Positions 1 through 64,000 of a stretch of 64,000 nucleotides of DNA are shown here, piece by piece. The DNA lies in assembly GCA_028699255.1 (NCBI GenBank), contig JAQVUX010000003.1, positions 146,654-210,653 of the forward strand, in the 5' to 3' direction. Within the stretch, counting starts at the first letter, position 1. Each line of letters starts with the position of its first letter. The notes under the pieces were generated by a model. That model worked only from the letters and a program-made list of their open reading frames with translations. It was not told the DNA's origin and ran no database searches. Source of the DNA: Candidatus Omnitrophota bacterium (GTDB lineage: Bacteria > Omnitrophota > Gorgyraeia > 2-01-FULL-45-10). The position numbers were made by a program, and so were the translations under genes.

Positions 1-541
<541 letters not shown>

Positions 542-547
542 CTGTCT

Positions 548-616
548 AACCGCGCAGGTTGCTTATCGGTTTTTGCCGTAAAGCAACCTGCGCGGTTTGC
601 AGGTGGTTTTTTTTAC
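548..616 (+). terminator. Rho-independent terminator after gap
   Basis: Inverted repeat aaccgcgcaggttgctt...aagcaacctgcgcggtt at 548-597, followed by a T8 run at 607-615. Confidence 0.6.
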
Positions 617-645
617 TTGGCAAAATGATACTAATATGGTATCAT
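617..645 (+). promoter_or_regulatory. Putative sigma70 promoter (TTGGCA-17-TATCAT) overlapping the perfect palindrome ATGATAC-N7-GTATCAT; candidate Rrf2 autoregulatory operator
   Basis: Seen directly: ttggca at 617-622, tatcat at 640-645, palindrome at 625-645. Sits immediately upstream of the Rrf2 regulator gene. Confidence 0.4.
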
Positions 646-671
646 TTAGCAGGAAAAAGGAGAGTTATAAG

Positions 672-1079
672 ATGAAGCTTTTTACGCGTAATACGGACTA
701 CGGGATAAGGGCGTTATGTTTTATCGCGAAAAAGGATGGCGATATAGTTTCAGTATCGGAACTCGTGAGAGCATTGAAGATCCCGAAGCCGTTTTTAAGA
801 AAGATACTCCAGTCTCTGACCGGGAAGGGTTTTGTAAGATCGTATAAAGGAGTTGGCGGCGGTTTCGCTCTTAAGATGTCCGCGAATAAACTATATATAA
901 TGAAGGTTGCCAAAGCGTTCCAGGGGCCGTTGAGCCTGACCGAGTGTTTGTTAAAAAAAGAGCTTTGCCCCAATCGGAGAATTTGCCCTTTAAAAGAAAG
1001 GATCGACAAGATCGAGAAATACATGATGTCGGAGCTGGATTCCATAACAATAGCGGAATTGATAAAAAGCCAGAAATGA
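672..1079 (+). CDS. Rrf2-family transcriptional regulator (IscR/NsrR/RsrR-like)
   Basis: MKLFTRNTDYGIRALCFIAKK...SVSELVRALKIPKPFLRKILQSL is a typical Rrf2 wHTH, with later Cys residues. An RBS aggaaaaaggag precedes the ATG at 672. The tabulated ORF start at 597 is probably too far upstream. Confidence 0.75.
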   Translation: MKLFTRNTDYGIRALCFIAKKDGDIVSVSELVRALKIPKPFLRKILQSLTGKGFVRSYKGVGGGFALKMSANKLYIMKVAKAFQGPLSLTECLLKKELCPNRRICPLKERIDKIEKYMMSELDSITIAELIKSQK

Positions 1080-1112
1080 GTGGAAGTATAATTAACGGAT
1101 GGGGTATAATAC

Positions 1113-1763
1113 ATGAGTGATATGCATAAAAAATTACTGCATATAATAGCGTCTCCACGAGGCGAAGATTCCAGAACGCTTAAGGTAAGCGGCGTCTTCC
1201 TCGATATTTTTTCCAAAAAACATCCTGCCTGCGCGATAGAAAGTATCAATCTATTCGACGAACCTCTACAGCCATTGACCATAAAGATGGTTAAGGGTAA
1301 ATACATGCTCCTCGGAGGCAAGGACATTGCCGAAGAGTTTAAGGACGCGTGGAAAATTATCGAACGTTATATCAGCCAATTCCTTTCGGCGGATGTAATC
1401 CTTTTAAGCGCTCCCATGTGGAACTTCAGCATACCGTACCAGTTAAAACACTACATCGATATCATCCTCCAGCCGCGATACCTTTTTCGGTATACAGCCA
1501 ATGGCGTGGAGGGGCTTGCGAAAAATAAAAAGATGATAGTTATTACAAGCCGCGGAGGAGATTATTCTTCGACGGGGCCGATGGCGAAATCAGACCATCA
1601 GATGCCATACCTGAAGACGGTCTTCGGATTCTGCGGCATTACGGATATGACTTTTATAAATGCCCAGCCGATGGATATGGATCCTGCGGCGGCGGCGCGC
1701 GCTCTCGAGGCGGCGAAAAAAGAGGCTGTCCAGGCGGCCAATGCAATAGGCGAAACGGTATAA
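1113..1763 (+). CDS. FMN-dependent NADH-azoreductase / flavodoxin-like fold NAD(P)H quinone reductase (AzoR/AcpD family)
   Basis: Flavodoxin_2-type motifs: [10 protein letters not shown] near the N-terminus and [22 protein letters not shown]. Confidence 0.7.
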
Positions 1764-1777
1764 AAAAGGAGGCGGAT

Positions 1778-1936
1778 ATGGATAAATACAAGTGCCTTGT
1801 GTGCGGTTACATATACGATCCCGCTAAGGGCGATCCGGATAACGGTGTAGCGGCGGGGACGAGTTTCGAAAAATTACCGGACGGCTGGGTCTGTCCGGAG
1901 TGCGGCGCTCCCAAAAGTGAGTTTGAAAAAATATAA
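1778..1936 (+). CDS. Rubredoxin (52 aa), missing from the ORF track because it is under 60 aa
   Basis: [52 protein letters not shown] carries both rubredoxin CxxCG knuckles. An RBS aaggagg lies 7 nt upstream. Confidence 0.85.
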
Positions 1937-1949
1937 CAAGGAGAAAAAA

Positions 1950-2138
1950 GTGACTGCAAAGATCGATGCGGATGTGTGTATAGGTTGCGGGTTGTGCGTC
2001 AGCACATGCCCGGAGGTTTATAAGATGCAGGATGATAAAGCGGTTGTGTACGTCGGAATAGTTCCGGGTGGGGCGGAAGAGAATTGCCAGAAGGCGTGCG
2101 ATGAATGCCCTGTAACGGCTATAACGGTAACAAAATAA
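1950..2138 (+). CDS. Small 4Fe-4S ferredoxin
   Basis: CIGCGLCVSTCP plus a second Cys cluster CQKACDECP. A GTG start at 1950 follows the RBS aaggag. The tabulated ATG at 1917 would overlap the rubredoxin gene. Confidence 0.7.
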   Translation: MTAKIDADVCIGCGLCVSTCPEVYKMQDDKAVVYVGIVPGGAEENCQKACDECPVTAITVTK

Positions 2139-2142
2139 GAAG

Positions 2143-3783
2143 GTGCATCGGGTGGAAGACTTCTCGATCCTTATCGGCGGCAAGGCCGGCTTCGGAATAG
2201 ATAAAGCCGGACTTATAATAGCGAATATATTGAACCGGCTCGGTTACCGGTTGTATATATACCGCGATTATCCTTCATTGATACGCGGCGGACACACTTT
2301 TTCCATAATAAGAGCCGCGCGCCGCAAAATATATTCGCATAAAGATAAGGTGGAGATACTCCTCGCTTTCAACCAGGAGACATTCGATCTGCACAAGAAC
2401 AGATTGACCGACAATGCCATGGTGATTTATGACGCCGGTGTAGTGAAAGTTGACGGTCTGGGTGGGGCGAACAAGATCGTGATGGTTCCCGCGGCGAATA
2501 TATTAAAGGAAGAGCTTGCCCCGGAGATAACGCGTAATTCATGCAGTATAGGGGCGTTGTGCAAGGCGGTGGATATGCCGTGGGATCTGCTCGATAAGGA
2601 ATTCAGGAATAGTTTCTCCTCGGAGGCGGATATTAACTTAAAGGTTGCCCGCCGGGGATACGACGCTGTCGAGAAGGTATACAGGATAGAGCCGACGGGG
2701 CAGGAGCCCCTTCCCGTATTCACCGGCAACGAAGCTATAGGGCTCGGCCTGGTCATGGGCGGACTCGACACCTACATCTCTTATCCGATGACGCCTACTT
2801 CGCCGATACTCCATTTCCTGGCGAGCCGCTCCGGAGAGTTTTCGCTTAAAGTGATCCATCCGGAGAGCGAGATCGCCGTGATATTGATGGCGCTCGGCGC
2901 CGCGTACTGCGGCGAGAAGACGGCGGTCGGGACCTCCGGCGGCGGATTTTGCCTGATGACGGAGGGAGTAAGCTTTTCGGCGATGGCGGAACTGCCGGTG
3001 GTGATAGTTCTGGGCCAGCGGCCCGGCCCATCGACGGGCCTGCCCACATACAGTTCGCAGACGGAACTGCATTTCGCGCTTAACGCGGGACAGGGAGAGT
3101 TCGCGCGCCTTGTTCTCGCGCCCGGTGACGCGGAGGAAGCGTATTATCTGGCGCAGGTCGCCTTGAAACTTGCGCGGAAGTATCGCATGCCGGCCATAAT
3201 ATTAAGCGATAAGAATATGGGGGAAGGGGTATATAGTTTTGACGCTGACTTATCGCCCGAGGTAAGGATAGATGACGATGTATCCTGGGACGGGAAAAAG
3301 CTCATGTTCGTCCCGGGAAAAGATAACGTTATAAAAGTGAATAGTTACGAACACGATGAGGCGGGGCTAACTATAGAAGACCCGGCCCTGACAGCTAAGA
3401 TGCAGGAACGGCGTTTGCAAAAAGGCAATCGCCTGGCGGAAGAGCTTGAGCAGTGCGAAATGGTAAAGACTTACGGTAACAAAGATTCGGATATCGCCGT
3501 CATATGCTGGGGCTCGAATAAAGGTGTGTGCGTAGAGGCCGCCGGGCGCATGGGGTTAAAAGTCATCCAGCCGCTCTATATGTCACCGTTCCCGGCCATG
3601 CAGATGGAGCGGGCGATGAAAGGCGTCAGGAAGCTTTTGGCCGTCGAGTCGAATGCGACCGCCCAGCTTGTAAAGCTGATGAATCTTCACGCTCTCGGCG
3701 TGGATAAAGAGATATTAAAATACGACGGAAGGCCTTTTAGCGTGGACGAGCTGGAAAGAAAACTTCGGGAGGCGATAGCGTGA
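2143..3783 (+). CDS. 2-oxoacid:ferredoxin oxidoreductase, fused gamma-alpha subunit (KorA/PorGA-like)
   Basis: The N-terminal gamma-type domain (GGKAGFGIDKAGLIIANIL...GGHTF) is followed by an alpha-subunit core of about 400 aa. It overlaps the beta-subunit gene by GTGA. Confidence 0.75.
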   Translation: MHRVEDFSILIGGKAGFGIDKAGLIIANILNRLGYRLYIYRDYPSLIRGGHTFSIIRAARRKIYSHKDKVEILLAFNQETFDLHKNRLTDNAMVIYDAGVVKVDGLGGANKIVMVPAANILKEELAPEITRNSCSIGALCKAVDMPWDLLDKEFRNSFSSEADINLKVARRGYDAVEKVYRIEPTGQEPLPVFTGNEAIGLGLVMGGLDTYISYPMTPTSPILHFLASRSGEFSLKVIHPESEIAVILMALGAAYCGEKTAVGTSGGGFCLMTEGVSFSAMAELPVVIVLGQRPGPSTGLPTYSSQTELHFALNAGQGEFARLVLAPGDAEEAYYLAQVALKLARKYRMPAIILSDKNMGEGVYSFDADLSPEVRIDDDVSWDGKKLMFVPGKDNVIKVNSYEHDEAGLTIEDPALTAKMQERRLQKGNRLAEELEQCEMVKTYGNKDSDIAVICWGSNKGVCVEAAGRMGLKVIQPLYMSPFPAMQMERAMKGVRKLLAVESNATAQLVKLMNLHALGVDKEILKYDGRPFSVDELERKLREAIA

Positions 3784-4625
3784 AAGGCCTTGATACGAAA
3801 GCCGTTAATACATGGTGCCTGGGATGCGGTAACTTCTCCATATTGAACGCGATGAAGTCCGTGCTCGCGTCTTTTGTCGACGAAGGACTGCCAGTAGAGA
3901 ATGTCGTGCTCGTCTCCGGCATCGGCTGTCATGCCAAGATAGTCGATTATGTCAACGTAAACAGTTTCTATTCACTGCATGGCCGCGTCATTCCGCCGGC
4001 CACAGGGATAAAGATAGCGAATCCCGCCCTCAAGGTCATAGGCCACTCCGGCGACGGAGACGCTTACGGTGAAGGGCTGGAGCACCTGATATTTGCCGCG
4101 AAGCGTAATGTGGACATGACGGTCATAATACACAATAACAGGGTGTACGGCCTGACCACAGGGCAATATACCCCGACTTCTCCATACGGATATAAGGGGC
4201 GTTCCACTCCATCGGGGGCTAAGGAGATGCCGATAAATCCGATGGATCTTCTTTTAGCGTCCGGGGCGACATTTTTGGCGCGAGGTACGTCGCACGGGAT
4301 CGAGCTTTTAAAGAAAATATTCAGAGAAGCGATATTGCACAAAGGTTTTTCGCTCGTTGATGTTCTGCAGGTTTGCGTTACATATTGCAACCTGTACGAA
4401 TATTACGATAAACGTGTTTATGAATTAAGCGGGCACAATCCGTATGATTACGCCTCGGCGGAGGCTAAGATACGGGAGTGGGATTATAATAAGGACGGCA
4501 AGATAGCGTTGGGCGTATTTTATAAAAAAGAAGCGCCGGTTTTTGAAGATAGTTTTAACGTTAAGAAAATGCCAATAGACGAAAGACGCCGCAAAGTAGA
4601 GGCGACGGTGAAAGGCAGACCATGA
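3780..4625 (+). CDS. 2-oxoacid:ferredoxin oxidoreductase beta subunit (TPP-binding)
   Basis: N-terminal TWCLGCGN motif and the TPP-binding GIGCH...GDGD pattern typical of KorB/PorB. GTG start. Confidence 0.8.
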   Translation: MKGLDTKAVNTWCLGCGNFSILNAMKSVLASFVDEGLPVENVVLVSGIGCHAKIVDYVNVNSFYSLHGRVIPPATGIKIANPALKVIGHSGDGDAYGEGLEHLIFAAKRNVDMTVIIHNNRVYGLTTGQYTPTSPYGYKGRSTPSGAKEMPINPMDLLLASGATFLARGTSHGIELLKKIFREAILHKGFSLVDVLQVCVTYCNLYEYYDKRVYELSGHNPYDYASAEAKIREWDYNKDGKIALGVFYKKEAPVFEDSFNVKKMPIDERRRKVEATVKGRP

Positions 4626-5149
4626 CGGATCCGAACGTTCTGCACAACTTAAGCTACGGAATGTATATCGTCTCATCTTATAATAGCGATAAGCTAAACG
4701 GCCAGATCGCGAATACGGTCTTCCAGATAACGAGCGAACCGGTTACGATAGCGGTAAGTATAAATAAGAAGAACCTGACGCATGAGCTTATAGAGACCAG
4801 CGGTGTTTTTACAGTATCTGTACTCGGCGAGGACGCGCCGCTCGAGTTTATAGGCAGATTCGGGTTCAGGACGGGACGGAAAGAGGATAAGTTCAGCGGC
4901 ATAAGTTTTAAAACACTCGAATCGGGTTGCCCCGTCGTGTTGGAGCATTCCATATGCTATGTCGCCGCAGAGGTTACCGGCAGGCTTGATTGTCTTACCC
5001 ACACGTTGTTTTTGGGAAAAATGACGGCGTCTGAAATGTTAAAACAGGCCAACCCGATGACATATGCTTATTATCATATGGTCAAACACGGCTCGACGCC
5101 CAGATCCGCGCCGACGTTTATTAAGGGCGAGACGATCGATAAAAAGTAA
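4622..5149 (+). CDS. Flavin reductase-like domain protein (FMN-binding split barrel)
   Basis: The layout YGMYIVSS...NTVFQITSEP..IAVSINKKN..T...IE.SGVFTVSVL matches the Flavin_Reduct family. It is often partnered with flavodiiron proteins or rubredoxin. Confidence 0.65.
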   Translation: MTDPNVLHNLSYGMYIVSSYNSDKLNGQIANTVFQITSEPVTIAVSINKKNLTHELIETSGVFTVSVLGEDAPLEFIGRFGFRTGRKEDKFSGISFKTLESGCPVVLEHSICYVAAEVTGRLDCLTHTLFLGKMTASEMLKQANPMTYAYYHMVKHGSTPRSAPTFIKGETIDKK

Positions 5150-5161
5150 CAGGAGGAAAAC

Positions 5162-6349
5162 GTGAAACCGCTTGAGATAAAGAAAGGCATATATTCCGTC
5201 GGAGTAGTTGACTGGAACATCAGAAATTTCCACGGGCACACGTACACGACGAAAAGAGGCACGACCTATAACGCCTACCTGATCGTTGATGAGAAGATTG
5301 CCCTGGTGGATACGGTACTCGGTTCATTCGCCGGGGAATTGATCGAGAATATAAAAGCTATAATTCCTCCGGAGAAGATAGATTACGTTATCGCGAACCA
5401 TGTCGAGAGGGACCATTCGAGCGCCATGCCGGCGCTTATGAAATTATGCCCGAAGGCGAAAGTTTACGGTACACAGAAATGCAAAGAAGGGTTGTACAAA
5501 AATTATTATGAGAATTGGGATTTTCAGGCGGTCAAAACCGGCGACAAATTAAAACTGGGCAAAAGGACGCTCACTTTTATCGAAGCGCCGATGATACATT
5601 GGCCGGACAGCATGTTTACATATTGCGCCGAGGAAGAACTTCTTATGTCGAATGACGCGTTCGGACAGCACCTGGCGTCCGGCGGGCGATTTGACGATGA
5701 GGTCGATGAGTGCGCGTTGATGGATGAGGCGGCAAAGTATTACGGGAATATCCTCTGGCCGTTGAGCTCGCTAATTTTAAGAAAAATAGAGGATATTGTG
5801 AAGATGGGTGTCCCGATAAAGATGATAGCTCCAAGCCACGGTGTTATATGGCGCCGCAGTCCGGGAAAGATAATCGATTCGTATGTCCGCTGGGCGAAGA
5901 ATACGACTAAGCCAAAAGTGGTTATCGTCTACGAGACGATGTGGGGCGCTACCGAAAAGATGGCGCGGAAGATAGCGGAGGCGCTCATAGATTCCGGCGT
6001 TGAGATTAAGCTTTTCGACATAGCGGTCTCCGACGGTACGGAAGTCATAAAGGAGATGCTTGATGCCAGAGGTTTCATCATAGGCTCGTCCACGCACGAT
6101 AACGATATGCTCACGACGATCGCGGGATTTCTCGAATTCCTGAAGGGATTGAAGCCTAAAGGCAGGATCGCGGCCGCATTCGGTTCGTACGGCTGGTCCG
6201 GAGGAGCCGTAGCTTCTATCGAAAATCTGTTAAAAGAGGGAGGAATGGAAATAGCGCAACCCGGCGTATCGGCGAAATTCATGCCGGATGAAAATGAGAT
6301 AAAAACCGCATACCAATTTGGCAAAGATTTCGCGGGCAGGATAAAGTGA
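5162..6349 (+). CDS. Flavodiiron protein (rubredoxin:oxygen oxidoreductase / NO reductase, FprA/ROO)
   Basis: N-terminal metallo-beta-lactamase-like di-iron domain (H.ERDH, YNAYLI) plus a C-terminal flavodoxin domain (VVIVYETMWGATEKMA). GTG start after RBS aggagg. Confidence 0.85.
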   Translation: MKPLEIKKGIYSVGVVDWNIRNFHGHTYTTKRGTTYNAYLIVDEKIALVDTVLGSFAGELIENIKAIIPPEKIDYVIANHVERDHSSAMPALMKLCPKAKVYGTQKCKEGLYKNYYENWDFQAVKTGDKLKLGKRTLTFIEAPMIHWPDSMFTYCAEEELLMSNDAFGQHLASGGRFDDEVDECALMDEAAKYYGNILWPLSSLILRKIEDIVKMGVPIKMIAPSHGVIWRRSPGKIIDSYVRWAKNTTKPKVVIVYETMWGATEKMARKIAEALIDSGVEIKLFDIAVSDGTEVIKEMLDARGFIIGSSTHDNDMLTTIAGFLEFLKGLKPKGRIAAAFGSYGWSGGAVASIENLLKEGGMEIAQPGVSAKFMPDENEIKTAYQFGKDFAGRIK

Positions 6350-6386
6350 CGTGGTATAATAACACAAAAGAAGGAGCTGTGACAAT

Positions 6387-6782
6387 ATGGCTCAGTTAAA
6401 CGAAATATTCCAGTCGGCTGATTGGAAAAAAGAGAAACACATCCCGGTTATCGACGCGCCCGCCGATGTAAAAAAGGGCGAGTTTTTTCGCATATCGGTA
6501 TGTGTGGGCAAGGAGATAGCGCATCCTAACACGACCGCTCACCACATAATGTGGATAGCGGTATTCTTTTTGCCGGACGGTGAAAAGTTCCCGTACCAGA
6601 TAGGCAGGGCTGAGTTTGACGCGCATGGCGCGTCTACACTCGGCGCGGATACGAGCACTGTATTTACCCATTCCGAGGCTGTATTGTCCATGAAGACGGA
6701 CAAGCCCGGAACCATTATGGCTACCTCGTATTGCAATATACACGGCCTATGGCAGGATTCGAAGAAAATAGGGGTGAAGTAA
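6387..6782 (+). CDS. Superoxide reductase (desulfoferrodoxin/neelaredoxin family, 1Fe class)
   Basis: EKHIPVI motif and the His/Cys ligand pattern HPNTTAHHIMWI...C.IHG characteristic of SOR. Confidence 0.8.
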   Translation: MAQLNEIFQSADWKKEKHIPVIDAPADVKKGEFFRISVCVGKEIAHPNTTAHHIMWIAVFFLPDGEKFPYQIGRAEFDAHGASTLGADTSTVFTHSEAVLSMKTDKPGTIMATSYCNIHGLWQDSKKIGVK

Positions 6783-6784
6783 TT

Positions 6785-7432
6785 TTGCAAATTAAAGTAA
6801 ACACCATCTTCTTTGACATCGACGGCACTCTCATTGACGCAAGGCAGGATATCGTTAACGCGATGAACCACGCCCTCCGGCAAATGGGCTTTCCCGAGAA
6901 ATCCTTCGGCAGTATAGTCTCTTATGTCGGCACCGGGGTAAAAGACCTGGTTGCCAGGAGCCTCGATTCGGACGATGCCGGACTAATCGATAAGGCGGCC
7001 GGGATGTACAGCGATTATTATATGGCGCATCCCGCGGATAAGGCGTATCTCTACCCACACGCCAAAGAGATACTTGAATATTTCAAAAATAAACGAAAGA
7101 TCATTCTTACCAATAGATACGCGAGATTTGCCGACGCCGTGCTTAAGGCGCTCGGCATACGTGATTACTTCGAGGATATTATCGGCGGCGATGATGAGAA
7201 TTGCATTAAACCATCCGCATGCGTACTGGATCCGTATGTCGCGCGGTTGGGCATAGCCAAGCCAGAGGCGCTCATAGTAGGCGACATGGCTATCGATGTC
7301 GAAACCGGCAAGAACTCGGGGATCAAGACCTGCTGGATACGCCACGGACTGGGTAAGGCCGCGGACGTCGAACCGCTTAAGCCGGATTTCACGATAGACG
7401 ATCTCGCGGAGTTGAAAAACATAATAATATAG
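6785..7432 (+). CDS. HAD-superfamily hydrolase (phosphoglycolate phosphatase-like)
   Basis: FFDIDGTLID motif I and a downstream GDM.IDVETGKN motif. The start is uncertain: either TTG at 6785 just after the SOR stop, or the tabulated ATG at 6731, which would overlap SOR by 52 nt. Confidence 0.65.
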   Translation: MQIKVNTIFFDIDGTLIDARQDIVNAMNHALRQMGFPEKSFGSIVSYVGTGVKDLVARSLDSDDAGLIDKAAGMYSDYYMAHPADKAYLYPHAKEILEYFKNKRKIILTNRYARFADAVLKALGIRDYFEDIIGGDDENCIKPSACVLDPYVARLGIAKPEALIVGDMAIDVETGKNSGIKTCWIRHGLGKAADVEPLKPDFTIDDLAELKNIII

Positions 7433-7444
7433 GAGGTAACCGGT

Positions 7445-7681
7445 ATGAAAAAAGTAACTGTTTACAGCACGCCTACCTGCCCGTTCTGCATACGGGCAAA
7501 ACAGTACCTTAAAGATAATAATATTCCATTCGACGACATAGATGTCTCCGAGGATGAGAAGAAAGCCCAGGAGATGATAAAGCGCTCGGGCCAGATGGGC
7601 GTTCCGGTTATCGAGATAGACGGCGCGATAATCGTAGGATTTGATAAAGATAAGATAAAGGATGCTTTGGATATAAAATGA
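7445..7681 (+). CDS. Glutaredoxin-family thiol-disulfide protein (NrdH/Grx-like)
   Basis: 78 aa with a TPTCPFC active site and a GVPVIEIDG.II motif. Confidence 0.8.
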   Translation: MKKVTVYSTPTCPFCIRAKQYLKDNNIPFDDIDVSEDEKKAQEMIKRSGQMGVPVIEIDGAIIVGFDKDKIKDALDIK

Positions 7682-8583
7682 TCTACGATCTGATCATTAT
7701 AGGCGCGGGCCCTGCCGGTATTACCGCGGCGGTATACGCCGCCCGTAAGCGGATGAGTTTTATCGTCATCACCGGCGATGTCGGCGGCCAGGCGGCCTGG
7801 TCGGGCGATATCGAAAATTATACGGGTTACCAGTTCATTACAGGCCCGGACCTTGTCGGCAAGTTCGAAGAGCATATGCGTAAATACGGCATTACCGTCA
7901 GGGAAAACGAGCCTGCAGTTGATATTGTCAGGGCGGGAGGCGTGATACGCGTGAAGACCGCGAAGGCCCAGTACGAGGCGAAGGCGGTTATAATAGCGTC
8001 GGGCAAAGTTTCCAAAGAGCTCGGTGTCCCGGGTGAGAAGGAATTCAAGAACAGGGGGCTTACCTACTGCGCCACCTGCGACGGCCCGCTATTCGCCGGC
8101 AAGGATGTGGCGGTCATAGGCGGCGGCAACTCCGCGCTGGATGCCGCGCTTCAGCTGATGAAGATAGCCGCCCGGGTCTATGTCGTGAACGCTACCTCCG
8201 CGCTGGGCGGTGACGCGGTGATGCGCGAAAAAGTGGAAGCGAGCGATAAGGTTACGGTGCGAAACGACGCGCAGGTGACGGCCGTATCGGGCGATAAGTT
8301 CGTAACCGGCATAAAGATAAAGCGCGGCGGCAAGATCGAGGATATCCCGGTGGGCGGGGTATTCGTGGAGATAGGGCTTCTGCCCAATTCCGAGTTCGCC
8401 CGCACGATAGAGAAGAACGCGCGCGGCGAGATAAAGATTAATTGCAGAAATGAGACCAATATTCCCGGGGTGTTCGCGGCAGGGGATGTTACCGATGTTC
8501 CCGAAAAACAGATAGTCATAGCGGCAGGAGAAGGGTCTAAGGCCGCCCTCGCCGCTTTCAAATATATAAACCAGAGCAAATAA
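7678..8583 (+). CDS. trxB: Thioredoxin-disulfide reductase (low-Mr TrxR type)
   Basis: FAD site IIGAGPAG, redox-active CATCDG, a second GGGNSA dinucleotide site and GVFAAGDV. Confidence 0.8.
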   Translation: MIYDLIIIGAGPAGITAAVYAARKRMSFIVITGDVGGQAAWSGDIENYTGYQFITGPDLVGKFEEHMRKYGITVRENEPAVDIVRAGGVIRVKTAKAQYEAKAVIIASGKVSKELGVPGEKEFKNRGLTYCATCDGPLFAGKDVAVIGGGNSALDAALQLMKIAARVYVVNATSALGGDAVMREKVEASDKVTVRNDAQVTAVSGDKFVTGIKIKRGGKIEDIPVGGVFVEIGLLPNSEFARTIEKNARGEIKINCRNETNIPGVFAAGDVTDVPEKQIVIAAGEGSKAALAAFKYINQSK

Positions 8584-8588
8584 CATCT

Positions 8589-9236
8589 ATGGATAACTCC
8601 ATCCGCGCCCTCAAAGAAGCGCATAAAAGTCTCCGTCCACAAATAAAGAAGCGTCTCGCCGAATTCCGGCATATCCATAAAGCAAGCGACGAAGAGATAT
8701 TCCCCGAACTCTGCTACTGCATCCTTACCGCCAATGCCAACGCCGTTAAATGCGACCTGGCTATAAGTGAACTTAAGAAACGCGGTCTTTTGCTTAAAGG
8801 CACGGCCGCCCGTATACGCCCGCACATAAAGGGGCGGGCGAGGTTTCATAATAAGAAAGCCGAGTACATAATAGGCGCCAGGAAGATTTTTTCCGGCGGC
8901 GGCGCTATCGATATTAAACGGCACATAAAACCTAAAGATGTTTTTAAAGTACGTGAATGGCTGGTCGAGAATATAAAGGGCTTCGGATATAAGGAGGCGA
9001 GCCATTTTTTGCGCAATATCGGCTTAGGGCGGGACATAGCCATATTGGACAGGCATATTTTAGCCAATCTTAAAAAATACGGGGTGATCGCCCGCGTGCC
9101 GGATTCCGTCGGCGCAAGGAGTGTCTATCTTGAGATAGAAGACAAGATGAGGGCCTTCTCAAAGAAGGTCGGGATACCCCTTGAGCACATGGATTTACTC
9201 TTCTGGGCCATGCAGACAGGATTTGTATTTAAATAA
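8589..9236 (+). CDS. ogg: N-glycosylase/DNA lyase, 8-oxoguanine DNA glycosylase (archaeal-type Ogg/HhH-GPD)
   Basis: ELCYCILTANANAV...G.GYKEASHFLRNIG..DIAILDRH matches the Ogg2-type HhH-GPD pattern. Confidence 0.65.
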   Translation: MDNSIRALKEAHKSLRPQIKKRLAEFRHIHKASDEEIFPELCYCILTANANAVKCDLAISELKKRGLLLKGTAARIRPHIKGRARFHNKKAEYIIGARKIFSGGGAIDIKRHIKPKDVFKVREWLVENIKGFGYKEASHFLRNIGLGRDIAILDRHILANLKKYGVIARVPDSVGARSVYLEIEDKMRAFSKKVGIPLEHMDLLFWAMQTGFVFK

Positions 9237-9388
9237 AAATGATTCGTTGTATTCCGTCAAAAATCACTTGCCAACCCAACGGGACAGGCCTAAGATACTA
9301 TCAAGGGACAGGTCTGGGATGGCGACAAGAACCGTCCCCAAATTTTATTTAAGACTTAACACTCCACTGAATGTCCACTGAAATGGCC

Positions 9389-9417
9389 TTGACAAAACCT
9401 GCCGACGCTACTATAAT
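9389..9417 (+). promoter_or_regulatory. Perfect consensus sigma70 promoter TTGACA-17-TATAAT upstream of pgk
   Basis: Seen directly: ttgaca at 9389-9394, a 17 nt spacer, tataat at 9412-9417, about 27 nt before the pgk RBS. Confidence 0.6.
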
Positions 9418-9444
9418 CTTATCCCTTAACATTAGGAGTTAAAA

Positions 9445-10662
9445 ATGGCAAAGAAGACGATAAAAGACGTGGATTTAAAGGGCAAGAGGGCTCTTATCCG
9501 GGTCGATTTTAACGTTCCCCTCGATGACAATCTGAATATAACCGACGATATAAGGATACGGTCAGCCGTTCCTACTATAAAATACGCGTTGGATAAAGGC
9601 GCAAAAGTCATTCTCATGAGCCATCTCGGCAGGCCGGATGGAAAGCCGGACGAGGCTCTGCGGTTGTCTCCTGCGGCAAAACGTCTGCGGGAACTTCTTG
9701 GTAGGCCCGTTACCGCTCTTAAAGATTGCGTAGGCAGTGATGTGGAAAAAGCGGTTTCGGACATGAAGCCCGGCGATGTTATATTGCTCGAGAATTTGAG
9801 GTTCCACGCCGAAGAAGAGAAGAACGACCCCGCCTTCGCTAAAAAGCTCGCGTCCTTAGGCGACGTATTTATCAACGACGCGTTCGGCACAGCCCACAGG
9901 GCGCATGCGTCGACGGAAGGAGTTACGCACTACCTGCCGTCTGTTGCCGGGTTCCTATTGGAGAAAGAGATACAGTATCTCGGCAATACCGTTGCCGATC
10001 CGAAGAGGCCGTTCGTCGCGATACTCGGCGGAGCGAAGGTCAAAGACAAGATAAAGGTTATAGATAATCTGCTCGATAAGGTCGACGCGCTTCTTATAGG
10101 CGGCGGCATGGCGTACACATTCCTGAAAGCGCAGGGCAAGACTATAGGTTCTTCCAAGCTGGATAAAGACGGCCTCGAGACGGCTAAGAACGCGCTCGAT
10201 AAAGCCACTAAAAAGAAGATACCGATATTGCTTCCTGTCGACAACGTCATCGCGGATAAATTTGACGCGAATGCCGAAACACAGATCGTCGGTGAGAATA
10301 TACCGGACGGATGGATGGGGCTCGACATAGGCCCGAAGACGATAAAGCTTTTTGAAGACAAGCTGAAAACCGCCAAAACCATTCTATGGAACGGGCCGGT
10401 CGGCGTATTCGAAATGGATAAGTTTGCCAAAGGTACCGAAGAAGTCGCGAAGTTCATAGCGGGCCTTAAAGGCGCTATTTCTATTATAGGCGGCGGAGAC
10501 ACGGCCGCGGCCATGGCTAAGTTCAAAGTTGACGGCAAAATGACACACATATCGACGGGCGGCGGCGCTTCGCTGGAATATCTCGAAGGGCGCGGCCTTC
10601 CGGGGATAGACGCGCTGATGGATAAAGGCTGTTCCTGCTGTAGTTGCGGAGGGGCGAAATAA
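9445..10662 (+). CDS. pgk: Phosphoglycerate kinase with an unusual Cys-rich C-terminal tail ([11 protein letters not shown])
   Basis: The full PGK fold is recognisable: [38 protein letters not shown]. Confidence 0.95.
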
Positions 10663-10664
10663 TA

Positions 10665-11420
10665 ATGAGACGGATAATAATCGCGGGTAACTGGAAGATG
10701 AATAAGAACATAGCGGAATCGATCGATCTTGCCAATTCCGTAAAGAGGCTATTATACGATACCGAAGGCATAGAGATAGTGGTATGTCCGCCATTCGTAT
10801 CCTTGAGCGATGTCAATGAGGTCGTCATGGAATCGAATATCGGCCTCGGAGCGCAGGATGTTTACTGGGAGAAGGAAGGCGCGTTCACGGGCGAGGTATC
10901 CTGCGGAATGCTGAAGAGCGCCGCCTGCGGATACTGCATAGTGGGGCATTCGGAGAGAAGGCAGTTTTTCGGCGAGACGAATACTATGGTAAATAAAAAG
11001 GCAAAAGCTCTTCTGGCCGCGGGCATTAAACCTATCGTTTGTGTCGGGGAGAAGCTCGAAGATAGAAAAGCCAATAAAACATTCAATGTAATAAAGGATC
11101 ATATTGCCGGTTCGCTTGCCGGATTAACGAAAGAGGACATGGAGAGCGTAATCATAGCTTACGAGCCGGTCTGGGCGATAGGAACCGGTGTTAACGCTAC
11201 CAAGGAGCAGGCCCAGGAAGTACATAAATATATACGCGGCCTCATAAAAGAGATGTTCGATGATTCCGTCGCGAAATCCGTGAGGATACAATACGGCGGT
11301 AGTGTGAAGCCGGAGAACGCGAAGGAACTTATGTCGCAGGAAGATGTCGACGGTGCGCTTGTAGGCGGGGCGAGCCTGAAGGCGGAGACATTCGCCCAGA
11401 TAGTGCGTAACTGTTTATAA
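10665..11420 (+). CDS. tpiA: Triosephosphate isomerase
   Basis: AGNWKMN, IVGHSERR, AYEPVWAIGTG. The ATG at 10665 sits directly after the pgk stop (taataATG). The tabulated start at 10644 is unlikely. Confidence 0.95.
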   Translation: MRRIIIAGNWKMNKNIAESIDLANSVKRLLYDTEGIEIVVCPPFVSLSDVNEVVMESNIGLGAQDVYWEKEGAFTGEVSCGMLKSAACGYCIVGHSERRQFFGETNTMVNKKAKALLAAGIKPIVCVGEKLEDRKANKTFNVIKDHIAGSLAGLTKEDMESVIIAYEPVWAIGTGVNATKEQAQEVHKYIRGLIKEMFDDSVAKSVRIQYGGSVKPENAKELMSQEDVDGALVGGASLKAETFAQIVRNCL

Positions 11421-11447
11421 AGCGAATAACTAAAGAGCGAGGTTGAT

Positions 11448-11768
11448 ATGTTATACGGGTTGGTCATTGCGATACACGTGATAGCGTCGTTGGTGCTGAT
11501 AGCCGTTATATTACTGCAGGCGGGCCGCGGCGGTGGGTTAAGCGAAACATTCGGCGGTAGCTCGACACAGACGCTTTTCGGCACGAAGACGTCGGTTTTC
11601 TTGGCGCGCGCTACGGCGGCCTCGGCGATAATTTATATAATTACATGCCTTGCGCTGGCAGTCATGACGAGCCACCAGAGCAAATCTCTGGTGTCGCAGG
11701 GTACCACGATGCCTATGCCTGTCCAGGGCGGCGCAAATCCTTTAGCCGACGAGCCGATGGATTTCTAA
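11448..11768 (+). CDS. secG: Preprotein translocase subunit SecG
   Basis: LLQ.GRGGGLS...FGG motif between two TM helices, in the conserved position after tpiA. Confidence 0.85.
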   Translation: MLYGLVIAIHVIASLVLIAVILLQAGRGGGLSETFGGSSTQTLFGTKTSVFLARATAASAIIYIITCLALAVMTSHQSKSLVSQGTTMPMPVQGGANPLADEPMDF

Positions 11769-11785
11769 GAAATGATGAGATAAAT

Positions 11786-13390
11786 ATGTTCGTTGTACGA
11801 AAGATAAAAATACCGCTGATTATCCTGGCGGTATTTTTTTTGTTCTCATCCGGTTCGTCGGGCGCTTCCGATGACCCGCATGGCGATGCCATAGTCGTAA
11901 GTTCTATAAGCGATCCCAGAACGCTTATTCCGATACTTGCTTCGGATTCGGCCTCAAGCGATATCTGTGGCATGATATTTAACGGCCTTATCAAATACGA
12001 TAAAACCGTTCGCATAACAGGCGATCTCGCCGAGAATTGGGAAATCTTAGACGGCGGCGCTGTCATAGTATTCCATCTGAAAAAAAATGTGCGCTGGCAT
12101 GACGGCGCGCCATTTACCGCAAAAGACGTACTATTCACGTACGAAAAATTGGTTGATCCCGTAGTAAAGACGCCGTACAGCGGTGATTTCGACAGGATAA
12201 AATCGGTAGAAATCCCGGACGAGTATACGGTTAAAATTATTTACAAGGAGCCGTTCGCGCCGGCGCTTTCCAGCTGGGGCATGTGGATAATGCCGGAACA
12301 TTTACTGAAAGGCGAAGATCTGAATAAGTCGTCTTTTTCGCGTAATCCCATAGGTACCGGGCCGTATAAGTTCAAATCGTGGAGGACGGGAGAGAAGATA
12401 GAGCTCGTCTCGAATCGCGACTATTTCGAAGGAAGGCCTTATATCGATAGATACATATACCGCATAATACCCGACGACGCCACGATATTTCTCGAACTCC
12501 AGACGCAGGGCGTGGATATGGCCGGGCTATCGCCTCTGCAATATGCGCGGCAGACGGGTAACAAATTCTTCCGCGGGCATTATAATAAATTCAGATATCC
12601 AGGTTTCGGTTATACCTATATGGCTTACAATCTCGCCGATCCGAGATTCGGCGACATCAGGGTGCGGCAGGCTATAAACTACGCCGTCGATAAAGACGCG
12701 ATGGTGAAGGCGATATTCTTCGGCCTCGCCGAGGTTACGACCGGGCCTTTTATGAAGGATTCGTGGGCGTACAATAAGGATGTGAAGCCAGCTCCGTACA
12801 ACATCGCGAAGGCAAGGGCGCTTTTGCGCGAAGCGGGTTGGGAGGATACCGATAAGGACGGGTGGGTCGAAAAGGAGAGAAGGGTTTTCGAGTTCACGAT
12901 CCTCGTAAATCAGGGAAACGGTGAGCGGCAACGCGCCGCCGAGATGATACAGAATGACCTTAAAGCCGTCGGGATAAGGATGAAGATACGCGTCGTCGAG
13001 TGGAGCACGCTCATCGGCGAATTCCTGGGCAAGAAGCGTTTTGAGGCGGTGCTCATGGGATGGTTCCTCGGCCGCGACCCGGATAATTACGATATATGGC
13101 ATTCGTCAAAGACTCGAGAGGGGGAGTTTAATTTTATCGGGTATAAAAACGCGGAGGTCGACCGCCTGCTTGCGGAAGGCCGGCGCACGTTCGACGAAGC
13201 AAGGCGCGCGGCGATATACCGCCGGGTGCATGAGATCATCTACGCGGATCAGCCGTACATGTTCCTCTATTCGGCCGATATGTTGCCGATAGTGAATTCG
13301 CGCTTCCGTAACGTCGAATCCTCGCCCATCGGCATCGGGTACAATTTTATAAAGTGGTACGTGCCGAAAAGTGAGCAACGATACAGGTAA
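11786..13390 (+). CDS. ABC transporter substrate-binding protein, family 5 (oligopeptide/dipeptide/nickel, OppA/DppA-like)
   Basis: A signal peptide starts at the ATG at 11786 (MFVVRKIKIPLIILAVFF). Family 5 SBP fold motifs follow (NPIGTGPYKF, W.SNRDYF). The tabulated start at 11645 overlaps secG. Confidence 0.8.
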   Translation: MFVVRKIKIPLIILAVFFLFSSGSSGASDDPHGDAIVVSSISDPRTLIPILASDSASSDICGMIFNGLIKYDKTVRITGDLAENWEILDGGAVIVFHLKKNVRWHDGAPFTAKDVLFTYEKLVDPVVKTPYSGDFDRIKSVEIPDEYTVKIIYKEPFAPALSSWGMWIMPEHLLKGEDLNKSSFSRNPIGTGPYKFKSWRTGEKIELVSNRDYFEGRPYIDRYIYRIIPDDATIFLELQTQGVDMAGLSPLQYARQTGNKFFRGHYNKFRYPGFGYTYMAYNLADPRFGDIRVRQAINYAVDKDAMVKAIFFGLAEVTTGPFMKDSWAYNKDVKPAPYNIAKARALLREAGWEDTDKDGWVEKERRVFEFTILVNQGNGERQRAAEMIQNDLKAVGIRMKIRVVEWSTLIGEFLGKKRFEAVLMGWFLGRDPDNYDIWHSSKTREGEFNFIGYKNAEVDRLLAEGRRTFDEARRAAIYRRVHEIIYADQPYMFLYSADMLPIVNSRFRNVESSPIGIGYNFIKWYVPKSEQRYR

Positions 13391-13545
13391 AATTTCCTCT
13401 TGTAAGGAGTGGAAAATTTAATCGGTGCCGTCGTGGCGTGAGAGGGCACCCCCGGAGTGGAAAAACGTAGTATATTCTTCGAGCGAGGACAAAATTATTC
13501 CGAGTATTCGAAGAATAATTTTGGACGAGTCGAGAAGTTCATTTT

Positions 13546-13911
13546 ATGAATCAATGGAAATGGTATGTTTATATAATCGAATGCAAGGACGGCACATACT
13601 ATACGGGAATGACTTGGAAACCCGACCTCAGATATGATCAGCATCTTTCCGGTCTGGGTGGAGTCTATACTGCAAAGCATGGTGTGAAAAAAATGGCTTA
13701 TATCGAGGAACATGAGGAGATTGAGGCGGCACGAACGAGAGAAAAACAAATTAAAGGATGGGGCCAGAAAAAGAAGAGGAAATTAATATCGGGGCAGTGG
13801 GGGGAAATAGTGGTAGTATTTTGTTTAGTTGCTTTGGATGTTCTCGACTCGCTCCTGCTTCGGCTTCGCCTCGCAGTCGCTCGCTCGAACAATAATATTT
13901 TGGAAGATTGA
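13546..13911 (+). CDS. GIY-YIG nuclease superfamily protein (YhbQ/UPF0213-like) with a repeat-derived C-terminal extension
   Basis: [18 protein letters not shown]...RY.QH..G.G..YT matches the GIY-YIG core. The last ~35 codons run through a degenerate copy of the palindromic repeat family at 13845-13895. Confidence 0.7.
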
Positions 13912-13925
13912 AGATTAAGGAAAAA

Positions 13926-14906
13926 ATGTTGCATTACATCGCTAAAAGATTGGCGGGGCTCATACCGGTATTTTTCGGGATAACGATAGTCTCGTTCCTC
14001 GTGATACATATCGCGCCGGGAAAACCGACCGACATGCAGACGAGCTTAAACCCGAAGGTATCTTTCGAGGCGCGCGAGCGGCTTGACAAATTGTATGGGC
14101 TCGACAAGCCGCTTCACGTCCAGTACTTCGATTGGTTCAAGCGCTTCTGCTTTTTCGACTTCGGACGCTCGTACGTCGACGATAGGCCCGTCGCTTCCAA
14201 GATCGCCGAACGCATCCCGATAACACTGCTCATAAACGCGCTGGCGATGATATTGATATTAGCTGTCGGGATACCTCTGGGCGTTATCTCGGCGGTAAAA
14301 CGCGGTTCGTTCCTCGACAAGTCCACAGCCGTTATCGCTTTTATCGGATTCTCCGTGCCGGAGTTCTGGCTCGCCCTGCTTTTAATGAGTTTATTCGCGA
14401 TAAATTTAAATTGGCTTCCGATATCGGGCATCAAATCCCTCGATTTCGAATATTATTCCATAACCGGAAAGATATTGGACGTCGCCAGGCACCTGATACT
14501 GCCGGTGGCGATAACGGCGTTCGGGGCTCTGGCGGGCATCTCCAGGTACATGCGCTCGGCCATGATCGGTGTTATCCATCAGGACTATATCAGGACGGCG
14601 CGCGCGAAAGGTCTCGACGAGCGGCAGGTCATATACCGGCACGCGCTGAAGAACGCGGCGTTACCGGTCATCACGATATTGGGATTGTCCGTTCCCGGGC
14701 TCATAGGCGGCAGTGTCATATTCGAATCGATATTCGCCATCCCGGGGATGGGCCGGTTATTTTATGAATCCGTTATGGCGAGGGACTACCCGACGATAAT
14801 GGGCATCCTCTCGATAGGCGCGATACTTACTTTACTGGGAAATCTCCTCGCCGATATAGCGTACTCATACGCCGATCCGAGGATACGCGTTACGGAGACA
14901 GAATGA
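13926..14906 (+). CDS. ABC transporter permease (OppB/DppB-like)
   Basis: Six TM segments and an EAA-like motif. The ATG at 13926 follows RBS aaggaaaaa. The tabulated TTG at 13908 is less likely. Confidence 0.85.
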
Positions 14907-15715
14907 AGAATAAGCTGACACTGACGGCGCTTTTATTCATAACCGTGATACTGCTATTCGCGCTCTTCGCGCCTTTGATAGCGCGATACGATCCGTCGGC
15001 GATAGATACGAATGCCATACTCCAGGGCCCGTCGGGCGCGCACATATTCGGGACCGATACGCTCGGCCGCGATATTTTCTCCCGTATAGTATATGGCTCG
15101 AGGATATCGCTCTCCATCGGATTTATCGCTGTGGGCATAGCGGTAGTTATAGGATTATTCTTCGGTTCTATCGCCGGATATTACGGCGGCAGGGTGGACT
15201 CTATCATAATGCGTTTTGTCGATATCATGCTTTGCTTCCCGACGTTCTTTCTGATACTTGCCGTGATAGCGATACTCGAGCCGTCGATATTCAATATCAT
15301 GGCCGTCATAGGCGCCACGAGCTGGATGGGCACCTCGCGCCTCGTGCGAGCCGAAATATTAGCGCTCAAAGAGCGTGATTTTATTTCCGCCGCGCGGGTC
15401 ATGGGCGCCGGAGACGTGTGGATAATAGTCCGGCACCTGATCCCCAACGCGATAGGCCCCGTACTCGTGAGCGCCACTCTCGGCATAGGCGGCGCCATAC
15501 TTACGGAGTCGGCATTGAGTTTCCTGGGTATCGGCGTTCAACCGCCGACGCCGAGCTGGGGCAATATCCTGATGGACGGCAAATCGACCCTGGGAGTGGC
15601 ATGGTGGCTTACGGTATTCCCGGGGCTATTCATATTATTTACGGTGCTTTCGTATAATCTCCTGAGTGAAGCTTTGCGCGACAATCTGGATCCGCGTACG
15701 AAGGAAACCATATGA
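14903..15715 (+). CDS. ABC transporter permease (OppC/DppC-like)
   Basis: BPD-transporter permease core; translationally coupled to the neighbouring genes by ATGA overlaps. Confidence 0.85.
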
Positions 15716-16497
15716 AGATATTGCAGGTAAATGATCTTAAGGTGTATTTTACTGCCGCCCGGGGCGTAGTGAAGGCCGTCGACGGCGTAAGTTTCGACAT
15801 AGAAAAAAATAAGGTCTTCGGGCTCGTCGGGGAATCGGGTTCAGGCAAGACGATGACGGCGCTTGCGCTACTTAAACTGGTTTCAGCGCCCGGCGCGACA
15901 GTAAGCGGTAATGTTATATTCTCCGGCGCCGATCTTTTTAAATTGAAAGATGAGCCTCTGCGCGCTGTGCGCGGATCAAAGATAGCGATGGTCTTTCAGG
16001 ATCCGTCGAGTTCGTTCAACCCGGTGTTTACCGTAGGCCGGCAGGTGGCCGAGGCCGTGCTGGCGCATCGCGCCATGCCCTACGCGAAGGCAAAAGAGAT
16101 CGCGCTCGAATATCTGAGGCGAGTCCACCTGCGCGACCCGCTGAGGATATTCGATGATTACCCGCACCAGCTCTCCGGTGGCACCAAACAACGGATCATG
16201 ATAGCCATGGCGCTTGTCAATTCGCCGGAACTTCTTATCCTCGACGAGCCGACGACGGCTTTGGATGTAACGATACAGGCTCAGATACTCGAGCTTCTCG
16301 AGGAGATAATAGAAAAAGAGAAGCTGTCGATACTCTTTATCAGCCATGATTTCGGCATAATCGCTCGGATGTGCGATGAGGTTGGTGTGATGTATAAAGG
16401 AAAGATGGTCGAGCGGGGATATACGAAAAATATATTGAATGCTCCGCGGGAGAAATACACGATATCGCTTTTGGAGTCGGTGAAGGCGCTTATATGA
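15712..16497 (+). CDS. ABC transporter ATP-binding protein (OppD/DppD-like)
   Basis: Walker A GESGSGKT, signature LSGGTKQR, Walker B ILDEPT. Confidence 0.9.
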   Translation: MKILQVNDLKVYFTAARGVVKAVDGVSFDIEKNKVFGLVGESGSGKTMTALALLKLVSAPGATVSGNVIFSGADLFKLKDEPLRAVRGSKIAMVFQDPSSSFNPVFTVGRQVAEAVLAHRAMPYAKAKEIALEYLRRVHLRDPLRIFDDYPHQLSGGTKQRIMIAMALVNSPELLILDEPTTALDVTIQAQILELLEEIIEKEKLSILFISHDFGIIARMCDEVGVMYKGKMVERGYTKNILNAPREKYTISLLESVKALI

Positions 16498-17240
16498 GCA
16501 TATTGATATGCGATAATTTAAAAAAATATTTCCCGGTACGCAGAGGATATCTCCGAAAGGACTTCGGTACGGTCAAAGCCGTCGACGGCGTAAGTTTCGA
16601 GATAGCCGCGGGAGAGACTTTCGGGCTCGTCGGGGAATCCGCCTGCGGCAAGACGACTTTGGGAAAGCTCATCCTCGGTATCTTAAAGCCGGATTCGGGC
16701 GGGGTGAAACTGTCGACCCGTCGCCGCCAGGTGATATTCCAGGACCCGCATAGTTCGCTCGATCCGAAGATGCGGGTGCGCGATATAATAGCGGAAGGGC
16801 TTTTACTGCACGGCGCAGTAACGCGTAGACTGGAGATAGATAAAAAAGTCCGCGACGCGCTCGGGTTAGTTAATCTGCTCGCGACATCCGCGGATAAATA
16901 TCCCCATCAATTTTCAGGAGGGGAGCGCCAGCGCATCGCGATAGCGCGCGCGGTGATAACCGGCCCGGAGTTTATCGTCTGCGACGAGCCTGTGTCGAGC
17001 TTAGACGTGACCGTGCAGTTGCAGATATTGAGACTTTTAAAAAAGATACAGAAGGATTTTAAAATAACTTATCTTTTTATAAGCCACGACCTGAGAGTGG
17101 TCAGATACATGTGCGACAGGGTTGCGGTAATGAAGGATGGGCGGATAATAGAAGAGGGCCCGGCCCGGTTGGTATATTCGAACCCGTCGGAGCCGTACAC
17201 CAGATTATTACTTTCATCGATTCCGGACTATAAAATATGA
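16494..17240 (+). CDS. ABC transporter ATP-binding protein (OppF/DppF-like)
   Basis: Walker A GESACGKTT, signature FSGGERQR, Walker B VCDEPVS. Confidence 0.9.
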   Translation: MSILICDNLKKYFPVRRGYLRKDFGTVKAVDGVSFEIAAGETFGLVGESACGKTTLGKLILGILKPDSGGVKLSTRRRQVIFQDPHSSLDPKMRVRDIIAEGLLLHGAVTRRLEIDKKVRDALGLVNLLATSADKYPHQFSGGERQRIAIARAVITGPEFIVCDEPVSSLDVTVQLQILRLLKKIQKDFKITYLFISHDLRVVRYMCDRVAVMKDGRIIEEGPARLVYSNPSEPYTRLLLSSIPDYKI

Positions 17241-17995
17241 ACCTTCGGGATAGAGCAAAGAAGATATTATATCTGCTTGAAGCCGCGTACGGCCGTCCCG
17301 CGCTGTTTGTCAAAGACGAGCCCGTGGATGTTCTTGTGCGCACGATATTGTCGCAAAATACGTCGGACAAAAACTCTGTCCCGGCTTTTAACGCGCTCAA
17401 AAAACATTTCGTGTCGTGGGAGAGGGCGCTTTGCGCGCCGGTACCGGAGATAACAGAGATAATAAAACATGCGGGCCTGGCGAATATAAAAGCGCGCAGG
17501 ATAAAAGCGGTTCTCGCGGAGATAAAAAAGCGCGAAGGCAGGATTGACTTGGCCGGTCTTGACCGTTTAGACGATGAAGGCGCGGGTGAATACCTCGAAT
17601 CGCTGGGCGGGGTGGGGCCGAAGACGGCCTCGTGCGTCCTTTTGTTCGCGTTCGATAGGCCCGTAATGCCGGTTGATACGCATATTTTCCGGGTGGCTAA
17701 ACGGTTGTCCCTTATAGGCGCCGGTACGGACATAAAACAGGCGCATAAAGCGTTGACAAAAATTATTCCAAAGGACTTGATATACGCCTTCCATTTATGT
17801 ATAATAGTGCACGGTCGCAGGACCTGCAAATCGCAAACCCCAAAGTGCGGGGTTTGTGTTGTTTATGGCCTTTGTGGATATGAAAAGAAATCCGTCATTG
17901 CGAGCGAAGCGAAGCAATCTAAAAACGAGATTGCTTCGGATTCGCCTGCCTTCGGCAGTCAGCCGCATCCTCGCAATGACGATGAAAGCGAGTAA
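17237..17995 (+). CDS. nth: Endonuclease III-family HhH-GPD DNA glycosylase with a [4Fe-4S] loop; the C-terminal ~35 aa are encoded by an inserted palindromic repeat
   Basis: HhH-GPD motifs (LVRTILSQNTSD, GVG.KTA) and a C-x6-C-x2-C-x5-C cluster (CKSQTPKCGVCVVYGLC). The tail VIASEAKQSKNEIASDS... coincides with the repeat at 17892-17981. Confidence 0.75.
   Translation: MNLRDRAKKILYLLEAAYGRPALFVKDEPVDVLVRTILSQNTSDKNSVPAFNALKKHFVSWERALCAPVPEITEIIKHAGLANIKARRIKAVLAEIKKREGRIDLAGLDRLDDEGAGEYLESLGGVGPKTASCVLLFAFDRPVMPVDTHIFRVAKRLSLIGAGTDIKQAHKALTKIIPKDLIYAFHLCIIVHGRRTCKSQTPKCGVCVVYGLCGYEKKSVIASEAKQSKNEIASDSPAFGSQPHPRNDDESE
17892..17981. repeat. Nested palindromic repeat, full copy: CGTCATTGCGAG-GAAGCAATCT-loop-AGATTGCTTC-CTCGCAATGACG
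   Basis: Seen directly. The outer inverted repeat is cgtcattgcgag/ctcgcaatgacg and the inner one is gaagcaatct/agattgcttcg. Related copies occur at 62181-62262, 24107-24145, 35085-35117 and 13845-13895. Confidence 0.8.
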
Positions 17996-17997
17996 GC

Positions 17998-18447
17998 GTG
18001 ATACGTAAGGCTAAGGTAACCGACGTTAAAAGGATCCAGGAACTTATCGGCTATTATGCCAAACGCGATAAGATGTTGCCGAGGTCGTTAAACGAGCTTT
18101 ATGAAAATATACGAGACTTCTTTGTATATGTGGACGGCAAAAAGGTCTGCGGATGTTGCGCGCTTCACATCGACTGGGAGGATCTTTCGGAAATAAAATC
18201 GCTGGCGGTCGCGCCGGGAAAATCGGGTAAGGGGATAGGCAGGAAGCTCCTGAACGAATGTATGAAAGAGGCGAAGACGCTCAAATTGAAAAAAGTCTTC
18301 GCCCTTACTTACGCGCCGGGTTTTTTCGAGAAGCTCGGATTTCATGTGATCAACAAATCCGACCTTCCGCATAAGATATGGAGCGAGTGCATTAAATGCG
18401 TCTATTTTCCGGGATGTAAGGAAATAGCCGTGATGAGGGAAATATAA
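17998..18447 (+). CDS. GNAT-family N-acetyltransferase (possibly a short amino-acid N-acetyltransferase)
   Basis: Acetyl-CoA-binding motif A: [20 protein letters not shown] start. Confidence 0.6.
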
Positions 18448-19724
18448 TGGGATATACGATAACCGAAAAGATATTGCTGAAACACACGAAAGAAAAAGAG
18501 GTGCACCCCGGCAAGTTCATCGACGCTAAAGTCGATCTCTGTCTGGGTAACGACATCACCGCGCCGTTCGCTATAGAGGAGTTCGAGAAGCTCGGCACGA
18601 AGAAGGTGTTTGACAGGAACAGAGTTGTGCTTGTGCCAGACCATTTCGCGCCCGCTAAAGACATGAAGAGCGCCAATCAGTGCAAGGTGCTGGCTACATT
18701 CGCGAAAAAATACGGCGTGAAGAACTACTTCGAGATAGGCCGGATGGGGATAGAGCACGCGCTCCTGCCGGAGATGGGGCTCGTCCTGCCCGGAGATCTG
18801 GTGATAGGGGCGGACTCCCACACGTGCACTTACGGGGCCCTGGGCGCGTTCTCCTCGGGCGTGGGTTCGACGGATCTCGCCGCGGCTATTGCGACGGGTG
18901 AATGCTGGCTTAAAGTGCCGGAGTCGATGAAATTTGTTTACTACGGGAAATTGCCGAAATGGGTCGGCGGCAAAGACCTTATACTTTATACAATAGGTGA
19001 CATCGGAGTCGACGGGGCGCGTTACCGGGCGATGGAGTTCTGCGGCGAGACCATCGAATCTCTCGGTATAGACGATCGCCTGAGCATGTGCAACATGGCC
19101 ATAGAGGCCGGCGGGAAGAACGGTATCATAGCGCCGGATAAAATTACTTCAAAATATATAAAAGCGATAAAAAATAAACCGAGGCAGGGTTTCGGAAAAA
19201 TATACGAAAGCGATAAAGATGCCGTCTACGCCGCCGTCAAAGAGTATGACGTCAGGAAGATAACCGAGCCGGTCGTAGCGTGCCCGAATCTGCCGAGCAA
19301 CACAAAGCCGGTCAGCCGGCTTAAAAATGTCGCGGTCGACCAGGTCGTCATCGGCTCGTGCACGAACGGCAGGATAACGGACATGAGGCTTGCCGCGAAG
19401 ATACTGCGCGGCAAAAAAGTCAACCCGTCCGTCCGGCTGATAGTGATACCCGGGACGCAGAAGATATACTTGGAATGTGTGAATGAGGGGCTCGCGAAGA
19501 TATTTGTGGAAGCGGGCGGGGTATTCTCGACGCCGACCTGCGGGCCGTGCCTGGGCGGGCACATGGGCATCCTCGCCGAGGGCGAGACGGCCATCGCGAC
19601 GACCAATAGGAACTTCGTCGGCCGCATGGGGCATCCTAATAGCGCCGTTTATTTATCCAACCCGGCTGTCGCCGCGGCGACGGCAATAACCGGGAAGATC
19701 ACTCACCCGGACGAGGTGATGTAA
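18447..19724 (+). CDS. leuC: 3-isopropylmalate dehydratase large subunit (aconitase family, short archaeal-type LeuC/HacA)
   Basis: Aconitase-family Cys ligands ([15 protein letters not shown]). The 425 aa short form is followed by a small subunit gene. Confidence 0.8.
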
Positions 19725-19725
19725 T

Positions 19726-20220
19726 ATGATACGCAAATCCAAAGCGCATAAATTCGGAAACGATATAAATACCGACGATATAATAGCCGCCAAATATCTC
19801 AATACGACCGACAGGGCGGAACTGGCGAGCCATTGCATGGAACATATCGTCAAAGATTTCGCAAGCTCGATGAAGCCGGGGGATGTCATAGTAGCGGGGA
19901 AAAATTTCGGTTGTGGCTCGTCGAGAGAGCACGCCCCCATAGCGATAAAAGCCGCCGGGGCATCGTGCGTTATAGCGGATAGTTTCGCAAGGATATTTTT
20001 CCGCAACAGTATCAATATCGGCCTTCCTATAATAGAATCCAGGGAGGCTTCGGATAGGATCGAGGCGGGGGATGAGGTGCAGATAGATACGAAAGCCGGG
20101 CTAATAAAGAACCTTACGCGAAAAGAGACTTACAAGATAGAGAAATATCCGCCGTTTATGCAGGCTATATTTGCCTCCGGCGGATTGATCGAATCATTAA
20201 AGAGAAAAAGGAAAAAATAA
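19726..20220 (+). CDS. leuD: 3-isopropylmalate dehydratase small subunit
   Basis: Aconitase swivel domain (GKNFGCGSSREHAP). Confidence 0.8.
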   Translation: MIRKSKAHKFGNDINTDDIIAAKYLNTTDRAELASHCMEHIVKDFASSMKPGDVIVAGKNFGCGSSREHAPIAIKAAGASCVIADSFARIFFRNSINIGLPIIESREASDRIEAGDEVQIDTKAGLIKNLTRKETYKIEKYPPFMQAIFASGGLIESLKRKRKK

Positions 20221-20221
20221 A

Positions 20222-21283
20222 ATGGCGGTAAAAAATTATAAGATAGCGGTGATAGCCGGTGATGGGACAGGACCTGAAGTCGTAGCCGAAGGATTAAAAG
20301 TCCTGAAAGCGGCGTCGAAGAAATTCGGTTTTACATATACTGAAACGCCTTTCGATTACGGTGGCGCCAGATATTTAAAGACGGGCAAGACGATAACCGA
20401 CGAGGAGCTTGAGGGATTAAAGAAATTCGACGCGATATTTTTAGGAGCCATAGGTCATCCGGACGTAAAACCCGGTATCCTGGAGCAGGGGATATTGCTT
20501 AAGACGAGGTTTGGCCTCGACCAGTATATTAATTTAAGGCCGGTGAAATTATACAGCTCCGCGTTCTGTCCGTTGAAAGACAAGAAGCCGGAAGATATCG
20601 ATTTTGTCGTCGTGCGCGAAAACTCCGAAGGGCTTTATAAAGGTATGGGCGAGTTTCAGAATAAGGGTAAAGCCGATGAAGTCGCGATACAACTTTCTTA
20701 TAATACACGGAAGGGTGTCGAGCGCTGTATCCGTTACGCGTTCGAGTTCGCGAGGAAGCGCAACAAGAGAAAAAAACTGACTCTTTGCGGCAAAACGAAC
20801 GTATTGACATACGCCTGGGATCTATGGCAGAGAACGTTTGATGAAGTGAAAAAGGATTATCCGGACATCCAGACAGATTACGTGCACGTCGACGCTACGA
20901 CGATGTGGTTTGTGAAAAACCCCGAGTGGTTCGACGTTATAGTAACCGACAATCTTTTCGGTGATATTATAACCGATCTCGGAGCGATGATACAGGGCGG
21001 TATGGGAATCGCGGCCGGAGGCAATATAAACCCGGAAGGCGTTTCGATGTTCGAACCTATCGGCGGTTCCGCGCCGAAATACACCGGCAAGCATATTATT
21101 AACCCTCTCGCGGCTATATGCGCGGGCGGGATGCTCCTCGATAATATCGGCCAGCCCGCGGCGGCAAAGGCGATCGAGAGCGCCGTTATAAAGGTGGCGA
21201 GCGCGAAGCTGAAGAGTTTAGCGGCGGGGAAGATGGGGTACTCGACCGAAGAAGTCGGGGACTTGGTGGTAGCGAACTTATAA
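20222..21283 (+). CDS. leuB: 3-isopropylmalate dehydrogenase (isocitrate/isopropylmalate dehydrogenase family)
   Basis: IAVIAGDGTGPEV, NLFGDIITDL, GGSAPKYTGK. Confidence 0.75.
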   Translation: MAVKNYKIAVIAGDGTGPEVVAEGLKVLKAASKKFGFTYTETPFDYGGARYLKTGKTITDEELEGLKKFDAIFLGAIGHPDVKPGILEQGILLKTRFGLDQYINLRPVKLYSSAFCPLKDKKPEDIDFVVVRENSEGLYKGMGEFQNKGKADEVAIQLSYNTRKGVERCIRYAFEFARKRNKRKKLTLCGKTNVLTYAWDLWQRTFDEVKKDYPDIQTDYVHVDATTMWFVKNPEWFDVIVTDNLFGDIITDLGAMIQGGMGIAAGGNINPEGVSMFEPIGGSAPKYTGKHIINPLAAICAGGMLLDNIGQPAAAKAIESAVIKVASAKLKSLAAGKMGYSTEEVGDLVVANL

Positions 21284-21300
21284 GAATAAGCGAGCAAGTT

Positions 21301-22320
21301 ATGAAAAAAGTCAATGTAGCTATAATGGGCGCGACAGGCGCCGTAGGCAACTGTTTTCTTAAGATACTGGAAGAGAGATCGTTTCCTATCAACAAGATAC
21401 GTCTTCTTGCCTCCGAACGCTCGAAGGGCAAGACGCTCAAATTTATGGGCAAAGAGCACCCGATAGAAGTGCTGACCCACGATTCTTTCAAAGACATAGA
21501 CATTGTACTGGCTTCGGCGGGCGCTTCGCGTTCGATGGAGTTTTTACCGAGCGCGGTCGCGGCGGGCGCTGTGTGCGTCGATAATTCAAGCGCTTTCAGG
21601 ATGGATGAAGAGGTGCCGCTCGTCGTGCCGGAAGTGAATCCGCAGGATATAAAAAAACATAAAGGCATAATCGCCAATCCTAATTGCTCCACCATACAGA
21701 TGGTTGTGGCGCTCTGCCCGATACATAAGGCCGCGAAGATAAAAAGGATAGTCGTTACTACTTTTCAATCGGTTTCCGGCGGCGGACAGAAGAAGATAAC
21801 CGAATTATGGGAGCAATCTAAAATTTTTACCGGTAGGGCGCACTTTAGTGTGCCCTGTATACCGATAAGGCCGACGGAGTTTCCGTACCAGATCGCGTTC
21901 AATCTGATTCCACAGATAGACGTATTCATGGATAACGGCTATACCAAAGAAGAGATGAAGATGGTTAATGAGACCCGCAAGATAATGGGCGACGATTCGA
22001 TCAAGGTAAATGCCACATGCGTGCGGGTGCCGGTATTCTACGCCCATTCCGAGAGCGTCAATATCGAGACCGAAAAATATATCAGCGCAAACGAAGTCCG
22101 CGAGCTTCTCCTGAAAGCGCCCGGTGTCAGGCTTATCGACGACCCCATGAATAAGAAATACCCGATGCCCGTAGATGCGGAGGGTAAAGACCTGACCCTT
22201 GTCGGGCGTATCCGCCAGGATGATTCTGTAAAGAACGGTATTTCAATGTGGGTTGTAGCCGATAATATCCGTAAAGGCGCCGCCTTGAACGCGATTCAGA
22301 TCGCGGAATATCTTATATAA
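21301..22320 (+). CDS. asd: Aspartate-semialdehyde dehydrogenase
   Basis: NAD site VAIMGATGAVG, active-site NCSTI, and the ASADH C-terminal domain. Confidence 0.85.
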   Translation: MKKVNVAIMGATGAVGNCFLKILEERSFPINKIRLLASERSKGKTLKFMGKEHPIEVLTHDSFKDIDIVLASAGASRSMEFLPSAVAAGAVCVDNSSAFRMDEEVPLVVPEVNPQDIKKHKGIIANPNCSTIQMVVALCPIHKAAKIKRIVVTTFQSVSGGGQKKITELWEQSKIFTGRAHFSVPCIPIRPTEFPYQIAFNLIPQIDVFMDNGYTKEEMKMVNETRKIMGDDSIKVNATCVRVPVFYAHSESVNIETEKYISANEVRELLLKAPGVRLIDDPMNKKYPMPVDAEGKDLTLVGRIRQDDSVKNGISMWVVADNIRKGAALNAIQIAEYLI

Positions 22321-22328
22321 TATTATAC

Positions 22329-22353
22329 AACCTACGCGGTTACCGCGTAGGTT
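22329..22353. repeat. Perfect palindrome AACCTACGCGGTTACCGCGTAGGTT, a member of the TAACCGCGTAGGTTA family
   Basis: Seen directly, 4 nt upstream of the truA start. Related pairs occur at 28362-28414 and 52075-52126. Confidence 0.7.
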
Positions 22354-22356
22354 GAC

Positions 22357-23100
22357 ATGGTTACTATGCGTAATATCAAACTCACCATCCGTTACGATGG
22401 TACCCGCTATGCTGGCTGGCAATCGCAGACGAACGGCCTTGCCATCCAGGATGTCATCCAGGACGCTATCGCTAAGATAACCGGCGCCCGTCCCTCGCTT
22501 ATAGGCTCGGGCCGTACCGACGCGGGCGTCCATGCCGAAGCCCAGGTCGCCAATTTCAGGACACGCTCGAAGATACCGCTCAAGAATCTTGTGATGGCCC
22601 TTAACACCAATCTTCCCAAAGATATCGCGATAACCGCCGCGGAAGAGGTCGCGTTGAAATTCAATGCCCAGAAAAACGCGCGCTCGAAACTCTATCGTTA
22701 TACGATAATGAATAACGATTATATGGATCCGCTCGTCCGGCATTTCGCGGCAAAGTGTTACTACAAGCTCGATCTGCGTCTTATGCGCCGCGCCGCCCGG
22801 CATATCGTAGGCAGACATGACTTTCGTTCGTTCAGGGCTACGGGCGGTACCGATGGTAATGCCGTCAGGACGGTGAAGTACATTGAAATTGAAAAAGCGG
22901 GGGACATGGTGTATATTTACATAGAAGCGAACGGTTTTCTCTATAATATGGTGCGTAATATCGTCGGTACCATTATTGAAGCCGGCCGGGGCAAGATATC
23001 GGCCGATAGCGTCAAAGAGATCATCCGTAAACGCGATATAAGATTTTCCGGGCCTACCATGCCTGGCAAGGGGCTATGCATGGTTAAGGTGCGGTATTAA
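22357..23100 (+). CDS. truA: tRNA pseudouridine(38-40) synthase
   Basis: IRYDGTRYAGWQSQ, GSGRTDAGVHA (catalytic Asp), FLYNMVRNIVG. Confidence 0.9.
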   Translation: MVTMRNIKLTIRYDGTRYAGWQSQTNGLAIQDVIQDAIAKITGARPSLIGSGRTDAGVHAEAQVANFRTRSKIPLKNLVMALNTNLPKDIAITAAEEVALKFNAQKNARSKLYRYTIMNNDYMDPLVRHFAAKCYYKLDLRLMRRAARHIVGRHDFRSFRATGGTDGNAVRTVKYIEIEKAGDMVYIYIEANGFLYNMVRNIVGTIIEAGRGKISADSVKEIIRKRDIRFSGPTMPGKGLCMVKVRY

Positions 23101-23115
23101 AAAAGGGGGCATGAT

Positions 23116-23352
23116 ATGTGTAAAGACGTATTTTTGTTTTGCCTATCGCTTGCGCTCGGTTACGTTCTTTGCGTTATCGCGAAGAAACAGGTTTCAGTAT
23201 TGAAAACTCTTGGTTATACGCTCGGCGTATCGATAATAGCGCTCACCTTTCTTACGGCCCTTATCGCGGTTCATACGGCACCTGCGATCAAATGCCCTTG
23301 CGGCCATATGCACGGCAAGATGCCCTGCATGGCGATGATGAAGCATAAATAA
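23116..23352 (+). CDS. Small two-TM membrane protein with a Cys/His/Met-rich C-terminus (CPCGHMHGKMPCMAMM), possibly metal-binding
   Basis: Two hydrophobic helices followed by a Cys-His-Met cluster. Function not assignable. Confidence 0.4.
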   Translation: MCKDVFLFCLSLALGYVLCVIAKKQVSVLKTLGYTLGVSIIALTFLTALIAVHTAPAIKCPCGHMHGKMPCMAMMKHK

Positions 23353-23961
23353 GTGAAGAATAAATACGACACGATAGTATTTGATCTTGGCAATACGGTC
23401 ATAAGGTTCGACCATAATATTTCCGCAGGGAAGCTGGTTAACCTTTTTAATCTGGACCAGAAGAAGGTCTATGATTTCTTTTTTGACTCGGAGATAACCA
23501 GAGCCTTCGAAAAAGGCTTGTTATCTCCGAGGGGGTTTTATATAAAGGCAACGGAGTTCCTTGGGATAAAAATATCCTACGAGGACTTTGTGCCGATCTG
23601 GAATGATATTTTCCGGGAAGACGAAAAAGTCTGCCGTCTTGCCAGGCAGTTAAAGAAGACCCACCGGTTGTTTCTCCTGTCCAATGTGAATCGCCTGCAC
23701 TTCGAATACATCGAGGAGAAGTTTGACATAATAAAGATATTCGACGAGCTGGTTCTGTCGTTTGTTGTCGGCGCCGTCAAGCCGGAACGGCCGATATTCG
23801 ACGATGTCGTGCGCCGCGCCGGCGGCGATAGGTCGAGAATGCTTTACATCGACGACCGCGAAGACCTTATTAAGGAAGCGACCGCTTTAGGCATACCCTC
23901 TATCCGCTTCGAAGGCGCCGATAAATTGAAAGATCAGCTCTCCGAACTCGGCGTAATTTAA
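23353..23961 (+). CDS. HAD-superfamily hydrolase (subfamily IA-like)
   Basis: Motif I FDLGNTV and a downstream LYIDD motif. GTG start. Confidence 0.6.
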   Translation: MKNKYDTIVFDLGNTVIRFDHNISAGKLVNLFNLDQKKVYDFFFDSEITRAFEKGLLSPRGFYIKATEFLGIKISYEDFVPIWNDIFREDEKVCRLARQLKKTHRLFLLSNVNRLHFEYIEEKFDIIKIFDELVLSFVVGAVKPERPIFDDVVRRAGGDRSRMLYIDDREDLIKEATALGIPSIRFEGADKLKDQLSELGVI

Positions 23962-23987
23962 GATTTCAAAAAGTTAGTTTTATCCAC

Positions 23988-24016
23988 TTGACATATCTTT
24001 CCGCTGTGGTAAACTA
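23988..24016 (+). promoter_or_regulatory. Putative sigma70 promoter TTGACA-16/17-TAAACT
   Basis: Seen directly: ttgaca at 23988-23993 and taaact at 24010-24015. Confidence 0.45.
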
Positions 24017-24050
24017 AACATACTTTTGCATTCGGTTTATATGGACAACG

Positions 24051-24085
24051 ATGCTTGGCGCTAGAAAGGCCAGGCATTTTTTTAT
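24051..24085 (+). other. Hairpin plus U-run (atgcttggc-N9-gccaggcat-TTTTTTT) in the leader of the large ORF; intrinsic terminator, attenuator or short-RNA 3' end
   Basis: 9 bp stem with one mismatch followed by T7, about 35 nt downstream of the putative promoter. It resembles the hairpin/U-run in the rplM leader at 27360-27386. Confidence 0.4.
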
Positions 24086-24106
24086 TATTAAAGTATTTTA
24101 ATTCTT

Positions 24107-24145
24107 CCGTCATTGCGAGCGAGGCGAAGCCGAGCGAAGCAATCT
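24107..24145. repeat. Half-copy of the nested palindromic repeat (CCGTCATTGCGAGCGAGGCGAAGCCGAGCGAAGCAATCT)
   Basis: Seen directly. It lies 20 nt upstream of the start of the large ORF and abuts its RBS (aagagggg). Confidence 0.7.
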
Positions 24146-24164
24146 AACAAGAGGGGATTTGAAT

Positions 24165-27100
24165 ATGATAACGAAAATAATATCCTTGGTGGTCGCGAGC
24201 GCGTTTCTGCTCAACAGCGTCGCGTATGGTTTGGGCACTATGCCCGGCACTACACAGCCGGCTGTGCAGGATGAGATGATTAACATGCTTCGCGACGGAC
24301 TTCTTAAGAAGGGGCCAAGCGCGTTGAGAGATGCCCTGTCATCGGAGACGATCCACGCGGAGTTTAGCCCGTCGGTGGAACCGGCGGCAAACGGTATCAG
24401 GCTTCTGGACGGAGTTCCGGCCGGTATGGAAAGTGATCCGGCATTTAACGCCGAAAACCTCGCTGAGGCGATCGAAAAAGTTTTGCCGGGCGATGTTGTT
24501 TCTGTGGATAATTATCGCGCCGATAACCCGGGAGACTTTCCCGTCGCTAAGATGAGCCGTGACGGCGATAGAAAAAAATGGACAGTGCATGAATATATGG
24601 CTTCAGCATGGGAGAATATAAAGTCCCGAGATGTCATTTTTACATACACTTATCAGGATGGGCATGCTGAGGCATTCAGCCTGGCCAGTTTATTACTCGA
24701 CGAAGTAACAAGCCTTGGCAAAAGGCCGCATGACGACGGCCGCACAGGTATCGTGCGCGATGCCGTAAGGGCGTGGTTTGTGGGTTCATACTGCCTGTCG
24801 AATGAAACAAGATATAATAACGATAAGCTCGAAGAGAGAGTAAGGTGGTTTTGCCGCGACGCCAAAGCCGCAGAAATGGGTTTCTTAAAAGCGTTTCCAT
24901 ATATGGCCGAAACCGACGAGACGCTTGCGCGCGGCGTAGAACTTGTGCGTTTCATAAACCGCTGTTTCTACGCTCCAGATAAACAAGTCGCGCAGTCCGA
25001 CGCGGAGCAGGCGGGGACAGATCAAAGTAATGCTACCGAAACAATCCCCTCCGAAGTAAAACAAAAAATAGCAAGCGTGATGTTTACGCATGTGAAGTAC
25101 ACTCCCGATTGGGATGAGAATATTCATGGGCAGATTGCCGACTCAGGCCTGACGGCAGAATCTTTTATTGCTTCGAATCCTACCGAGCTTGAAAAGCTGA
25201 TCACGTCCGCCTGCGAACGCTATATTAAACTGTCAGTCGAAAGAGTTTCTAAAGCGTGTAAAAGCGATGTTTTGATGGTAACTGAATTCGCCGATGTCCG
25301 AGAAGTTATAGCAGGCGCCCAGGAGTTGCTGTGGGAGAAATTCCTGGAAGAATTAACAGGCGATACGGCAATAATCAAGATGCCGGGAGTTTTTGCGCAA
25401 AATGAAGAGATGCGCAGACAGCTGAACGAACTTGTTAGGCCCGCCTTCTATAGTGTAGTTGCGGAAGCATTTAAGAAATTCGGCTTAAGCATGCCGTCGC
25501 AAGCACAGCCGCGAGATCCCAAGACCGGTAGATTTGAGACAAAATTGCCGGGAAGTCCGGCGATGGTGCTTTTATTGTTTGCCTATTGCGGTAAACTCGA
25601 TGATAAGATCACAGCAAAGACGCATCGCAGGATAGCCGATGATTTTTCAGGGTTTGTGAATATTTCTGACCGTACTTTAAGGCGCGATAGAGAAGTACTA
25701 AGGGAAGCGGGCTATCTCATAGATATTATAGATAGCGATGCCGATCAGATAGAGAGCGACGTCAGCCCGGTTACATATAAGCTTAGCGCTTCCGGCAAAA
25801 AAGCGGCAAAGGCTTTACTGAACAGATTAAGAAAAAAGTACGGGCCTGTTGTGCGATACGCGATATTCGATGAATTTTCATCCGGCAATAAGCAAATCCG
25901 TGAAGACATAAAAAAGATGGACGCGAAAATCAAGAAGAAGATAGTAGAAGAAAAGCTGAGAGCCGCCGCTTATGTGACGCTCATAAGGATAAAAAATTCC
26001 GAAGACCTGCACGATTATGCGCGTCGTGGATTATTAACGGTAACCGATTTTATGGAAGAGTTAGAGTTCCCTGATATGGACCGCAATACTATTAGTGACC
26101 ATTTCGATGAGCTTAGGGAACGGAAGGAGATTGAATACTCAGACTATTTAAAAGATGGAGAGCGTTGTTATGGGTATTGTAATGACAAACGTTTCCGTGG
26201 AGCTGGCGTTCGTTACGTGTGGGGTCAATATTATAGGACACCGTCGATGACTGTGCCCGAAGCCATATCCGGCGATCAGCCGGTGACGAATACCGTATTA
26301 AATACAGCCGTGAATGATGTTACTCCTAGAGATTTCGGCAGGCACTTCATGTCGGACGCTCCGCGTACGCCGGAAGATAGAAGTAAACGCCCTGGAGTGC
26401 CGGGTTTGGACAGCGAAATTGCGAGTTTGGAGCAACGTTCTCCGACGGACACGGCTGAGAATGCCACGATCATGCTTAGACGTACGGCGGCAATGGAAGA
26501 ATTTAAAAATTATCCGTTTATTACCGACATAAATACGGTGGAATTTGCTCTTCCTATCGCCCCGGAGGTTGGGCCGAGTAGCGATACGAAAGATTTTCGT
26601 TTAAGCCGGGAGCAGATACTTAATATATGGAAGACGGTTAATCTCGCCCACGAGGAAAGGGTAAAGATACTGCTATTGCAGGATGAGGTAGGCCCTACGG
26701 GCACGACGATGGACGCCGCTTTGCACGATATAAGAAACCGCATCAGGAATGCCGGCGGTAATGATGACACCATCGATTTTGAGTTATTTCAGGGCGAGGA
26801 TAATCTCGAAACTCTTCTCGACCCCAACAAGGATGAATCCAGTAAGCGTGTAAAGAGAATAGTCCTTACCGTGGGGAGCAGATCCCGGGGAATGGTAAGT
26901 AACCTGGTAGACAGGCGTCCAGAGCTTTTTAAGAAGGCGCGTTCACTCGGTATAGAACTCCCGGTGGATTATTACGATTTTAAGCCGAATTCCAAAGAAA
27001 GGACGTTCTATCAGGCGAGCATGCTTTTAAGGGGCTGGAACGCGGCGATCATTGATAACACCAAAAGGACAACGGCGGCCAGCATTTTATTTACGAACAT

Positions 27101-27296
27101 GCTGAAAGGTTGTTATGACGGTGATATAGGCGTACTATTAAAGCAATTAGTACCGGTAGAGAACGAAACGGATAAAGAAACGAAGGAGAGGATTAACAGC
27201 TGTTCAAATAGCGCCATACGATTGCTTTCCCAGAAGACAGCGGCCGCGATAGAAAACTTGAAGTTGATCATGAGAGAGTTCTGGACAGCGGCATAA
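24165..27296 (+). CDS. Large hypothetical protein (~1043 aa) with an N-terminal signal peptide or TM anchor and two internal winged-helix-like segments; no catalytic motif recognised
   Basis: Start ATG at 24165 (MITKIISLVVASAFLLNSVAYG), RBS aagagggg. One internal segment, ...FVNISDRTLRRDREVLREAGYLIDI, resembles a DeoR/HTH_11-type wHTH; a second is ...LLTVTDFMEEL...RNTISDHFDELRERKEI. No Walker, protease or nuclease motifs were seen by eye. Confidence 0.5.
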   Translation: MITKIISLVVASAFLLNSVAYGLGTMPGTTQPAVQDEMINMLRDGLLKKGPSALRDALSSETIHAEFSPSVEPAANGIRLLDGVPAGMESDPAFNAENLAEAIEKVLPGDVVSVDNYRADNPGDFPVAKMSRDGDRKKWTVHEYMASAWENIKSRDVIFTYTYQDGHAEAFSLASLLLDEVTSLGKRPHDDGRTGIVRDAVRAWFVGSYCLSNETRYNNDKLEERVRWFCRDAKAAEMGFLKAFPYMAETDETLARGVELVRFINRCFYAPDKQVAQSDAEQAGTDQSNATETIPSEVKQKIASVMFTHVKYTPDWDENIHGQIADSGLTAESFIASNPTELEKLITSACERYIKLSVERVSKACKSDVLMVTEFADVREVIAGAQELLWEKFLEELTGDTAIIKMPGVFAQNEEMRRQLNELVRPAFYSVVAEAFKKFGLSMPSQAQPRDPKTGRFETKLPGSPAMVLLLFAYCGKLDDKITAKTHRRIADDFSGFVNISDRTLRRDREVLREAGYLIDIIDSDADQIESDVSPVTYKLSASGKKAAKALLNRLRKKYGPVVRYAIFDEFSSGNKQIREDIKKMDAKIKKKIVEEKLRAAAYVTLIRIKNSEDLHDYARRGLLTVTDFMEELEFPDMDRNTISDHFDELRERKEIEYSDYLKDGERCYGYCNDKRFRGAGVRYVWGQYYRTPSMTVPEAISGDQPVTNTVLNTAVNDVTPRDFGRHFMSDAPRTPEDRSKRPGVPGLDSEIASLEQRSPTDTAENATIMLRRTAAMEEFKNYPFITDINTVEFALPIAPEVGPSSDTKDFRLSREQILNIWKTVNLAHEERVKILLLQDEVGPTGTTMDAALHDIRNRIRNAGGNDDTIDFELFQGEDNLETLLDPNKDESSKRVKRIVLTVGSRSRGMVSNLVDRRPELFKKARSLGIELPVDYYDFKPNSKERTFYQASMLLRGWNAAIIDNTKRTTAASILFTNMLKGCYDGDIGVLLKQLVPVENETDKETKERINSCSNSAIRLLSQKTAAAIENLKLIMREFWTAA

Positions 27297-27325
27297 GCCG
27301 GTTTTAGGAAAGTTTTAATATTTTA

Positions 27326-27354
27326 TTGACAGCATCCGGGCGATGTGTTATTAT
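27326..27354 (+). promoter_or_regulatory. Sigma70 promoter TTGACA-17-TATTAT for rplM-rpsI
   Basis: Seen directly: ttgaca at 27326-27331 and tattat at 27349-27354. Confidence 0.6.
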
Positions 27355-27359
27355 CATTC

Positions 27360-27386
27360 GCCTCTACGGAAGAGGCATTTTTTTAT
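27360..27386 (+). promoter_or_regulatory. Leader hairpin (gcctct-acgga-agaggc) followed by a U-run, upstream of rplM; possible attenuator or r-protein autoregulatory leader
   Basis: Seen directly, lying between the promoter and the rplM RBS. Confidence 0.4.
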
Positions 27387-27407
27387 ATTTCAACTTACGG
27401 AAAGATT

Positions 27408-27839
27408 ATGAAGACATATATCGCAAAAGATAAAGACATTCAGAAGTCATGGCACGTAGTCGATGCCACAGATCAGGTCCTTGGCAGGCTTTCGGCCAAG
27501 GTTGCGTCCATTCTCATGGGTAAGAATAAGGTCATCTATTCGCCGCATCAGGATACGGGTGATGAAGTTATCGTTATAAACGCCGCCAAGATAAAAGTTA
27601 CCGGTAAAAAGATGGGCCAGAAGATTTATAAGAGATATTCGGCTTATCCGGGCGGGCTGAATACCGAAACTCTCGAAGCTACCATGAAGAAGAAGCCGGA
27701 ACATGCTATCAGGCACGCGGTACACGGGATGTTGCCGAAGTCGAAACTCGGCGCGAAACTGCTGAAGAAACTGAGAGTGTATGCCGGGGATAAGCATCCT
27801 CACCAGGCCCAACAGCCGAAAATATTAAAGATAGGTTAA
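27408..27839 (+). CDS. rplM: 50S ribosomal protein L13
   Basis: MKTYIAKDKDIQKSWHVVDATDQVLGRLSAKVASILMGK is a classic L13 N-terminus. The tabulated start at 27345 lies within the promoter and leader. Confidence 0.95.
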   Translation: MKTYIAKDKDIQKSWHVVDATDQVLGRLSAKVASILMGKNKVIYSPHQDTGDEVIVINAAKIKVTGKKMGQKIYKRYSAYPGGLNTETLEATMKKKPEHAIRHAVHGMLPKSKLGAKLLKKLRVYAGDKHPHQAQQPKILKIG

Positions 27840-27849
27840 GGAGCAATTA

Positions 27850-28245
27850 ATGGCAGAAAAAACTCAATACATCGCAACAGGAAGACGTAAAAACTCGATA
27901 GCGCGCGTACGCATAATGGCCGGAGATGGCAAAGTTACGGTCAACAAACGCCCATTTAACGCCTATTTTCCGCGTGAATCGAACCGTCTTATAATTATGC
28001 AACCGATCGAAACGGCCAAGCTGGAATCGAAGCTCGACATATTCGCTAACGTCAACGGCGGAGGTTTAAGCGGGCAGGCGGGGGCCGTAAAGCAGGGTAT
28101 CGCCAGGGCGCTCGTTAAAATGAACGCAGAGTTGAAAGCCGATATCAAAAAAGCGGGATTCCTTACCAGAGATTCGAGGATGAGGGAGCGCAAAAAATAC
28201 GGACGGAAGCGCGCCAGAAGGAGATTCCAGTTTACCAAGAGATAA
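27850..28245 (+). CDS. rpsI: 30S ribosomal protein S9
   Basis: ATGRRKNSIARVRI...GGGLSGQAGAVKQGIARAL...KKYGRKRARRRFQFTKR. Confidence 0.95.
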   Translation: MAEKTQYIATGRRKNSIARVRIMAGDGKVTVNKRPFNAYFPRESNRLIIMQPIETAKLESKLDIFANVNGGGLSGQAGAVKQGIARALVKMNAELKADIKKAGFLTRDSRMRERKKYGRKRARRRFQFTKR

Positions 28246-28269
28246 AATAATTTTCTCGACGACATTTAA

Positions 28270-28327
28270 AAAACCTATCTGGTCAACTCCGACGGCGATT
28301 TTAGTTGACAGGATAGGTTTTTTATTT
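28270..28327 (+). terminator. Rho-independent terminator after rpsI
   Basis: The stem aaaaaacctatctggtcaact...agttgacaggataggtttttt ends in a T-run. Confidence 0.7.
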
Positions 28328-28361
28328 TAACATTAGAGTCTATTCTCGACGGAAATGCGGG

Positions 28362-28414
28362 ATAACCGCGTAGGTTATTTCGTGGATCAATTCACGGCTA
28401 ACCTACGCGGTTAG
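28362..28414. repeat. Inverted pair of TAACCGCGTAGGTTA-family motifs (ATAACCGCGTAGGTTAT-N20-TAACCTACGCGGTTAG) upstream of argC
   Basis: Seen directly. The same architecture recurs at 52075-52126 upstream of tolQ/exbB. Confidence 0.7.
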
Positions 28415-28432
28415 CCGAAGGAGGAGTCGGAA

Positions 28433-29446
28433 ATGATAAAAGTGGGTATTGTTGGCGCTACCGGTTATGCCGGCGCAGAAGCCATCAGAATACTTTTAGG
28501 ACACAAGGACGTAAAGATAACCGAGCTTGCGCGTTTTTCCGATACGGACGAGCCGATATCTACGGTCTTTCCTGAGTTTAAAGGAAGGATCGACATGATA
28601 TGCAAAAAGATCGACGCCACAGAGATATCCCGGAACGTCGATTTTGTATTTCTCGGCCTGCCGCACAAGGCCGCGATGGATCTTGTGCCTATATTTATTA
28701 AGGCCGGGAAGTCTGTCGTGGATTTAAGCGCGGATTACAGATTGTCTCCGGAGGCGTATAAAAAGTGGTACGGACTGGAGCATAAAGATAAAGCGAATCT
28801 ACCGAAAGCGGTTTACGGCCTGCCGGAATTATATCGCGACGCGATAAAGAAATCGAAACTTATCGCCAATCCCGGTTGTTATCCGACCAGCGTTATTCTC
28901 GGCACCGCGCCCGCGTTGAAAACAAAGGCGATAGACCCCAGGTATATAATAGCGGACTCGAAATCGGGGACCAGCGGCGCCGGACGCAAGGCCGACCTTT
29001 CACTTTCTTTCTGCGAAGTGAACGAGAACCTGAAGGCTTACAAGGTAAATGAACACCAGCATATGCCGGAGATGAACAAGATACTCTTCGAAGTTTCCGG
29101 AGAAGCGATCGATATGGTATTTACGCCGCATCTTATCCCGATGAACCGCGGGATATTGTCGACGATATATTTACGTTTGAATAAAAAGTTCGACACGAAA
29201 GCCGTTATAGATATGTACAAGGATTTTTATAAAGGAAAGCCGTTCGTCAGGGTGCTGGACGAAGGAATATTCCCGCAGATCAAAAGTGTCGTAATGACGA
29301 ACTATTGCGATATCGGGATCAAGGTAAGCGGGGAGAACCTGATCGTCGTTTCGTGTATCGATAATTTGACTAAAGGCGCCGCGGGACAGGCGGTGCAGAA
29401 CATGAACATAATGTGCGGTTTTCCGGAGACCGAAGGATTGATATGA
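28433..29446 (+). CDS. argC: N-acetyl-gamma-glutamyl-phosphate reductase
   Basis: VGIVGATGYAG NAD site, and active-site Cys in PGCYPTS. Confidence 0.9.
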   Translation: MIKVGIVGATGYAGAEAIRILLGHKDVKITELARFSDTDEPISTVFPEFKGRIDMICKKIDATEISRNVDFVFLGLPHKAAMDLVPIFIKAGKSVVDLSADYRLSPEAYKKWYGLEHKDKANLPKAVYGLPELYRDAIKKSKLIANPGCYPTSVILGTAPALKTKAIDPRYIIADSKSGTSGAGRKADLSLSFCEVNENLKAYKVNEHQHMPEMNKILFEVSGEAIDMVFTPHLIPMNRGILSTIYLRLNKKFDTKAVIDMYKDFYKGKPFVRVLDEGIFPQIKSVVMTNYCDIGIKVSGENLIVVSCIDNLTKGAAGQAVQNMNIMCGFPETEGLI

Positions 29447-29452
29447 CCGTTC

Positions 29453-29481
29453 GACCTCGGAGGTGCGACCTCGGAGGTCGA
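29453..29481. repeat. 29 bp element GACCTCGGAGGTGCGACCTCGGAGGTCGA, a tandem duplication of cgacctcggaggt, in the argC-argJ junction
   Basis: Seen directly. An identical 29-mer occurs at 58832-58860 inside the mtaB coding sequence. Confidence 0.8.
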
Positions 29482-29493
29482 GGAAGGTTCGAG

Positions 29494-30714
29494 ATGATCA
29501 TAGTGAAAGGCGGGGTTACCTCGCCTACGGGATTTGTGGCGAATGGCGTCAAGGCCGGCATAAAGAAGTCGGGAAACAAAGACCTGGCTCTTCTCTATTC
29601 CGAGGTGCCGTGCGTCGCCGCCGCGGCATTTACGACGAATGTATTTTGCGCGTCCCCGGTGAAGATCAGCAAACTGCATATTAAGGCCAAGTTGCATCAG
29701 GCTGTGATAGCCAATAGCGGTAACGCCAATTGCGCGAACGGCAAGGAAGGCGATAAATTGGCCGGGGAGATGACGCGCTACGCCGCCGACGCCCTCGGGC
29801 TGGACGCGCGCGAGGTACTCGTGGCGTCTACCGGCATAATCGGACAAGCCTTGCCGATAAAGAAGATAAAAGACAATGTCGTGCTTTTGGCAGGAGGACT
29901 TTCGAAGCCGGGCGGCATGGTGTTTGCAGAAACTATAATGACGACGGACACCGTGGCGAAAGAGTTTGCCGTAAAGATCAAACTCGGCTCATCGGTAGTG
30001 ACGATAGGCGGCGCGTGCAAAGGCGTCGGCATGCTGTATCCTGTGGTGAAGACCGAGCGTCACGCGACTATGCTCGCTTTTATAACGACCGACGCGGCTA
30101 TATCAAAAAACCTGCTGGAAGAGGCGCTATCGGAGGCGATTACGGATTCATTTAACATGGTGTCGGCCGATGGCGATATGAGCACCAATGATTCGGTATT
30201 TGTGTTTGCCAACGCGATGGCCGGCAACGCGAAGATAGCCAAAAAAGGCGCTGATTATAAAAAATTCACGAACGCGCTGAAGTTTTTGTGCGCGGAACTT
30301 GCCAGGATGCTCGCGCGCGACGGCGAGGGGGCGACCAAGTTTGTGGAGATAGAAGTAAGAGGCGCAGGATCGGGCGCGGATGCCATCGCGATCGCGCGAA
30401 AGATATCGACGTCCAGTCTTTTGAAATGCGCTATATTCGGCGAAGACCCGAACTGGGGCAGGGTCGCGGCGGCGGCCGGTTCCGCCGGAGTCAGCTTCGA
30501 TCCGGATAAGGCGGATATCTATTTGGGCGCCATGAAGGCTTTGTCTAACGGCGCGATAGCGAAAGGTTACAGCAAAGAGCGCGCCCGGAAGTTTTTTCAG
30601 GCCAAAGACGTTAAAATAACTCTCGACCTTAAATGCGGTAAGGCTTGCGCTACGGCGTGGACTTGCGATTTCTCGAAAGAATACGTCGCGATAAATTCGG
30701 AGTATTCGACATGA
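29494..30714 (+). CDS. argJ: Bifunctional glutamate N-acetyltransferase / ornithine acetyltransferase
   Basis: MIIVKGGVTSPTGFVANGVKAGIKK is a typical ArgJ N-terminus, and the autoproteolytic ATML site (HATMLAFITTD) is present. The tabulated start at 29413 overlaps argC and the repeat. Confidence 0.9.
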   Translation: MIIVKGGVTSPTGFVANGVKAGIKKSGNKDLALLYSEVPCVAAAAFTTNVFCASPVKISKLHIKAKLHQAVIANSGNANCANGKEGDKLAGEMTRYAADALGLDAREVLVASTGIIGQALPIKKIKDNVVLLAGGLSKPGGMVFAETIMTTDTVAKEFAVKIKLGSSVVTIGGACKGVGMLYPVVKTERHATMLAFITTDAAISKNLLEEALSEAITDSFNMVSADGDMSTNDSVFVFANAMAGNAKIAKKGADYKKFTNALKFLCAELARMLARDGEGATKFVEIEVRGAGSGADAIAIARKISTSSLLKCAIFGEDPNWGRVAAAAGSAGVSFDPDKADIYLGAMKALSNGAIAKGYSKERARKFFQAKDVKITLDLKCGKACATAWTCDFSKEYVAINSEYST

Positions 30715-31574
30715 AGAACGCGATAAGAAAGAGCGAAGTTTTAATAGAGGCACTGCCGTATATACGCAAATTTTTCCAGAAGACGGTCGTTATAAAATAC
30801 GGAGGCGCGGCCGTCGAGGAGAAGGGCATAGAAAAGGACATCCTCGAGGACATAATATTCATGAACTACGCCGGGATGCGGCCTATAATAGTCCATGGCG
30901 GCGGCCCGTTCATCTCGAAGATGATGAAGAAATCCGGCATCGAACCGCGGTTCATTCACGGCCGGCGCGTTACCGACGCTCAGACGATACACATAATCGA
31001 CAAGGCGCTCGGTATCATAAATAAAAAGATCGTGAATACGCTGAAGGGCATGGGTTGCAAGGCGTTCGGCATGAGCGGCAAAGAGAACGGCATGATAAAG
31101 GTAAGGAAGATGAAATGCGCGTGCCCCGAAGAGGATTTGGGTTTTGTCGGCGAGGTTACGGGCGTGGATACGACGGTGGTGCGCCAGCTTATAGATGACA
31201 ACATAATACCCGTGATATATCCGCTGGGCATAGGCCGCGACGGCCATACTTATAATGTTAATGCCGATGATGTGGCAAGTTCTCTTGCCACCGCTCTCAA
31301 GGCGGAAAAGTTTGTTTTACTGACGAATGTGAACGGCATAATGACCGATAAGGATGATCCCAAAACGCTGATCGATACGATAGGTTCGAACCAGGTCGAG
31401 CGCCTTATAAAGAAAAAAGTCATCGCGGCAGGCATGATACCCAAGGCGATGGCCTGCGTGAACGCGACAAAGGGCGGAGTAAAGAAGGCGCACATATTGA
31501 ATGCGGGTATTCCGCACGCCCTGCTCCTTGAAATATTTACGGACAAAGGAATAGGTACGGAGATAGTGAAATGA
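30711..31574 (+). CDS. argB: Acetylglutamate kinase
   Basis: VIKYGGAA and VHGGGP motifs. The ATG at 30711 overlaps the argJ stop (ATGA). Confidence 0.9.
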   Translation: MKNAIRKSEVLIEALPYIRKFFQKTVVIKYGGAAVEEKGIEKDILEDIIFMNYAGMRPIIVHGGGPFISKMMKKSGIEPRFIHGRRVTDAQTIHIIDKALGIINKKIVNTLKGMGCKAFGMSGKENGMIKVRKMKCACPEEDLGFVGEVTGVDTTVVRQLIDDNIIPVIYPLGIGRDGHTYNVNADDVASSLATALKAEKFVLLTNVNGIMTDKDDPKTLIDTIGSNQVERLIKKKVIAAGMIPKAMACVNATKGGVKKAHILNAGIPHALLLEIFTDKGIGTEIVK

Positions 31575-32755
31575 AAAAGACAGATAAAGTCGTGGCGGTA
31601 TACGATAAATACGTGATGAATACCTACAAACGTGTTCCGCTTTGCCTGACAAAGGCGAAGGGCTCAAAAGCCTACGACATAGACGGCAAAACTTACCTCG
31701 ATTTTTTTCCGGGATGGGCGGTATCGGGCATAGGGCATTGCCATCCGAAGGTGGTTGCCGCGATAAATAAGCAGGCGAAGACATTACTGCACGTGGCGAA
31801 TAACTATTACATTGAACCGCAGGCCCGGTTAGCCGAAACGATAATAAAAAATTCTTATCCCGGTAAAGTTTTCTTTGCCAATTCCGGGGCGGAAGCGAAC
31901 GAAGCGGCGGTGAAGCTTGCGCGTAAATACGGCCATGATAAGGGTAAGTATGAAATTATTGCTATGACCAAATCGTTCCATGGCAGGACGCTTGCCATGA
32001 TAACCGCGACCGGGCAGGACAAAGTTAAGATAGGGTTTGAGCCGCTTCCGGCGGGGTTTATACACGTCCCATTCAATGATATCGAGGCCGTCCGGAAAGC
32101 CGTGACGGACAAGACGGCCGCTATCATGCTTGAGCCGGTACAGTGCGAGGGAGGTATAAACATACCGACGCCGGAATATATGAAAGCGCTTCGCGCGCTT
32201 TGCGACGAGAAAGACATCGTCCTTATTTTCGATGAGGTGCAGACCGGCATGGGCCGCTCGGGCGAGATGTTCGCTTACAAAAATTACGGCGTGGAGCCGG
32301 ATGTTATGACGCTGGCCAAAGCGCTCGGCGGTGGATTGCCGATAGGCGCGGCGGTAGCCCGAGGGAAATTCGGCGACGTGCTGACGCCGGGGACGCATGG
32401 TTCGACTTTCGGGGGCTCTCCGATCGTCTGCGTCGCGGCATTGGCCGTATTCGACGCGATAAAGAAGGATAAACTTTTGCAGAATGCGCGGAAGATGGGC
32501 GCGTATATAAAGAATCGGCTCGAAGGTTTGAAGGAGAAGTATAATTTTATAAAAGATATCAGAACCATGGGTCTTATAATAGGCGTCGAGCTTACAATAA
32601 AGGGCGACGATATTTACAAAGAATGTCTTAAAGATGGGTTACTTATAAATTGCACACAGGATACGGTGCTTCGGATAATGCCGCCCATCAATATTACGCG
32701 CTCGGATACCGATAAAGCGATGGCGATATTGGATAAAGTTTTCGCGAAGCTGTAA
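31571..32755 (+). CDS. argD: Acetylornithine aminotransferase (class III PLP)
   Basis: Aminotransferase class III fold (FANSGAEANEAAVKLARKY, DEVQTGMGRSG, LAKALGGG). Confidence 0.85.
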   Translation: MKKTDKVVAVYDKYVMNTYKRVPLCLTKAKGSKAYDIDGKTYLDFFPGWAVSGIGHCHPKVVAAINKQAKTLLHVANNYYIEPQARLAETIIKNSYPGKVFFANSGAEANEAAVKLARKYGHDKGKYEIIAMTKSFHGRTLAMITATGQDKVKIGFEPLPAGFIHVPFNDIEAVRKAVTDKTAAIMLEPVQCEGGINIPTPEYMKALRALCDEKDIVLIFDEVQTGMGRSGEMFAYKNYGVEPDVMTLAKALGGGLPIGAAVARGKFGDVLTPGTHGSTFGGSPIVCVAALAVFDAIKKDKLLQNARKMGAYIKNRLEGLKEKYNFIKDIRTMGLIIGVELTIKGDDIYKECLKDGLLINCTQDTVLRIMPPINITRSDTDKAMAILDKVFAKL

Positions 32756-32777
32756 GCGATCGAAAGAGAAGGTTCGT

Positions 32778-33692
32778 ATGATGAAAGACATCATTTCCAT
32801 AGAGTTCCTGGATACGCAGGAGATTTTCGAGATACTTGACCTGACCGTCAAGGTGAAAGCGGATCGGGCGGGGTATGCCGACGCGTTGAAGGGTAAATCG
32901 ATAGGCTTAGTCTTCCAGAAGCCGTCGAACAGGACCAGAGTTTCCTTCGAGATAGGCATGGTTCAGCTCGGAGGGAACGCCATATATTTAGGCCCGGACG
33001 AGATAGACATGGGCGGCCGGGAGTCGGTGAAAGATGTGGCTTGCGTGCTGTCGCGTTATCTGGACGGACTTATAGCCCGAACCTATAAGCACGACGACAT
33101 AAAAGAATTGGCGCTCTACGCCGCGGTACCTGTAATAAACGGTTTGAGTGACCGGGCGCATCCGTGTCAGGCTTTGGCGGATATATTTACGATACGGGAG
33201 AAGCTCGGCACATTCAAAGGCGCGAAGCTTGCTTATGTCGGCGACGGGAATAACGTGCTCAATTCGCTGATGCTTGCCGCCGCCAAGGTTGGGCTCGACA
33301 TGAAGGTTGCCTCGCCGAAAGGTTACGAGCCGTCGAAAGAGCTCGTAGGGATTGCGAAAAGATTTGCCAAAGCCTCCGGCGCGAAGATCGAGATATCGAA
33401 CGATCCGGCCGCTATGGTAAAAGACGCAGATATTATCTATACGGACGTGTGGGTGAGTATGGGCCAGGAGAAGGATACCGGCTCCCGCATGAAAGCATTC
33501 AAGAGTTTTCAGGTGAATGATGCCCTGATGAAACATGCGAAGAAGGATTGCCTTATTATGCATTGCCTTCCGGCGCACAGATCACAGGAGATAACAGACT
33601 CCGTGATAGATTCGAAGAACTCGATAGTTTACGACCAGGCCGAGAACAGGATGCATGTTCAGAAGGCGATCCTGTTGAAATTGCTAAAATAA
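32778..33692 (+). CDS. argF: Ornithine carbamoyltransferase
   Basis: Carbamoyl-phosphate site STRTR (FQKPSNRTRVSFE) and ornithine-site HCLP. Confidence 0.85.
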   Translation: MMKDIISIEFLDTQEIFEILDLTVKVKADRAGYADALKGKSIGLVFQKPSNRTRVSFEIGMVQLGGNAIYLGPDEIDMGGRESVKDVACVLSRYLDGLIARTYKHDDIKELALYAAVPVINGLSDRAHPCQALADIFTIREKLGTFKGAKLAYVGDGNNVLNSLMLAAAKVGLDMKVASPKGYEPSKELVGIAKRFAKASGAKIEISNDPAAMVKDADIIYTDVWVSMGQEKDTGSRMKAFKSFQVNDALMKHAKKDCLIMHCLPAHRSQEITDSVIDSKNSIVYDQAENRMHVQKAILLKLLK

Positions 33693-33702
33693 AAGGGGAT
33701 AT

Positions 33703-34884
33703 ATGAAAGATAAAGTGGTTCTTGCCTATTCGGGCGGGTTGGATACGTCGGTCATCATAAAATGGCTCACGAACAAAGGCTACGGCGTTATCGCTTACAT
33801 GGCGGACGTGGGACAGGATTCGGACTTCGCCACCTATAAAGACCGCGCGCTCAAGACGGGCGCGATCAAAGTCGTCGTCGATGATTTAAAGGATGAGTTC
33901 GTGAAGGACTTTGTTTTTAAAGCGCTGAAGGCTGATGCCGTGTATGAGAATAACTACCTGCTCGCGACAGCCCTGTCGCGCCCTGTGATAGCAAAAGGGC
34001 TCGTCAGGGTCGCACGCTCCGAAGGCGCCGGATACGTGGCGCACGGATGCACGGGAAAAGGCAACGACCAGGTGAGATTCGAAGTTACTATAAATGCGCT
34101 CGATCCGCGCCTTAAGATACTGGCGCCGGTGAGAGAATGGGAATTGAAGACGAGATCGGAAGAGATAGAATATGCGAAGGATAATAATATCCCCATCGAC
34201 ACAACGAAGAAAAAGCCATACTCGCTTGATGTTAATCTTTGGGGAATATCGATTGAAAGTGGGAAACTGGAAGATCCTTATTACGAGCCTGACGAAGATA
34301 TATATCAACTTACGAAGGCAGTAGATAAGACAAGCGGAAGAGCTGTCTACGTCGAGGTGGAATTCAAATCCGGGATTCCGGTGAAACTGAACGGGAAGAC
34401 GATGGGTGGTGTGGCGCTCATAGAAAAGCTGGCAAAAATAGCCGGCGACGCCGGCGTGGGCAGAAGCGACATGATCGAAAACCGGCTCGTCGGGATAAAG
34501 AGCCGCGAGATATATGAGGCGCCGGCAGGATGGGCGCTCTACGCCTCTCACAAGGCGCTCGAGGCGCTCGTCCTCGATCGGGAGACGCTCCATTTTAAGG
34601 AAGCGGTAGCTTTGAAATACGCGGAGCTTACTTATTACGGGCTATGGTATACGCCGCTTAAGATGGCGCTCGACAAGTTCGTGGATGAGACGCAAAAACG
34701 CGTAAACGGTACCGTGCGGCTCAAGCTTCATAAAGGCAACTGTTCGGTGGTGGGGAGAAAGTCACCGGATTCATTATATAAGAAGGAGCTGGCTACTTAC
34801 GAGAAGGGCGATGTATTCGATCAGTCGCTCGCGAAGGGTTTTATCGAGTTGTGGGGTTTACCGTATAGAGGACGGGGGATATAA
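33703..34884 (+). CDS. argG: Argininosuccinate synthase
   Basis: PP-loop AYSGGLDTS and the conserved ASS core. Confidence 0.9.
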   Translation: MKDKVVLAYSGGLDTSVIIKWLTNKGYGVIAYMADVGQDSDFATYKDRALKTGAIKVVVDDLKDEFVKDFVFKALKADAVYENNYLLATALSRPVIAKGLVRVARSEGAGYVAHGCTGKGNDQVRFEVTINALDPRLKILAPVREWELKTRSEEIEYAKDNNIPIDTTKKKPYSLDVNLWGISIESGKLEDPYYEPDEDIYQLTKAVDKTSGRAVYVEVEFKSGIPVKLNGKTMGGVALIEKLAKIAGDAGVGRSDMIENRLVGIKSREIYEAPAGWALYASHKALEALVLDRETLHFKEAVALKYAELTYYGLWYTPLKMALDKFVDETQKRVNGTVRLKLHKGNCSVVGRKSPDSLYKKELATYEKGDVFDQSLAKGFIELWGLPYRGRGI

Positions 34885-35137
34885 GGGAAGGTAAAATTTT
34901 TCGCGGTCCGGGAGGAAGTCCCTTTCGGGATTCATGCCTCGCGCCGGACGCGAAAATTTTGACCATGCAAAATTTCCGCTCGAGAAAAATTGCTCGGACG
35001 GTGCCTCGCAATTTTTACGCCGGCGCTTGGCACGAATCCCTGCGGGCCTTCCTCCGGTGAGAGGGCGAAAAATTTTACAAAGTGCGTCAGTGCGAGAAGG
35101 GCGAAGCAATCTCGCTTGAGAAATAAGAGAGGAATAT
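34885..35137. repeat. ~250 bp imperfect long palindrome (MITE-like structured element) with A4T4 cores, filling the argG-argH spacer; its 3' end carries a degenerate half-copy of the GCGAG...GAAGCAATCT repeat
   Basis: Seen directly. Outer arms tttcgcggtccgggaggaag / cttcctccggtgagagggcgaaa; inner arms gggattcatgcc / ggcacgaatccc; motifs gcgaaaatttt and gcaaaattt. The sequence cgtcagtgcgagaagggcgaagcaatctcgc lies at 35085-35117. Confidence 0.6.
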
Positions 35138-36493
35138 ATGGCTAAGAAATTATGGGGTGGGAGATTCGCGAAAGCGATGGATTCTCGTCTTGAAGAATTC
35201 AGCCGATCTATACAGTACGATCATAAGCTGGCCGAATACGACCTTGTGGGTTCGCTCGCGCATATTCAGATATTGAAAAAGGCCGGTTATCTTACGGTAT
35301 CCGAAAAATCCAGATTAGAGAAGGGGCTGAAGGCCATATACGCTACCATTAAAAACGGGACGTTTGTTCCGGACTGCGGGTGCGAAGACATACATACGGA
35401 TATACAGAATAAACTTCATGCCAAGGTCGGCGACCTCGTCCTGAAACTTCATACCGCGCGTTCGCGGAACGACCAGGTTGCCTTCGCGACGAAGATGTAT
35501 TGCAAGATAGAGCTGATCAAGTTACAAGCCGCCATAGCGGAACTGGATATCGCTTTATGCGAGCTTGCGGTACAGAATCGGGATATGGTGATCCCAGGGT
35601 TTACACATATGCAGCATGCCCAGCCGGTACGGCTCGGAGATTATCTTTTAGCATACAGCGAAATGCTGAAGAGAGATTGTGAAAGAGCGTGGATAGTTTC
35701 GGGTAAGATAATATTGACGATGGGCGCCGGGGCGCTCGCCGGTACGCCCATAGATGCGGGTGCGTATAAAATGGACGTTTCGGAATATCTTCCCGAATTA
35801 AAAGGCGCGGCTAAAAGTTTTAAGCTATATCCGCCGGTGAATTCCCTCGACTCGGTCAGTGACAGGGATTTTGTCATAGAGATCCTCAGTGTGCTTTCCA
35901 TAATAGGTATGCACATGTCGAGACTGTCGGAGGATTTGATAATCTGGTCGACAAAAGAGTTCGATTTCATAACCATCGACGACGCTTTTTGCACGGGGAG
36001 CTCGCTTATGCCGCAGAAGAAGAATCCCGACGCGCTGGAATTAGTCAGAGGCTACGCCGGCAGATTATACGGCAACCTTTTAAGCGTTCTTACGATGATG
36101 AAAGGACTGCCTCTTACCTATAATAGGGACATGCAGTTGGATAAGGAGCCGCTTTTCGGATCGTTTGAAATAGCGCTATCCGAGCTTTCGGTTCTGTCGG
36201 GCCTGGTCAAGACGCTGAGGTTCAATAAAGTGAAGATAGAGGGGCACCTCGAGGATGAATCGCTCTACGCGACGGACATAGTTTATTATCTGGTGAGTAA
36301 GGGCGTGCCGTTCAAATCGGCTCATACGATCGTCGGAAAGCTTATCAAATATTCCATCGACAATTCTGTGGAGATAAAAAGCATGACGGAACGGGAGTTG
36401 ATGAAGTTTTCCGATAGGTTTAAAAAAGCGGATGTGGTAAAAATGTTGAATCCAAAGGTTTCGGTTGAATCGAAGAAGTCGATCGATAGATAG
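35138..36493 (+). CDS. argH: Argininosuccinate lyase
   Basis: Fumarate-lyase signature GSSLMPQKKNPD and the ASL N-terminus (LWGGRF). Confidence 0.9.
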   Translation: MAKKLWGGRFAKAMDSRLEEFSRSIQYDHKLAEYDLVGSLAHIQILKKAGYLTVSEKSRLEKGLKAIYATIKNGTFVPDCGCEDIHTDIQNKLHAKVGDLVLKLHTARSRNDQVAFATKMYCKIELIKLQAAIAELDIALCELAVQNRDMVIPGFTHMQHAQPVRLGDYLLAYSEMLKRDCERAWIVSGKIILTMGAGALAGTPIDAGAYKMDVSEYLPELKGAAKSFKLYPPVNSLDSVSDRDFVIEILSVLSIIGMHMSRLSEDLIIWSTKEFDFITIDDAFCTGSSLMPQKKNPDALELVRGYAGRLYGNLLSVLTMMKGLPLTYNRDMQLDKEPLFGSFEIALSELSVLSGLVKTLRFNKVKIEGHLEDESLYATDIVYYLVSKGVPFKSAHTIVGKLIKYSIDNSVEIKSMTERELMKFSDRFKKADVVKMLNPKVSVESKKSIDR

Positions 36494-36759
36494 TTTTACC
36501 AGGGTAGCGGAGTGTTGATTTTTCGGCACGTCAGATGGCGGAACTTTCGGGTGCGTGCCGGAGCGAATCTTAAAATTTTCGATACCTTATGGCGGTTCAG
36601 AAAGGCCGGACAAACTGTTCGGCAGTTTGCACATTTGCAGGTTGGACGGCCATCGAAAATTTTTGACAGCAAATCGCATGCCTAATGCGATTTGCGGCGA
36701 GCGGAGGCACCACCTGAAAGTAAACGCCTCCTTTAGCCGAAAAATCAGAACGGAGCGAT
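36494..36759 (+). other. 266 bp structured, multi-hairpin non-coding spacer upstream of lysA; a repeat element or cis-regulatory RNA
   Basis: Seen directly: hairpins cggcacg...cgtgccg, aaaattttcgat...atcgaaaattttt, gcaaatcgcatgcctaatgcgatttgc and ggaggcaccacctgaaagtaaacgcctcc. Confidence 0.4.
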
Positions 36760-38016
36760 ATGCACGATTTTAATTTCAAGGATAATGAGTTATACTGCGA
36801 GAATATACGGGTCGCGGATATCGCCAAAAAAGTCCCGACGCCATTTTATCTCTACAGCTACAAGACGTTCGTAGACCATTACAGGAAAATAAAGACCGCT
36901 TTCCGCGCGATAGATCCGCTCATATGTTTTTCGGTAAAGTCCAATTCCAATGTGGCGGTATTGCGGGCGCTGGTAAAGAACGGCGCCGGGCTCGACATCG
37001 TTTCGGGTGGTGAACTGCACAGGGCGCGCATAGCCGGGGTGAATCCTAAGAAGGTGGTTTATGCCGGGGTCGGCAAGAAGCGCGAAGAGATAGCTGAGGC
37101 GATAAAGTTCGGGATACTGCTTTTCAACGTCGAGTCCGAGGAAGAGCTCTGCGAGATACAGAGAGTCGCTTACAGCTTGAAGAAGAGCGTCAATGTCGCG
37201 ATAAGGATAAATCCCGACGTGATACCGAAAACTCACCATTACATAGCTACCGGCAAAGGCGAGAGCAAATTCGGCCTCGATTTTGAAACGGTGCACAAGA
37301 TATTCAATACGAAATGGAAGTACCCAAACCTTAATATAAACGGTGTTCATGTGCACATCGGCTCTCAGATACTCGACGCCGGGCCTTTTACCGCCGCCAT
37401 TAAAAAGGTGCTCGAATTTCTGAAGGAATACAAAATTAAGGTTGATTATTTCAATATAGGCGGCGGCTTAGGGATTGTATATTCCATAGAGAATCCGCAG
37501 ACCGCGAAGAGTTTCGCGAAGTCGGTACTGCCGCTTATAAAGAAGTCCGGGATGAAAGTGATACTTGAGCCGGGCAGGTTTATTTCAGGTAACAGCGGCA
37601 TTCTCGTGACGAAGGTTCTGTATACGAAGAGGACGCCGAGGAAGACTTTCGTTATCGTGGATAGCGGAATGAGCGATCTCATAAGGCCGAGTTTATACGA
37701 AGCGTATCATAAGATAGTGCCGGTATCTCTTGCGCAGGACGCGTCGAGTACGGCGGAGAAGGTCGATGTCGTCGGCCCCATCTGCGAAACAGGGGATTTT
37801 CTCGGCAAGGACAGGTATTTGCCACACATGAAAAACGGAAGCCTGGCGGTTGTGATGGCGGCGGGCGCGTATGGTTTTGCCATGGCGAGTAATTACAATT
37901 CCCGTCCACGCGGCGCGGAAGTAATGGTCAGGGGGAATAAGTTCTTCGTGATACGTCAGCCGGAAACATATAAAGATCTGGTTCACGGTGAAAAGATACC
38001 GGGATTTTTGAAATAG
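36760..38016 (+). CDS. lysA: Diaminopimelate decarboxylase
   Basis: Orn/DAP/Arg decarboxylase family-2 PLP fold (FSVKSNSN, HVHIGSQ, GGG.G, CETGDFL). Confidence 0.85.
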   Translation: MHDFNFKDNELYCENIRVADIAKKVPTPFYLYSYKTFVDHYRKIKTAFRAIDPLICFSVKSNSNVAVLRALVKNGAGLDIVSGGELHRARIAGVNPKKVVYAGVGKKREEIAEAIKFGILLFNVESEEELCEIQRVAYSLKKSVNVAIRINPDVIPKTHHYIATGKGESKFGLDFETVHKIFNTKWKYPNLNINGVHVHIGSQILDAGPFTAAIKKVLEFLKEYKIKVDYFNIGGGLGIVYSIENPQTAKSFAKSVLPLIKKSGMKVILEPGRFISGNSGILVTKVLYTKRTPRKTFVIVDSGMSDLIRPSLYEAYHKIVPVSLAQDASSTAEKVDVVGPICETGDFLGKDRYLPHMKNGSLAVVMAAGAYGFAMASNYNSRPRGAEVMVRGNKFFVIRQPETYKDLVHGEKIPGFLK

Positions 38017-38033
38017 CGTAAGAGGGAAGACGG

Positions 38034-38849
38034 ATGAAGAATATAAAGTTTACGAAAGCGGTAGCGGCGGGAAATGATTTTGTCGCCATCGATAACAGGT
38101 CCGGTTCTATCGCCGAAAAAGATCGCGCTGTGTTTACGCGGAAGGCCTGCGACAGGAAAAGAGGTATCGGCGCCGACGGCGTTCTTTTCATAGAGAAGTC
38201 GCGGAAGGCGGATTTTAAGATGCGTATATTCAATTCCGACGGGAGCGAGGCCGAGATGTGCGGCAACGGTTCCAGGTGCGCGGCCCTATTCGCGACGGTC
38301 AACAAGATAGCCGGAAACAGGATGACGATAGAGACGCTGGCAGGCATTCTCGACGCTACCGTTAAAAGAGATATCGTAAAAGTGAGATTGACCGATCCGA
38401 AAGACATTAAATGGAACTTTTGTCTCATGATAAATAAATGCCCTTACGAAGTAAGCTTTGTGAACACGGGGGTTCCGCATGTCGTGCATTTTACGGACGA
38501 TCTCGATAAGGTGGATGTCCGGAATGTCGGAGCGCATATGCGCAATCACGGAGAGTTCTCGCCCGAAGGCACAAACGCGGATTTTGTAAAAATCATAGAC
38601 GGGCACACGATAAGAATAAGGACATACGAACGCGGTGTCGAGGACGAGACTTTGGCCTGCGGCACAGGTTCTGTCGCGAGCGCTATTATTTCGGCCGAGG
38701 CCGAGAAGATGGTTTCTCCGATAACAGTCGAAACGCAGGGCGGAGAGAAGCTAAAAGTGTATTTCGAGATGAAAAACGGTAATTTTAGGAATGTGTATCT
38801 GGAAGGGAAAGCGCGGTTGGTATACGGAGGAGTGACAAATGACATTTAA
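38034..38849 (+). CDS. dapF: Diaminopimelate epimerase
   Basis: FTKAVAAGNDFV, and two active-site Cys (EMCGNGSRC, ACGTGSVA). Confidence 0.85.
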   Translation: MKNIKFTKAVAAGNDFVAIDNRSGSIAEKDRAVFTRKACDRKRGIGADGVLFIEKSRKADFKMRIFNSDGSEAEMCGNGSRCAALFATVNKIAGNRMTIETLAGILDATVKRDIVKVRLTDPKDIKWNFCLMINKCPYEVSFVNTGVPHVVHFTDDLDKVDVRNVGAHMRNHGEFSPEGTNADFVKIIDGHTIRIRTYERGVEDETLACGTGSVASAIISAEAEKMVSPITVETQGGEKLKVYFEMKNGNFRNVYLEGKARLVYGGVTNDI

Positions 38850-39720
38850 AGGTTCGATGGTAGCTCTGGTAACACCTTTTAAGAACGGGAAGATCGACGA
38901 GAAGGCATTGAAGGAGCTCGTGGAGTTTCAGATAAAGAACGGGACGAGCGCTATAGTTCCATGCGGGACTACGGGAGAATCAGCAACACTTAACTACGAA
39001 GAGCACGACAGGGTGATCGAGCTCGTCATAGAGTTTACCCGAAAGCGCGTGCCGGTAATAGCCGGTACCGGCTCCAATTCCACGGAAGAGGCCATCGCGC
39101 TGACTAAACACGCGAAGAAGGCGGGCGCGGACGCGTCATTACAGGTCAATCCTTATTATAACCGTCCGACGCAGAAGGGGCTATACCTGCATTTCAAGGC
39201 GATAGCCGAGGCGGTCGATATACCTATAATACTTTACAATATCGCCTCACGCACAGGCGTCAATGTCGAGCCGGAGACGTTTGCGAAATTGGCCGAAGTT
39301 AAAAATATCGTAGGTGTAAAAGAGGCCTCAGGGTCTTTGGAACAGATGGCCCGCATCCGGAAACTCTGCCCGAAGGAGTTTTTACTGATATCGGGTGATG
39401 ACGCGCTTACGCTTCCCGTGATGGCCATAGGCGGCACAGGCATCATCTCGGTCGTCGCGAATATTATCCCGCGCGATGTGGCGGATATGACGGCGGCATT
39501 TGAAAAAGGCGATATCAGGAAAGCTCAGGAATTACATTATAAGATGCTGAATCTGGTGAGGGCGATGTTTATAGAGACGAACCCGATTCCGGTGAAGACC
39601 GCGATGGGGCTCATGAAGATGTGTGATCCTGAAATGCGTCTGCCGCTTTGCGATATGTTGCCGGAGAATAAAGAGAAGCTTGTAAAGGCGCTAAAAGATT
39701 ATAAATTGATCGGAGCTTAA
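38839..39720 (+). CDS. dapA: 4-hydroxy-tetrahydrodipicolinate synthase
   Basis: DHDPS fold (GTTGES.TL, catalytic Lys region IVGVKEASG, YNIASRTG). Confidence 0.9.
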   Translation: MTFKGSMVALVTPFKNGKIDEKALKELVEFQIKNGTSAIVPCGTTGESATLNYEEHDRVIELVIEFTRKRVPVIAGTGSNSTEEAIALTKHAKKAGADASLQVNPYYNRPTQKGLYLHFKAIAEAVDIPIILYNIASRTGVNVEPETFAKLAEVKNIVGVKEASGSLEQMARIRKLCPKEFLLISGDDALTLPVMAIGGTGIISVVANIIPRDVADMTAAFEKGDIRKAQELHYKMLNLVRAMFIETNPIPVKTAMGLMKMCDPEMRLPLCDMLPENKEKLVKALKDYKLIGA

Positions 39721-39721
39721 A

Positions 39722-40399
39722 ATGATAAAGATATGTGTCAGCGGTTCGAGCGGCAGGATGGGCTCGAGGATAATAGACCTCGCCAAGGACGATCCCGAAC
39801 TTCGTGTATGCGGATCTTTTGACGTCGTAGAGGAGAATCCCGAGCAGTTCATCGAAGCATGCGAGTGCCTGATAGAGTTTACCTCCCCGCAGGCGACGAT
39901 AGAGCATCTGGCTCTCTGTGAAAAGCATAAGAGGCCGATAGTTATCGGTACGACCGGTCTTTCCGAAAAAGAGCGCGCAGAGGTAGAAAAGGCCTCTGCG
40001 AAAATACCCATCGTATTTTCTCCGAATATGTCGGTCGGGGTCAATCTTCTCTTCAAGATGGCCGGCGATGCCGCCAAAGTGCTCGGCAGTGAATACAACG
40101 TGATGATAGTCGAGGCGCACCACGAACATAAGAAGGACTCTCCGAGCGGAACGGCAAAAGAGATCGCGCGCATAATCAAAGAAGGCAAGGGCGGGGTGGA
40201 GATACCGATAGAATCCGTGCGCGAGGGCGAGATAGTCGGAGAGCATACCGTAACTTTCGAATCCGGCGTCGATCTCATAGAGATCACGCATAGCGCTAAG
40301 ACGCGCGATATATTCGTGAAGGGCGCTCTCAGGGCGGCCAAATTCGTTGCCGTTCAGAAACCGGGGCTGTATACGATGAAAGAAGTTTTGGGGTTCTAA
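39722..40399 (+). CDS. dapB: 4-hydroxy-tetrahydrodipicolinate reductase (short form)
   Basis: N-terminal NAD site GSSGRMG, and EAHHEHKKDSPSGTA in the C-terminal domain. Confidence 0.85.
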   Translation: MIKICVSGSSGRMGSRIIDLAKDDPELRVCGSFDVVEENPEQFIEACECLIEFTSPQATIEHLALCEKHKRPIVIGTTGLSEKERAEVEKASAKIPIVFSPNMSVGVNLLFKMAGDAAKVLGSEYNVMIVEAHHEHKKDSPSGTAKEIARIIKEGKGGVEIPIESVREGEIVGEHTVTFESGVDLIEITHSAKTRDIFVKGALRAAKFVAVQKPGLYTMKEVLGF

Positions 40400-40400
40400 T

Positions 40401-40946
40401 ATGAAAAGATTATTATTTGTAGCGTTAGTTGTTTTGCTCGGCGGGATTATGGTTTCTTCCGCGGCTTTGGCGAAGAATGAGGGATTTCCGAAGTGGCGGG
40501 AGTGGATAAGCGCCCAACAGGGTTATCTGGACAAGATCGAAGCGATAATGGCGAAAGGTAAAGACGTTGCTATAAGGCAGAATGCCGACTTGCAGGACGC
40601 CATGAAGAAGGATGACAGGTTGCGCGGCGAGAAGATCATCGATGATGCCACCAAGAAACTTGCGCGTATCAATGACGAACTGAAAGCGATCATGCCTCCG
40701 GGGGAATTCAAAGAGTATCATACAAAAGTTCTCGAGGCATATAAGTTCAGACAGATGGCCAACGAAGCGGCTCAGGCGAAGGATGTTTTGAATATAAGGA
40801 ACAATAATTACAGCGCGATAACATCCGAGATAGGCGCCATGGAGAGCATCAGGGCGCTATATATAAGTCATGACGCGCCGAAGCAGATAATCGCCTCGAT
40901 CGATAAGTCGATCGCGGCATACAAACAGCGGCTCGTGGCGAAGTAG
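40401..40946 (+). CDS. Hypothetical secreted/periplasmic helical protein (signal peptide)
   Basis: MKRLLFVALVVLLGGIMVSSAALA signal peptide. The remainder is Lys/Ala/Glu-rich helical sequence with no recognisable motif. Confidence 0.45.
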   Translation: MKRLLFVALVVLLGGIMVSSAALAKNEGFPKWREWISAQQGYLDKIEAIMAKGKDVAIRQNADLQDAMKKDDRLRGEKIIDDATKKLARINDELKAIMPPGEFKEYHTKVLEAYKFRQMANEAAQAKDVLNIRNNNYSAITSEIGAMESIRALYISHDAPKQIIASIDKSIAAYKQRLVAK

Positions 40947-41560
40947 TGGTTCTTTAAAATTTTTCGCTGTAGTGGCAGAATGTGCTGTGCCGAGTGGTTC
41001 GCTCCGGACGCTCGGCGTGCTCCAGCGGCACGCCTCGCTCCATAAAATTTTTTATGCCGCCCCGGTTATGCAACAGTGGACCAAGCCATAAAAAATTGTA
41101 AGGCCGGAGCTCACCACATCGCCACATCACATTACTGACGGAGCGAAAAATTTTACCGGGTAGGTAGTGGCTGGGGAATCACACATAAAAGGGCGGAATC
41201 ATCTACAGGAGCGGAATTACCTACGAGGTGAAACCAGTCTAAGTAATTTCTCCTCGTAGGTGGGTAAAGGTTCTGTGGGGATATTTTCCACCCCGGGGTG
41301 GAAAAATAAGAAAGATATAGATTGCCGCTTTCGCGGTAATGACACGAAGGAAGGTGGATAAGCGAGGGGACTATGCTTACGCGACGACGTAAAAATCGCG
41401 AGCGGGCAAGGTTCCCGAGCCGGGGTTAGCAAGGATGCGAGGGAGAGCGAGCGATTTTTCTCGAGCAAAATTTTTCTCGCTGGGAAAAATTTTGCGTTCG
41501 GCGCTAAGCATAGTCCCCTCGCCGGCAAAGGGCGAAGAGGGATAAGGAAGGGGAAGTTTA
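40947..41560. repeat. 614 bp non-coding region dense in A4T4-cored motifs with a long-range inverted repeat; a repeat cluster or structured RNA upstream of dapL
   Basis: Seen directly. The inverted pair is ggggactatgcttacgcg...cgctaagcatagtcccc. Six motifs resemble GCGAAAATTTT. Confidence 0.5.
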
Positions 41561-42727
41561 ATGCAGATAGAAAGATCGGAACGATTGAAGAAACTGCCGC
41601 CGTATTTATTCGTCGAGATCGACAAGGCGAAGAAGAAGGCGCGTGAAGATGGACGGGATATAATTGACCTGGGAATAGGTGATCCGGACATACCGACCCC
41701 GCGTTTTATCATCGACGCGCTCACCCGAGCCGCGCGCGACCCGAAGAATCATCGCTATCCTCTCGACCAGGGCTTGCCGGAGTTCAGGCAGGAGGCGGCC
41801 AAATGGTTCGCGGGGCGTTTCGGTGTTACCCTCGACCCGGAAACCGAGTTATATCCTCTAATCGGTTCCAAGGAAGGCATCGCGCACATGCCGCTCGCGT
41901 TCATAAATCCGGGCGACATAGTCCTTGTACCGGATCCGTGTTATCCGCCCTACAAATCCGGCACTTATTTTGCCGGCGGTGAAGTGCTTATCATGCCTCT
42001 TTCGGAGAAGAACCATTTTTTACCCGACCTGAAAGCTATAAACCACGCTCAGATGCACAAGATAAAGATGATGTTCGTGAATTACCCGAACAATCCGACG
42101 GCGGCCGTTTGTGACAGGAAATTCTTTGCCGAAGTCGTTGAGTTCGCGAAGAAACACAATATCATCGTCTGTCACGACGCGGCGTATTCCGAGGTAGCCT
42201 TCGATGGCTTCAGGCCGCCGAGCATATTTGAAGTCCCGGGCGCAAAAGATGTCGCGATCGAGTTTCACTCACTTTCGAAGACGTTCAATATGACGGGCTG
42301 GCGTCTTGGGTTTGCCGCCGGAAATAAAGACCTTATCGCAGGCCTTGCCAAGATAAAATCGAATATCGATTCCGGCGCGTTTTTCGCTATTCAATGGGCA
42401 GGTGTCGCGGCGCTGAAGAATTACGACAGGCATATAAAAAGCGTGATGAAGATATACGAGGAGCGCCGTAATTTCTTAGTCGATGCTCTGAAATCGCTCG
42501 GCTGGTCGGTCGAGCGGCCGAAGGCGACATTCTACGTCTGGGCACATGTACCGCCCAGATATACGTCCGCGACTTTTGCCAAAGAGCTTCTCGAAAAGTG
42601 CGATATAGTGGCGACACCCGGCAATGGCTTTGGAGAACACGGCGAGGGCTTTATAAGATTCGCTCTTACCGTAGACAAGAAGAGAATCCGGGAAGCGGTG
42701 GAGCGTATCAAGAAAAGATTGAAGTAA
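41561..42727 (+). CDS. dapL: LL-diaminopimelate aminotransferase (class I/II aminotransferase, DapL type)
   Basis: ERLKKLPPYLFVEIDKAKKKAREDGRDIIDLGIGDPDIPTP is the DapL-type N-terminus. A PLP Lys region (SLSKTFNMTGWR) is present, and the gene sits in the dap cluster. Confidence 0.75.
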   Translation: MQIERSERLKKLPPYLFVEIDKAKKKAREDGRDIIDLGIGDPDIPTPRFIIDALTRAARDPKNHRYPLDQGLPEFRQEAAKWFAGRFGVTLDPETELYPLIGSKEGIAHMPLAFINPGDIVLVPDPCYPPYKSGTYFAGGEVLIMPLSEKNHFLPDLKAINHAQMHKIKMMFVNYPNNPTAAVCDRKFFAEVVEFAKKHNIIVCHDAAYSEVAFDGFRPPSIFEVPGAKDVAIEFHSLSKTFNMTGWRLGFAAGNKDLIAGLAKIKSNIDSGAFFAIQWAGVAALKNYDRHIKSVMKIYEERRNFLVDALKSLGWSVERPKATFYVWAHVPPRYTSATFAKELLEKCDIVATPGNGFGEHGEGFIRFALTVDKKRIREAVERIKKRLK

Positions 42728-42740
42728 CCGGCTGGCCAAT

Positions 42741-43160
42741 ATGATCACCTGCTACATCGGTATCGGTTCCAATCTCGGAGATAGGCGGCGTAATATCGAT
42801 GCCGCGATCGAGGCGCTTAAGAATAGCGAAGCGATAACATTTAACAGGCGCTCTTCGATATACGAAACGGAACCTGTTGACGCTCCGCTTGTAAATGGCG
42901 CTCCGCAAGGCAGGTTTTTAAACGGCGTCCTGGAGATCGAGACGGCTCTTTCGCCCGGGGATCTTTTAAAACGATTGCATGAGATAGAGGCATCATTGGG
43001 CAGGAAAAGATCCGCGAGGAACGCGCCCAGGCAGATCGACCTCGACATTCTTTATTACGGCAGTATGATGATAGACGAGGAAGGGCTTAAGATACCTCAT
43101 CCTCGAATAGGAAAAAGGGAATTTGTTTTGCAGGGTTTAAGAGAATTGGGGAAGGCATAG
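42741..43160 (+). CDS. folK: 2-amino-4-hydroxy-6-hydroxymethyldihydropteridine diphosphokinase
   Basis: HPPK motifs (YIGIGSNLGDR, GPR.IDLDIL, H.R...R.FVL). Confidence 0.8.
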   Translation: MITCYIGIGSNLGDRRRNIDAAIEALKNSEAITFNRRSSIYETEPVDAPLVNGAPQGRFLNGVLEIETALSPGDLLKRLHEIEASLGRKRSARNAPRQIDLDILYYGSMMIDEEGLKIPHPRIGKREFVLQGLRELGKA

Positions 43161-44035
43161 TGAAAGTAGTCGATACTATATCGAGGATGTCCACCCTCGT
43201 AAACATCTTCAAAAAAGAAGGCAAAACTGTCGGTCTTGTCCCGACCATGGGATATTTCCATGAAGGCCACCTCTCGCTGATACGCGCCGCAAGAAAACAC
43301 ACCGATGTCGTCGTGGTCAGCATATTTATTAATCCCATGCAGTTCGGACCTAAGGAAGATTTTGAAAAATACCCCCGGGATCTGAAACGTGATGAGCAGA
43401 TGGCGACTGCCGCCGGCGCGGATATTATTTTCTATCCCTCGGTAAAAGACATATATCCCGCGGGATATTCCACCTATGTTATCGTGGAATCCTTGACGGA
43501 TAACCTTTGCGGGGCGTCGCGTCCGGGCCATTTCAAAGGCGTTACCACCATAGTCGCGAAATTGTTCAATATAGTTAAGCCCAGCATCGCCTATTTTGGA
43601 CAGAAGGACGCCCAACAGGCGGTGATCATAAAAAAGATGGTGCAGGATCTGAATATGGGTGTCGAGGTTAAGGTTATGCCGATTGTGCGCGAAGCGGACG
43701 GCCTGGCCATGAGCTCGCGCAACGTATTCTTATCGGCCTCCGAAAGGCGCGACGCCGTCGTTCTGCGCGAATCTTTGAAAAAGGCGGAGAGCGCGGTGAA
43801 TTCGGGGGAGAAAGAAACGAAGAAGATAATAAAGATCATGGAAGATGCGATCGCCCGTGTTCCGGGCGCGAAGATAGATTATATTTCTATCGTAAGTACC
43901 GCGGATTTAAAAGACGTGAAACTGATAAACAGAGAAGCGCTCATAGCTATAGCGGTTTTTATAGGTAAAACACGGCTTATCGATAATGTCATTATTAAAA
44001 CGGACAGCGGCGATATTGCAAACAGGAAGGGATAG
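43160..44035 (+). CDS. panC: Pantoate--beta-alanine ligase
   Basis: HIGH-like PTMGYFHEGHLSL motif and SSRN. GTG start overlapping the folK stop. Confidence 0.85.
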   Translation: MKVVDTISRMSTLVNIFKKEGKTVGLVPTMGYFHEGHLSLIRAARKHTDVVVVSIFINPMQFGPKEDFEKYPRDLKRDEQMATAAGADIIFYPSVKDIYPAGYSTYVIVESLTDNLCGASRPGHFKGVTTIVAKLFNIVKPSIAYFGQKDAQQAVIIKKMVQDLNMGVEVKVMPIVREADGLAMSSRNVFLSASERRDAVVLRESLKKAESAVNSGEKETKKIIKIMEDAIARVPGAKIDYISIVSTADLKDVKLINREALIAIAVFIGKTRLIDNVIIKTDSGDIANRKG

Positions 44036-44046
44036 GTGTATTTGGT

Positions 44047-45018
44047 ATGACGAATAACGCAAATAGCGACCAAAAATATAACGATACGCTTAAGAAAAAG
44101 ATCGAGAAACTAAAGAAGAAGCGTAATGCAGTAATAATCGCGCATAATTATCAGCGCGACGAGATACAGGAGATAGCGGATATAAGCGGCGACTCGCTCG
44201 CTCTCTCGCAGGCCGCCGTCAGGACAGACGCAGATATCATAGTCTTCTGCGGTGTCCAATTCATGGCGGAGTCGGCATCGATACTCAATCCGGGTAAGAA
44301 AGTCCTTCTGCCGGTCATTGAAGCGGGTTGTCCTTTGGCGGATATGATAACGCCGGCGAAACTGCGCGCGAAAAAAACCGAGCATCCCGGGGCGGCCGTC
44401 GTCTGCTATGTCAATTCGTCCGCCGAAGTGAAGGCCGAGAGCGATATAGCGTGCACGTCCAGTAACGCCGTGCAGGTTGTCCGGGCGTTGAAGGAGAAGG
44501 ATATAATATTCGTTCCGGATAAAAATCTGGGACGATATGTTCAAACGCAGTTACCGGATAAAAATATAATATTATGGGATGGGTTCTGCCCGACGCATAT
44601 AAGGGTGCAGGAAGAGGATGTGGTCAAGACGAAACAGGCTCATCCTAAAGCCGAAGTTATAGCGCATCCGGAATGTAACCCCGAAGTGTTGGCGCTCGCC
44701 GATCATATATGCGCCACAGGCGGTATGTTCAAATATGTCAAAGCATCAAGCGCTACAGAATTCATAATCTCAACCGAATCCGGCATGTTGTACAAATTGC
44801 AGAAAGAGAACCCGGGCAAGAAGTTCTACCTTCCGACGCCTCATCTCGTTTGCGCCAACATGAAGCTTATAACGCTGGGATGGGTTGCTCAGTCGCTCGA
44901 GAATATGGTTTATGAGATAAAGGTTTCCAGCGAGGTTAGGGAGAAAGCGAAGAAGACGCTCGATAGGATGCTTGCCATAACGGGCGAAACAAAAGGCGCG
45001 GCGCTGGCCGGATATTAA
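44047..45018 (+). CDS. nadA: Quinolinate synthase
   Basis: AHNYQ, VQFMAE, and three Cys ligands in three repeated domains. Confidence 0.85.
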   Translation: MTNNANSDQKYNDTLKKKIEKLKKKRNAVIIAHNYQRDEIQEIADISGDSLALSQAAVRTDADIIVFCGVQFMAESASILNPGKKVLLPVIEAGCPLADMITPAKLRAKKTEHPGAAVVCYVNSSAEVKAESDIACTSSNAVQVVRALKEKDIIFVPDKNLGRYVQTQLPDKNIILWDGFCPTHIRVQEEDVVKTKQAHPKAEVIAHPECNPEVLALADHICATGGMFKYVKASSATEFIISTESGMLYKLQKENPGKKFYLPTPHLVCANMKLITLGWVAQSLENMVYEIKVSSEVREKAKKTLDRMLAITGETKGAALAGY

Positions 45019-45020
45019 AT

Positions 45021-45833
45021 ATGAAAAAGATAAGGATCGGGATAATAGGATGCGGCACCATAGGCTCGCAGGTTGCCTGCGCGTGCCAGGACGTTTTGAA
45101 AGATAAGATGGAACTGGCCGCGCTTTGCGACAGCGATAACGCCAAAGCCGAGTTCTTACGAAAAACGTTTAAGCCGGAACCGGTTATTTTAGGGCAGGAC
45201 GAATTGATAAAGAAATGTGATCTCATTGTAGAGGCGGCGAGCGCTTCTGTCTCCGGGGAAGTCCTGGATATGTGTATAGACGCCGGCAAGGATTGCATGA
45301 TAATGAGCGTCGGCGGGCTTATCGGCCGGGAGCGGTCTTTGAAAAGGGCCTGTGAGAAAGGCGTCCGGGTTTATATCCCGAGCGGCGCGTTGTGCGGGGT
45401 AGACGGATTAAAATCGGCGGCGGTTGGCAGGATAGATTCCGTTACGCTTACGACCAGAAAACCGCCGAAGGGCTTGGAGGGCGCGCCATATCTAAAATCG
45501 AGAAATATAGACGTGCTCGATATAACGGGCGAATCGCTGATCTTCGAGGGGACAGCCGAAGAGGCGATCAAGGCATTCCCTCAGAATGTTAATGTTTCCG
45601 CGGTATTGAGTATCGCGGGCCTGGGCGCTAAAAATACGCGTGTTCGGATAATAGCTTCACCCGAATATACGAAGAACGTCCATGAAGTCGAGATCGATGG
45701 CGAGTTCGGCAGGATATTTACCAGAACGGAGAATGTGCCGTCGAAGGCGAATCCCAGGACGAGCGGGATGGCGATCTTCTCGGCGATAGCGACGCTGAAA
45801 GGGATCGCGGACAGCGTCAGGATAGGCACGTGA
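45021..45833 (+). CDS. nadX: L-aspartate dehydrogenase (NadX-like)
   Basis: Rossmann IGIIGCGTIG and the Asp-DH C-terminal domain. It is adjacent to nadA and no nadB is seen in the window. Confidence 0.6.
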   Translation: MKKIRIGIIGCGTIGSQVACACQDVLKDKMELAALCDSDNAKAEFLRKTFKPEPVILGQDELIKKCDLIVEAASASVSGEVLDMCIDAGKDCMIMSVGGLIGRERSLKRACEKGVRVYIPSGALCGVDGLKSAAVGRIDSVTLTTRKPPKGLEGAPYLKSRNIDVLDITGESLIFEGTAEEAIKAFPQNVNVSAVLSIAGLGAKNTRVRIIASPEYTKNVHEVEIDGEFGRIFTRTENVPSKANPRTSGMAIFSAIATLKGIADSVRIGT

Positions 45834-46570
45834 GACTGTTGAGCAAGACCGGGAATTATATCTCGGCCGGGATCGGCAGGGCGATCGCCGACTATAATCT
45901 CATAGAGAATAAGGACAAAATACTCGTCGGTGTTTCCGGGGGTAAGGACAGCCTGTCGCTTTTGAGGCTTCTTGCCGAGCGCAGGAAATGGGCGCCTGTA
46001 AAATATGAGCTTATCGCGATACACATCGAGACGGATCTTCAATGCATGCCCAGAGCGTACGCGAGGATTTTAAGAGAGTTTTTTAAAGAGAATAAGGTAA
46101 AGTACCTTTTCAAAAAAATAAAGTTAAAGAACGACGACAGGAAGAAATCGTGTTTCTGGTGTTCGTGGAACAGGAGAAAAGCGCTTTTTCTGGCGGCAGA
46201 GAAACTTGGCTGTAACAAAATAGCTTTGGGGCATCATAAGGACGATATAGCCGAAACGCTTCTTCTCAATATGTTTTATAAAGGCGAATTCGCGGCAATG
46301 AATCCGTCGCAGGAGCTTTTCGGAGGCAAGATAACGATAATAAGGCCCCTCTGCTACGTCGAGGAAAAGAATATGCGCAAATTTGCCCGTGAATGCGGTT
46401 TTCCCGTACAGGTGTGCAGGTGTCCGAGCGCCGAGACGTCGAAGCGGCTGGTCATGAAGAATATTATACGGCAGTTGGAGAAGGACTGCCCGGCCGTAAA
46501 AACGAATATTTTTAAAAGTGTTTCACGGGTGAAGGAAGAGTATATTAATTTGCACCCATTAAAAATATAA
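45830..46570 (+). CDS. ttcA: PP-loop ATPase tRNA thiolation protein (TtcA-like, tRNA 2-thiocytidine biosynthesis)
   Basis: PP-loop SGGKDS and two CxxC pairs (CFWCS, CRCPS). Confidence 0.6.
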   Translation: MRLLSKTGNYISAGIGRAIADYNLIENKDKILVGVSGGKDSLSLLRLLAERRKWAPVKYELIAIHIETDLQCMPRAYARILREFFKENKVKYLFKKIKLKNDDRKKSCFWCSWNRRKALFLAAEKLGCNKIALGHHKDDIAETLLLNMFYKGEFAAMNPSQELFGGKITIIRPLCYVEEKNMRKFARECGFPVQVCRCPSAETSKRLVMKNIIRQLEKDCPAVKTNIFKSVSRVKEEYINLHPLKI

Positions 46571-46582
46571 ACACGAAAGGAG

Positions 46583-46831
46583 GTGAAATACATGGCAGAG
46601 AAAGTAGCAGCGGTAGGGATAAAGAGAAAGAAGGGCTATCTCTATTACGTCGATAAGAAGGGCAACGTAGTTGAGACGAAGATGGCCAGAGGTAAATCCA
46701 AGGGGGGCGGCGGTAAAGTTGTCGCGAAACCTGAGGTGAAGAAGGCAAAGGGATACCTCTACTTCATCGATAAGAAGGGTGACGTCTCGAGGGCTAAGAT
46801 GCTCGTAGGCGGCAAGAGGAAAAAGAAATAG
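46583..46831 (+). CDS. Small basic protein (82 aa) with two internal ~35 aa repeats (KKGYLYYVDKKGNVVETKMARG / AKGYLYFIDKKGDVSRAKMLVG)
   Basis: RBS aaaggaggtg precedes the start. The internal duplication is seen directly. No known family assigned. Confidence 0.45.
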   Translation: MKYMAEKVAAVGIKRKKGYLYYVDKKGNVVETKMARGKSKGGGGKVVAKPEVKKAKGYLYFIDKKGDVSRAKMLVGGKRKKK

Positions 46832-46845
46832 TCGTAGCAGGACGT

Positions 46846-46890
46846 AGCAAGACGTAGCGCACCCTCAAGGGTGCGCTACGTCATTTTTTA
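46846..46890 (+). terminator. Rho-independent terminator (gtagcgcaccct-caa-gggtgcgctac plus a T-run)
   Basis: Seen directly after the small basic protein gene. Confidence 0.7.
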
Positions 46891-46917
46891 TGGTAATAAG
46901 TCCGATATTAAAATATA

Positions 46918-49725
46918 ATGGAACACATGGAAAAGAACTTTATTCTCATAAAAGGCGCCAGGGAGCATAATCTAAAAAATATAGATATTACCATACCCAG
47001 GGACAAGCTTGTAGTTGTGACCGGGCTATCCGGCTCCGGGAAATCGTCGCTCGCTTTCGACACCATATATGCCGAAGGCCAGCGCAGATACGTCGAGTCC
47101 CTTTCGAGTTACGCGCGTCAATTCTTAGATCAGCTCCAGAAGCCGGACGTCGATTACATCGACGGGCTTTCTCCCGCCATCAGTATCGAACAGAGGACGG
47201 CCGGCTCCAATCCCAGATCCACCGTAGGAACGCAAACGGAGATACATGATTATCTGCGCCTTCTGTATGCCAGCGTCGGGACACCTCACTGCCCGAAGTG
47301 CGGGAAAGCTATAACCAGACAGTCGGCGCAGGAGATAGTCGACCAGGTGCTCAAAGCCGCCGCCGGTGAAGAGTCGATACTTGTACTCGCCCCGCTCATA
47401 CGCGGCCGAAAAGGCGAATACAGGGAGTTGTTTAAAAAAGCGAGCGCCGACGGATTTGTCCGGGTAAGAGTGGACGGTAAAGTTTGCGAACTTGCCAACG
47501 CCATAAAATTGGACAAAAATAAAAAGCATGATATCGAAGTAGTTGTCGATCGTCTGGTAATAAAAGAGAATGTTAAAAAACGGCTTACCGATTCCATAGA
47601 ATCCGCCCTCGAGGCCGGAGGCGGCCTTGTGATAGTTAATTTTCAAAAACACAATACGAGCCACGACGTCCTTTTCAACGAACACTATGCCTGCGCCGAT
47701 TGCGGCATCAGCCTGGAAGAATTGACGCCGAGAATATTTTCATTCAATTCGCCGTATGGCGCCTGCCCGGAATGCGACGGGCTCGGTAACAAGATGGAGA
47801 TAGACCCGGATCTCGTTATAACCGATAAGACGAAGCCGGTTATCGATTCCGTCGATGCCTGGAGGCGCGGCGGGAAGGGGCTCTATCTTTATTACAGGCG
47901 GCTTATGCGTTCGCTCGCCCAGGAACACGGCTTCGACGTCCAGACGCCCTTTAAGGATCTTCCTAAAGATATTAAAAAATTAGTGCTTTACGGGGAAGGT
48001 AAAGGAAAAGGGTGGGGCGTATATGAAGGAGTCATACCTAACCTGGAAAGGCGGTTCCGCGAGACGGAAAGCGAATTCATAAAGACTGAAATCGGCAAAT
48101 ATATGTCCGTCCTGCCATGCCCTGTTTGCAACGGGAATAAACTGAAGCCCGAATCTCTCTCTGTCACGGTAGGCGGCAGGAATATCGCCGAGGTTTCCGC
48201 CATGGCGATAAAGGGACTGCGAACATTTATCGCGGGGCTTGATCTGACTCCGACGCAGGAGAATATAGCGCGTCAGGTGCTGAAGGAGATATCCTCGCGC
48301 CTGCAATTCATGATAGACGTTGGCCTCGACTACCTTACGCTCGACCGGCGCAGTTATACATTATCCGGCGGTGAGGCCCAGCGCATACGGCTTGCTACAC
48401 AGATAGGCTCCGGACTGGTTGGAGTCATCTATATCCTCGATGAGCCGAGCATAGGCTTACACCAGCGGGACAATTCGAAGCTTCTCGATACTCTTATTAA
48501 ATTGCGCGATCTCGGTAATACTCTCATCGTGGTTGAGCACGACGAGGCGACCATCCGGAAGGCCGACCACATAATCGATCTCGGCCCGGGCGCCGGTGAG
48601 CACGGCGGCCGCGTGATAGCGGAAGGTGGACTTAAGGACATACTCGCATCGAAAGACTCTCTCACGGGGAAATATCTGCGCGGTGAGTACCGGATAAATG
48701 CTCCATCCGGGCGGCGCAAGCCCGATAAGAAAAAGATACTGCGCATAATCGGCGCGCGGGAACACAACCTGAAGACTATAGATGTGGAGATACCGCTGGG
48801 CCTGTTCGTATGCGTAACGGGCGTGTCGGGTTCCGGCAAGAGCACACTTGTGGATGACATCCTGTATAAAACGCTGGCCAAAAAATTCTACCATTCCAAG
48901 GAACGGCCCGGAGAACATAAAAGGATAGAAGGCATACAGTTCATAGATAAGGTTGTTGTCATCGACCAGTCGCCCATCGGCAGGACGCCTCGCTCCAATC
49001 CCGCTACATACACGGGCGCGTTCTCATTCGTCAGGGATCTATTCTCTAAACTTCCGGAATCTAAGATACGGGGGTACAAACCGGGCCGTTTCAGTTTCAA
49101 CGTCAAGGGCGGCAGGTGTGAAGCGTGCATGGGCGACGGCATAAGAAAGATAGAAATGCACTTTCTGCCGGATATATACGTCCAATGTGAAGTATGTAAG
49201 GGCAAACGTTTCAACGCACAGACGCTCGAAGTGAAATTTAAGGGCAAATCGATCGCGGATGTCCTCGATACATCCATTGAGGAAGCGATGGAGCTTTTCG
49301 CGAACATCCCTTCGGTTAAAAATAAACTTAAAACCCTTAACGAGGTGGGCTTAGGTTATGTGCGCCTGGGGCAGTCGGCCACGACCCTTTCCGGCGGAGA
49401 AGCGCAGAGGATAAAGCTTGCCACCGAGCTGTCGAAGTCGGCGACGGGCAGGACCTTCTATATACTCGACGAGCCCACGACAGGGCTCCACTTTGCGGAC
49501 ATAGACAAATTGTTGTCCGTATTGCAGGCGCTTGTGCGCGGCGGCAATACGGTGCTGGTCATAGAGCATAATCTCGATGTGATAAAAACCTCCGACTACA
49601 TCATTGACCTCGGCCCGGAGGGCGGCGACGAAGGCGGGAGAGTAGTTGCGAGCGGTTCGCCCGAGGAAATAGCGAATAATGAGAGATCATATACCGGGCA
49701 GTATCTGAAGGAAACGTTGTGCTAA
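46918..49725 (+). CDS. uvrA: Excinuclease ABC subunit A
   Basis: Two ABC modules (GLSGSGKSS / LSGGEAQR; GVSGSGKST / LSGGEAQR) plus zinc-finger Cys clusters. Confidence 0.95.
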
Positions 49726-52073
49726 CGTATAGCCTGAAAAGAAAAATGCTGTTTTTTTTGGTGATCGCGGCGATCTTTCTGCAGGCACATTCGGTATCGG
49801 CGCAGAATATTGAAGACGGGGATATCGTTATCGCCAAAGATGCTTTTAAGAACGGGCTTTATGATATAGCCGGCGAGCGGTTTGAAGCCATATTGCGTAA
49901 TTACCCCGATACCGCGCGCGTATATGAGATACATTCGCTTCTGGGTAAATGCTACTATTATCAGAATAAACTTTCCCGGGCGTCGTATGAATTTGACATT
50001 GTCATTAACGCGCCCGCGGGAAGCGATTCCCAGGATGAGGCCCTGTACTGGTCCGGAGAGATATCGCTCAAGTCGGGCGAACTTAAAAAAGCGCTCGGTT
50101 TTTATCAACAGACCATAGACGCGTTTCCGTCATCGAAATATATAAGCTACGCTCTTTATTCAAAAGGATGGTGTTATTATAAGTTAGGCCTTCTTGAAGA
50201 CGCCGTTTCCTGTTTCAAAGACACCGCCGCGAAGTATCCGCTTGAAAAAGCGGCACCCGATGCGCAGTTTTTGGCAGGTGAATGCCATTACCTGATGGCC
50301 AGATATGCCCCTGCCGAAAAGGAACTCAAAGAGTTTACGGAAAAGTTCCCGCTTTCCGGGAAGACGGCCGAGGCTTATTATCTTTTGGGCGATACGAGTT
50401 TCTATCTTTCGAAATATACCGACGCCGTAAACTATTTCCAGCGCGCTCTCGCGATATCACCCACAGCGGCATGGGCGCCGTTTGCCGAATATCGTATCGC
50501 CGCCGCGCTTTACCAGGCCGGTGATTACGCCGCGAGCATCAAAGGTTACAGGAAATGCCTATCCAGGCGTTCAAGCGGCCTCATCGAAGGCTCGATCCTC
50601 CTCGGGCTTGCCCGTAATTACGAGAAGACCGGCATGACCGTGGACGCTATGGAGGCCTATGACGGCGTGATAGCGATGCGTTCCAGAGGCGATGTTGTGG
50701 CGGAGGCATATTACCGAAAAGCGCGCCTTTTATCGGATCTCGGCAGGCACGACGAGGCTGAAAGGCTTTGCAGGGAGGGCATAGAGAAATTCCCGGATTC
50801 CAAATATACCGATAACCTGCACAGTGAATTGGCCCGATCGTATTCGATGCAGGATGCGAAGCAGGGGGAGGCCATAAAAGAGTTCCGCCGCGTGTGCGAT
50901 GTGTCGAAGGATCCGTCTTTGATCGCGGATGCGCTTGTCGGGATGGGCGACATATATCTGGCGGCCAAAGATGACGGTAAAGCGATAGCGAGTTACGACA
51001 TGGCCCTGAACAGGTATCCCGACAGTCGCGTGGCCGCCTACGCGCAGATACGGCTCGGGGATGTTTTTTTAGAGACGGGTAACCTCGACCAGGCGGCCCT
51101 GGCGTATCAGAGCGCGCTTGCCAATTTCCCGGATACTTCGTTTAAGGAGAAGGTGCTTCTTTCGCTCGCCATCGTCGATTTTCGTAAGGGTGATTTCGAA
51201 CGGGCCGTGTCAGGGTTTACAAATTTATTCAAAGCGTTTCCCGGCAATAAAAACAATGCGCGCATCAGGCTTTATCTGGCTGATTCTATGTATAACGCAG
51301 GAGATTACCCAGCCGCTCTGGCGCTCTACAAAGAGATAGAAAAAGATGCTCCCAGCGTGGAGCTTAAAGCGGCGGCCGGTTATCAGGCCGGGTGGAGTCT
51401 TTTAAATATGGGCAGGGATTCTCAGGCTATCGATGAGTTTGGCAGGCTCTTGAAAAATTATCCGCTTTCCGGCGTGGCTTACGATGCAAGATTTGAACTT
51501 GCGGAATATTATGCCTCGAAGGGAAAATATGATACGGCACGGGAATACTATTATTCGATAGCGAAGGCTATCCCTGCCGTAGATCTTACCGAAAAGGCTC
51601 TTTACGAGGCGGCGCTCACATACTGCAGGCAAAATAGGACGCAGGAGGCTGTTGACGGGATCGATGAGCTGGCGGTAAAATTCCCGGGATCAGTTTACGC
51701 AAGGAACGGTTACAGGAAGATAGCGAATATTAAAAAAGATTCCGGTGATTTTACCGGGTCGGTTGTTTATCTGCGAAAAGCGCTCGGTAGCGAGAACAAT
51801 GAATTTAACGCGCAGGTACAGTACGAGATTGCCGAAGCTATAGAGAAGGTAGGGGCTCTTCAGGGGGCCGCCGCGGAATATCTTAAGGTTCCGGAGCTGT
51901 ATCCAAAGGGCGCTTTCTGGGCCGTCCGGGCGCAGTTGAGATCCGCCCAGATTTTTGAAAAAACGGGCGCGTTTGGCGAGGCGGGAAAATTATATGAGAA
52001 GTTGGCTGATATGGATGTAGAGGAATCTTCGTTCGCGAAGGAACGGTTACAGAAGTTAAGGAAAGCCAAATAG
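49719..52073 (+). CDS. Large tetratricopeptide-repeat protein with a signal peptide (YbgF/CpoB-like TPR, greatly expanded)
   Basis: Many TPR-like helical repeats throughout, e.g. [28 protein letters not shown]. The start could be the ATG at 49746 ([19 protein letters not shown]). Confidence 0.65.
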
Positions 52074-52074
52074 A

Positions 52075-52126
52075 ATAACCGCGTAAGGTTATCTGTGGGT
52101 CAATGCATGGTTAACCTGAGCGGTTA
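52075..52126. repeat. Inverted pair of TAACCGCGTAGGTTA-family motifs (ATAACCGCGTAAGGTTAT-N17-TTAACCTGAGCGGTTAG) upstream of tolQ/exbB
   Basis: Seen directly. Confidence 0.65.
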
Positions 52127-52143
52127 GCCGAATAGGAGGGTGT

Positions 52144-52776
52144 ATGTGGGATCTGATCAATAAGGGCGGACCGATGATGTACCTGATAATATTAGCGTCG
52201 ATCCTGGCGTTAGGTGTCGTCATAGACCGGATATATAATTTGCGCAAGGCAAAGATAGACGCGGATAAGTTTATGGATGGCGTTACCGCCGTTTTAAAAA
52301 GGAATAAAGTTATCGAGGCGATAGAGATGTGCAATAAGACTCCCGGGCCGATAGCGCATATAATAAAGGCGGGCATACTGAAACACGACAGATCGAAGCC
52401 GGAGATAAAGGAGGCGGTCGAAGAGGCGGCAGGGCTCGAGATACCGCGCCTTGAGAAGCACCTGCCGATACTTGCTACCATCGCGCACATAGCTCCGCTC
52501 CTCGGGCTTTTGGGTACCGTAACGGGCATGATAAAATCGTTCCAGGTAATACAGGCGAAGGCGCTTGTCCTGGCTCCGGTAAATCCCGGCGATCTGGCCG
52601 GCGGCATATGGGAAGCGCTCCTTGCGACGGTGGCGGGGCTTGCGGTCGCTATTCCGACTTACGTCGCTTATAATTACCTGACGAGCCAGGTTGATACGTT
52701 AGTATATGACATGGAGAGAAGCGCCACTGACCTGGTGAACCTGCTTTCGTCCCGGAGGGATACGTATGAAGTTTAA
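52144..52776 (+). CDS. MotA/TolQ/ExbB proton-channel protein
   Basis: Three TM helices with the conserved TolQ/ExbB C-terminal helices (APLLGLLGTV.GMI). Confidence 0.8.
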   Translation: MWDLINKGGPMMYLIILASILALGVVIDRIYNLRKAKIDADKFMDGVTAVLKRNKVIEAIEMCNKTPGPIAHIIKAGILKHDRSKPEIKEAVEEAAGLEIPRLEKHLPILATIAHIAPLLGLLGTVTGMIKSFQVIQAKALVLAPVNPGDLAGGIWEALLATVAGLAVAIPTYVAYNYLTSQVDTLVYDMERSATDLVNLLSSRRDTYEV

Positions 52777-53158
52777 GAGGCGCCCGAAGCCGGAACATGG
52801 GCTGATAGAGATGACGCCGCTTATCAACGTCTTCTTCCTGCTTTTTATATTTTTCGCGTTCACATCCAGTTTCATATTTCAACCGGGGATAAAGGTAAAT
52901 CTTCCTAAGGCCGTAACGAGTGAAGTCGTCCAGCAGGACAGCGCGGTTATAGTTGTTACCGGCGACGACAAGATATATCTGAATGACCGGGAGATATCAC
53001 ACGACGAGCTTTTGTCCAATCTACGGCTGATGGCAAAAGAAAATAGGCCGCTCCTGATAAAGGCCGACAACCATGCCTCACTCGGCAGGATAGTGGAGGT
53101 CTGGGATATGTGCAGGCGCGAGGGCGTGTCGCAGGCGAACATCGCCACTAACAGGTAG
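52766..53158 (+). CDS. ExbD/TolR biopolymer transport protein
   Basis: Single TM helix (MTPLINVFFLLFIFF) and a periplasmic ExbD domain (...IKADNHASLGRIVEVWDMCRREGV). Confidence 0.8.
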   Translation: MKFKRRPKPEHGLIEMTPLINVFFLLFIFFAFTSSFIFQPGIKVNLPKAVTSEVVQQDSAVIVVTGDDKIYLNDREISHDELLSNLRLMAKENRPLLIKADNHASLGRIVEVWDMCRREGVSQANIATNR

Positions 53159-53163
53159 GATCT

Positions 53164-53580
53164 TTGATGGCAGGCGTAAAATTTATAACGAAAGTTTTTA
53201 AGGACGAAACCCGCAGAATATTCGTGATGGCCATAATGGCATCGCTTTTGTTTCACGTATTCTGGTTATGTGCCGTAAGGATTGTGTCTAAGCCGGACGA
53301 TGACGGCAGGCTGAAATTTTCCAAAGTGTCATTTTTAGGCCCGCTTTTAAACACGAGCTCCATGGAACTGCAGTCACGGCCTAAAGAACGCTCGTTCCTC
53401 GAGAAGAGATATTTTGATGCCGCCAAACGCATCCCAATAGTTTTTATTCCGAACGCGGATATATACGCCGATAGGTACGAACCGGCCAACGATGCCTATC
53501 ACTTGCGGGACGAAAGGATAACGGCGGCTATAGATGAGGCGCTTATAGGGGAAAAGTTGGGGTTGTCTTCAGACGAATAA
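53164..53580 (+). CDS. Hypothetical membrane-anchored protein occupying the TonB/TolA position, but without Pro-rich or TonB C-terminal features
   Basis: One TM helix at residues ~18-38 and a ~100 aa soluble region with no recognisable motif. Confidence 0.4.
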   Translation: MMAGVKFITKVFKDETRRIFVMAIMASLLFHVFWLCAVRIVSKPDDDGRLKFSKVSFLGPLLNTSSMELQSRPKERSFLEKRYFDAAKRIPIVFIPNADIYADRYEPANDAYHLRDERITAAIDEALIGEKLGLSSDE

Positions 53581-53596
53581 TAGTTCTGTCGCGCCC

Positions 53597-53866
53597 TTGA
53601 CTATTAATATAATTATGATAAAATTGGACATAGGTACTTTAGTATTCTTTTATACGCTATTTTCAGCTGTACTTATCCTGTTATTTTGGGTATTTGCAGG
53701 GTACAAGAATTCGGCAGTGCGAAAAGCGCGGGATACGGATTACATGTGGCGATGCTCGGTATGCTCGCATTCATACGTAGATTCGAAACATGATGAGATG
53801 TCCGTTTGCCCTTTATGCGGCAGTTATAATAAAAAGGATGCGATTGAAAAGGAGGCAGGTAAATGA
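53597..53866 (+). CDS. Small membrane protein with a C-terminal zinc-ribbon (CSVCSH...CPLCG)
   Basis: TM helix followed by CxxC-x16-CxxC. Start could be the ATG at 53615. Confidence 0.4.
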   Translation: MTINIIMIKLDIGTLVFFYTLFSAVLILLFWVFAGYKNSAVRKARDTDYMWRCSVCSHSYVDSKHDEMSVCPLCGSYNKKDAIEKEAGK

Positions 53867-54063
53867 TTACGGAGATAGGCATTACCGCCGGAGATATATG
53901 GCATTATCTTGATGAAAACGGGAAGAGCTCGTTGTCCCAGATCGTAAAAGGCATAGATACCGAAAAAGAAAGACTCCTGATGAGCATAGGATGGCTTGCC
54001 AGAGAAGGGCATGTCATAGTTGAAAAGGCCGGTCAGGATTATCAGATATATTTGAGAAGATAG
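53863..54063 (+). CDS. Small winged-helix protein (DUF2582-like wHTH, 66 aa)
   Basis: ITAGDIWHYLDENGKSSLSQIVKGI...SIGWLAREGHV resembles the small wHTH DUF2582 family. Start overlaps the upstream ORF (ATGA). Confidence 0.45.
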   Translation: MITEIGITAGDIWHYLDENGKSSLSQIVKGIDTEKERLLMSIGWLAREGHVIVEKAGQDYQIYLRR

Positions 54064-54133
54064 CCCCGTCCGGAGCGAAAACCGGGGGCGGGACGATTTA
54101 CCTGACTCAAACAATAGTAAATCGGAGGTAACT

Positions 54134-54406
54134 ATGGAAGAGAAGAAGAGCGCGCGTGACGATGAACAGGTTCCCATAGTTGCTCCTTTAAAGGTGTTGG
54201 GCCAGAAGACGATAAACAAACGGTTCGGATGGTGGTCCGCGGTCGTCCTTCTGGAGAGTTACGGCAGGAAACAGGTGTGTTTCTACCTGTGGCAGAAGAA
54301 GGAAGACGGCGGTTGGAAGCGCAAGCAGAAGTTTGCGGTGCATAATCAGGAAGACTGGGAGCTGATCCAGAACGCCGTGGTTGGAATGATCGGCGAATTG
54401 ACCTGA
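54134..54406 (+). CDS. Hypothetical protein (90 aa)
   Basis: ORF with RBS ggaggt; no recognisable motif. Confidence 0.35.
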   Translation: MEEKKSARDDEQVPIVAPLKVLGQKTINKRFGWWSAVVLLESYGRKQVCFYLWQKKEDGGWKRKQKFAVHNQEDWELIQNAVVGMIGELT

Positions 54407-54454
54407 TGAAGTTTCAACGCAATCCGCCTTTTCTCGATCTCTTACCCCCGCCTT

Positions 54455-54799
54455 ATGGCAAATCGTAAAACTATTATGAGCCGAGATTTTTGCATAATCC
54501 TGGCGCAATGCGCCTCACAAAAAGAAGCGGATGCCATCCGGTCTGCGTTGTTAAAGGGCCGGTTAGCGGCGTGCGTTAATATATTGAAAGGTGTTGATTC
54601 GAGATTTTGGTGGAATGGCAAGGTCGACAGGGCGAAGGAAGTCCTTCTGATGGCCAAGTCTCGTAGGACAAATTTTAACCGGATAGCCAAAGAAATAAAA
54701 CGCCTGCATAGTTATGATGTTCCCGAGATAATTGCTATCCCGATAATAGCGGGAAGCGGGGATTATTTGGGATGGATCAGGAAGAATACGAAGGCGTGA
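54455..54799 (+). CDS. cutA: Divalent-cation tolerance protein CutA
   Basis: CutA1 features (CVNIL.GV.S.FWW.G, YDVPEIIAIPII.GSGDYL.W). Start is the ATG at 54455 or 54476. Confidence 0.7.
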   Translation: MANRKTIMSRDFCIILAQCASQKEADAIRSALLKGRLAACVNILKGVDSRFWWNGKVDRAKEVLLMAKSRRTNFNRIAKEIKRLHSYDVPEIIAIPIIAGSGDYLGWIRKNTKA

Positions 54800-54921
54800 G
54801 GCGAAAATTTCGGAGGTTGATTGATGTTCCGAAAGCACTCTATTTAATCTTACTTAAATCAGAGATTTAAGTAAGATTGTTGTTTCGATTTCGATGCGAA
54901 AATTTCAAGAGAAATTTTCAG

Positions 54922-54997
54922 GGGGCAGTAGCTCAGCTGGGAGAGCACCACGTTCGCAACGTGGGGGTCGTGGGTTCGAATCCCATCTGCTCCACCA
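54922..54997 (+). tRNA. tRNA-Ala (anticodon CGC)
   Basis: Folded by hand: acceptor GGGGCAG/CUGCUCC with the G3:U70 Ala identity pair, D-arm GCUC-AGCUGGGA-GAGC, anticodon stem CCACG/CGUGG, loop UUCGCAA, T-arm GUGGG-UUCGAAU-CCCAU, and an encoded CCA. Confidence 0.9.
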
Positions 54998-55360
54998 TAC
55001 TCTGAAAACTTTTCGAAGAAAGTTTTCAGGTCCTGGCGTTTCAGATACTTCGATTTTGCTATGCAAAATCGAAGGACTCAGTAAACTTTTCGAAGAAGAT
55101 TTTCAGGTCCTGGCGTTTAAGATATACCGATTTTTCTCTGAAAAATCGGTATACTCAAAACTTCTTGAAAGGAAATTTTAAGGGCCTGGGGTTTGATAAG
55201 TTTCGATTTTTTCTCTGAAAAAATCGAAGTACTCTGAAAATCTGTCGAAGAAGATTTTCAGGTCCTGGCGTTTAAGATACTTCGATTTTCCTCCGGAAAA
55301 TCGAAGGACTCAGTAAACTTTTCGAAGAAGATTTTCAGGTCCTGGAGTCTAAGGACTCAA
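54998..55360. repeat. Tandem array of five ~80 bp repeats, each containing the hairpin CGATTTT-N8-AAAATCG and the conserved GATTTTCAGGTCCTGGCGTTTAAGATAC block; repeat-like sequence continues upstream of the tRNA at 54840-54921
   Basis: Seen directly. Unit starts are near 54998, 55078, 55158, 55238 and 55312, and the last unit is truncated at the 55368 gene start. Sequence just 5' of the tRNA (ttcgatttcgatgcgaaaatttcaagagaaattttcaggggg) mimics a unit. Confidence 0.75.
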
Positions 55361-55367
55361 AAAAACT

Positions 55368-56846
55368 ATGAAATTGTTTTTTGTATTAGCGCTTTTGTTC
55401 CTCACTTCAACCGTTTTTGCCGAAGATATGAAAAAATCCGACCTTGCAGGCACATGGTACCCGGCGGATAAGGCAGAACTGGCCGACTTGCTCGGCTCAT
55501 ACCTTGATTCCGCGAAACCGATAAAGATAGAGGGCCAGGTACTGGCCATTATTTCTCCTCATGCCGGTTATCAATTTTCCGGCCCTGTGGCGGCTTACGG
55601 TTTTAAGGTCGTGAATGCCGGTAGTATTAAAACGGTTATCGTTATAGGGTTCAGCCATCGAAGGCGTTTCGACGGGATATCGGTTTACGCTAAAGGCGGA
55701 TGGAGCACGCCGCTCGGCGACATAGCTATCGACGAGAAACTTGCCGCGCAGATAGTTTCGAAAAATAAACGTTTGCGTTTTGAGCCGGGGCTTTTCGATG
55801 AAGAGAACTCCGTCGAGATGCAGATGCCGTTTATAGAACTTGCCTTTAAAGGTGCGCGGGTAGTGCCGGTAGCTTTCGGTACGCAGGATTACGGCGACGC
55901 TGAGATATTGGCCGACGCGCTTGCCACCGTCCTCAAGGATAGGAACGATGTGCTCATAGTCGCCTCCACGGACCTTTCGCATTTCCATCCTTACCAGGAC
56001 GCAAATGCCATCGATAAAAATCTTATAAAGATATTGGAAGAGATGAAGGCGAGAAAACTTTACGATGCGGCCATCATGGGAGAATGCGAACTTTGCGGTA
56101 TGATGCCTGTTACGGCGACACTTCTTACGGCGGAAAAACTCGGCGTCGGCGATATCGAGGTATTGAAATACGCCAATTCCGGGGATACCTTTGGCGATAA
56201 GAAGCAGGTTGTCGGATATTTAAGCGCGGCAATCTATAAAAAAGGAACGCGGGATACGGATAACGGGCAGAGGCAGGCCGGGAAGACTATGTTGAACGAC
56301 GCCCAGCGCAAGCGGCTATTACAGATAGCGCGAGAGTCGATAATCGGCTATGTGAAGAACGGCAAGCGGATGGAGTTTGCGGAGGATGACCCGGTTCTTA
56401 ATAAAGAGATGGGCGCGTTCGTTACATTGCATGAAGGCGGCCAGTTGCGCGGGTGCATCGGTAATATGTCAGGCCAGGGGGCTTTGTATAAAACGGTGGC
56501 GGATATGGCGATAGAGGCGGCAACGGGCGATCCTCGTTTTCCCACCCTGACCGCGGCTGAGATAGGCAGGATCAAGATAGAAATATCTGCGCTGTCGCCT
56601 TTAAAAAAGGTTGCGGGCTATAAAGATGTAAAAATACCCGGCGACGGCGTTGTGGTAAAATCGGGATCCCGCAGCGGTGTATTCCTGCCGCAGGTGGCGG
56701 ATGAGACCGGATGGGGCAGGGACGAGTTTCTCTCGTATCTTTGCGCTCATAAAGCGGGTTTGCCGCCGTCTGCCTGGAAAGATCCGAAGACGGAGATTTA
56801 CGTGTTTTCTGCGGAAGTTTTTGGAGAAAAGGAGGATGGGCGATGA
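55368..56846 (+). CDS. Fusion protein: N-terminal signal peptide + Memo-like domain (AmmeMemoRadiSam system protein B) + AMMECR1 domain (system protein A)
   Basis: MKLFFVLALLFLTSTVFA signal-like segment. Memo motifs AGTWYP, SPHAGYQFSG and DLSHFH. AMMECR1 hallmark GAFVTLHEGGQLRGCIG. Confidence 0.7.
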   Translation: MKLFFVLALLFLTSTVFAEDMKKSDLAGTWYPADKAELADLLGSYLDSAKPIKIEGQVLAIISPHAGYQFSGPVAAYGFKVVNAGSIKTVIVIGFSHRRRFDGISVYAKGGWSTPLGDIAIDEKLAAQIVSKNKRLRFEPGLFDEENSVEMQMPFIELAFKGARVVPVAFGTQDYGDAEILADALATVLKDRNDVLIVASTDLSHFHPYQDANAIDKNLIKILEEMKARKLYDAAIMGECELCGMMPVTATLLTAEKLGVGDIEVLKYANSGDTFGDKKQVVGYLSAAIYKKGTRDTDNGQRQAGKTMLNDAQRKRLLQIARESIIGYVKNGKRMEFAEDDPVLNKEMGAFVTLHEGGQLRGCIGNMSGQGALYKTVADMAIEAATGDPRFPTLTAAEIGRIKIEISALSPLKKVAGYKDVKIPGDGVVVKSGSRSGVFLPQVADETGWGRDEFLSYLCAHKAGLPPSAWKDPKTEIYVFSAEVFGEKEDGR

Positions 56847-57769
56847 AGAATAAAGGCTTGGTCATAGCGATAATAGCGGTGATAGCGGTGCTGGGCATCG
56901 TATTAATAGGAAGGTCCTGCGCCCGCCCGAATACGGCGAAAAAGACAGGCGTCCCGGCTAATGTTAATACTCCAAAGGCGGCTCCTGTCGCATCCGTAGC
57001 TAAAACATTTTCCAAAGGCATGGGCGGACTGACCGTAAAAGTTAAAAATTCCACTAATAAGCCCCAGTATATTAAGATGAAGGCTTTCATGGTCGAGAGT
57101 GGTAATTCCAGTGTATTCGCCGCCGCGTTTGGCACCGAGCGCATGCAGATATTGCCTGCGGGCACATATGATATCGAAATAGACACAATACCCGCTAAAA
57201 TATATAAGAATATATCCGTAAATAACGGTAAGGAGACGGTAAAAGATCTCGGTACAATAAGCGGGTCTATCAATGTGAAAGCGTTAAATTCAAAGAAGAG
57301 GGATGCGTCCGTACTGTCGAAGGTTCTGTGCGCCAAAACCGGGCTGATAGTTACTACTCTGCCTGCCAACCGTCCTACGGAGATAATGCCCGGAGTTTAT
57401 GATGTAGAGATAGACACATTGCCCCGCCAGGTAAAGAAAGATATAAAGGTGTCTGCCGGACAAGAAACGGTTATAGATCTTGGTATTGTTTCGGGCTCGC
57501 TTTTAGTTAAAGCTATTGACGCAAACGGTAAAGAGGCGCGTCTTAATGTTCGTATAAAAAATCCATCGAACAATCAGTTCGTTACCTCATCATTCACGAA
57601 CAAGGCTATTGAGGTAGGCCCCGGTGCATATGACGTTGAAGTGTTGTCCTCTCCGGCGCAGGTAAAGAATGGGGTAAAAATTAACCCGGGTGAGGAGACG
57701 ATCATCGAAATAGCAGTCCAGACTCAGTCTTTACCAGAACCGGCCGTTGCCGCAAAAAAGAAGAAATGA
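56843..57769 (+). CDS. Membrane-anchored protein with three ~90 aa beta-sandwich-like internal repeats (PEGA/carboxypeptidase-regulatory-like?)
   Basis: N-terminal TM segment (LVIAIIAVIAVLGIVLIG). The three repeats are LPAGTYDIEIDTIPAKI..., MPGVYDVEIDTLPRQV... and GPGAYDVEVLSSPAQV.... Start overlaps the upstream gene (ATGA). Confidence 0.5.
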   Translation: MKNKGLVIAIIAVIAVLGIVLIGRSCARPNTAKKTGVPANVNTPKAAPVASVAKTFSKGMGGLTVKVKNSTNKPQYIKMKAFMVESGNSSVFAAAFGTERMQILPAGTYDIEIDTIPAKIYKNISVNNGKETVKDLGTISGSINVKALNSKKRDASVLSKVLCAKTGLIVTTLPANRPTEIMPGVYDVEIDTLPRQVKKDIKVSAGQETVIDLGIVSGSLLVKAIDANGKEARLNVRIKNPSNNQFVTSSFTNKAIEVGPGAYDVEVLSSPAQVKNGVKINPGEETIIEIAVQTQSLPEPAVAAKKKK

Positions 57770-58497
57770 GTAGATTCTTTGTTCCTCCCGAGGCGGTAAA
57801 AGGAAGCAGTATAGTTATCGGAGGTAAAGAGGCGCACCACATCCTCGACGTGATGCGCCTGAAGGTGTCCGATACTGTCGTTACATTCGACGGCACGGGC
57901 AAAGAGTATAAAGGCGTGATACGGGAGGTATCCCGCAATTCGCTTACCGTAGAAATAAAAGATGTTCGCATTCCCGCCGGCGGCGAGTCAGGCCGCATAA
58001 CGCTTCTGCAGGCTATGCCCAAGAAAGAGAAGATGGACTATATCGTCGAAAAGGCGACGGAGCTGGGGGTTCATGCAATAGTGCCGGTCATTACCGCGAG
58101 GACGATACCGGATTGGAGCGAATCCAAGAAGAAGGCGCAGTCTGAAAGGTGGGCCAAGATAGCCAGAGAAGCGGCAAAGCAATGCTCCCGGCTGGATATA
58201 CCGACTATAGCACCGATATCGGATTTTGCGGACTCGATAAAGACATATGCCGATTTTGACATGAAGATGATAGCCGTTTTAAACGATGAGACCGTATCTG
58301 TAAAAAGCGCAATGGCCGGTTTTACTACCGGCAAGATCGCGATCGCGATAGGCCCGGAAGGTGATTTTACGGCGGAAGAAGTCTCGATGGCCAAGGATTG
58401 CGGCTTTAAGCCTATAAGTTTGGGCTCCAGGGTACTTAAAAGCGACACGGCGGGACTTGCCTTACTGGCAATTTTAAATTATGAACTCTCAAATTAA
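57766..58497 (+). CDS. rsmE: 16S rRNA (uracil1498-N3)-methyltransferase
   Basis: MSRFFVPPE N-terminus, PUA-like domain and SPOUT C-terminal domain (IAIGPEGDFT.EE). Confidence 0.8.
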   Translation: MSRFFVPPEAVKGSSIVIGGKEAHHILDVMRLKVSDTVVTFDGTGKEYKGVIREVSRNSLTVEIKDVRIPAGGESGRITLLQAMPKKEKMDYIVEKATELGVHAIVPVITARTIPDWSESKKKAQSERWAKIAREAAKQCSRLDIPTIAPISDFADSIKTYADFDMKMIAVLNDETVSVKSAMAGFTTGKIAIAIGPEGDFTAEEVSMAKDCGFKPISLGSRVLKSDTAGLALLAILNYELSN

Positions 58498-59830
58498 CGA
58501 AAAAAAGAGATTTTACATACATACCCTTGGCTGTAAGGTCAATCAGTATGAATCGCAGGCCATGAGGGAGATACTCCTGGGCGCCGGTTTTACGGAGTGT
58601 CTCTCCAAAGATATGGCGGATATATACATAATCAATACATGCACTGTAACCCAGCACGCCGACCGGGAGTCGCGTTATCTGGCCGGTATGTTCCACAGGA
58701 CCAATCCCTTGGCCAAGATCGTGGTGACGGGTTGTTATGTGGAGCGCAATGCGGACGAGATATCATCCTTGCCGGGCGTTTCGCATATAGTAAAGAACGA
58801 TAAGAAAAACCGCATCGTCGATATACTGAATGACCTCGGAGGTGCGACCTCGGAGGTCGAACGCGGTTCGCATCTCACGGTTACCGGGTTCAAGGGCCAC
58901 ACGAAGGCTTTTGTCAAGATCCAGGATGGTTGCGAAAACAGGTGTTCGTATTGCAAAGTGCCGCTGGTAAGGGGCGTCCTTAAATCCAAACCGATCGACG
59001 TTATAGTTAAAGAAGTGGCCGGGCTTGTCGCGAACGGTTTTAAAGAGATTGTGCTTACCGGGATCTGTCTCGGGGCCTGGGGCAGGGACATATTTCCACC
59101 GGAGATATCCAATAGCGTAGGATTAAAGGCGCCGGATCTGACGGACGTATTAAAAGCTCTGGAGCGCATCAGCGGCAACTTCCGGATCCGTATCAGTTCC
59201 ATAGAGATGAAGTACGTTACGGACGAAATGATAGCGTTCATAGCTGGCAGTAAAAAAGTATGCAGGCATTTGCACATACCTCTGCAATCCGGCGATGACG
59301 AAATACTTAAGCGTATGAACAGGCCGTATACATGCGCTCAATACCTTGGGCTTATAGAAAAGCTGAAGCATTCCATAAAAGATATAGCGATATCTACGGA
59401 TGTGATGGTTGCGTTCCCGGGCGAGACGGACGCGAATTTCATCAATACCATGAATTTTCTGAAAGCGGTCTCGCCGGCCAGGACGCATATTTTTACCTAC
59501 AGTAAGCGCGACGGCACATCCGCCGCGGCTTTTGACGGCGAGGTAAACGAGGTTCTCGCGCGGAAGAGGTATTACAATCTCAGGACGATCGCGATTATGC
59601 TGTCGTATATCTATCGCGCGAAGTTTATCGGCAGGACGCTGGATGTGCTGGTCGAATCGAAGCGTGACCGCCAAACAGGGTTACTCAGCGGATATTCAGA
59701 CAATTATATAAAGGTAATGTTCGCCGGAGACGACGGTGCTATGCGAACCATAGCGCCGGTGAGGATAGATGAGATGAGTTTAGTGTACACCAGAGGGGCG
59801 TATGGGCCTGCCTCAGATGTTAAGGTTTAA
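58481..59830 (+). CDS. mtaB: Radical-SAM methylthiotransferase (MiaB/RimO/MtaB family; MtaB-like), carrying an in-frame 29 bp repeat insertion in the interdomain linker
   Basis: MTTase N-domain Cys residues (TLGCKVNQYES, NTCTV), radical-SAM CSYCKVP, and a TRAM-like C-terminus. The repeat at 58832-58860 encodes DLGGATSEVE. Confidence 0.75.
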   Translation: MNSQINEKKRFYIHTLGCKVNQYESQAMREILLGAGFTECLSKDMADIYIINTCTVTQHADRESRYLAGMFHRTNPLAKIVVTGCYVERNADEISSLPGVSHIVKNDKKNRIVDILNDLGGATSEVERGSHLTVTGFKGHTKAFVKIQDGCENRCSYCKVPLVRGVLKSKPIDVIVKEVAGLVANGFKEIVLTGICLGAWGRDIFPPEISNSVGLKAPDLTDVLKALERISGNFRIRISSIEMKYVTDEMIAFIAGSKKVCRHLHIPLQSGDDEILKRMNRPYTCAQYLGLIEKLKHSIKDIAISTDVMVAFPGETDANFINTMNFLKAVSPARTHIFTYSKRDGTSAAAFDGEVNEVLARKRYYNLRTIAIMLSYIYRAKFIGRTLDVLVESKRDRQTGLLSGYSDNYIKVMFAGDDGAMRTIAPVRIDEMSLVYTRGAYGPASDVKV

Positions 59831-59837
59831 AAATAAC

Positions 59838-59866
59838 TTGACAATATGGACATTATAGCTAAAATA
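59838..59866 (+). promoter_or_regulatory. Sigma70 promoter TTGACA-16/17-TAAAAT for fabG-acpP-fabF
   Basis: Seen directly. Confidence 0.5.
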
Positions 59867-59892
59867 ACACAAAACATTACGAAAGGTTGGTT

Positions 59893-60633
59893 ATGCTTCT
59901 AAAAGACAAAGTAGCGATGATTACCGGTGGGGCCAGGGGGATAGGCAGGGAGATAGCCCTGACCTTCGCGAAAGAGGGCGCTCATATAGCATTGTGTGAT
60001 GTTAACGCTGAAATCCTCGCTGTGACACAGAAAGAGATAGAAACAATAGGCAGGAAAGCCATAACGGGCGTCGTGGACGTTACAAAGTCCGATCAGGTCG
60101 AATCCTTCATCCAAAAAACCCTTGACAAATTCAGTAAAATCGATATACTTGTAAACAATGCGGGCATTACCAAGGACGGTCTCATAGTCCGGATGTCCGA
60201 GTCCGACTGGGATGCGGTAATAGCGGTAAATCTTAAGGGTGCATTCAACTGCATCAAAGCCGTATCCAAGACCATGATGAAACAGCGTGATGGCAGGATC
60301 GTCAACATGGCCTCTATTATAGGTATAATGGGCAACGCAGGCCAGGCGAACTATGCCGCTTCTAAGGGCGGACTTATAGCATTGACCAAAACGGTCGCCA
60401 AGGAGCTCGCATCCAGGAATGTCAGGGCAAATGCCATCGCCCCGGGCTTCATACAAACGAATATGACCGACAAGCTTCCCGATAACGTAAAGAGCGAGAT
60501 GTTAAAGTTCGTCCCGCTTGGCAAGTTTGGAACGGTTCAGGATGTGGCAAATCTCGCCTTATTCTTAGCAAGTGATAATTCGTCCTATATAACGGGACAG
60601 GTTGTACAGGTTGATGGTGGAATGGTAATGTAA
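59893..60633 (+). CDS. fabG: 3-oxoacyl-[ACP] reductase
   Basis: SDR motifs ([13 protein letters not shown], catalytic YAASK). The ATG at 59893 follows RBS gaaagg; the tabulated TTG at 59887 is less likely. Confidence 0.9.
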
Positions 60634-60659
60634 GTAGCGTAAAAAACAAGGGAGGGAAA

Positions 60660-60899
60660 ATGGAAGTTTCTCAGGATAAGATAAAGCAAATTATAGCGGA
60701 CCAGCTTGGCGTTAAGAAGGAAGAAGTTACTGATAACGCGAAGTTTGTGGACGATTTAGGAGCGGATTCGCTCGATACGGTTGAACTTGTAATGGCTCTC
60801 GAAGAAGAGTTTGGCATAGAGATACCGGACGAGGAAGCTGAAAAGCTGATAACTGTAGGTGACGCTCTCAGGTATATCGAAGAGAAGGCCTCGAAATAG
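60660..60899 (+). CDS. acpP: Acyl carrier protein
   Basis: Phosphopantetheine attachment site [20 protein letters not shown]. Confidence 0.95.
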
Positions 60900-60908
60900 G
60901 CTTCGATA

Positions 60909-62168
60909 ATGCAAAATAGAAGACGAGTTGTCGTAACAGGCCTCGGCGCGATATCTCCTATAGGTAATACTATACCGGAATTTTGGAAATCTCTCCTCGA
61001 AGGTAAAAGCGGCGTAAAGCGGCTTACCTGTTTTGACCCCACCCATTTTACTACCAGGATCGCGGCGGAAGTTAAGGACTTCGATCCATCTCCGTATCTT
61101 TCAGCGAAGGAAATACGGAGGATGGATCGCTTTGTCCAATTCGCCGTCTGTTCCGCCAAGATGGCGATGGCCGATTCAGGCATTCCCTTAGATAAGGAAG
61201 ATAAGAACAGGATAGGCGTGCTTATCGGCTCCGGTATAGGCGGACTGCATACGGTCGAGGCGGAGCACAGGCAGTTTATCGCGCTCGGCCCGGAAAAAGG
61301 GCCCGCCAGGATATCGCCGTTCCTCATACCTATGCTTATAGTTAATATGGCCTCAGGCCAGGTGTCTATAACCATGGGCCTTAGAGGTCCGAATTCCGCA
61401 GTAGCTACCGCGTGTGCTTCCTCAAATCACGCCATAGGCGATGCATTACATATAATACAGAAGGGTGAAGCGGACGTAATGGTCTGCGGTGGCTCTGAAG
61501 CGGCAATTACGCATATGGGCTTCGGCGGTTTCTGCGCGCTCAAGGCCCTGTCAAGCGCCTATAACGACCAGCCGGAAAAGGCATCGAGGCCGTTTGATAA
61601 GAATAGAGACGGTTTTGTAATGGGCGAGGGCGCGGGAGTTGTCATACTGGAAGAGTTAGAGCATGCCATTAAACGCAATGCAAAAATATATTGTGAGCTT
61701 GCAGGTTATGGGATGAGCGGCGACGCATACCATATGACCGCCCCGGATCCGCAGGGCGACGGCGGCGTCCGATGCATGATAGCGGCCTTGAAGGACGCGG
61801 GAATGAAACCCGAAGAAGTAAATTACATAAACGCGCACGGTACATCCACAATATATAACGATAAAATCGAAACACTTGCTATGAAGAAGGTATTTGGCGC
61901 CCACGCTAAAAAAGTAGCCATAAGCTCTACGAAATCGGTGATGGGCCATCTTCTTGGCGCGGCAGGCGGGGTTGAGTTGATCGCATGTGCGCTTGCGATA
62001 AAAGAAGGCATTATACCTCCTACGATAAATTACGAGACACCAGACCCCGATTGCGACCTCGATTATGTTCCGAATAAGCCGCGTGAGGCCAAGATAAATG
62101 TCGCGATGTCGAACGCGCTCGGTTTCGGCGGGCATAATGCCGCTTTAATAGCGAAGAAATTTACGTAA
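60909..62168 (+). CDS. fabF: Beta-ketoacyl-[ACP] synthase II
   Basis: Active-site ACASS (Cys), and His residues in the HGTST and GHLLGAAG regions. Confidence 0.9.
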   Translation: MQNRRRVVVTGLGAISPIGNTIPEFWKSLLEGKSGVKRLTCFDPTHFTTRIAAEVKDFDPSPYLSAKEIRRMDRFVQFAVCSAKMAMADSGIPLDKEDKNRIGVLIGSGIGGLHTVEAEHRQFIALGPEKGPARISPFLIPMLIVNMASGQVSITMGLRGPNSAVATACASSNHAIGDALHIIQKGEADVMVCGGSEAAITHMGFGGFCALKALSSAYNDQPEKASRPFDKNRDGFVMGEGAGVVILEELEHAIKRNAKIYCELAGYGMSGDAYHMTAPDPQGDGGVRCMIAALKDAGMKPEEVNYINAHGTSTIYNDKIETLAMKKVFGAHAKKVAISSTKSVMGHLLGAAGGVELIACALAIKEGIIPPTINYETPDPDCDLDYVPNKPREAKINVAMSNALGFGGHNAALIAKKFT

Positions 62169-62180
62169 GAATGTGACAAT

Positions 62181-62262
62181 CCGTCATTGCGAGGAGCCGA
62201 AGGCGACGAAGCAATCTCTAAAACGAGATTGCTTCGCCCCTAAAAGGGCTCGCAATGACGTA
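62181..62262. repeat. Full copy of the nested palindromic repeat (CCGTCATTGCGAG-...GAAGCAATCTCTAAAACGAGATTGCTTCG...-CTCGCAATGACG)
   Basis: Seen directly in the fabF-acd spacer. It has the same architecture as the copy at 17892-17981. Confidence 0.8.
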
Positions 62263-62286
62263 ATATGTTAACAGGAGGAATTGATT

Positions 62287-63441
62287 ATGGATTATTTACT
62301 CACGGAACAACAGGTAATGGTGCGCGACCTCGCGCGCAAAATCGCGAGAGAAAAGATAAAACCATTAGCCGCGAAGTACGACGAGTCAGAGCAATTTGCG
62401 TGGGAAATAGTGAAGGTACTTGTCGATAGCGATCTTTTCGGCGTATACATACCGGAAGCTTACGGCGGCCTGGGCGGCGGGATCATGGATATGTGCCTTG
62501 TTGCCGAGGAACTTTCGAAAGCGTGCGGCGGCATCGCGCTAGGCTTTGCCGGCACTGGTTTAGGAACATTTCCCATCATTCTTTACGGAAGCGAAGAGCA
62601 GAAGAAGAAATATCTGCCGGCGATAGCCAAAGGCAAAGTCGCGGCATTCTGCATCACAGAGGCGGAGGCGGGTTCCGACGCGGGTTCGATCAGGACGACC
62701 GCTAAAAAAGATGGTGACTCTTACATATTGAACGGCACCAAGCAGTGGATAACGAATGCCGGTGAAGCTGAAGTCTACACCGTTATAGCCATGACCGACA
62801 AGACGAAAGGCGCCAGAGGTGCGAGCGCTTTCATAGTTGAAAAGGGAACGAAGGGCGTCGATTTCGGGCAGAAAGAGAAGAAACTTGGCATACGCGCTTC
62901 GGCCACAAGAGAAGTTATATTTACCGATTGCCGGATACCAAAAGAGAATCTTATTTCCAAAGAAGGCATGGGTTTTATAGTAGCAATGAAGACTTTTGAC
63001 AATTCCCGTCCGGGAGTTGCCGCTCAGGCGCTGGGCATTGGCCAGGGCGCGCTCGATCTCGCGGTCGAATACGCGAGAAAACGAGTCCAGTTTGGACAGC
63101 CGATATCGAGCTTCCAGGCTATACAGCACATGTTAGCCGACATGGCGACGCAGATAGAGGCCGCCCGGGCGCTCGTTTACGCGACCGCCAGGATGGTCGA
63201 CTCCGGAGCCAAGGGCGTGGCGAAGGAATCCGCGATGGCGAAGATGTTCGCTTCCGACGTCGCTATGAAGGTGACCGTAGACGCGATACAGGTATTCGGC
63301 GGATACGGCTACATGAGAGATTACCCGATCGAAAAATATATGCGTGACGCGAAGATAACCCAGATATACGAAGGTACCAACCAGATACAGCGTAACGTTA
63401 TCGCCGCGAACCTTATTAAGGAGAGCGTGAAGGGCGAATGA
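62287..63441 (+). CDS. Acyl-CoA dehydrogenase (butyryl-CoA dehydrogenase-like)
   Basis: ACAD fold (FCITEAEAGSDAGS, GYGYMRDYP, catalytic Glu region YEGTNQIQ). The ATG at 62287 follows RBS aggagg. Confidence 0.85.
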   Translation: MDYLLTEQQVMVRDLARKIAREKIKPLAAKYDESEQFAWEIVKVLVDSDLFGVYIPEAYGGLGGGIMDMCLVAEELSKACGGIALGFAGTGLGTFPIILYGSEEQKKKYLPAIAKGKVAAFCITEAEAGSDAGSIRTTAKKDGDSYILNGTKQWITNAGEAEVYTVIAMTDKTKGARGASAFIVEKGTKGVDFGQKEKKLGIRASATREVIFTDCRIPKENLISKEGMGFIVAMKTFDNSRPGVAAQALGIGQGALDLAVEYARKRVQFGQPISSFQAIQHMLADMATQIEAARALVYATARMVDSGAKGVAKESAMAKMFASDVAMKVTVDAIQVFGGYGYMRDYPIEKYMRDAKITQIYEGTNQIQRNVIAANLIKESVKGE

Positions 63442-64000
63442 ACATCATAGTCTGCATTAAACAGGTTCCGAACACTACCGATGTAAAAATTGACCCGGTC
63501 ACGAATACGCTTATCCGTGACGGAGTTGAGAGCGTCATTAATCCGTTCGATACTTACGCCATAGAAGAAGCCGTCCGTCTCAAAGAGCGCTTTGGCGGCA
63601 AGGTTACCGTTATCACGATGGGGCCGCCACAGGCCGAGAACGCGCTTAAAGAGGCGATCTCGCTCGGATGCGACGAGGCGATCCTCGTAAGCGACAGGAA
63701 GTTTGCCGGCTCCGATACATGGGCGACGAGTTACACGCTTTCGTGCGCCATCAAAAAGATAGGCGCATACGATTGCGTGATATGCGGCAAGCAGGCCTCC
63801 GACGGTGATACCGCCCAGGTCGGCCCCGGTATATCCACGCATCTGGACATTCCGCAGGTTACTTACGTCAAGAAGGTTGAAGAGATGACCGAGAAGAAGG
63901 CCAAGGTAGAGCGTATGACCGAGGATGGTTACGACATCGTCGAGACGCCGCTTCCGTGCCTTTTGACAGTCGTTAAAGAGATAAACACGCCGCGCATACC
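63438..64000 (+). CDS. etfB: Electron transfer flavoprotein beta subunit; N-terminal part only, the 3' end lies beyond the window
   Basis: MNIIVCIKQVPNTTDVKIDPVTNTLIRDGVESVINPFD is a typical EtfB N-terminus. ATGA overlap with the acd stop. Missing from the ORF track because the ORF is open at the window edge. Confidence 0.85.
   Translation, partial: MNIIVCIKQVPNTTDVKIDPVTNTLIRDGVESVINPFDTYAIEEAVRLKERFGGKVTVITMGPPQAENALKEAISLGCDEAILVSDRKFAGSDTWATSYTLSCAIKKIGAYDCVICGKQASDGDTAQVGPGISTHLDIPQVTYVKKVEEMTEKKAKVERMTEDGYDIVETPLPCLLTVVKEINTPRI

Follow-up and report, generated by a model that had tools for sequence, protein, structure and literature searches.

The [4Fe-4S] clusters of Rrf2-family regulators, as known from NsrR, generally react with both O2 and NO, and certain residues of flavodiiron proteins have been reported to bias the enzyme toward one or the other of these substrates. 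A regulator and a flavodiiron protein of these families were found together in the window analysed here (the whole 64,000-nucleotide stretch of DNA, from a Candidatus Omnitrophota MAG), where 13 same-strand genes stand between the 3′ end of gap (23-541) and pgk (9445-10662). The ORF listing and the Pfam/NCBIfam scans recovered all 13 genes of the packed, unidirectional block where the original prediction had placed them; the widest spacer within it is 37 nt and four 4-nt overlaps are present. We consider it fairly probable that the block is a native, anciently inserted operon for defence against and repair of oxygen/ROS damage, and probably NO damage, which in one Omnitrophota clade occupies a formerly fused gap-pgk junction. 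It is real and neatly built, and represents a variation on a known theme, an oxygen/NO stress-defence cluster with a regulator of the Fe-S sensor type. The features are as follows.

23-541, + strand: 3′ end of gap, GAPDH C-terminal domain, upstream flank (Pfam Gp_dh_C, E = 6.8e-65)
548-612, + strand: intrinsic-terminator-like hairpin with a T8 run (inverted repeat I1, 22-nt arms; terminator scan match)
617-645, + strand: sigma-70-type block promoter, TTGGCA, 17-nt spacer, TGgTATCAT (promoter scan 10/12 with TG)
624-646, no strand: palindromic putative operator AATGATAC-N7-GTATCATT, left half in the promoter spacer, right half the extended -10
672-1079, + strand: rrf2, Rrf2-family regulator with NsrR-type ligands D9, C92, C99 and C105 (Pfam Rrf2, 103.5 bits)
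1104-1109, + strand: TATAAT between rrf2 and azoR (33-nt spacer), perhaps a remnant or a weak promoter within the block (aligns with an element of L091)
1113-1763, + strand: Flavodoxin_2-fold FMN-dependent NAD(P)H oxidoreductase, AzoR/quinone-reductase-like (Pfam Flavodoxin_2, E = 1.2e-46)
1778-1936, + strand: rubredoxin, 52 aa (Pfam Rubredoxin, E = 2.7e-25)
1917-2138, + strand: single-cluster 4Fe-4S ferredoxin (Pfam Fer4_13, Fer4_15)
2143-3783, + strand: 2-oxoacid:ferredoxin oxidoreductase (OFOR) alpha, gamma-alpha fusion (Pfam POR and POR_N)
3780-4625, + strand: OFOR beta (Pfam TPP_enzyme_C and PFO_beta_C; TIGR02177, 284 bits, over the 261.9 cut-off)
4622-5149, + strand: NAD(P)H:flavin reductase, Archaeoglobus ferric-reductase type (Pfam Flavin_Reduct; best solved relative 1i0r, E = 1.1e-49)
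5162-6349, + strand: class-A flavodiiron protein, O2 and/or NO reductase (Pfam ODP/Lactamase_B and Flavodoxin_1)
6387-6782, + strand: 1Fe superoxide reductase (SOR), neelaredoxin type (Pfam Desulfoferrodox; TIGR00332, 97 bits, over the 61.9 cut-off)
6749-7432, + strand: HAD-IA hydrolase, phosphoglycolate-phosphatase-like (Pfam HAD_2; gene call matches L081)
7445-7681, + strand: YruB-family glutaredoxin-like protein (TIGR02196, 102.1 bits, over the 88.55 cut-off; 4-nt overlap with the next gene)
7678-8583, + strand: TrxR-like disulfide reductase, a low-molecular-weight flavoprotein that most resembles the C-terminal half of AhpF
8589-9236, + strand: Ogg2-type 8-oxoguanine DNA glycosylase/lyase (Pfam Ogg-HhH, E = 1e-55; NF002305, 210.8 bits, over the 183 cut-off)
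9389-9417, + strand: perfect consensus promoter TTGACA-17-TATAAT for pgk-tpiA-secG (promoter scan 12/12)
9445-11768, + strand: pgk, tpiA and secG, downstream flank (Pfam PGK, TIM, SecG)

Three enzyme names of the original prediction had to be narrowed or widened. The 2-oxoacid:ferredoxin oxidoreductase alpha/beta pair was confirmed, the alpha subunit scoring 501 bits with TIGR03710 (cut-off 482.75) and having Sulfolobus StOFOR (5b48) and Magnetococcus OGOR (6n2n) as its best solved relatives, but the KOR specificity was not, and only a generic two-subunit OFOR can be named. The supposed thioredoxin reductase TrxB is TrxR-like; its best solved relative, however, is AhpF (4o5q/1hyu, residues 213-518, 235 bits), the NCBIfam AhpF and TRX_reduct models both stayed under cut-off (310 and 279), and the CATC active site is accompanied by NATSALG in place of the NADPH motif HRRxxxR. 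The rubredoxin:O2 oxidoreductase is indeed a flavodiiron protein. Its closest solved structure is Moorella FprA (1ycf, E = 2e-140), whose database entry names it a nitric oxide reductase; E. coli NorV and D. gigas ROO come next. At the reported bias positions it carries L and W, compared with Y and W in Moorella FprA, and so matches neither type; judged by its relatives, it may act on NO in addition to O2.

The AzoR-like protein gave 128.9 bits with the NCBIfam azoreductase subfamily, under the cut-off of 188, and the rubredoxin was 87-92% identical to the copies of relatives. The true start of the ferredoxin is probably downstream of 1917, because the calls in relatives are 61-62 aa long and begin past the rubredoxin stop. 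A 2Fe dfx identity was rejected for the superoxide reductase, that model being under cut-off. The HAD-IA hydrolase, whose gene is kept within the block in most relatives, also remained under the PGP equivalog cut-off (152.9 vs 225), and the best solved relatives of the glycosylase were MjaOgg 3fhf and 3knt.

The premise that gap normally adjoins pgk was borne out at 33 of the 70 informative pgk loci, drawn from different phyla, and in most of the Omnitrophota outgroups; in outgroup Omnitrophota and one near relative the two genes are 6-23 nt apart. Both versions of the junction were found among relatives, block-free in L001, L003, L007, L037 and L069, and block-carrying in at least eight (L002, L082-85, L090, L091, L099, L101, L102, L145, L151), with the same pgk-tpiA-secG order in both versions. 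These comparisons support the predicted insertion into an ancestral gap-pgk junction and point to an event that is old and clade-wide. The gap gene of the window is 89-93% identical to those of the carriers L082-L085 and 81% to that of L001, which has an 82% identical pgk and a 6-nt spacer; the placement of L001 inside the clade received bootstrap values of 6-39%, and it may have lost the block secondarily. The perfect 12/12 promoter of pgk at 9389-9417 was located as predicted, with identical hexamers and 17-nt spacing in 8/8 block carriers examined. It was absent, however, from L001, L003 and L007, where pgk begins 6-23 nt past gap, and was therefore gained with the insertion and not, as had been proposed, kept from before it.

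Upstream of rrf2, the hairpin at 548-612 (-43.9 kcal/mol, z = -9.3) is predicted to insulate gap from the block, and in relatives a hairpin with a T-run, of unrelated sequence, was seen at the same place after gap. The architecture of the promoter that follows was observed in 18 loci, mostly with a perfect TTGACA. Inside it lies the palindrome that had been noticed upstream of the regulator, with a 7-N7-7 core extended to 9-7-9 in the window, where it is the sole match at up to three mismatches (0.16 expected by chance). When 2.12 Mb of loci were searched at up to two mismatches, 18 sites were obtained, all heading Rrf2/ROS clusters with ROS/RNS genes in 18 independent loci and none elsewhere; among rrf2 orthologues that share at least 48.9% identity and whose upstream sequence was available, 15/15 had the palindrome within 27-251 nt. 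It is also placed, with no rrf2 between, directly before rubredoxin, a ferritin-like protein, 2Fe-SOR and rubrerythrins in L138, and directly before an Fe-S protein, with SOR and others further downstream, in L127; the operator therefore governs ROS genes elsewhere. These observations support the palindrome as a conserved candidate operator.

The regulator itself scored below the cut-offs of the IscR, NsrR, RirA and SufR equivalog models. Its four ligands align with D8, C93, C99 and C105 of S. coelicolor NsrR (5n07) and were invariant in 120/120 homologues, so that the Asp plus three Cys set is that of the [4Fe-4S] Streptomyces NsrR, whereas the NsrR equivalog, which requires 182 bits, gave just 70. 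By sequence, then, the protein is neither an IscR nor an NsrR orthologue, and its assignment as a candidate redox-sensing regulator is supported; because the score is so far below the NsrR cut-off, we infer, and do not assign, its cluster type and signal. Of the earlier idea of one redox regulator over the whole block, the head gene with its conserved ligands was verified, and co-transcription of all 13 genes under one operator is what we infer from the tight spacing alone.

The description of the block as a complete anaerobe oxygen-survival regulon was an overclaim, as the window copy encodes no peroxidase or other H2O2 scavenger. The blocks of relatives additionally hold rubrerythrin, an AhpC fusion, DJ-1, an Fe-S protein and the hybrid cluster protein (Hcp), and in most of them the Fe-S protein and then hcp directly follow rrf2; hcp is absent from the window copy. 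The window block would accordingly have shrunk from a larger ancestor: with rubrerythrin, the AhpC fusion and the module of Fe-S protein and Hcp gone, rrf2 would have come to lie directly against the ROS module.

Under the preferred reading, a holo-[4Fe-4S] Rrf2 dimer would occupy the operator in anoxia and block RNA polymerase, because the operator overlaps the promoter spacer and the -10. Damage to the cluster by O2 or NO would release the repressor, and rrf2 and the 12 tightly coupled downstream genes would be transcribed together. The OFOR would then oxidise a 2-oxoacid to yield reduced ferredoxin, and NAD(P)H would supply rubredoxin through the flavin reductase and the AzoR-like reductase. 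From rubredoxin, electrons would pass to the flavodiiron protein, which would turn O2 into H2O or NO into N2O, and to 1Fe-SOR, which would turn superoxide into H2O2. Disulfides, or a peroxiredoxin encoded elsewhere, could be reduced by the AhpF-like reductase and the YruB glutaredoxin-like protein, and Ogg2 and the phosphoglycolate-phosphatase-like HAD could handle oxidised DNA and its products.

Other explanations were weighed against this reading. A recently acquired horizontal island might be suspected from the interruption of a conserved operon and from the unrelated cargo at the same junction in other lineages (L002, L008, L010), but GC (0.500 vs 0.506 ± 0.021), GC3 and codon usage (r = 0.98) proved indistinguishable from the rest of the window, neither direct nor inverted repeats were detected at the flanks, and an integrase and a tRNA were likewise absent; given the native composition and the lack of mobile-element marks, an old, clade-shared insertion is indicated. 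The block is moreover common to many relatives, its proteins having diverged about as much (59-92% identity) as the flanking genes (65-93%), and the Rrf2 subfamily with its operator occurs at other loci across Omnitrophota, so the island reading is largely refuted and very improbable. That the regulator is an IscR orthologue mainly serving Fe-S assembly elsewhere, its position being incidental, would suit its family and its three C-terminal cysteines; this we regard as extremely improbable, since the IscR models reached 53.2 and 28.4 bits (cut-offs 207.55 and 275), the fourth ligand is an NsrR-type N-terminal Asp with no His after C105, no isc/suf genes adjoin in 8/8 contexts inspected, and the operator was found at ROS/RNS clusters only. 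The block could instead be primarily a nitric-oxide stress system, with Rrf2 as a functional NsrR analogue, the flavodiiron protein as an NO reductase and the oxygen genes as secondary passengers. The NsrR-type ligands, the FprA and NorV relationship, the Fe-S protein and Hcp after rrf2 in most relatives and one source that calls a homologue a "nitric oxide-sensitive repressor" all agree with it; yet SOR and Ogg, together with rubrerythrin, AhpC and DJ-1 in relatives, target oxygen-derived species, hcp is wholly lost from the window, and neither the NsrR score, the L and W residues nor the dual O2/NO reactivity of such clusters favours NO, which makes this unlikely.

A somewhat unlikely alternative divides the block into two units, the operator governing rrf2 only (in the ancestor, rrf2 with the Fe-S protein and hcp, a unit likened to the NsrR-hcp nitrosative-stress module) and azoR to ogg having promoters of their own inside the block, either constitutive or under another regulator; the adjacency of rrf2 and ROS genes would then be a by-product of the Hcp-module deletion. 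In its favour, a conserved micro-ORF stands between hcp and the ROS genes in L082-L085, along with a weak hairpin with a T-run and a separate promoter-like region in which the palindrome is missing, and no further operator copy was seen within any block. The sister locus L091 retains the ROS module with neither rrf2 nor operator, and its sole promoter-like element before azoR is matched by the TATAAT at 1104-1109. That element, however, lacks an acceptable -35 and went undetected in the promoter scan, and the 33-nt gap around it contains no terminator. The L138 and L127 arrangements also speak against two units, as do short block versions in which rrf2, the Fe-S protein, hcp, sor, rub, fdp, grx and trxB follow one another with small spacers.

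Two further points count against the preferred reading. Within the block, TGGTATAAT (repeat D18) was found 26 nt upstream of sor, and no clear terminator was seen after ogg, so read-through into pgk is possible. Downstream, pgk is followed by tpiA, secG and an SBP_bac_5 gene.

Genes in the first 13 kb of the window were called from an ORF listing together with Pfam and NCBIfam scans, and the 13-gene block that the original prediction had placed between gap and pgk was found as listed.

Features of the gap-pgk region of the window
23-541, + strand, gap, 3' end
672-1079, + strand, rrf2
1113-1763, + strand, Flavodoxin_2 / AzoR-like reductase
1778-1936, + strand, rubredoxin
1917-2138, + strand, single-cluster ferredoxin
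2143-3783, + strand, 2-oxoacid:ferredoxin oxidoreductase (OFOR) alpha
3780-4625, + strand, OFOR beta
4622-5149, + strand, flavin reductase
5162-6349, + strand, class-A flavodiiron protein (FDP)
6387-6782, + strand, 1Fe superoxide reductase (SOR)
6749-7432, + strand, HAD-IA hydrolase
7445-7681, + strand, YruB-type glutaredoxin-like protein
7678-8583, + strand, TrxR-like reductase
8589-9236, + strand, Ogg2-type glycosylase (ogg)
9445-10662, + strand, pgk
3' of pgk, + strand, tpiA, secG and an SBP_bac_5 gene (SBP5)

No spacer within the block exceeds 37 nt, and 4-nt overlaps occur at four of the gene junctions. The Rfam scan gave no RNA family in the block region; the only match in the window was a tRNA at 54922-54994, unrelated to the block.

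The palindrome predicted upstream of rrf2 was located at 624-646 (AATGATAC-N7-GTATCATT), and no further copy was found in the 64-kb window with up to 3 mismatches. The promoter that contains it, TTGACA-A(A)-ATGATAC-N7-GTATCAT-T, stands upstream of all rrf2 orthologues of at least 48.9% identity for which upstream sequence was available (15/15). The right half-site forms the extended -10; the left half-site falls within the spacer and is conserved although promoter function puts no sequence constraint there, and the adjoining terminator sequences are not conserved. When 2.12 Mb of fetched loci was searched with up to 2 mismatches, the motif occurred 18 times. The palindrome, which had been proposed for a search upstream of other genes, did head other stress clusters, as every occurrence did, but no site lay inside a block or away from a cluster head. 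Two relatives' loci carry the operator with no intervening rrf2: in L138 it is directly 5' of rubredoxin, a ferritin-like protein, a 2Fe-SOR and two rubrerythrins, and in L127 directly 5' of an Fe-S protein and an HD protein, with SOR among others further on. Sequence comparison thus provides good evidence for the conserved palindrome as a predicted operator governing ROS/RNS defence genes, and repression is predicted because the operator overlaps the promoter.

The rrf2 product belongs to the Rrf2 family (PF02082, 103.5 bits, cut-off 30; TIGR00738, 102.7 bits, cut-off 73.3) and scores far below the curated cut-offs of IscR, NsrR, RirA, SufR and CymR, with 70 bits against the NsrR equivalog NF008240 (cut-off 182). 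Its residues D9, C92, C99 and C105 align with the [4Fe-4S] ligands D8, C93, C99 and C105 of S. coelicolor NsrR (5n07), and all four were 100% conserved in 120 homologues. The cluster type and the signal (O2, NO or both) are predicted from this ligand set only. Orthology with IscR, which had been named as the finding that would speak against a local redox regulator, was checked by profile scores and ligand set and is ruled out: TIGR02010 gave 53.2 bits (cut-off 207.55) and NF008110 28.4 bits (cut-off 275), and C105 is not followed by the His of the IscR Cys3-His set (sequence CPLKER). No isc or suf genes neighboured rrf2 in 8 contexts.

The rrf2 start codon lies about 6 nt past the -10 in the relatives' loci L083, L084, L085, L102 and L152, which implies a leaderless mRNA; the window rrf2 has a 26-nt leader and an AAAGGAG ribosome-binding site. 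A distant second Rrf2 paralogue (25-30% identity to that of the window) is encoded just 3' of the Grx/TrxR-like pair in other Omnitrophota clusters (L103, L104, L124, L130, L142, L149, L158, L162, L165). These matches 3' of trxB were ruled out as orthologues by their low identity and by the operator, the ATGATAC palindrome being found in none of the copies. A different promoter motif, ATACTTGACAA, accompanies the paralogue in L103, L104, L124, L142 and L149.

Two transcriptional arrangements were weighed for the window block. In one, the operator would drive rrf2 only, and the ROS module (azoR to ogg) would be transcribed from internal promoters. We consider this unlikely, and it draws on the relatives: in L082-L085 hcp is followed by a conserved 21-codon micro-ORF, a weak hairpin with a T-run and a second promoter-like region that lacks the palindrome, and in L091, the sister locus of the window (bootstrap 96.5), the block has no rrf2 and the one candidate promoter there is a TATAAT 5' of azoR, which aligns with the TATAAT at 1104-1109 of the window. 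In the other, the whole block would form a single operon repressed by Rrf2, which we regard as the probable arrangement, if by a modest degree. Within the window, spacing is tight all along, rrf2 is not followed by a terminator, and there is but a single significant promoter, with its operator. Counted against the single operon was the lack of a convincing terminator after ogg, where only a weak hairpin was found that folded no better than shuffles (z = +0.4).

The micro-ORF MRGIIRYMLRPIAHCKEGCSI has its own Shine-Dalgarno and lies directly 3' of hcp (L082, about 12594-12659, and homologous sites in L083, L084 and L085); its differences among loci are mostly synonymous, and it is absent from the window. 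In L091 (1-4300) the block lies between gap and pgk with both rrf2 and the operator missing and with azoR and rubredoxin separated by a gene for a B12-dependent ribonucleotide reductase (NrdJ). The sequence upstream of azoR in this locus aligns with the end of the window rrf2, which suggests that rrf2 was deleted in L091.

The history of the locus was followed in a junction survey with PGK as anchor and one genome per species, the window proteins being mapped onto the loci. The window Rrf2 was identical to an NCBI entry from a Candidatus Omnitrophica MAG, the nearest PGK sequences were from Omnitrophota MAGs, and a Logan contig (L081) held the 3' half of the block and pgk-tpiA-secG at 100% identity. 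In 33 of 70 informative loci gap was at most 400 nt 5' of pgk, and in the near relative L001 (PGK 82% identical) the gap-pgk spacer was 6 nt; a block-free version of the junction, for which the synteny of relatives had been proposed as a check, was therefore found (L001 and the Omnitrophota loci L003, L007, L037 and L069, which are among the 33). Further carriers came from the contexts of Rrf2 homologues and from a scan of metagenomes with the TrxR-like gene as anchor. The block stands 3' of gap in L082-L085 and L102 and is followed by pgk-tpiA-secG-SBP5 in L090, L091, L099, L101, L145 and L151, while in L002 (PGK 85%) a response regulator and a CHASE/PAS/GAF histidine kinase (6218-9861) lie between the block and pgk; L002 was viewed from 1.3 kb into its contig and L082-L085 as far as ogg. 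Identity to the window was 59-92% for block proteins and 65-93% for flanking genes.

The GC content of the block (0.500) agrees with that of the rest of the window (0.506 +/- 0.021), as does GC3, and the codon-frequency correlation is r = 0.98. No flanking repeats were found around the block, and there is no recombinase among its 13 genes. A mobile island or recent horizontal transfer is ruled out by this native composition and the lack of flanking repeats; since relatives share the block, it is an old insertion that one clade has inherited vertically. In NJ trees (PGK; PGK+TpiA+SBP5) the carriers and L001 formed one clade with block-free outgroups, the placement of L001 having a bootstrap of 6-39%. 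The proposed insertion at gap-pgk was thus upheld to the extent that both block-free and carrier junctions exist, although L001 may have been block-free from the start or may have lost the block secondarily. In distant Omnitrophota, Rrf2-headed clusters occupy unrelated loci (L086, L087, L088, L108, L156, L164), which suggests that the block was relocated to the junction from another part of the genome. Other cargo was found at the junction in L010 (6012-9663; PAS histidine kinase, response regulator, glycogen synthase) and L008 (6285-9915; SPOUT methyltransferase, DUF423, photolyase, SRPBCC protein, epimerase), and together with the two-component genes of L002 this gives the junction the look of a site of repeated insertion.

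On the upstream side, gap is followed by a strong hairpin with a T8 run (-43.9 kcal/mol, z = -9.3 in folding), and relatives have unrelated hairpin and T-run sequences at this place. On the downstream side, the promoter scan confirmed the perfect consensus pgk promoter at 9389-9417 (12/12 against TTGACA-17-TATAAT). It had been taken for one that pgk keeps, which is not so: the perfect consensus was present shortly 5' of pgk in 8/8 carriers examined and absent before pgk in the block-free L001, L003 and L007, because there pgk directly follows gap. We thus conclude that pgk gained its promoter. The locus is an example of an essential operon that accommodates a large insertion, a terminator having been installed after gap and, in every carrier, a consensus promoter before pgk.

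Individually, the block enzymes are ordinary members of known families. The FDP (395 aa) comprises ODP/Lactamase_B (residues 36-227) and Flavodoxin_1 (255-386) without extra modules, which makes it class A, and aligns with Moorella FprA over its full length. This protein, deposited as a nitric oxide reductase, is also the closest solved relative (1ycf, E = 2e-140), followed by E. coli NorV and D. gigas ROO. The residues that have been proposed as selectivity markers, numbered as in E. coli NorV, are Lys 52 and Tyr 262 for O2 and Asp52 and Ser262 for NO; the window FDP has Leu and Trp and Moorella FprA Tyr and Trp, neither pattern, and the nearest NCBIfam models ('anaerobic nitric oxide reductase flavorubredoxin') scored below cut-off. 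The SOR is of the 1Fe (neelaredoxin) class (TIGR00332, 97.1 bits, cut-off 61.9), the 2Fe model dfx_rbo giving 41.3 bits (cut-off 146.9) and Desulfoferrod_N no match.

Some of the original enzyme names had to be loosened. "KOR" is not established, because only generic OFOR models exceeded their cut-offs (TIGR03710, 501 bits, cut-off 482.75; TIGR02177, 284 bits, cut-off 261.9), the 2-oxoglutarate-specific equivalogs remaining below theirs (NF007206, 142 bits, cut-off 579; NF007207, 162 bits, cut-off 364). The enzyme is of the two-subunit type, with POR and POR_N fused in one 546-aa protein (gamma-alpha) and TPP_enzyme_C and PFO_beta_C in beta; no gene for the delta ferredoxin subunit is present in the block, and the closest solved structures are Sulfolobus StOFOR (5b48, 5b46) and Magnetococcus OGOR (6n2n). 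The presumed TrxB reached 279 bits against TIGR01292 (cut-off 343) and keeps CATC but has NATSALG in place of HRRxxxR; the best match of this 301-aa reductase is the C-terminal half of AhpF, the N-terminal AhpF domain being absent. Its gene is translationally coupled to that of the YruB-type protein (TIGR02196, 102.1 bits, cut-off 88.55). "AzoR-like" holds for the Flavodoxin_2 fold but not for the azoreductase cut-off (NF010075, 128.9 bits, cut-off 188). The HAD protein is not Gph by cut-off (NF009695, 152.9 bits, cut-off 225; TIGR01449, 112.6 bits, cut-off 180) and passes only HAD-IA subfamily models; it is phosphoglycolate-phosphatase-like by a sub-cut-off score and may clear 2-phosphoglycolate from oxidatively broken DNA. 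Ogg is of the Ogg2 type (NF002305, 210.8 bits, cut-off 183), with solved archaeal/Thermotoga relatives 3fhf, 3knt and 3n0u (E = 2e-35 to 5e-29), and the closest solved structure to the flavin reductase is the Archaeoglobus ferric reductase 1i0r.

To call the block a complete oxygen-survival regulon was an overclaim, because the block of the window lacks an H2O2 scavenger, and Hcp was not found in any part of the 64 kb, whereas relatives hold peroxide-related genes and Hcp. In their blocks rrf2 is followed by an Fe-S protein, a small protein and Hcp, and an AhpC-Pterin_4a fusion, DJ-1 and rubrerythrin are also encoded; the window block is a reduced version of these. In most relatives a ferredoxin-domain protein (recent Pfam family AF_0155) directly follows rrf2 (L083, 10412-11505, with equivalents in L082, L084, L086 and L088), and a small family-less protein usually lies between it and Hcp; the two look like a conserved, uncharacterised Hcp partner set. 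The fusion, inside the block in L083 (12949-13800) and also in L084, is an unusual one that joins a peroxiredoxin (AhpC-TSA/Redoxin) to a pterin-4a-carbinolamine dehydratase domain.

Rubredoxin/SOR/FDP oxidative-stress operons of anaerobes include rub-rbo-hrb-fprA of Moorella thermoacetica and rbo-rub-roo of Desulfovibrio. The window block likewise co-locates rubredoxin, SOR and class-A FDP with flavin-reductase-type electron input, but it is far bigger (13 genes), has Rrf2 at its head and adds OFOR and ferredoxin as electron source, the AhpF-like/YruB thiol system, Ogg2 and the HAD phosphatase. Its flavin reductase is free-standing, whereas Moorella Hrb has a rubredoxin domain fused, and its SOR is 1Fe and not a 2Fe desulfoferrodoxin. 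The thiol pair recalls Cp34/Cp9 of Clostridium pasteurianum, an AhpF-like TrxR and a glutaredoxin-like protein that reduce peroxiredoxin, from a rubredoxin locus after which the YruB family is named. The window has the same coupling in a rubredoxin-containing locus; unlike Cp34/Cp9, its block is without peroxiredoxin (relatives have the AhpC-Pterin_4a fusion) and its reductase without HRRxxxR. In Clostridium acetobutylicum and Clostridioides difficile, PerR acts as single repressor over rubredoxin, SOR, FDP and rubrerythrin-type defences. One repressor would similarly coordinate such defences here in a strict anaerobe, although as an Fe-S Rrf2 instead of the Fur-like PerR and over one block in a glycolytic cluster instead of dispersed genes. 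These operons and PerR regulons do the same job as the block.

Mechanistically, the closest model for the window Rrf2 is NsrR, with which it shares the fold, the four invariant ligands, a palindromic operator over the promoter and, in relatives, linkage to hcp, a member of the E. coli NsrR regulon. In contrast to NsrR, the operator is ATGATAC-N7-GTATCAT and the targets are mostly oxygen/ROS enzymes and not flavohaemoglobin; similarity to the S. coelicolor protein is distant (34.9 bits to 5n07). An uncharacterised Fe-S Rrf2 of Lachnospiraceae (UniRef50_C0FN14) adjoins FDP (BOOR system), rubrerythrin, RNR and thioredoxin and was proposed to sense ROS/RNS and derepress its neighbours (bioRxiv 2026, PMC13404960). 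By ligands and neighbours the Omnitrophota protein may be likened to it, with NsrR-like Asp8 and three Cys, in obligate anaerobes, next to FDP and rubrerythrin, and the ribonucleotide reductase of L091 parallels the RNR. It differs in phylum, and the Omnitrophota clusters add OFOR/ferredoxin, SOR, Ogg, HAD and a defined conserved operator.

No description of the block, the Rrf2 subfamily or the operator in Omnitrophota was found in the literature. The novelty lies in the combination of an Rrf2 subfamily whose operator is sharply conserved, a cargo of unusual breadth that takes in electron supply, reduction of O2 and superoxide, thiol reduction and DNA repair, and a place inside the glycolytic gap-pgk operon with compensatory terminator and promoter. 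Omnitrophota, widespread and for the most part anaerobic, are uncultured bacteria whose physiology is known from genomes alone, and the defined sensor-operator pair with its compact conserved target set offers a concrete, testable way into the question of how they withstand pulses of oxygen or NO. We tentatively propose, giving it somewhat less than an even chance, that the Rrf2 subfamily is an uncharacterised phylum-wide [4Fe-4S] O2/NO sensor and the master oxidative/nitrosative-stress repressor of Omnitrophota. It would fill the role held elsewhere by PerR, OxyR or HcpR, acting via the operator TTGACA-A(A)-ATGATAC-N7-GTATCAT. Deletion of the Hcp module (Fe-S protein and hcp) in the window lineage would have joined the sensor straight to the ROS module, and the resulting single 13-gene stress operon would sit within, and rewire, the core glycolytic gap-pgk-tpiA operon. 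The subfamily would form a new functional branch of Fe-S Rrf2 sensors, in parallel with the proposal for gut Clostridia (PMC13404960).

At its C-terminus (window 10627-10662) PGK bears an extra cysteine-rich tail of 10-14 residues, which also occurs in L091, L101, L090, L002 and L099 (variants GGCCCCEGNRK, GCCCSGCGR) and not in L151, L145, L001, L003, L007, L004, L010 or L037, and so marks a subclade among the block carriers. The tail may be metal-binding or redox-sensitive, and it could belong to the same redox adaptation as the block.

Follow-up and report, generated by a model that had tools for sequence, protein, structure and literature searches.

Two described systems lie closest to the repeat family considered here. 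The first is the class of CGTC-tagged REPs, to which the text of Di Nocera, De Gregorio and Rocco (2013, PMC3733652) assigns an unpaired CGTC tag (TGTC or CCTC being tolerated), a stem of 8-9 bp that starts with A-T, a loop of 4-5 nt and a short tail, with atypical loops in Bradyrhizobium CGTC-1. As described there, these REPs are mostly head-to-head dimers near ORF ends and are sometimes intragenic, notably in repair genes; the class takes in dRS3 of Neisseria along with RPE-4 and RPE-6 of Rickettsia. According to that paper, no dedicated transposase was found for CGTC REPs, and many REPs are argued to work at the RNA level. The second system is that of the Ssn nuclease. According to Chenal et al. 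(2025, PMC11893778), Ssn is a single-domain GIY-YIG nuclease of ~94 aa (cd10448) whose gene is flanked by the Neisseria NTS, CGTCATTCCCGCGMAVGCGGGAATCYRG, or by related hairpins, the SRMs, in an IS-like repeat-gene-repeat layout. Ssn cuts these hairpins as ssDNA and in Neisseria limits transformation by motif-carrying DNA. As described there, the Neisseria and Wolbachia enzymes bind the hairpin strand-specifically in ssDNA and cut a few nt 5' of the tag, while dsDNA and RNA are not attacked by this type of nuclease.

The window, a 64-kb stretch of DNA from Candidatus Omnitrophota, contains a dispersed repeat that an earlier note, made from the letters of the sequence, had read as a nested palindromic element of the MITE or REP kind. 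We consider it probable that this repeat, a unit with a direction, belongs to the CGTC-tagged REP / NTS-SRM class and is the recognition site of an Ssn GIY-YIG endonuclease; its dimers and monomers would have spread from cassettes of the form unit-ssn-unit. The repeat sequences are present where the earlier note had placed them and exceed chance expectation. Within the 64-kb window, the 11-mer GTCATTGCGAG has 7 matches at up to one mismatch compared with 1.1 expected, and the unit pattern GTCATTGCGAGN{3,33}GAAGCAATC has 5 matches compared with 0 in 100 shuffles. All six units of the main family, family A, begin with CGTC and are arranged as two head-to-head dimers and two monomers (Table 1), which agrees with a REP-like dispersed palindromic family having two full copies and additional single units. 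Every one of the six lies between, or at the ends of, co-directional genes. At three of the A sites a start codon follows 20-27 nt downstream, and the abutting of gene starts that the earlier note described is plain at, for example, the monomer at 24108-24145.

Other searches of the window added little. No Rfam family reached the gathering threshold at any repeat copy; the only Rfam match in the window is a tRNA gene at 54922-54994. Searching generically for GTCAY together with a 5-nt stem of any sequence was unspecific, giving 10 matches in the window versus 11.5 in shuffles, and we therefore make no claim for further variant families there. A literature search with the raw repeat sequence returned unrelated primer matches only.

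Table 1. Repeat units in the 64-kb window and the genes that they adjoin or enter (positions in nt of the window).
Feature	Position	Strand	Description
Family-B unit	13473-13537	+	TATTCTTCGAGCGAG (also TATTSTTCGAGCGAG), loop, CGAGTCGAGAAG; ends 9 nt before the ssn start codon
ssn-like single-domain GIY-YIG gene	13546-13911	+	121 aa; Pfam PF01541, E 5.7e-15
Family-B unit	13841-13894	-	Inverted partner of 13473-13537; inside the extended ssn ORF
nth (Endonuclease III) ORF	17237..17995	+	252 aa; Pfam HhH-GPD; ends ...GYEKKSVIASEAKQSKNEIASDSPAFGSQPHPRNDDESE
A dimer in the 3' end of nth	17893-17981		89 nt, CGTC...GACG; spacer AAAAACG between the units
First unit of the nth dimer	17893-17920	+	Loop CGAAGC
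Second unit of the nth dimer	17928-17981	-	32-nt loop
A monomer	24108-24145	+	Ends 20 nt before the ATG (24166) of a large ORF
A monomer	35085-35112	+	One mismatch in the 5' box (GTCAGTGCGAG); ~25 nt before ATG 35139 of a gene called argH in the earlier note
A dimer	62182-62260		Between a fabF-like stop (62168) and an acyl-CoA dehydrogenase start (62287)
First unit of this dimer	62182-62217	+	
Second unit of this dimer	62226-62260	-	

The family-A unit consists, in order, of YGTC, ATTGCGAG, a variable GC mini-hairpin, GAAGCAAT and C, and measures ~28-55 nt. A 5-bp stem starting with A-T (ATTGC/GCAAT) is followed by a G/A-rich internal loop and then by the variable mini-hairpin, most often GCGNAGC, while a short C-Y-R tail closes the unit. 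This architecture changes how the full copies are to be read. The sequences that the earlier note had assigned to an outer and an inner inverted repeat are present, but they do not form two nested repeats: each "nested palindrome" is two copies of one directional unit in head-to-head orientation. The 5' box CGTCATTGCGAG is the "outer" repeat and the 3' box GAAGCAATC the "inner" repeat, and both are parts of a single unit. One unit occurring twice in opposite orientation also explains why "half copies" exist, as these are monomers.

To describe the unit beyond the window, we used a sample of 454 exact-box units from loci fetched from public data. GTC is preceded by C in 237 units and by T in 196, together 433 of the 454. 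The 3' end reads GCAAT-C-Y-(C/A)-G, Y being T in 202 units and C in 238. The segment between the boxes ranges from 4 to 45 nt and is most commonly CGNAGC (N = A in 65, C in 26, T in 18 and G in 13). Together with the preceding G this becomes GCGNAGC, which folds into a very stable mini-hairpin of DNA around a GNA triloop. Standard folding parameters undervalue mini-hairpins of the GNA-triloop type. Longer inter-box inserts contain an internal stem of at least 4 bp in 45% of cases, compared with 20% in shuffled inserts. Covariation shows the short ATTGC/GCAAT stem to be genuine: the vicinity of ssn genes contains 14 different stems of 5 nt, all with perfectly complementary partners, and the density of such covarying stems is 3.7/kb near the genes versus 0.18/kb far away. 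Sister variants in relatives use the stems ATTCT/AGAAT and ATCCT/AGGAT, among others.

Folded singly with standard DNA parameters, A units form only weak hairpins (-2.7 to -8.1 kcal/mol, z about 0), compared with -9.0 kcal/mol and z -5.5 for the canonical NTS. Both window dimers fold into the long hairpins that the earlier note had foreseen for the transcript, with -45.8 and -45.9 kcal/mol as RNA (z -5.2 and -8.5) and -30.9 and -30.0 kcal/mol as DNA (z -5.8 and -8.5). Head-to-head pairs also dominate outside the window, where the fetched loci contain 152 of them, mostly of 60-140 bp. Same-orientation tandem arrays of units were seen at L046 2695-2818, at L127 1372-1506 and upstream of ssn in L286, with periods of 33, ~50 and 55 bp.

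One of the two window dimers lies within nth. Among the best 120 homologues listed, Nth proteins are mostly 220-231 aa long and typically align to 87% of the query. The orthologue P0001 is 94% identical to the window protein, has 224 aa and ends in ...GYKDKKLYRGI. In DNA alignment its locus (L241) has the gene order of the window without the 89-nt dimer and therefore constitutes an empty site. The codons of the window gene are repeat-derived from about 17891 on (SVIASEAKQS...DESE), and the tail that they displace is KDKKLYRGI. Because an insert of 89 nt is not divisible by three, the old Nth tail was replaced. In the new frame, a TAA stop lies 2 nt ahead of the GTG with which the downstream GNAT gene begins, so nth and its neighbor remained adjacent; the net gain in length is 28 aa. 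As the earlier note had proposed, the dimer is an insertion that shifted the stop codon and lengthened the protein, a conclusion confirmed at the level of sequence by the empty site and by the shorter orthologues.

The same site bears on how the repeat moves. The earlier note had called it a MITE, which would make it an IS deletion derivative moved in trans by a DDE transposase recognizing the outer inverted repeats. The copies are indeed short, palindromic and dispersed, and their presence differs between relatives. However, comparison of the window with the empty site in L241, between which a few bases flanking the dimer position have diverged, did not reveal a target-site duplication at the nth insertion. 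What the earlier note took for outer and inner repeats do not represent the terminal inverted repeats of a single element, one-ended monomers are common, and the ends are conserved across phyla, which is unusual for MITE families. In addition, the genes bracketed by units encode GIY-YIG nucleases and not transposases. Movement as a classical MITE is thus extremely improbable.

The second dimer offers a comparable before-and-after site. In the relatives L330 and L332, whose acyl-CoA dehydrogenase is 95% identical, the fabF-acd spacer is empty and measures 37-41 nt. A third relative, L331, carries a different sister-variant dimer in this spacer (9879-9952), with the units GTCATCCTGA...AAGGATC and GTCATTCTGAG...GAAGAATC, and the site appears to have been hit independently in L331 and in the window. 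Presence and absence of copies at nth and fabF-acd indicate turnover of these elements. Elsewhere in the Omnitrophota relatives, A units lie inside giant ORFs downstream of etf genes (L331 15783, 16227 and 17061; L332 6774), whose products are 3144 and 5028 aa as called, the ORFs being truncated by the end of the locus. With A units lying within such ORFs, intragenic copies may be frequent in these huge genes.

These empty sites also weigh on the possibility that the repeat acts mainly at the RNA level, as a 3'-end stabilizer, an attenuator or a translational control hairpin, with the link to Ssn being incidental. Transcript hairpins of about -46 kcal/mol, the location of all six A units between or at the ends of co-directional genes, and the three sites 20-27 nt upstream of a start would suit such a role, as would the RNA action that the text of Di Nocera et al. 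(PMC3733652) ascribes to many REPs. Yet the sites are empty in close relatives with identical gene order, so a conserved regulatory need is not apparent. A T-tract is absent after both dimers and neither is called terminator-like, and on these grounds an intrinsic-terminator reading was dropped. Furthermore, the conserved parts include a tag and a tail that stay unpaired and have a direction, as suits recognition by a protein rather than a plain RNA stem. We regard a mainly RNA-level role as unlikely; side effects of the dimers on mRNA may nevertheless occur.

Recognition by an Ssn-type protein brings the GIY-YIG gene of the window into consideration. Its product contains a single Pfam domain, GIY-YIG only; the nearest PDB entries are UPF0213 proteins, and it is 40-47% identical to the products of canonical NTS/SRM-flanked genes that the same profile retrieves. 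Judged from these similarities and from its surroundings, the gene is a putative Ssn homologue; it is natively bracketed by its own variant units. They belong to family B, a sister variant of A with the pattern TTCGAGCGAG...GAGTCGAGAA. No other ssn gene lies in the window; the units around this one are B-type, not A-type, and in the tree it falls into a clade with other B-flanked genes. The stretch at 13845-13895, which the earlier note took for a degenerate reverse copy of the main repeat, is in fact a family-B unit with its partner at 13473-13537. The earlier note further held that the GIY-YIG ORF had been extended by an insertion in the same way as nth, and a different history emerges. Homologues are normally ~89-98 aa long compared with 121 aa in the window, and P0226, which is 84% identical to the window protein, has 89 aa together with the same B units. 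In alignment, an ~8-nt indel relative to L322 removed the window stop codon, so the window ORF runs into the downstream B unit.

The P0226 ssn gene with its B units occurs as an identical cassette in four contigs (L322-L325) that represent three contexts, and homology between two of the P0226 cassette contexts stops where a unit has its outer edge. Further small palindromes, e.g. AAAAATTGC...GCAATTTTT, lie in the 300 nt that precede this gene (L322 2695-3000 and the equivalent in L323), and this palindrome-bearing stretch is common to contigs with differing upstream genes. In the window, the ssn cassette of unit, gene and unit splits the oppA-like/oppB-like pair of a peptide ABC-transporter cluster (11645-14906). 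In a Doudnabacteria MAG (L135 4567-4923), the two arms of an A dimer enclose several units of the B type (TTCGAGC...GAGTCGAGAA), and a 32-nt tandem repeat accompanies them.

We then asked how generally units and Ssn genes go together. Among 240 motif-selected loci, a single-sequence phmmer search gave 3 GIY-YIG matches and a profile search 2; the adjacency is therefore invisible from the repeat side, and it was tested from the protein side. For this we used 80 Ssn-like GIY-YIG loci from metagenomes, selected by peptide patterns only with a profile of the window protein and its homologues, and counted a unit as near a gene when it lay within 300 bp with at most one mismatch per box. An A unit is near 54 of the 80 genes (68%) and on both sides of 36 (45%). 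The density of A units is 3.17/kb near the gene versus 0.082/kb in the farther flanks, a local enrichment of ~39-fold, and most often the order is unit(+), gene, unit(-). A Planctomycetota MAG (L186) has a GIY-YIG gene of 96 aa within a complete A dimer between pheT and pheS. Inverted-arm pairs of more than 200 bp are mostly unrelated neighboring copies around ordinary genes, and L186 alone enclosed an ssn gene. Short dimers have spacers that vary too much (8-39 nt) to show an origin of the dimers by loss of the gene from a cassette.

Among the genes found with the profile that gathered these loci is one (L268) that has the exact Neisseria NTS consensus in its flanks and a product 47% identical to the window protein. 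At L268 102-344 this ssn gene has two in-frame stops, with the exact consensus on both sides, and looks like a decaying cassette. In one neighbor-joining tree, motif class tracks protein clade, with B-flanked, canonical-SRM-flanked and A-flanked genes each grouping together. The published SRM sequence, HGTCWYN(0-2)YYVSBRHN(0-5)WNVSBRGN(0-2)RNCYNB, has 0 matches in the window and recovers none of the six units, while the Neisseria consensus used as a control does match. Near the metagenomic Ssn-like genes it matches at only 4 of 80, compared with the 54 of 80 that have an A unit. The commonest repeat class around Ssn genes in this sample thus escapes the published pattern, and surveys of Ssn motifs that use it may undercount.

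The bracketed genes speak to another known way of moving such repeats, in which a REP/REPIN family is mobilized by a RAYT, an IS200/IS605-type Y1 transposase, as are GTAG-tagged REPs. The general look is similar, with hairpin units, head-to-head dimers and locations at gene ends, and the text of Di Nocera et al. (PMC3733652) treats both REP classes in parallel. However, the tag here is CGTC or TGTC and not GTAG, and that same text states that no dedicated transposase was found for CGTC REPs. The genes that the units flank are GIY-YIG genes, with a unit nearby in 54 of 80 Ssn genes. Mobilization by a RAYT is very unlikely.

The two-box pattern is not confined to the lineage of the window. An exact search of IMG/VR and of GTDB species genomes returned, among the matches listed, the exact 20-nt boxes in Bradyrhizobium, Sphingomonas, Micavibrio, Pedobacter, Mucilaginibacter, Flavobacterium and Chloroflexi. 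Also among the matches listed are cyanobacteria (Nostoc, Microcoleus), Patescibacteria, Planctomycetota, Zixibacteria, Helicobacter rodentium and Sporomusa, and at least some of the matches listed are in IMG/VR. The box sequences are conserved across many bacterial phyla. The search of related genomes that the earlier note had recommended thus found the same boxes well beyond close relatives; the family that it described stands, and to this are now added the link between repeat and nuclease and the distribution across phyla, neither of which it contained.

Taken together, the association of repeat and gene, the conservation across phyla, the covariation of stems, the insertion polymorphism and the co-variation of motif class with protein clade are demonstrated here. 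A scheme in which Ssn acts on the units would connect them. Points that speak against this assignment are the weak folding of single A units, stem and loop sizes unlike those given for CGTC families, the failure of the published SRM sequence to match, the B-type units of the one ssn gene in the window, UPF0213 proteins as the nearest solved structures, and the mere 2 Ssn-like ORFs among the 240 motif-selected loci. By analogy with the Neisseria and Wolbachia enzymes, binding and cutting by Ssn would extend to the A and B variants. Given a strand-specific cut, a head-to-head dimer would offer one cleavable site per strand. Cassettes of unit, ssn and unit would then be the source of solo units and dimers, which would spread by way of ssDNA intermediates or by repair-templated copying. 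Landing sites would mostly be just outside ORFs and occasionally in the last codons, as in nth.

It is possible, but we hold it only tentatively, that unit-ssn-unit cassettes are themselves autonomous mobile elements, moved by the GIY-YIG ssDNA nuclease by way of hairpin intermediates in single-stranded form. Solo dimers would be the non-autonomous derivatives of such cassettes and ATTGCGAG...GAAGCAAT the most widespread form. If true, this would be a mechanism of transposition or homing not yet demonstrated in bacteria, still reshaping genes in lineages such as Omnitrophota. The form most widespread across many phyla would also be one that the published SRM search pattern does not see.

Whichever way the units move, an anonymous-looking repeat can now be tied to a recently characterized enzyme family. 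The nth and fabF-acd sites are clean natural before-and-after pairs in close relatives and can be used for studying how such repeats spread. The nth case illustrates that repeats can rewrite the C-terminus of a protein without parting the gene from its immediate downstream neighbor. In annotation, terminal peptides of the form VIASEAKQS... or ...RNDG should be taken as repeat-derived.

Compared with the CGTC-tagged REPs, the family-A unit has the same CGTC or TGTC 5' tag, the same A-T start of the stem and a short 3' tail (C, Y, C/A and G after GCAAT). Head-to-head dimers predominate in both, copies adjoin ORF ends and are sometimes intragenic, and insertions often fall in DNA-repair genes, of which nth is one here. 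The host range is wide in both cases and includes Bradyrhizobium, sphingomonads and Micavibrio. The units differ in having a 5-bp stem, then an internal loop and a mini-hairpin whose length varies from 4 to 45 nt, versus the stem of 8-9 bp and loop of 4-5 nt given in PMC3733652; this exact sequence type may be one of the CGTC-1 subtypes of that paper.

The window unit and the Neisseria NTS have CGTCATT...AATC(YRG) in common, and in both systems the repeats bracket single-domain GIY-YIG genes of ~95 aa as repeat-gene-repeat. The proportions are close as well: any unit in 68% and units on both sides in 45% here, compared with 71% and 42% in PMC11893778. The B variant beside the window ssn gene differs in being without any CGTC tag, the host is Candidatus Omnitrophota, and cleavage is attributed to these variants by analogy.

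Rickettsia palindromic elements (RPE) resemble the nth insertion in that a palindromic repeat joins an ORF and adds residues to a conserved protein. An RPE, however, is an internal in-frame segment, whereas the 89 nt here, not a multiple of three, create a new C-terminus in place of the last codons. The REP/BIME and REPIN-RAYT systems likewise have hairpin units in inverted pairs dispersed near gene ends and a repeat-flanked single-copy gene for a hairpin-specific ssDNA enzyme, but they combine a GTAG tag with an HUH/Y1 enzyme, compared with CGTC or TGTC and a GIY-YIG enzyme here. The kind of element is therefore already described; the novelty lies in sequence variants outside the published pattern, in the addition of a host phylum and in clean examples of the remodeling of gene ends.

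What the first reader, a model, noticed from the sequence alone, without database searches (positions are those of the whole stretch)
23962..27296. Orphan 1043 aa signal-peptide protein with embedded winged-helix-like segments, its own promoter, and no recognisable catalytic domain
One gene with its own TTGACA-N-TAAACT promoter, a leader hairpin/U-run and a repeat half-copy at its RBS sits between housekeeping genes (HAD hydrolase upstream, rplM-rpsI downstream). It is the largest unassigned protein in the window. It starts with a cleavable-looking signal peptide, yet contains two segments that read like cytoplasmic wHTH DNA-binding domains (ISDRTLRRDREVLREAGYL; TVTDFMEEL...RNTISDHFDELRERKEI). 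A secreted protein with DNA-binding-like modules and no recognisable enzymatic motifs is an unusual combination. It is the best candidate here for an undescribed function: surface or periplasmic nucleic-acid-binding protein, defence or effector protein, or a mis-called membrane-anchored regulator.
Basis: partly seen in the sequence, partly recalled or inferred. Interest (0 to 1): 0.7.

Follow-up and report, generated by a model that had tools for sequence, protein, structure and literature searches.

The report
Capped modular secreted protein family, Omnitrophota
The "orphan" gene is a shrunken, fast-evolving member of an undescribed protein family in Omnitrophota bacteria, in which a secretion signal and two constant end domains flank a swappable middle that in relatives holds whole cytoplasmic enzymes and transcription regulators.

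Summary
The ORF (24165-27296, 1043 aa), its Sec-type signal peptide, promoter, leader hairpin with U-run and repeat half-copy are all real. It is not an orphan. An exhaustive HMMER search found 143 cluster representatives, and every named one is from Omnitrophota.

They share an N cap (signal peptide plus a ~300 aa domain starting at residue 1) and a C cap (the last ~260 aa, ending FWxxA). The middle between them ranges from about 0 to 4159 aa. In relatives it holds transketolase, PFK, GPI, NAD-dependent enzymes, a Ser/Thr kinase, sigma-70, RNA polymerase alpha-CTD, CsrA and HTH domains.

The caps match nothing in Pfam, NCBIfam, PDB sequences or PDB folds. A 3385 aa member sits at the same locus (HAD - gene - rplM) in a related genome. 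Flanking proteins there are 64-90% identical, but the caps only 25-36%. X has also lost the N cap's conserved His-Glu motif.

The promoter and hairpin leader are conserved with compensatory changes, and they recur upstream of other large signal-peptide genes.

The best reading is an exported modular carrier or effector-type protein; that mechanism is inferred. The wHTH segments get only sub-threshold support.

The parts
23988..24015 (+). Candidate sigma-70-type promoter: -35 TTGACA, 16-nt spacer, extended -10 TGgTAAACT
   Evidence: 10 of 12 matches, TG present. Both hexamers are conserved in the syntenic loci L018 and L008 and in L022, L002, L014 and L016. Function is not tested.
24041..24101 (+). 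Conserved leader element. It is a 10-bp hairpin (24050-24059 pairing with 24069-24078), a U-run (24077-24083) and an AT-rich tail. It looks like a terminator or attenuator and lies between the promoter and the RBS.
   Evidence: Fold. Covariance model R1 scores it 69.4 bits, E about 1e-12, and it is the only hit in the 64 kb window. 6 of 10 pairs show compensatory changes, 91% of cells are paired, and 0 of 500 shuffles reach this. No Rfam family matches.
24108..24145 (+). Half-copy of a REP-like palindromic repeat. The full copy is at 17893-17981. Here it is inserted between the leader and the RBS.
   Evidence: It is absent from the orthologous intergenic regions of L018 and L008, so the insertion is specific to this lineage.
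24151..24156 (+). Ribosome-binding site GAGGGG, 8 nt before the ATG
   Evidence: Read from the sequence. GGAGG-like boxes sit at the same place in the aligned loci.
24165..27296 (+). Coding sequence of X (1043 aa plus stop)
   Evidence: Identical to NCBI 'MAG: hypothetical protein PHS46_03790 [Candidatus Omnitrophica bacterium]'.
24165..24230 (+). Sec-type signal peptide, aa 1-22 (MITKIISLVVASAFLLNSVAYG | LGT)
   Evidence: The only KD19>1.6 segment in the protein. The family-wide pattern is about +2.5 charges in the n-region, an ~18 aa uncharged h-region, A/S/C at -3, Y/F at -2 and G/A at -1. Cleavage is predicted, not shown.
24231..24980 (+). N cap domain, aa ~23-272 (alpha/beta). This is a divergent copy: the family's H-E-M-x-D motif reads L-D-E-V-T here, and a ~30 aa loop is deleted.
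   Evidence: Homology. AF2 pLDDT exceeds 90 over aa 70-270. Motif loss is shown. The leave-X-out HMM score is 183 bits against a family median of 424.
24981..26447 (+). Variable middle, aa 273-761. It is mostly helical with disordered linkers and has no significant Pfam domain.
   Evidence: There is no family-wide coverage of this region.
25500..25994 (+). Shared middle module, aa 446-610, containing the first wHTH-like segment (aa 498-520)
   Evidence: Homologous to P0035/P0146 (41-44% identity), P0004 residues 1781-1949 and P0005 residues 491-630. HTH_11 E=0.033 in X, HTH_11 0.17 and HTH_34 0.24 in the homologues, all below threshold.
26019..26129 (+). Second wHTH-like segment, aa ~619-655
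   Evidence: HTH_20 E=0.049, 14 bits against a cut-off of 27. Helices 615-632 and 640-652 have low to medium pLDDT. Weak evidence.
26448..27293 (+). C cap domain, aa 762-1043. It has a four-stranded parallel alpha/beta core followed by a helical bundle, and it ends at the C-terminus with F-W-T-A-A.

Best explanation
X is a reduced, rapidly diverged member of an Omnitrophota-restricted family of modular proteins. Each member has a conserved 5' cassette (promoter, attenuator-like leader hairpin, Sec signal peptide), an N cap domain, an exchangeable middle and a C cap domain that ends exactly at the C-terminus.

Shown: family membership, the architecture, positional orthology with a 3385 aa member, conservation of the leader, and the lack of any match of the caps to known families.

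Inferred: the protein is made from its own promoter, with read-through of the leader hairpin being regulated. It is then exported by Sec and its signal peptide is cut after A-Y-G.

Proposed, and the least certain step: the two caps are the constant machinery that carries, anchors or delivers whatever lies between them. The middles are cargo of cytoplasmic type that make most sense acting in another cell's cytoplasm. On this view the family is a modular effector or display platform of these host-dependent bacteria.

X's own cargo is a helical region with two HTH-like segments. X has lost the N cap's conserved His-Glu motif, so in X the N cap is likely structural rather than catalytic.
For: Family and architecture:
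- 143 representatives match. 88 have both caps. The N cap always starts at residue 1 and the C cap always ends at the last residue. Middles span about 0-4159 aa.
- The smallest members (591-725 aa) are essentially N cap plus C cap.

Cargo:
- P0089 is N cap, a full transketolase (residues 341-934) and C cap.
- Other cargo: PFK and CsrA; GPI and 2-hydroxyacid dehydrogenase; NAD-epimerase, inositol monophosphatase, His-phosphatase, alanine dehydrogenase, HAD, PHP and GH5; a protein kinase and RidA; sigma-70 r2/r4, GT9, HEAT and HTH_11; RNA polymerase alpha-CTD.
- The kinase keeps GxGxxG, VVIK, HRDIK and DLG, and sigma region 2 is canonical.

Export:
- A canonical Sec signal-peptide pattern occurs in 75 members.
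- 115 of 143 members have no other hydrophobic segment.

Taxonomy:
- All named members and all 16 genome loci are from Omnitrophota-lineage MAGs. The phylum is reported as host-dependent or episymbiotic (PMC10066038; bioRxiv 10.64898/2026.06.07.730766).

Orthology:
- L018 has leuCD-leuB-asd-truA-HAD-[3385 aa member]-rplM-rpsI-argC-argJ.
- Flanking proteins are 64-89% identical, while the caps are 25% (N) and 36% (C) identical.

Leader:
-.
- It also precedes other large signal-peptide proteins and scores 30-74 bits there. Look-alike terminators in another lineage score below threshold.
Against: - No experiment or dedicated predictor (SignalP, DeepTMHMM) was available, so export and cleavage are inferred from sequence rules.
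- No secretion or injection machinery is a conserved neighbour. How cargo would leave the periplasm is therefore unknown.
- Several cargo enzymes need ATP, NAD or ThDP, which argues against a periplasmic function but does not prove delivery to a host.
- Simple motif checks did not find the canonical ThDP (GDG...N) or PFK (GGDG, PKTIDND) motifs in two cargo enzymes. Some cargo may be catalytically dead.
- X carries no recognisable cargo domain.
- X's caps are among the most divergent in the family. X may be losing function.
- The fold of the caps gave no functional clue.
Confidence: 0.45

Rival explanations
1. Membrane-tethered cytoplasmic scaffold. The N-terminal helix is an uncleaved anchor, or is not translocated as predicted. 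The caps hold enzymes and regulators at the inner face of the cell's own membrane. This would organise metabolism, or sequester regulators such as sigma-70 and CsrA until they are released.
For: - The cargo is typical of the cytoplasm and depends on cofactors.
- Nielsen & Lui (10.64898/2026.06.07.730766) report that 46% of Omnitrophota proteins of 10,000 aa or more are predicted to be membrane-anchored with cytoplasmic bulk.
- No secretion-system neighbours are conserved.
Against: - The positive charge lies on the N-terminal side of the helix (+2.5 before it, against roughly neutral after it).
- Small residues at -3 and -1 fit a cleaved, N-in signal peptide, which puts the bulk of the protein outside.
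- The cleavage-site motif is conserved well beyond what an anchor needs.
Confidence: 0.2
2. The caps are the business end. The N cap (conserved H...H-E-M-x-D...G-H, possibly a metal-dependent hydrolase) and the Rossmann-like C cap together form an enzyme or a self-processing module. The middles are accreted accessory domains, or polyprotein segments released by cleavage. X, which lacks the His-Glu motif, would then be an inactive derivative.
For: - The His/Glu/Asp/His positions are conserved in about 90% of N caps.
- Minimal members consist of the caps alone.
- West-Roberts et al. (10.1101/2023.11.21.568195) propose autoproteolytic processing of Omnitrophota giant proteins.
- Seven of 97 N caps, including X, lack the motif and the adjacent loop.
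Against: - The motif is not a known zincin signature (my own knowledge).
- A subfamily keeps the signal peptide and C cap but lacks the N cap core. The two caps are therefore separable.
Confidence: 0.15
3. One reading: X is a secreted or surface nucleic-acid-binding protein, or a membrane-anchored transcription regulator, acting through two winged-helix domains.
For: - In X and in two orthologous segments the best, though sub-threshold, Pfam matches are all HTH families.
- AF2 secondary structure around aa 465-540 runs helix-helix-helix and then a short beta-hairpin.
- Relatives carry bona fide HTH_11, sigma-70 and alpha-CTD domains.
Against: - All HTH scores fall below the gathering thresholds.
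- pLDDT in these segments is only 35-74.
- The conserved parts of the protein are the caps, not the HTH-like parts.
- No operator-like repeats or divergent target gene were seen.
Confidence: 0.1
4. X is a decaying remnant: a positional ortholog that has lost most of its middle and its N cap motif and is drifting toward pseudogenisation.
For: - X is 1043 aa against 3385 aa at the same locus.
- The N cap is 25-27% identical to both orthologs, which are 50% identical to each other, although the three genomes are equidistant (leuB about 90% in every pair).
- X has the third-lowest N cap score of 97.
- GC3 is 0.51 against 0.54-0.65 in the neighbours.
- A repeat has inserted into the leader.
Against: - An uninterrupted 3.1 kb ORF is retained, with an intact signal peptide, RBS, promoter and leader.
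- Most invariant cap residues are kept: G123, W204, R225, N265, R926, Q950, R1009 and the FW..A end.
- AF2 folds both caps with pLDDT above 90.
Confidence: 0.1

Closest known systems
Omnitrophota very long proteins: 'Archaeovorins', dockerin-type giants and 'multi-enzyme metabolic cluster' giants (West-Roberts et al. 2023, bioRxiv 10.1101/2023.11.21.568195; Nielsen & Lui 2026, bioRxiv 10.64898/2026.06.07.730766)
   Same: - Same phylum.
- An N-terminal signal peptide or TM segment combined with cytoplasmic-type enzyme, kinase, HEAT and regulatory domains strung along one polypeptide.
- Poorly conserved sequence, and function unknown.
   Different: - Those studies cover proteins of 10,000 aa or more, with many TM helices, C39/S8 peptidase, SecA-like or dockerin domains, and T2SS/pilus neighbours.
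- This family is 0.6-4.8 kAA and usually has one hydrophobic segment.
- It is defined by two specific cap domains and a conserved leader that those papers do not mention.
- None of the 143 hits exceeds 4765 aa.
MARTX toxins (established knowledge)
   Same: Conserved N- and C-terminal regions bracket a variable set of effector domains that act in another cell's cytoplasm. This is the closest logical analogue for 'constant ends, swappable middle'.
   Different: - MARTX toxins have glycine-rich repeat regions, a cysteine protease domain, T1SS export and no Sec signal peptide.
- None of these features is present here.
- Cargo here consists of housekeeping-type enzymes and regulators, not toxins.
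Classical autotransporters (type Va secretion; established knowledge)
   Same: A Sec signal peptide, a variable passenger and a conserved ~250-300 aa C-terminal domain that ends at the C-terminus with an aromatic-rich tail.
   Different: - The C cap is predicted with high confidence to be an alpha/beta core plus a helical bundle, not a beta-barrel.
- No autotransporter Pfam domain is found.
- There is also a conserved N cap.
Multigene families of variable surface proteins with a conserved 5' UTR and signal peptide, for example Mycoplasma vlp/vsp/vsa genes (my own knowledge, not tested here)
   Same: Paralogous genes share a highly conserved promoter, leader and signal-peptide cassette, while the mature protein is variable and mosaic.
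   Different: - Those are small lipoproteins that vary by repeats or site-specific inversion.
- No recombinase sites, lipobox or phase-variation repeats were seen here.
- The conserved leader here is a terminator-like hairpin.
HTH_11 / HTH_20 winged-helix regulators (Pfam PF08279, PF12840)
   Same: The segment ISDRTLRRDREVLREAGYL resembles the recognition-helix region of HTH_11, and the best Pfam hits are HTH families.
   Different: Scores of 12-14.5 bits lie well below the gathering cut-offs of 25-27. The context is a 1043 aa signal-peptide protein rather than a small cytoplasmic regulator.

Membership tests
Omnitrophota 'capped' modular protein family (defined in this report; unnamed, all members annotated as hypothetical) | N cap homology that starts at residue 1 | tested here: met
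   phmmer and jackhmmer matches of X aa 1-290 to 111 representatives. X scores 183 bits against a leave-X-out profile.
Omnitrophota 'capped' modular protein family (defined in this report; unnamed, all members annotated as hypothetical) | C cap homology that ends at the last residue (F-W-x-x-A) | tested here: met
   X aa ~760-1043 matches 119 representatives, always at their C-termini. The leave-X-out score is 195 bits.
Omnitrophota 'capped' modular protein family (defined in this report; unnamed, all members annotated as hypothetical) | Family-type Sec signal peptide (K-rich n-region, F-L-x-N in the h-region, A/S-[YF]-[GA] | L-[SG]-[PT]) | tested here: met
   X reads MITKIISLVVASAFLLNSVAYG|LGT. 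75 members share the pattern. Cleavage itself cannot be tested here.
Omnitrophota 'capped' modular protein family (defined in this report; unnamed, all members annotated as hypothetical) | N cap motif A-K-H-E-M-x-D ... G-G-G-H ... A-N-x-I-G-G-R-Y (about 90% of members) | tested here: not met
   X has L-L-L-D-E-V-T and lacks the ~30 aa loop. Six other representatives are the same. X is therefore a divergent member.
Omnitrophota 'capped' modular protein family (defined in this report; unnamed, all members annotated as hypothetical) | Conserved promoter and hairpin leader upstream (present in a subset of members) | tested here: met
   R1 scores 69.4 bits at window 24041-24101. Covariation is shown.
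Winged-helix DNA-binding regulators (Pfam HTH_11, HTH_20, HTH_34) | A domain score above the Pfam gathering threshold | tested here: not met
   HTH_11 14.5 bits (cut-off 25), HTH_20 14 bits (cut-off 27). The full-length scan lists no HTH family.
Winged-helix DNA-binding regulators (Pfam HTH_11, HTH_20, HTH_34) | A three-helix bundle plus beta-hairpin wing in a confident structure | tested here: inconclusive
   The secondary-structure order is compatible (H465-475, H480-494, H503-525, short strands at 529-538), but pLDDT is 35-74.
Autotransporters (type V secretion) | A C-terminal 12-stranded beta-barrel translocator | tested here: not met
   The C cap is modelled at pLDDT above 90 as four parallel strands plus helices. 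There is no Pfam autotransporter hit.
MARTX / RTX type I secretion substrates | Gly-rich or RTX nonapeptide repeats, a cysteine protease domain and absence of a Sec signal peptide | tested here: not met
   No such Pfam domains occur in X or in 45 scanned relatives. A Sec-type signal peptide is present.
Omnitrophota giant proteins (10,000 aa or more; Archaeovorin and dockerin types) | Length of at least 10,000 aa, many TM helices, C39/S8 peptidase, SecA-like or dockerin domains | tested here: not met
   X is 1043 aa with one hydrophobic segment and none of these domains. The family maximum is 4765 aa. Definitions are taken from the papers read.
Known anti-phage defence systems (PADLOC) | A match to any defence protein model | tested here: not met
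   0 families at E<=1.

The most novel reading that the evidence does not exclude
The shared promoter-leader-signal-peptide cassette and the two caps define a previously unknown modular export and delivery platform. Through it, host-dependent Omnitrophota would send cytoplasmic-type proteins into or onto partner cells to reprogram them. The cargo includes glycolytic and pentose-phosphate enzymes, a Ser/Thr kinase, sigma-70, RNA polymerase alpha-CTD, CsrA and HTH modules. A new attenuator RNA would switch the whole set on together. X would be one such effector, with a nucleic-acid-binding payload.
Probability: 0.25. Interest if true: 0.9.

Novelty: new variant of a known kind. Interest (0 to 1): 0.72.

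Why it matters
Omnitrophota are widespread, uncultured, ultra-small bacteria thought to live on other cells. Their huge signal-peptide proteins studded with "cytoplasmic" enzymes are an open puzzle, and they are too large to study directly.

This family shows the same paradox at a tractable size. Members of 591-1266 aa include N cap-transketolase-C cap. The family has defined constant domains, a clear insertion point and a conserved regulatory leader.

That makes several questions directly testable:
- Are these proteins exported?
- What do the caps bind?
- Is the cargo active?
- What controls the leader?

If the delivery reading is right, this would be a new class of inter-cellular effector system. 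If the tethering reading is right, it would be a new way of organising metabolism in minimal cells. Either way, two new domain families and one new candidate RNA motif are defined.

Tried and rejected
1. The word-index homolog search with X returned only X itself. The same search with a 33-sequence profile also returned only X. The candidate list was probably swamped, so that call was wasted. The family appeared only in the index-free HMMER search.
2. Single-sequence AF2 was useless, with mean pLDDT 36.5. The model built from the alignment was usable for the caps only.
4. Profile searches of PDB sequences gave nothing.
A tighter alignment, A3, worked, but it used only two peptide patterns, so copy number per genome is underestimated.
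6. X has no paralog and no internal repeat in the window. No window protein resembles family cargo.
7. No gene neighbour is conserved across loci, and no secretion machinery is adjacent. I rejected the mobile-element and defence-island readings, because the gene holds a fixed position between housekeeping operons in three genomes.
8. I rejected 'generic terminator' as the explanation for the leader hairpin. The model finds one copy in the 64 kb window, and only upstream of this gene class elsewhere. The bare hairpin motif does also occur as a probable ordinary terminator next to NfeD-like genes in another lineage.
9. Regex checks of catalytic motifs in cargo were inconclusive for transketolase and PFK.

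Full report
OBSERVATION. The ORF is real. It runs from 24159 (TTG) or 24165 (ATG) to 27296 on the + strand. The ATG start gives 1043 aa, has GAGGGG 8 nt upstream, and equals the NCBI protein 'MAG: hypothetical protein PHS46_03790 [Candidatus Omnitrophica bacterium]'. The flanks are leuB-asd-truA, a small ORF and HAD upstream, and rplM-rpsI-argC-argJ downstream. Base composition and GC1/GC2 match the neighbours. GC3 is somewhat lower, 0.51 against 0.54-0.65. X has no significant match in Pfam, NCBIfam, PHROGs, PADLOC or PDB sequences. It has no paralog and no internal repeat in the window.

NOT AN ORPHAN. The word-index search found only X itself. An index-free phmmer scan of 1.84 billion cluster representatives found 143 relatives at E<=1e-3, 94 at E<=1e-10 and 15 at E<=1e-30. 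The matches fall into two blocks. One covers X aa 1-~290. The other covers aa ~760-1043 and always ends at the hit's last residue. Iterated local searches show that 88 representatives carry both blocks. The N block always begins at residue 1, the C block always ends at the C-terminus, and the middle ranges from about 0 to 4159 aa. Total lengths are 591-4765 aa. I call these blocks the N cap and the C cap. Every member that carries a source name is from Candidatus Omnitrophota or Omnitrophica. All 16 loci found in GTDB species genomes are Omnitrophota-lineage MAGs. Some are deposited as 'uncultured Planctomycetia', and one is Ca. Aadella gelida, phylum Omnitrophota.

THE CAPS. The N cap consensus contains strongly conserved positions: H142, W149, D156, S172, A174, A-K-H-E-M-x-D, G-G-G-H, A-N-x-I-G-G-R-Y, N-D-A-I-W-x-W-F-L-G-S-Y, T-R-Y-N-N, R225, E-F-P and N265. 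The C cap consensus has G-P-G, I-E-I-x-x-P-Q, K-R-I-V-I-T-D, R926, P933, Q950, A-I-L-A-R-L-x-E, R1009 and a terminal F-W-x-x-A. With an 82-row alignment, AF2 models both caps of X at pLDDT above 90. The N cap (aa 70-270) is a mixed alpha/beta domain. The C cap (aa 770-1043) is a four-stranded parallel alpha/beta core followed by a helical bundle. The middle stays at low to medium confidence. Without the alignment the model was useless.

THE MIDDLES ARE CARGO-LIKE. Pfam scans of 45 relatives show whole, mostly cytoplasmic-type domains lying between the caps.
- P0089 carries a full transketolase at residues 341-934, between an N cap ending at 342 and a C cap starting at 994. It covers positions 12-623 of a 627-position NCBIfam transketolase model.
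- P0047 carries PFK and P0025 carries CsrA.
- Cupin-type GPI and 2-hydroxyacid dehydrogenase were also found.
- So were NAD-epimerase/dehydratase, inositol monophosphatase (3.8e-61), His-phosphatase, alanine dehydrogenase, HAD/S6PP, PHP, NHL and GH5.
- P0038 carries a Ser/Thr protein kinase and RidA.
- P0022 carries sigma-70 regions 2 and 4, GT9, HEAT and HTH_11.
- Three members carry RNA polymerase alpha-CTD.

The kinase keeps its Gly loop, VVIK, HRDIK and DLG motifs, and sigma region 2 is canonical. Simple regexes did not find the ThDP or PFK signature motifs, so the activity of those two enzymes is open. X's own middle has no significant domain. Its aa 446-610 form a module shared with P0004, P0005 and the cap-less protein P0035/P0146 at 31-44% identity. 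In that module and in aa 619-655 the best Pfam matches are HTH families, but all are below threshold: HTH_11 0.033, HTH_20 0.049, HTH_34 0.24.

SIGNAL PEPTIDE. X has one hydrophobic segment, at the N-terminus. Across 75 members the n-region carries +2.5 charges on average. The uncharged h-region is about 18 aa. Position -3 is A, S or C, -2 is Y or F, and -1 is G or A, followed by L-[SGA]-[PT]. This fits a cleavable Sec/SPase I signal by the established rules (positive-inside, -3/-1). It remains an inference, because no dedicated predictor or experiment was available. 115 of 143 members have no further hydrophobic segment, and a few have one to three in the middle.

POSITIONAL ORTHOLOGY AND RATE. 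In a related genome (L018, a 710 kb contig) the order is leuCD-leuB-asd-truA-HAD-[P0004, 3385 aa]-rplM-rpsI-argC-argJ-argB..., the same as in the window on both sides. L008 shares the upstream half. Flanking proteins are 64-89% identical between the window and L018. The family gene aligns only at 36% (C cap), 25% (N cap) and 31% (one middle module), and it differs in length by 2342 aa. The three genomes are about equidistant, with leuB near 90% in all pairs. Even so, the N caps of L018 and L008 are 50% identical to each other, while X is 25-27% identical to both. X has replaced H-E-M-x-D with D-E-V-x-S and lost the adjacent ~30 aa loop, as have 6 of 96 other N caps. Its leave-X-out N cap score is the third lowest of 97. 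X is therefore a resident, vertically inherited gene, but a strongly derived and shrunken one.

NO CONSERVED PARTNER. Elsewhere, family genes sit among unrelated housekeeping genes, once as a tandem pair in L003. No partner gene or secretion apparatus is conserved next to them.

LEADER. The promoter-like site at 23988-24015 is not remarkable on the scan alone, which found 7 sites against 6.7 expected. Its -35 and extended -10 are, however, near-invariant in the orthologous intergenic regions. They also align in four further loci, at least one of which (L022) has a demonstrably different gene context. Downstream of a spacer of variable length lies a 10-bp hairpin with a U-run (window 24050-24083) and an AT-rich block, about 50-80 nt before the start codon. 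A covariance model (R1) finds it once in the 64 kb window. In 316 kb of window plus family loci it finds only seven copies, all upstream of family genes. Of its 10 pairs, 6 show compensatory changes and 91% of cells are paired. No shuffle out of 500 reaches this, and the slid controls drop to 26-54%. Two caveats apply: there are only seven sequences, and the alignment was fitted to the model. Rfam has no match.

An exact-motif scan of metagenome contigs gave 32 loci. Scored with the full model, the 15 best loci (about 30-74 bits) break down as follows:
- six cap-family genes;
- five other large proteins that share the family-type signal peptide, and in two cases middle modules, but lack the caps;
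- two further large proteins with hydrophobic, signal-like N-termini;
- one pseudopilin-like gene;
- one locus cut off by the contig end.

Eight look-alike hairpins next to NfeD-like genes in another lineage fall below threshold. A subfamily (P0076, P0109, L030) has the signal peptide and C cap without the N cap core. So the family is the core of a mosaic set of large exported proteins. They share a 5' cassette of promoter, leader and signal peptide, they shuffle modules, and they are plausibly co-regulated by attenuation at the hairpin. The alternatives are that the promoter and hairpin make a short RNA, or that the hairpin also terminates the upstream operon. These are not excluded.

The repeat half-copy at 24108-24145 is real. 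It is a lineage-specific 29-nt insertion into this leader.

MECHANISM. Shown: the family, the architecture, the orthology, the leader and the novelty of the caps. Inferred: Sec export and regulated read-through. Proposed: the caps are constant carrier or anchor modules, and the middles are cargo.

The cargo includes sigma-70, alpha-CTD, CsrA, an ATP-dependent kinase and NAD- or ThDP-dependent enzymes, which only make sense in a cytoplasm. Omnitrophota are reported as host-dependent episymbionts or predators (PMC10066038; 10.64898/2026.06.07.730766). I therefore favour an effector or display platform, with confidence about 0.45 for the whole chain. Membership alone stands at about 0.95 and export at about 0.7.

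Four rivals remain:
- a membrane-tethered cytoplasmic scaffold (0.2);
- the caps as an enzyme or self-processing module, with X an inactive form (0.15);
- X as a decaying remnant (0.1).

COMPARISON AND NOVELTY. The general phenomenon is described in two preprints: Omnitrophota long proteins that have signal peptides or TM helices and carry enzyme and regulatory domains. Those preprints cover proteins of 10,000 aa or more with other hallmarks. They do not mention these caps or the leader, and further literature searches found no description. The logical analogues are MARTX toxins and autotransporters, but their defining features were tested here and not met. I rate the finding a new variant of a known kind. 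It comprises two new domain families, a new architecture class and a candidate new cis-regulatory RNA. X itself is an atypical, reduced member.

Noticed in passing
window 24041-24101; also L018 7907-7965, L008 5905-5965, L022 9912-9971, L002 375-435, L014 5923-5979, L016 5894-5954, and L024-L053: The leader hairpin upstream of X is a recurrent element with covariation. It is not in Rfam. It precedes cap-family genes, other large proteins with the same type of signal peptide, and one pseudopilin-like gene (L041). It may mark a regulon of exported proteins.
   Followed up: yes
window 17893-17981 and 24108-24145: An 89-nt REP-like palindromic element (CGTCATTGCGAG...CTCGCAATGACG, with an inner hairpin CGAAGCAATCT/AGATTGCTTCG). 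A half-copy is inserted in X's leader, and that insertion is absent from the orthologous regions in L018 and L008.
   Followed up: partly
window 27326-27408: rplM has the same design as X. A strong promoter-like site (TTGACA-17-TATTAT, 11 of 12 matches, with TG) is followed at once by a GC hairpin plus U-run (27360-27383), ahead of the rplM start at 27408. This looks like a ribosomal-protein leader attenuator, yet no Rfam family, including L13 leaders, matched at E<=1.
   Followed up: no
window 23116-23352: A 78 aa ORF between truA and HAD with hydrophobic helices and a Cys/His/Met-rich tail (CPCGHMHGKMPCMAMMKHK). It is called as a gene in the Logan assembly with no Pfam hit. It is absent from L018, where truA directly abuts HAD.
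   Followed up: partly
L003 5980-8337 and 8517-11384: Two cap-family genes (786 and 956 aa) lie in tandem. This indicates local duplication of family members.
   Followed up: no
L020 3313-9998 (and L005 533-5773): Directly upstream of the 4765 aa member P0022 lies a 1747 aa HATPase_c protein with its own signal-like N-terminus, preceded by a phage-type integrase and HTH genes. The same 1747 aa neighbour appears in L005.
   Followed up: no
P0035/P0146 (MDD5437463.1, MDD5136344.1); L025, L031: Middle modules of cap-family proteins also occur in Omnitrophota proteins that lack both caps. Examples are X aa 446-617 matching P0146 residues 351-523 at 41% identity, and L025 residues 170-419 matching P0004 residues 988-1234. 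This points to module shuffling across families.
   Followed up: partly
L049 (same 710 kb contig as P0004, Ga0265297_10000020): A second gene with the same leader hairpin and a family-like signal peptide (1423 aa, no caps detected) lies in the genome that carries X's 3385 aa ortholog. One genome can therefore hold several genes with this 5' cassette.
   Followed up: partly
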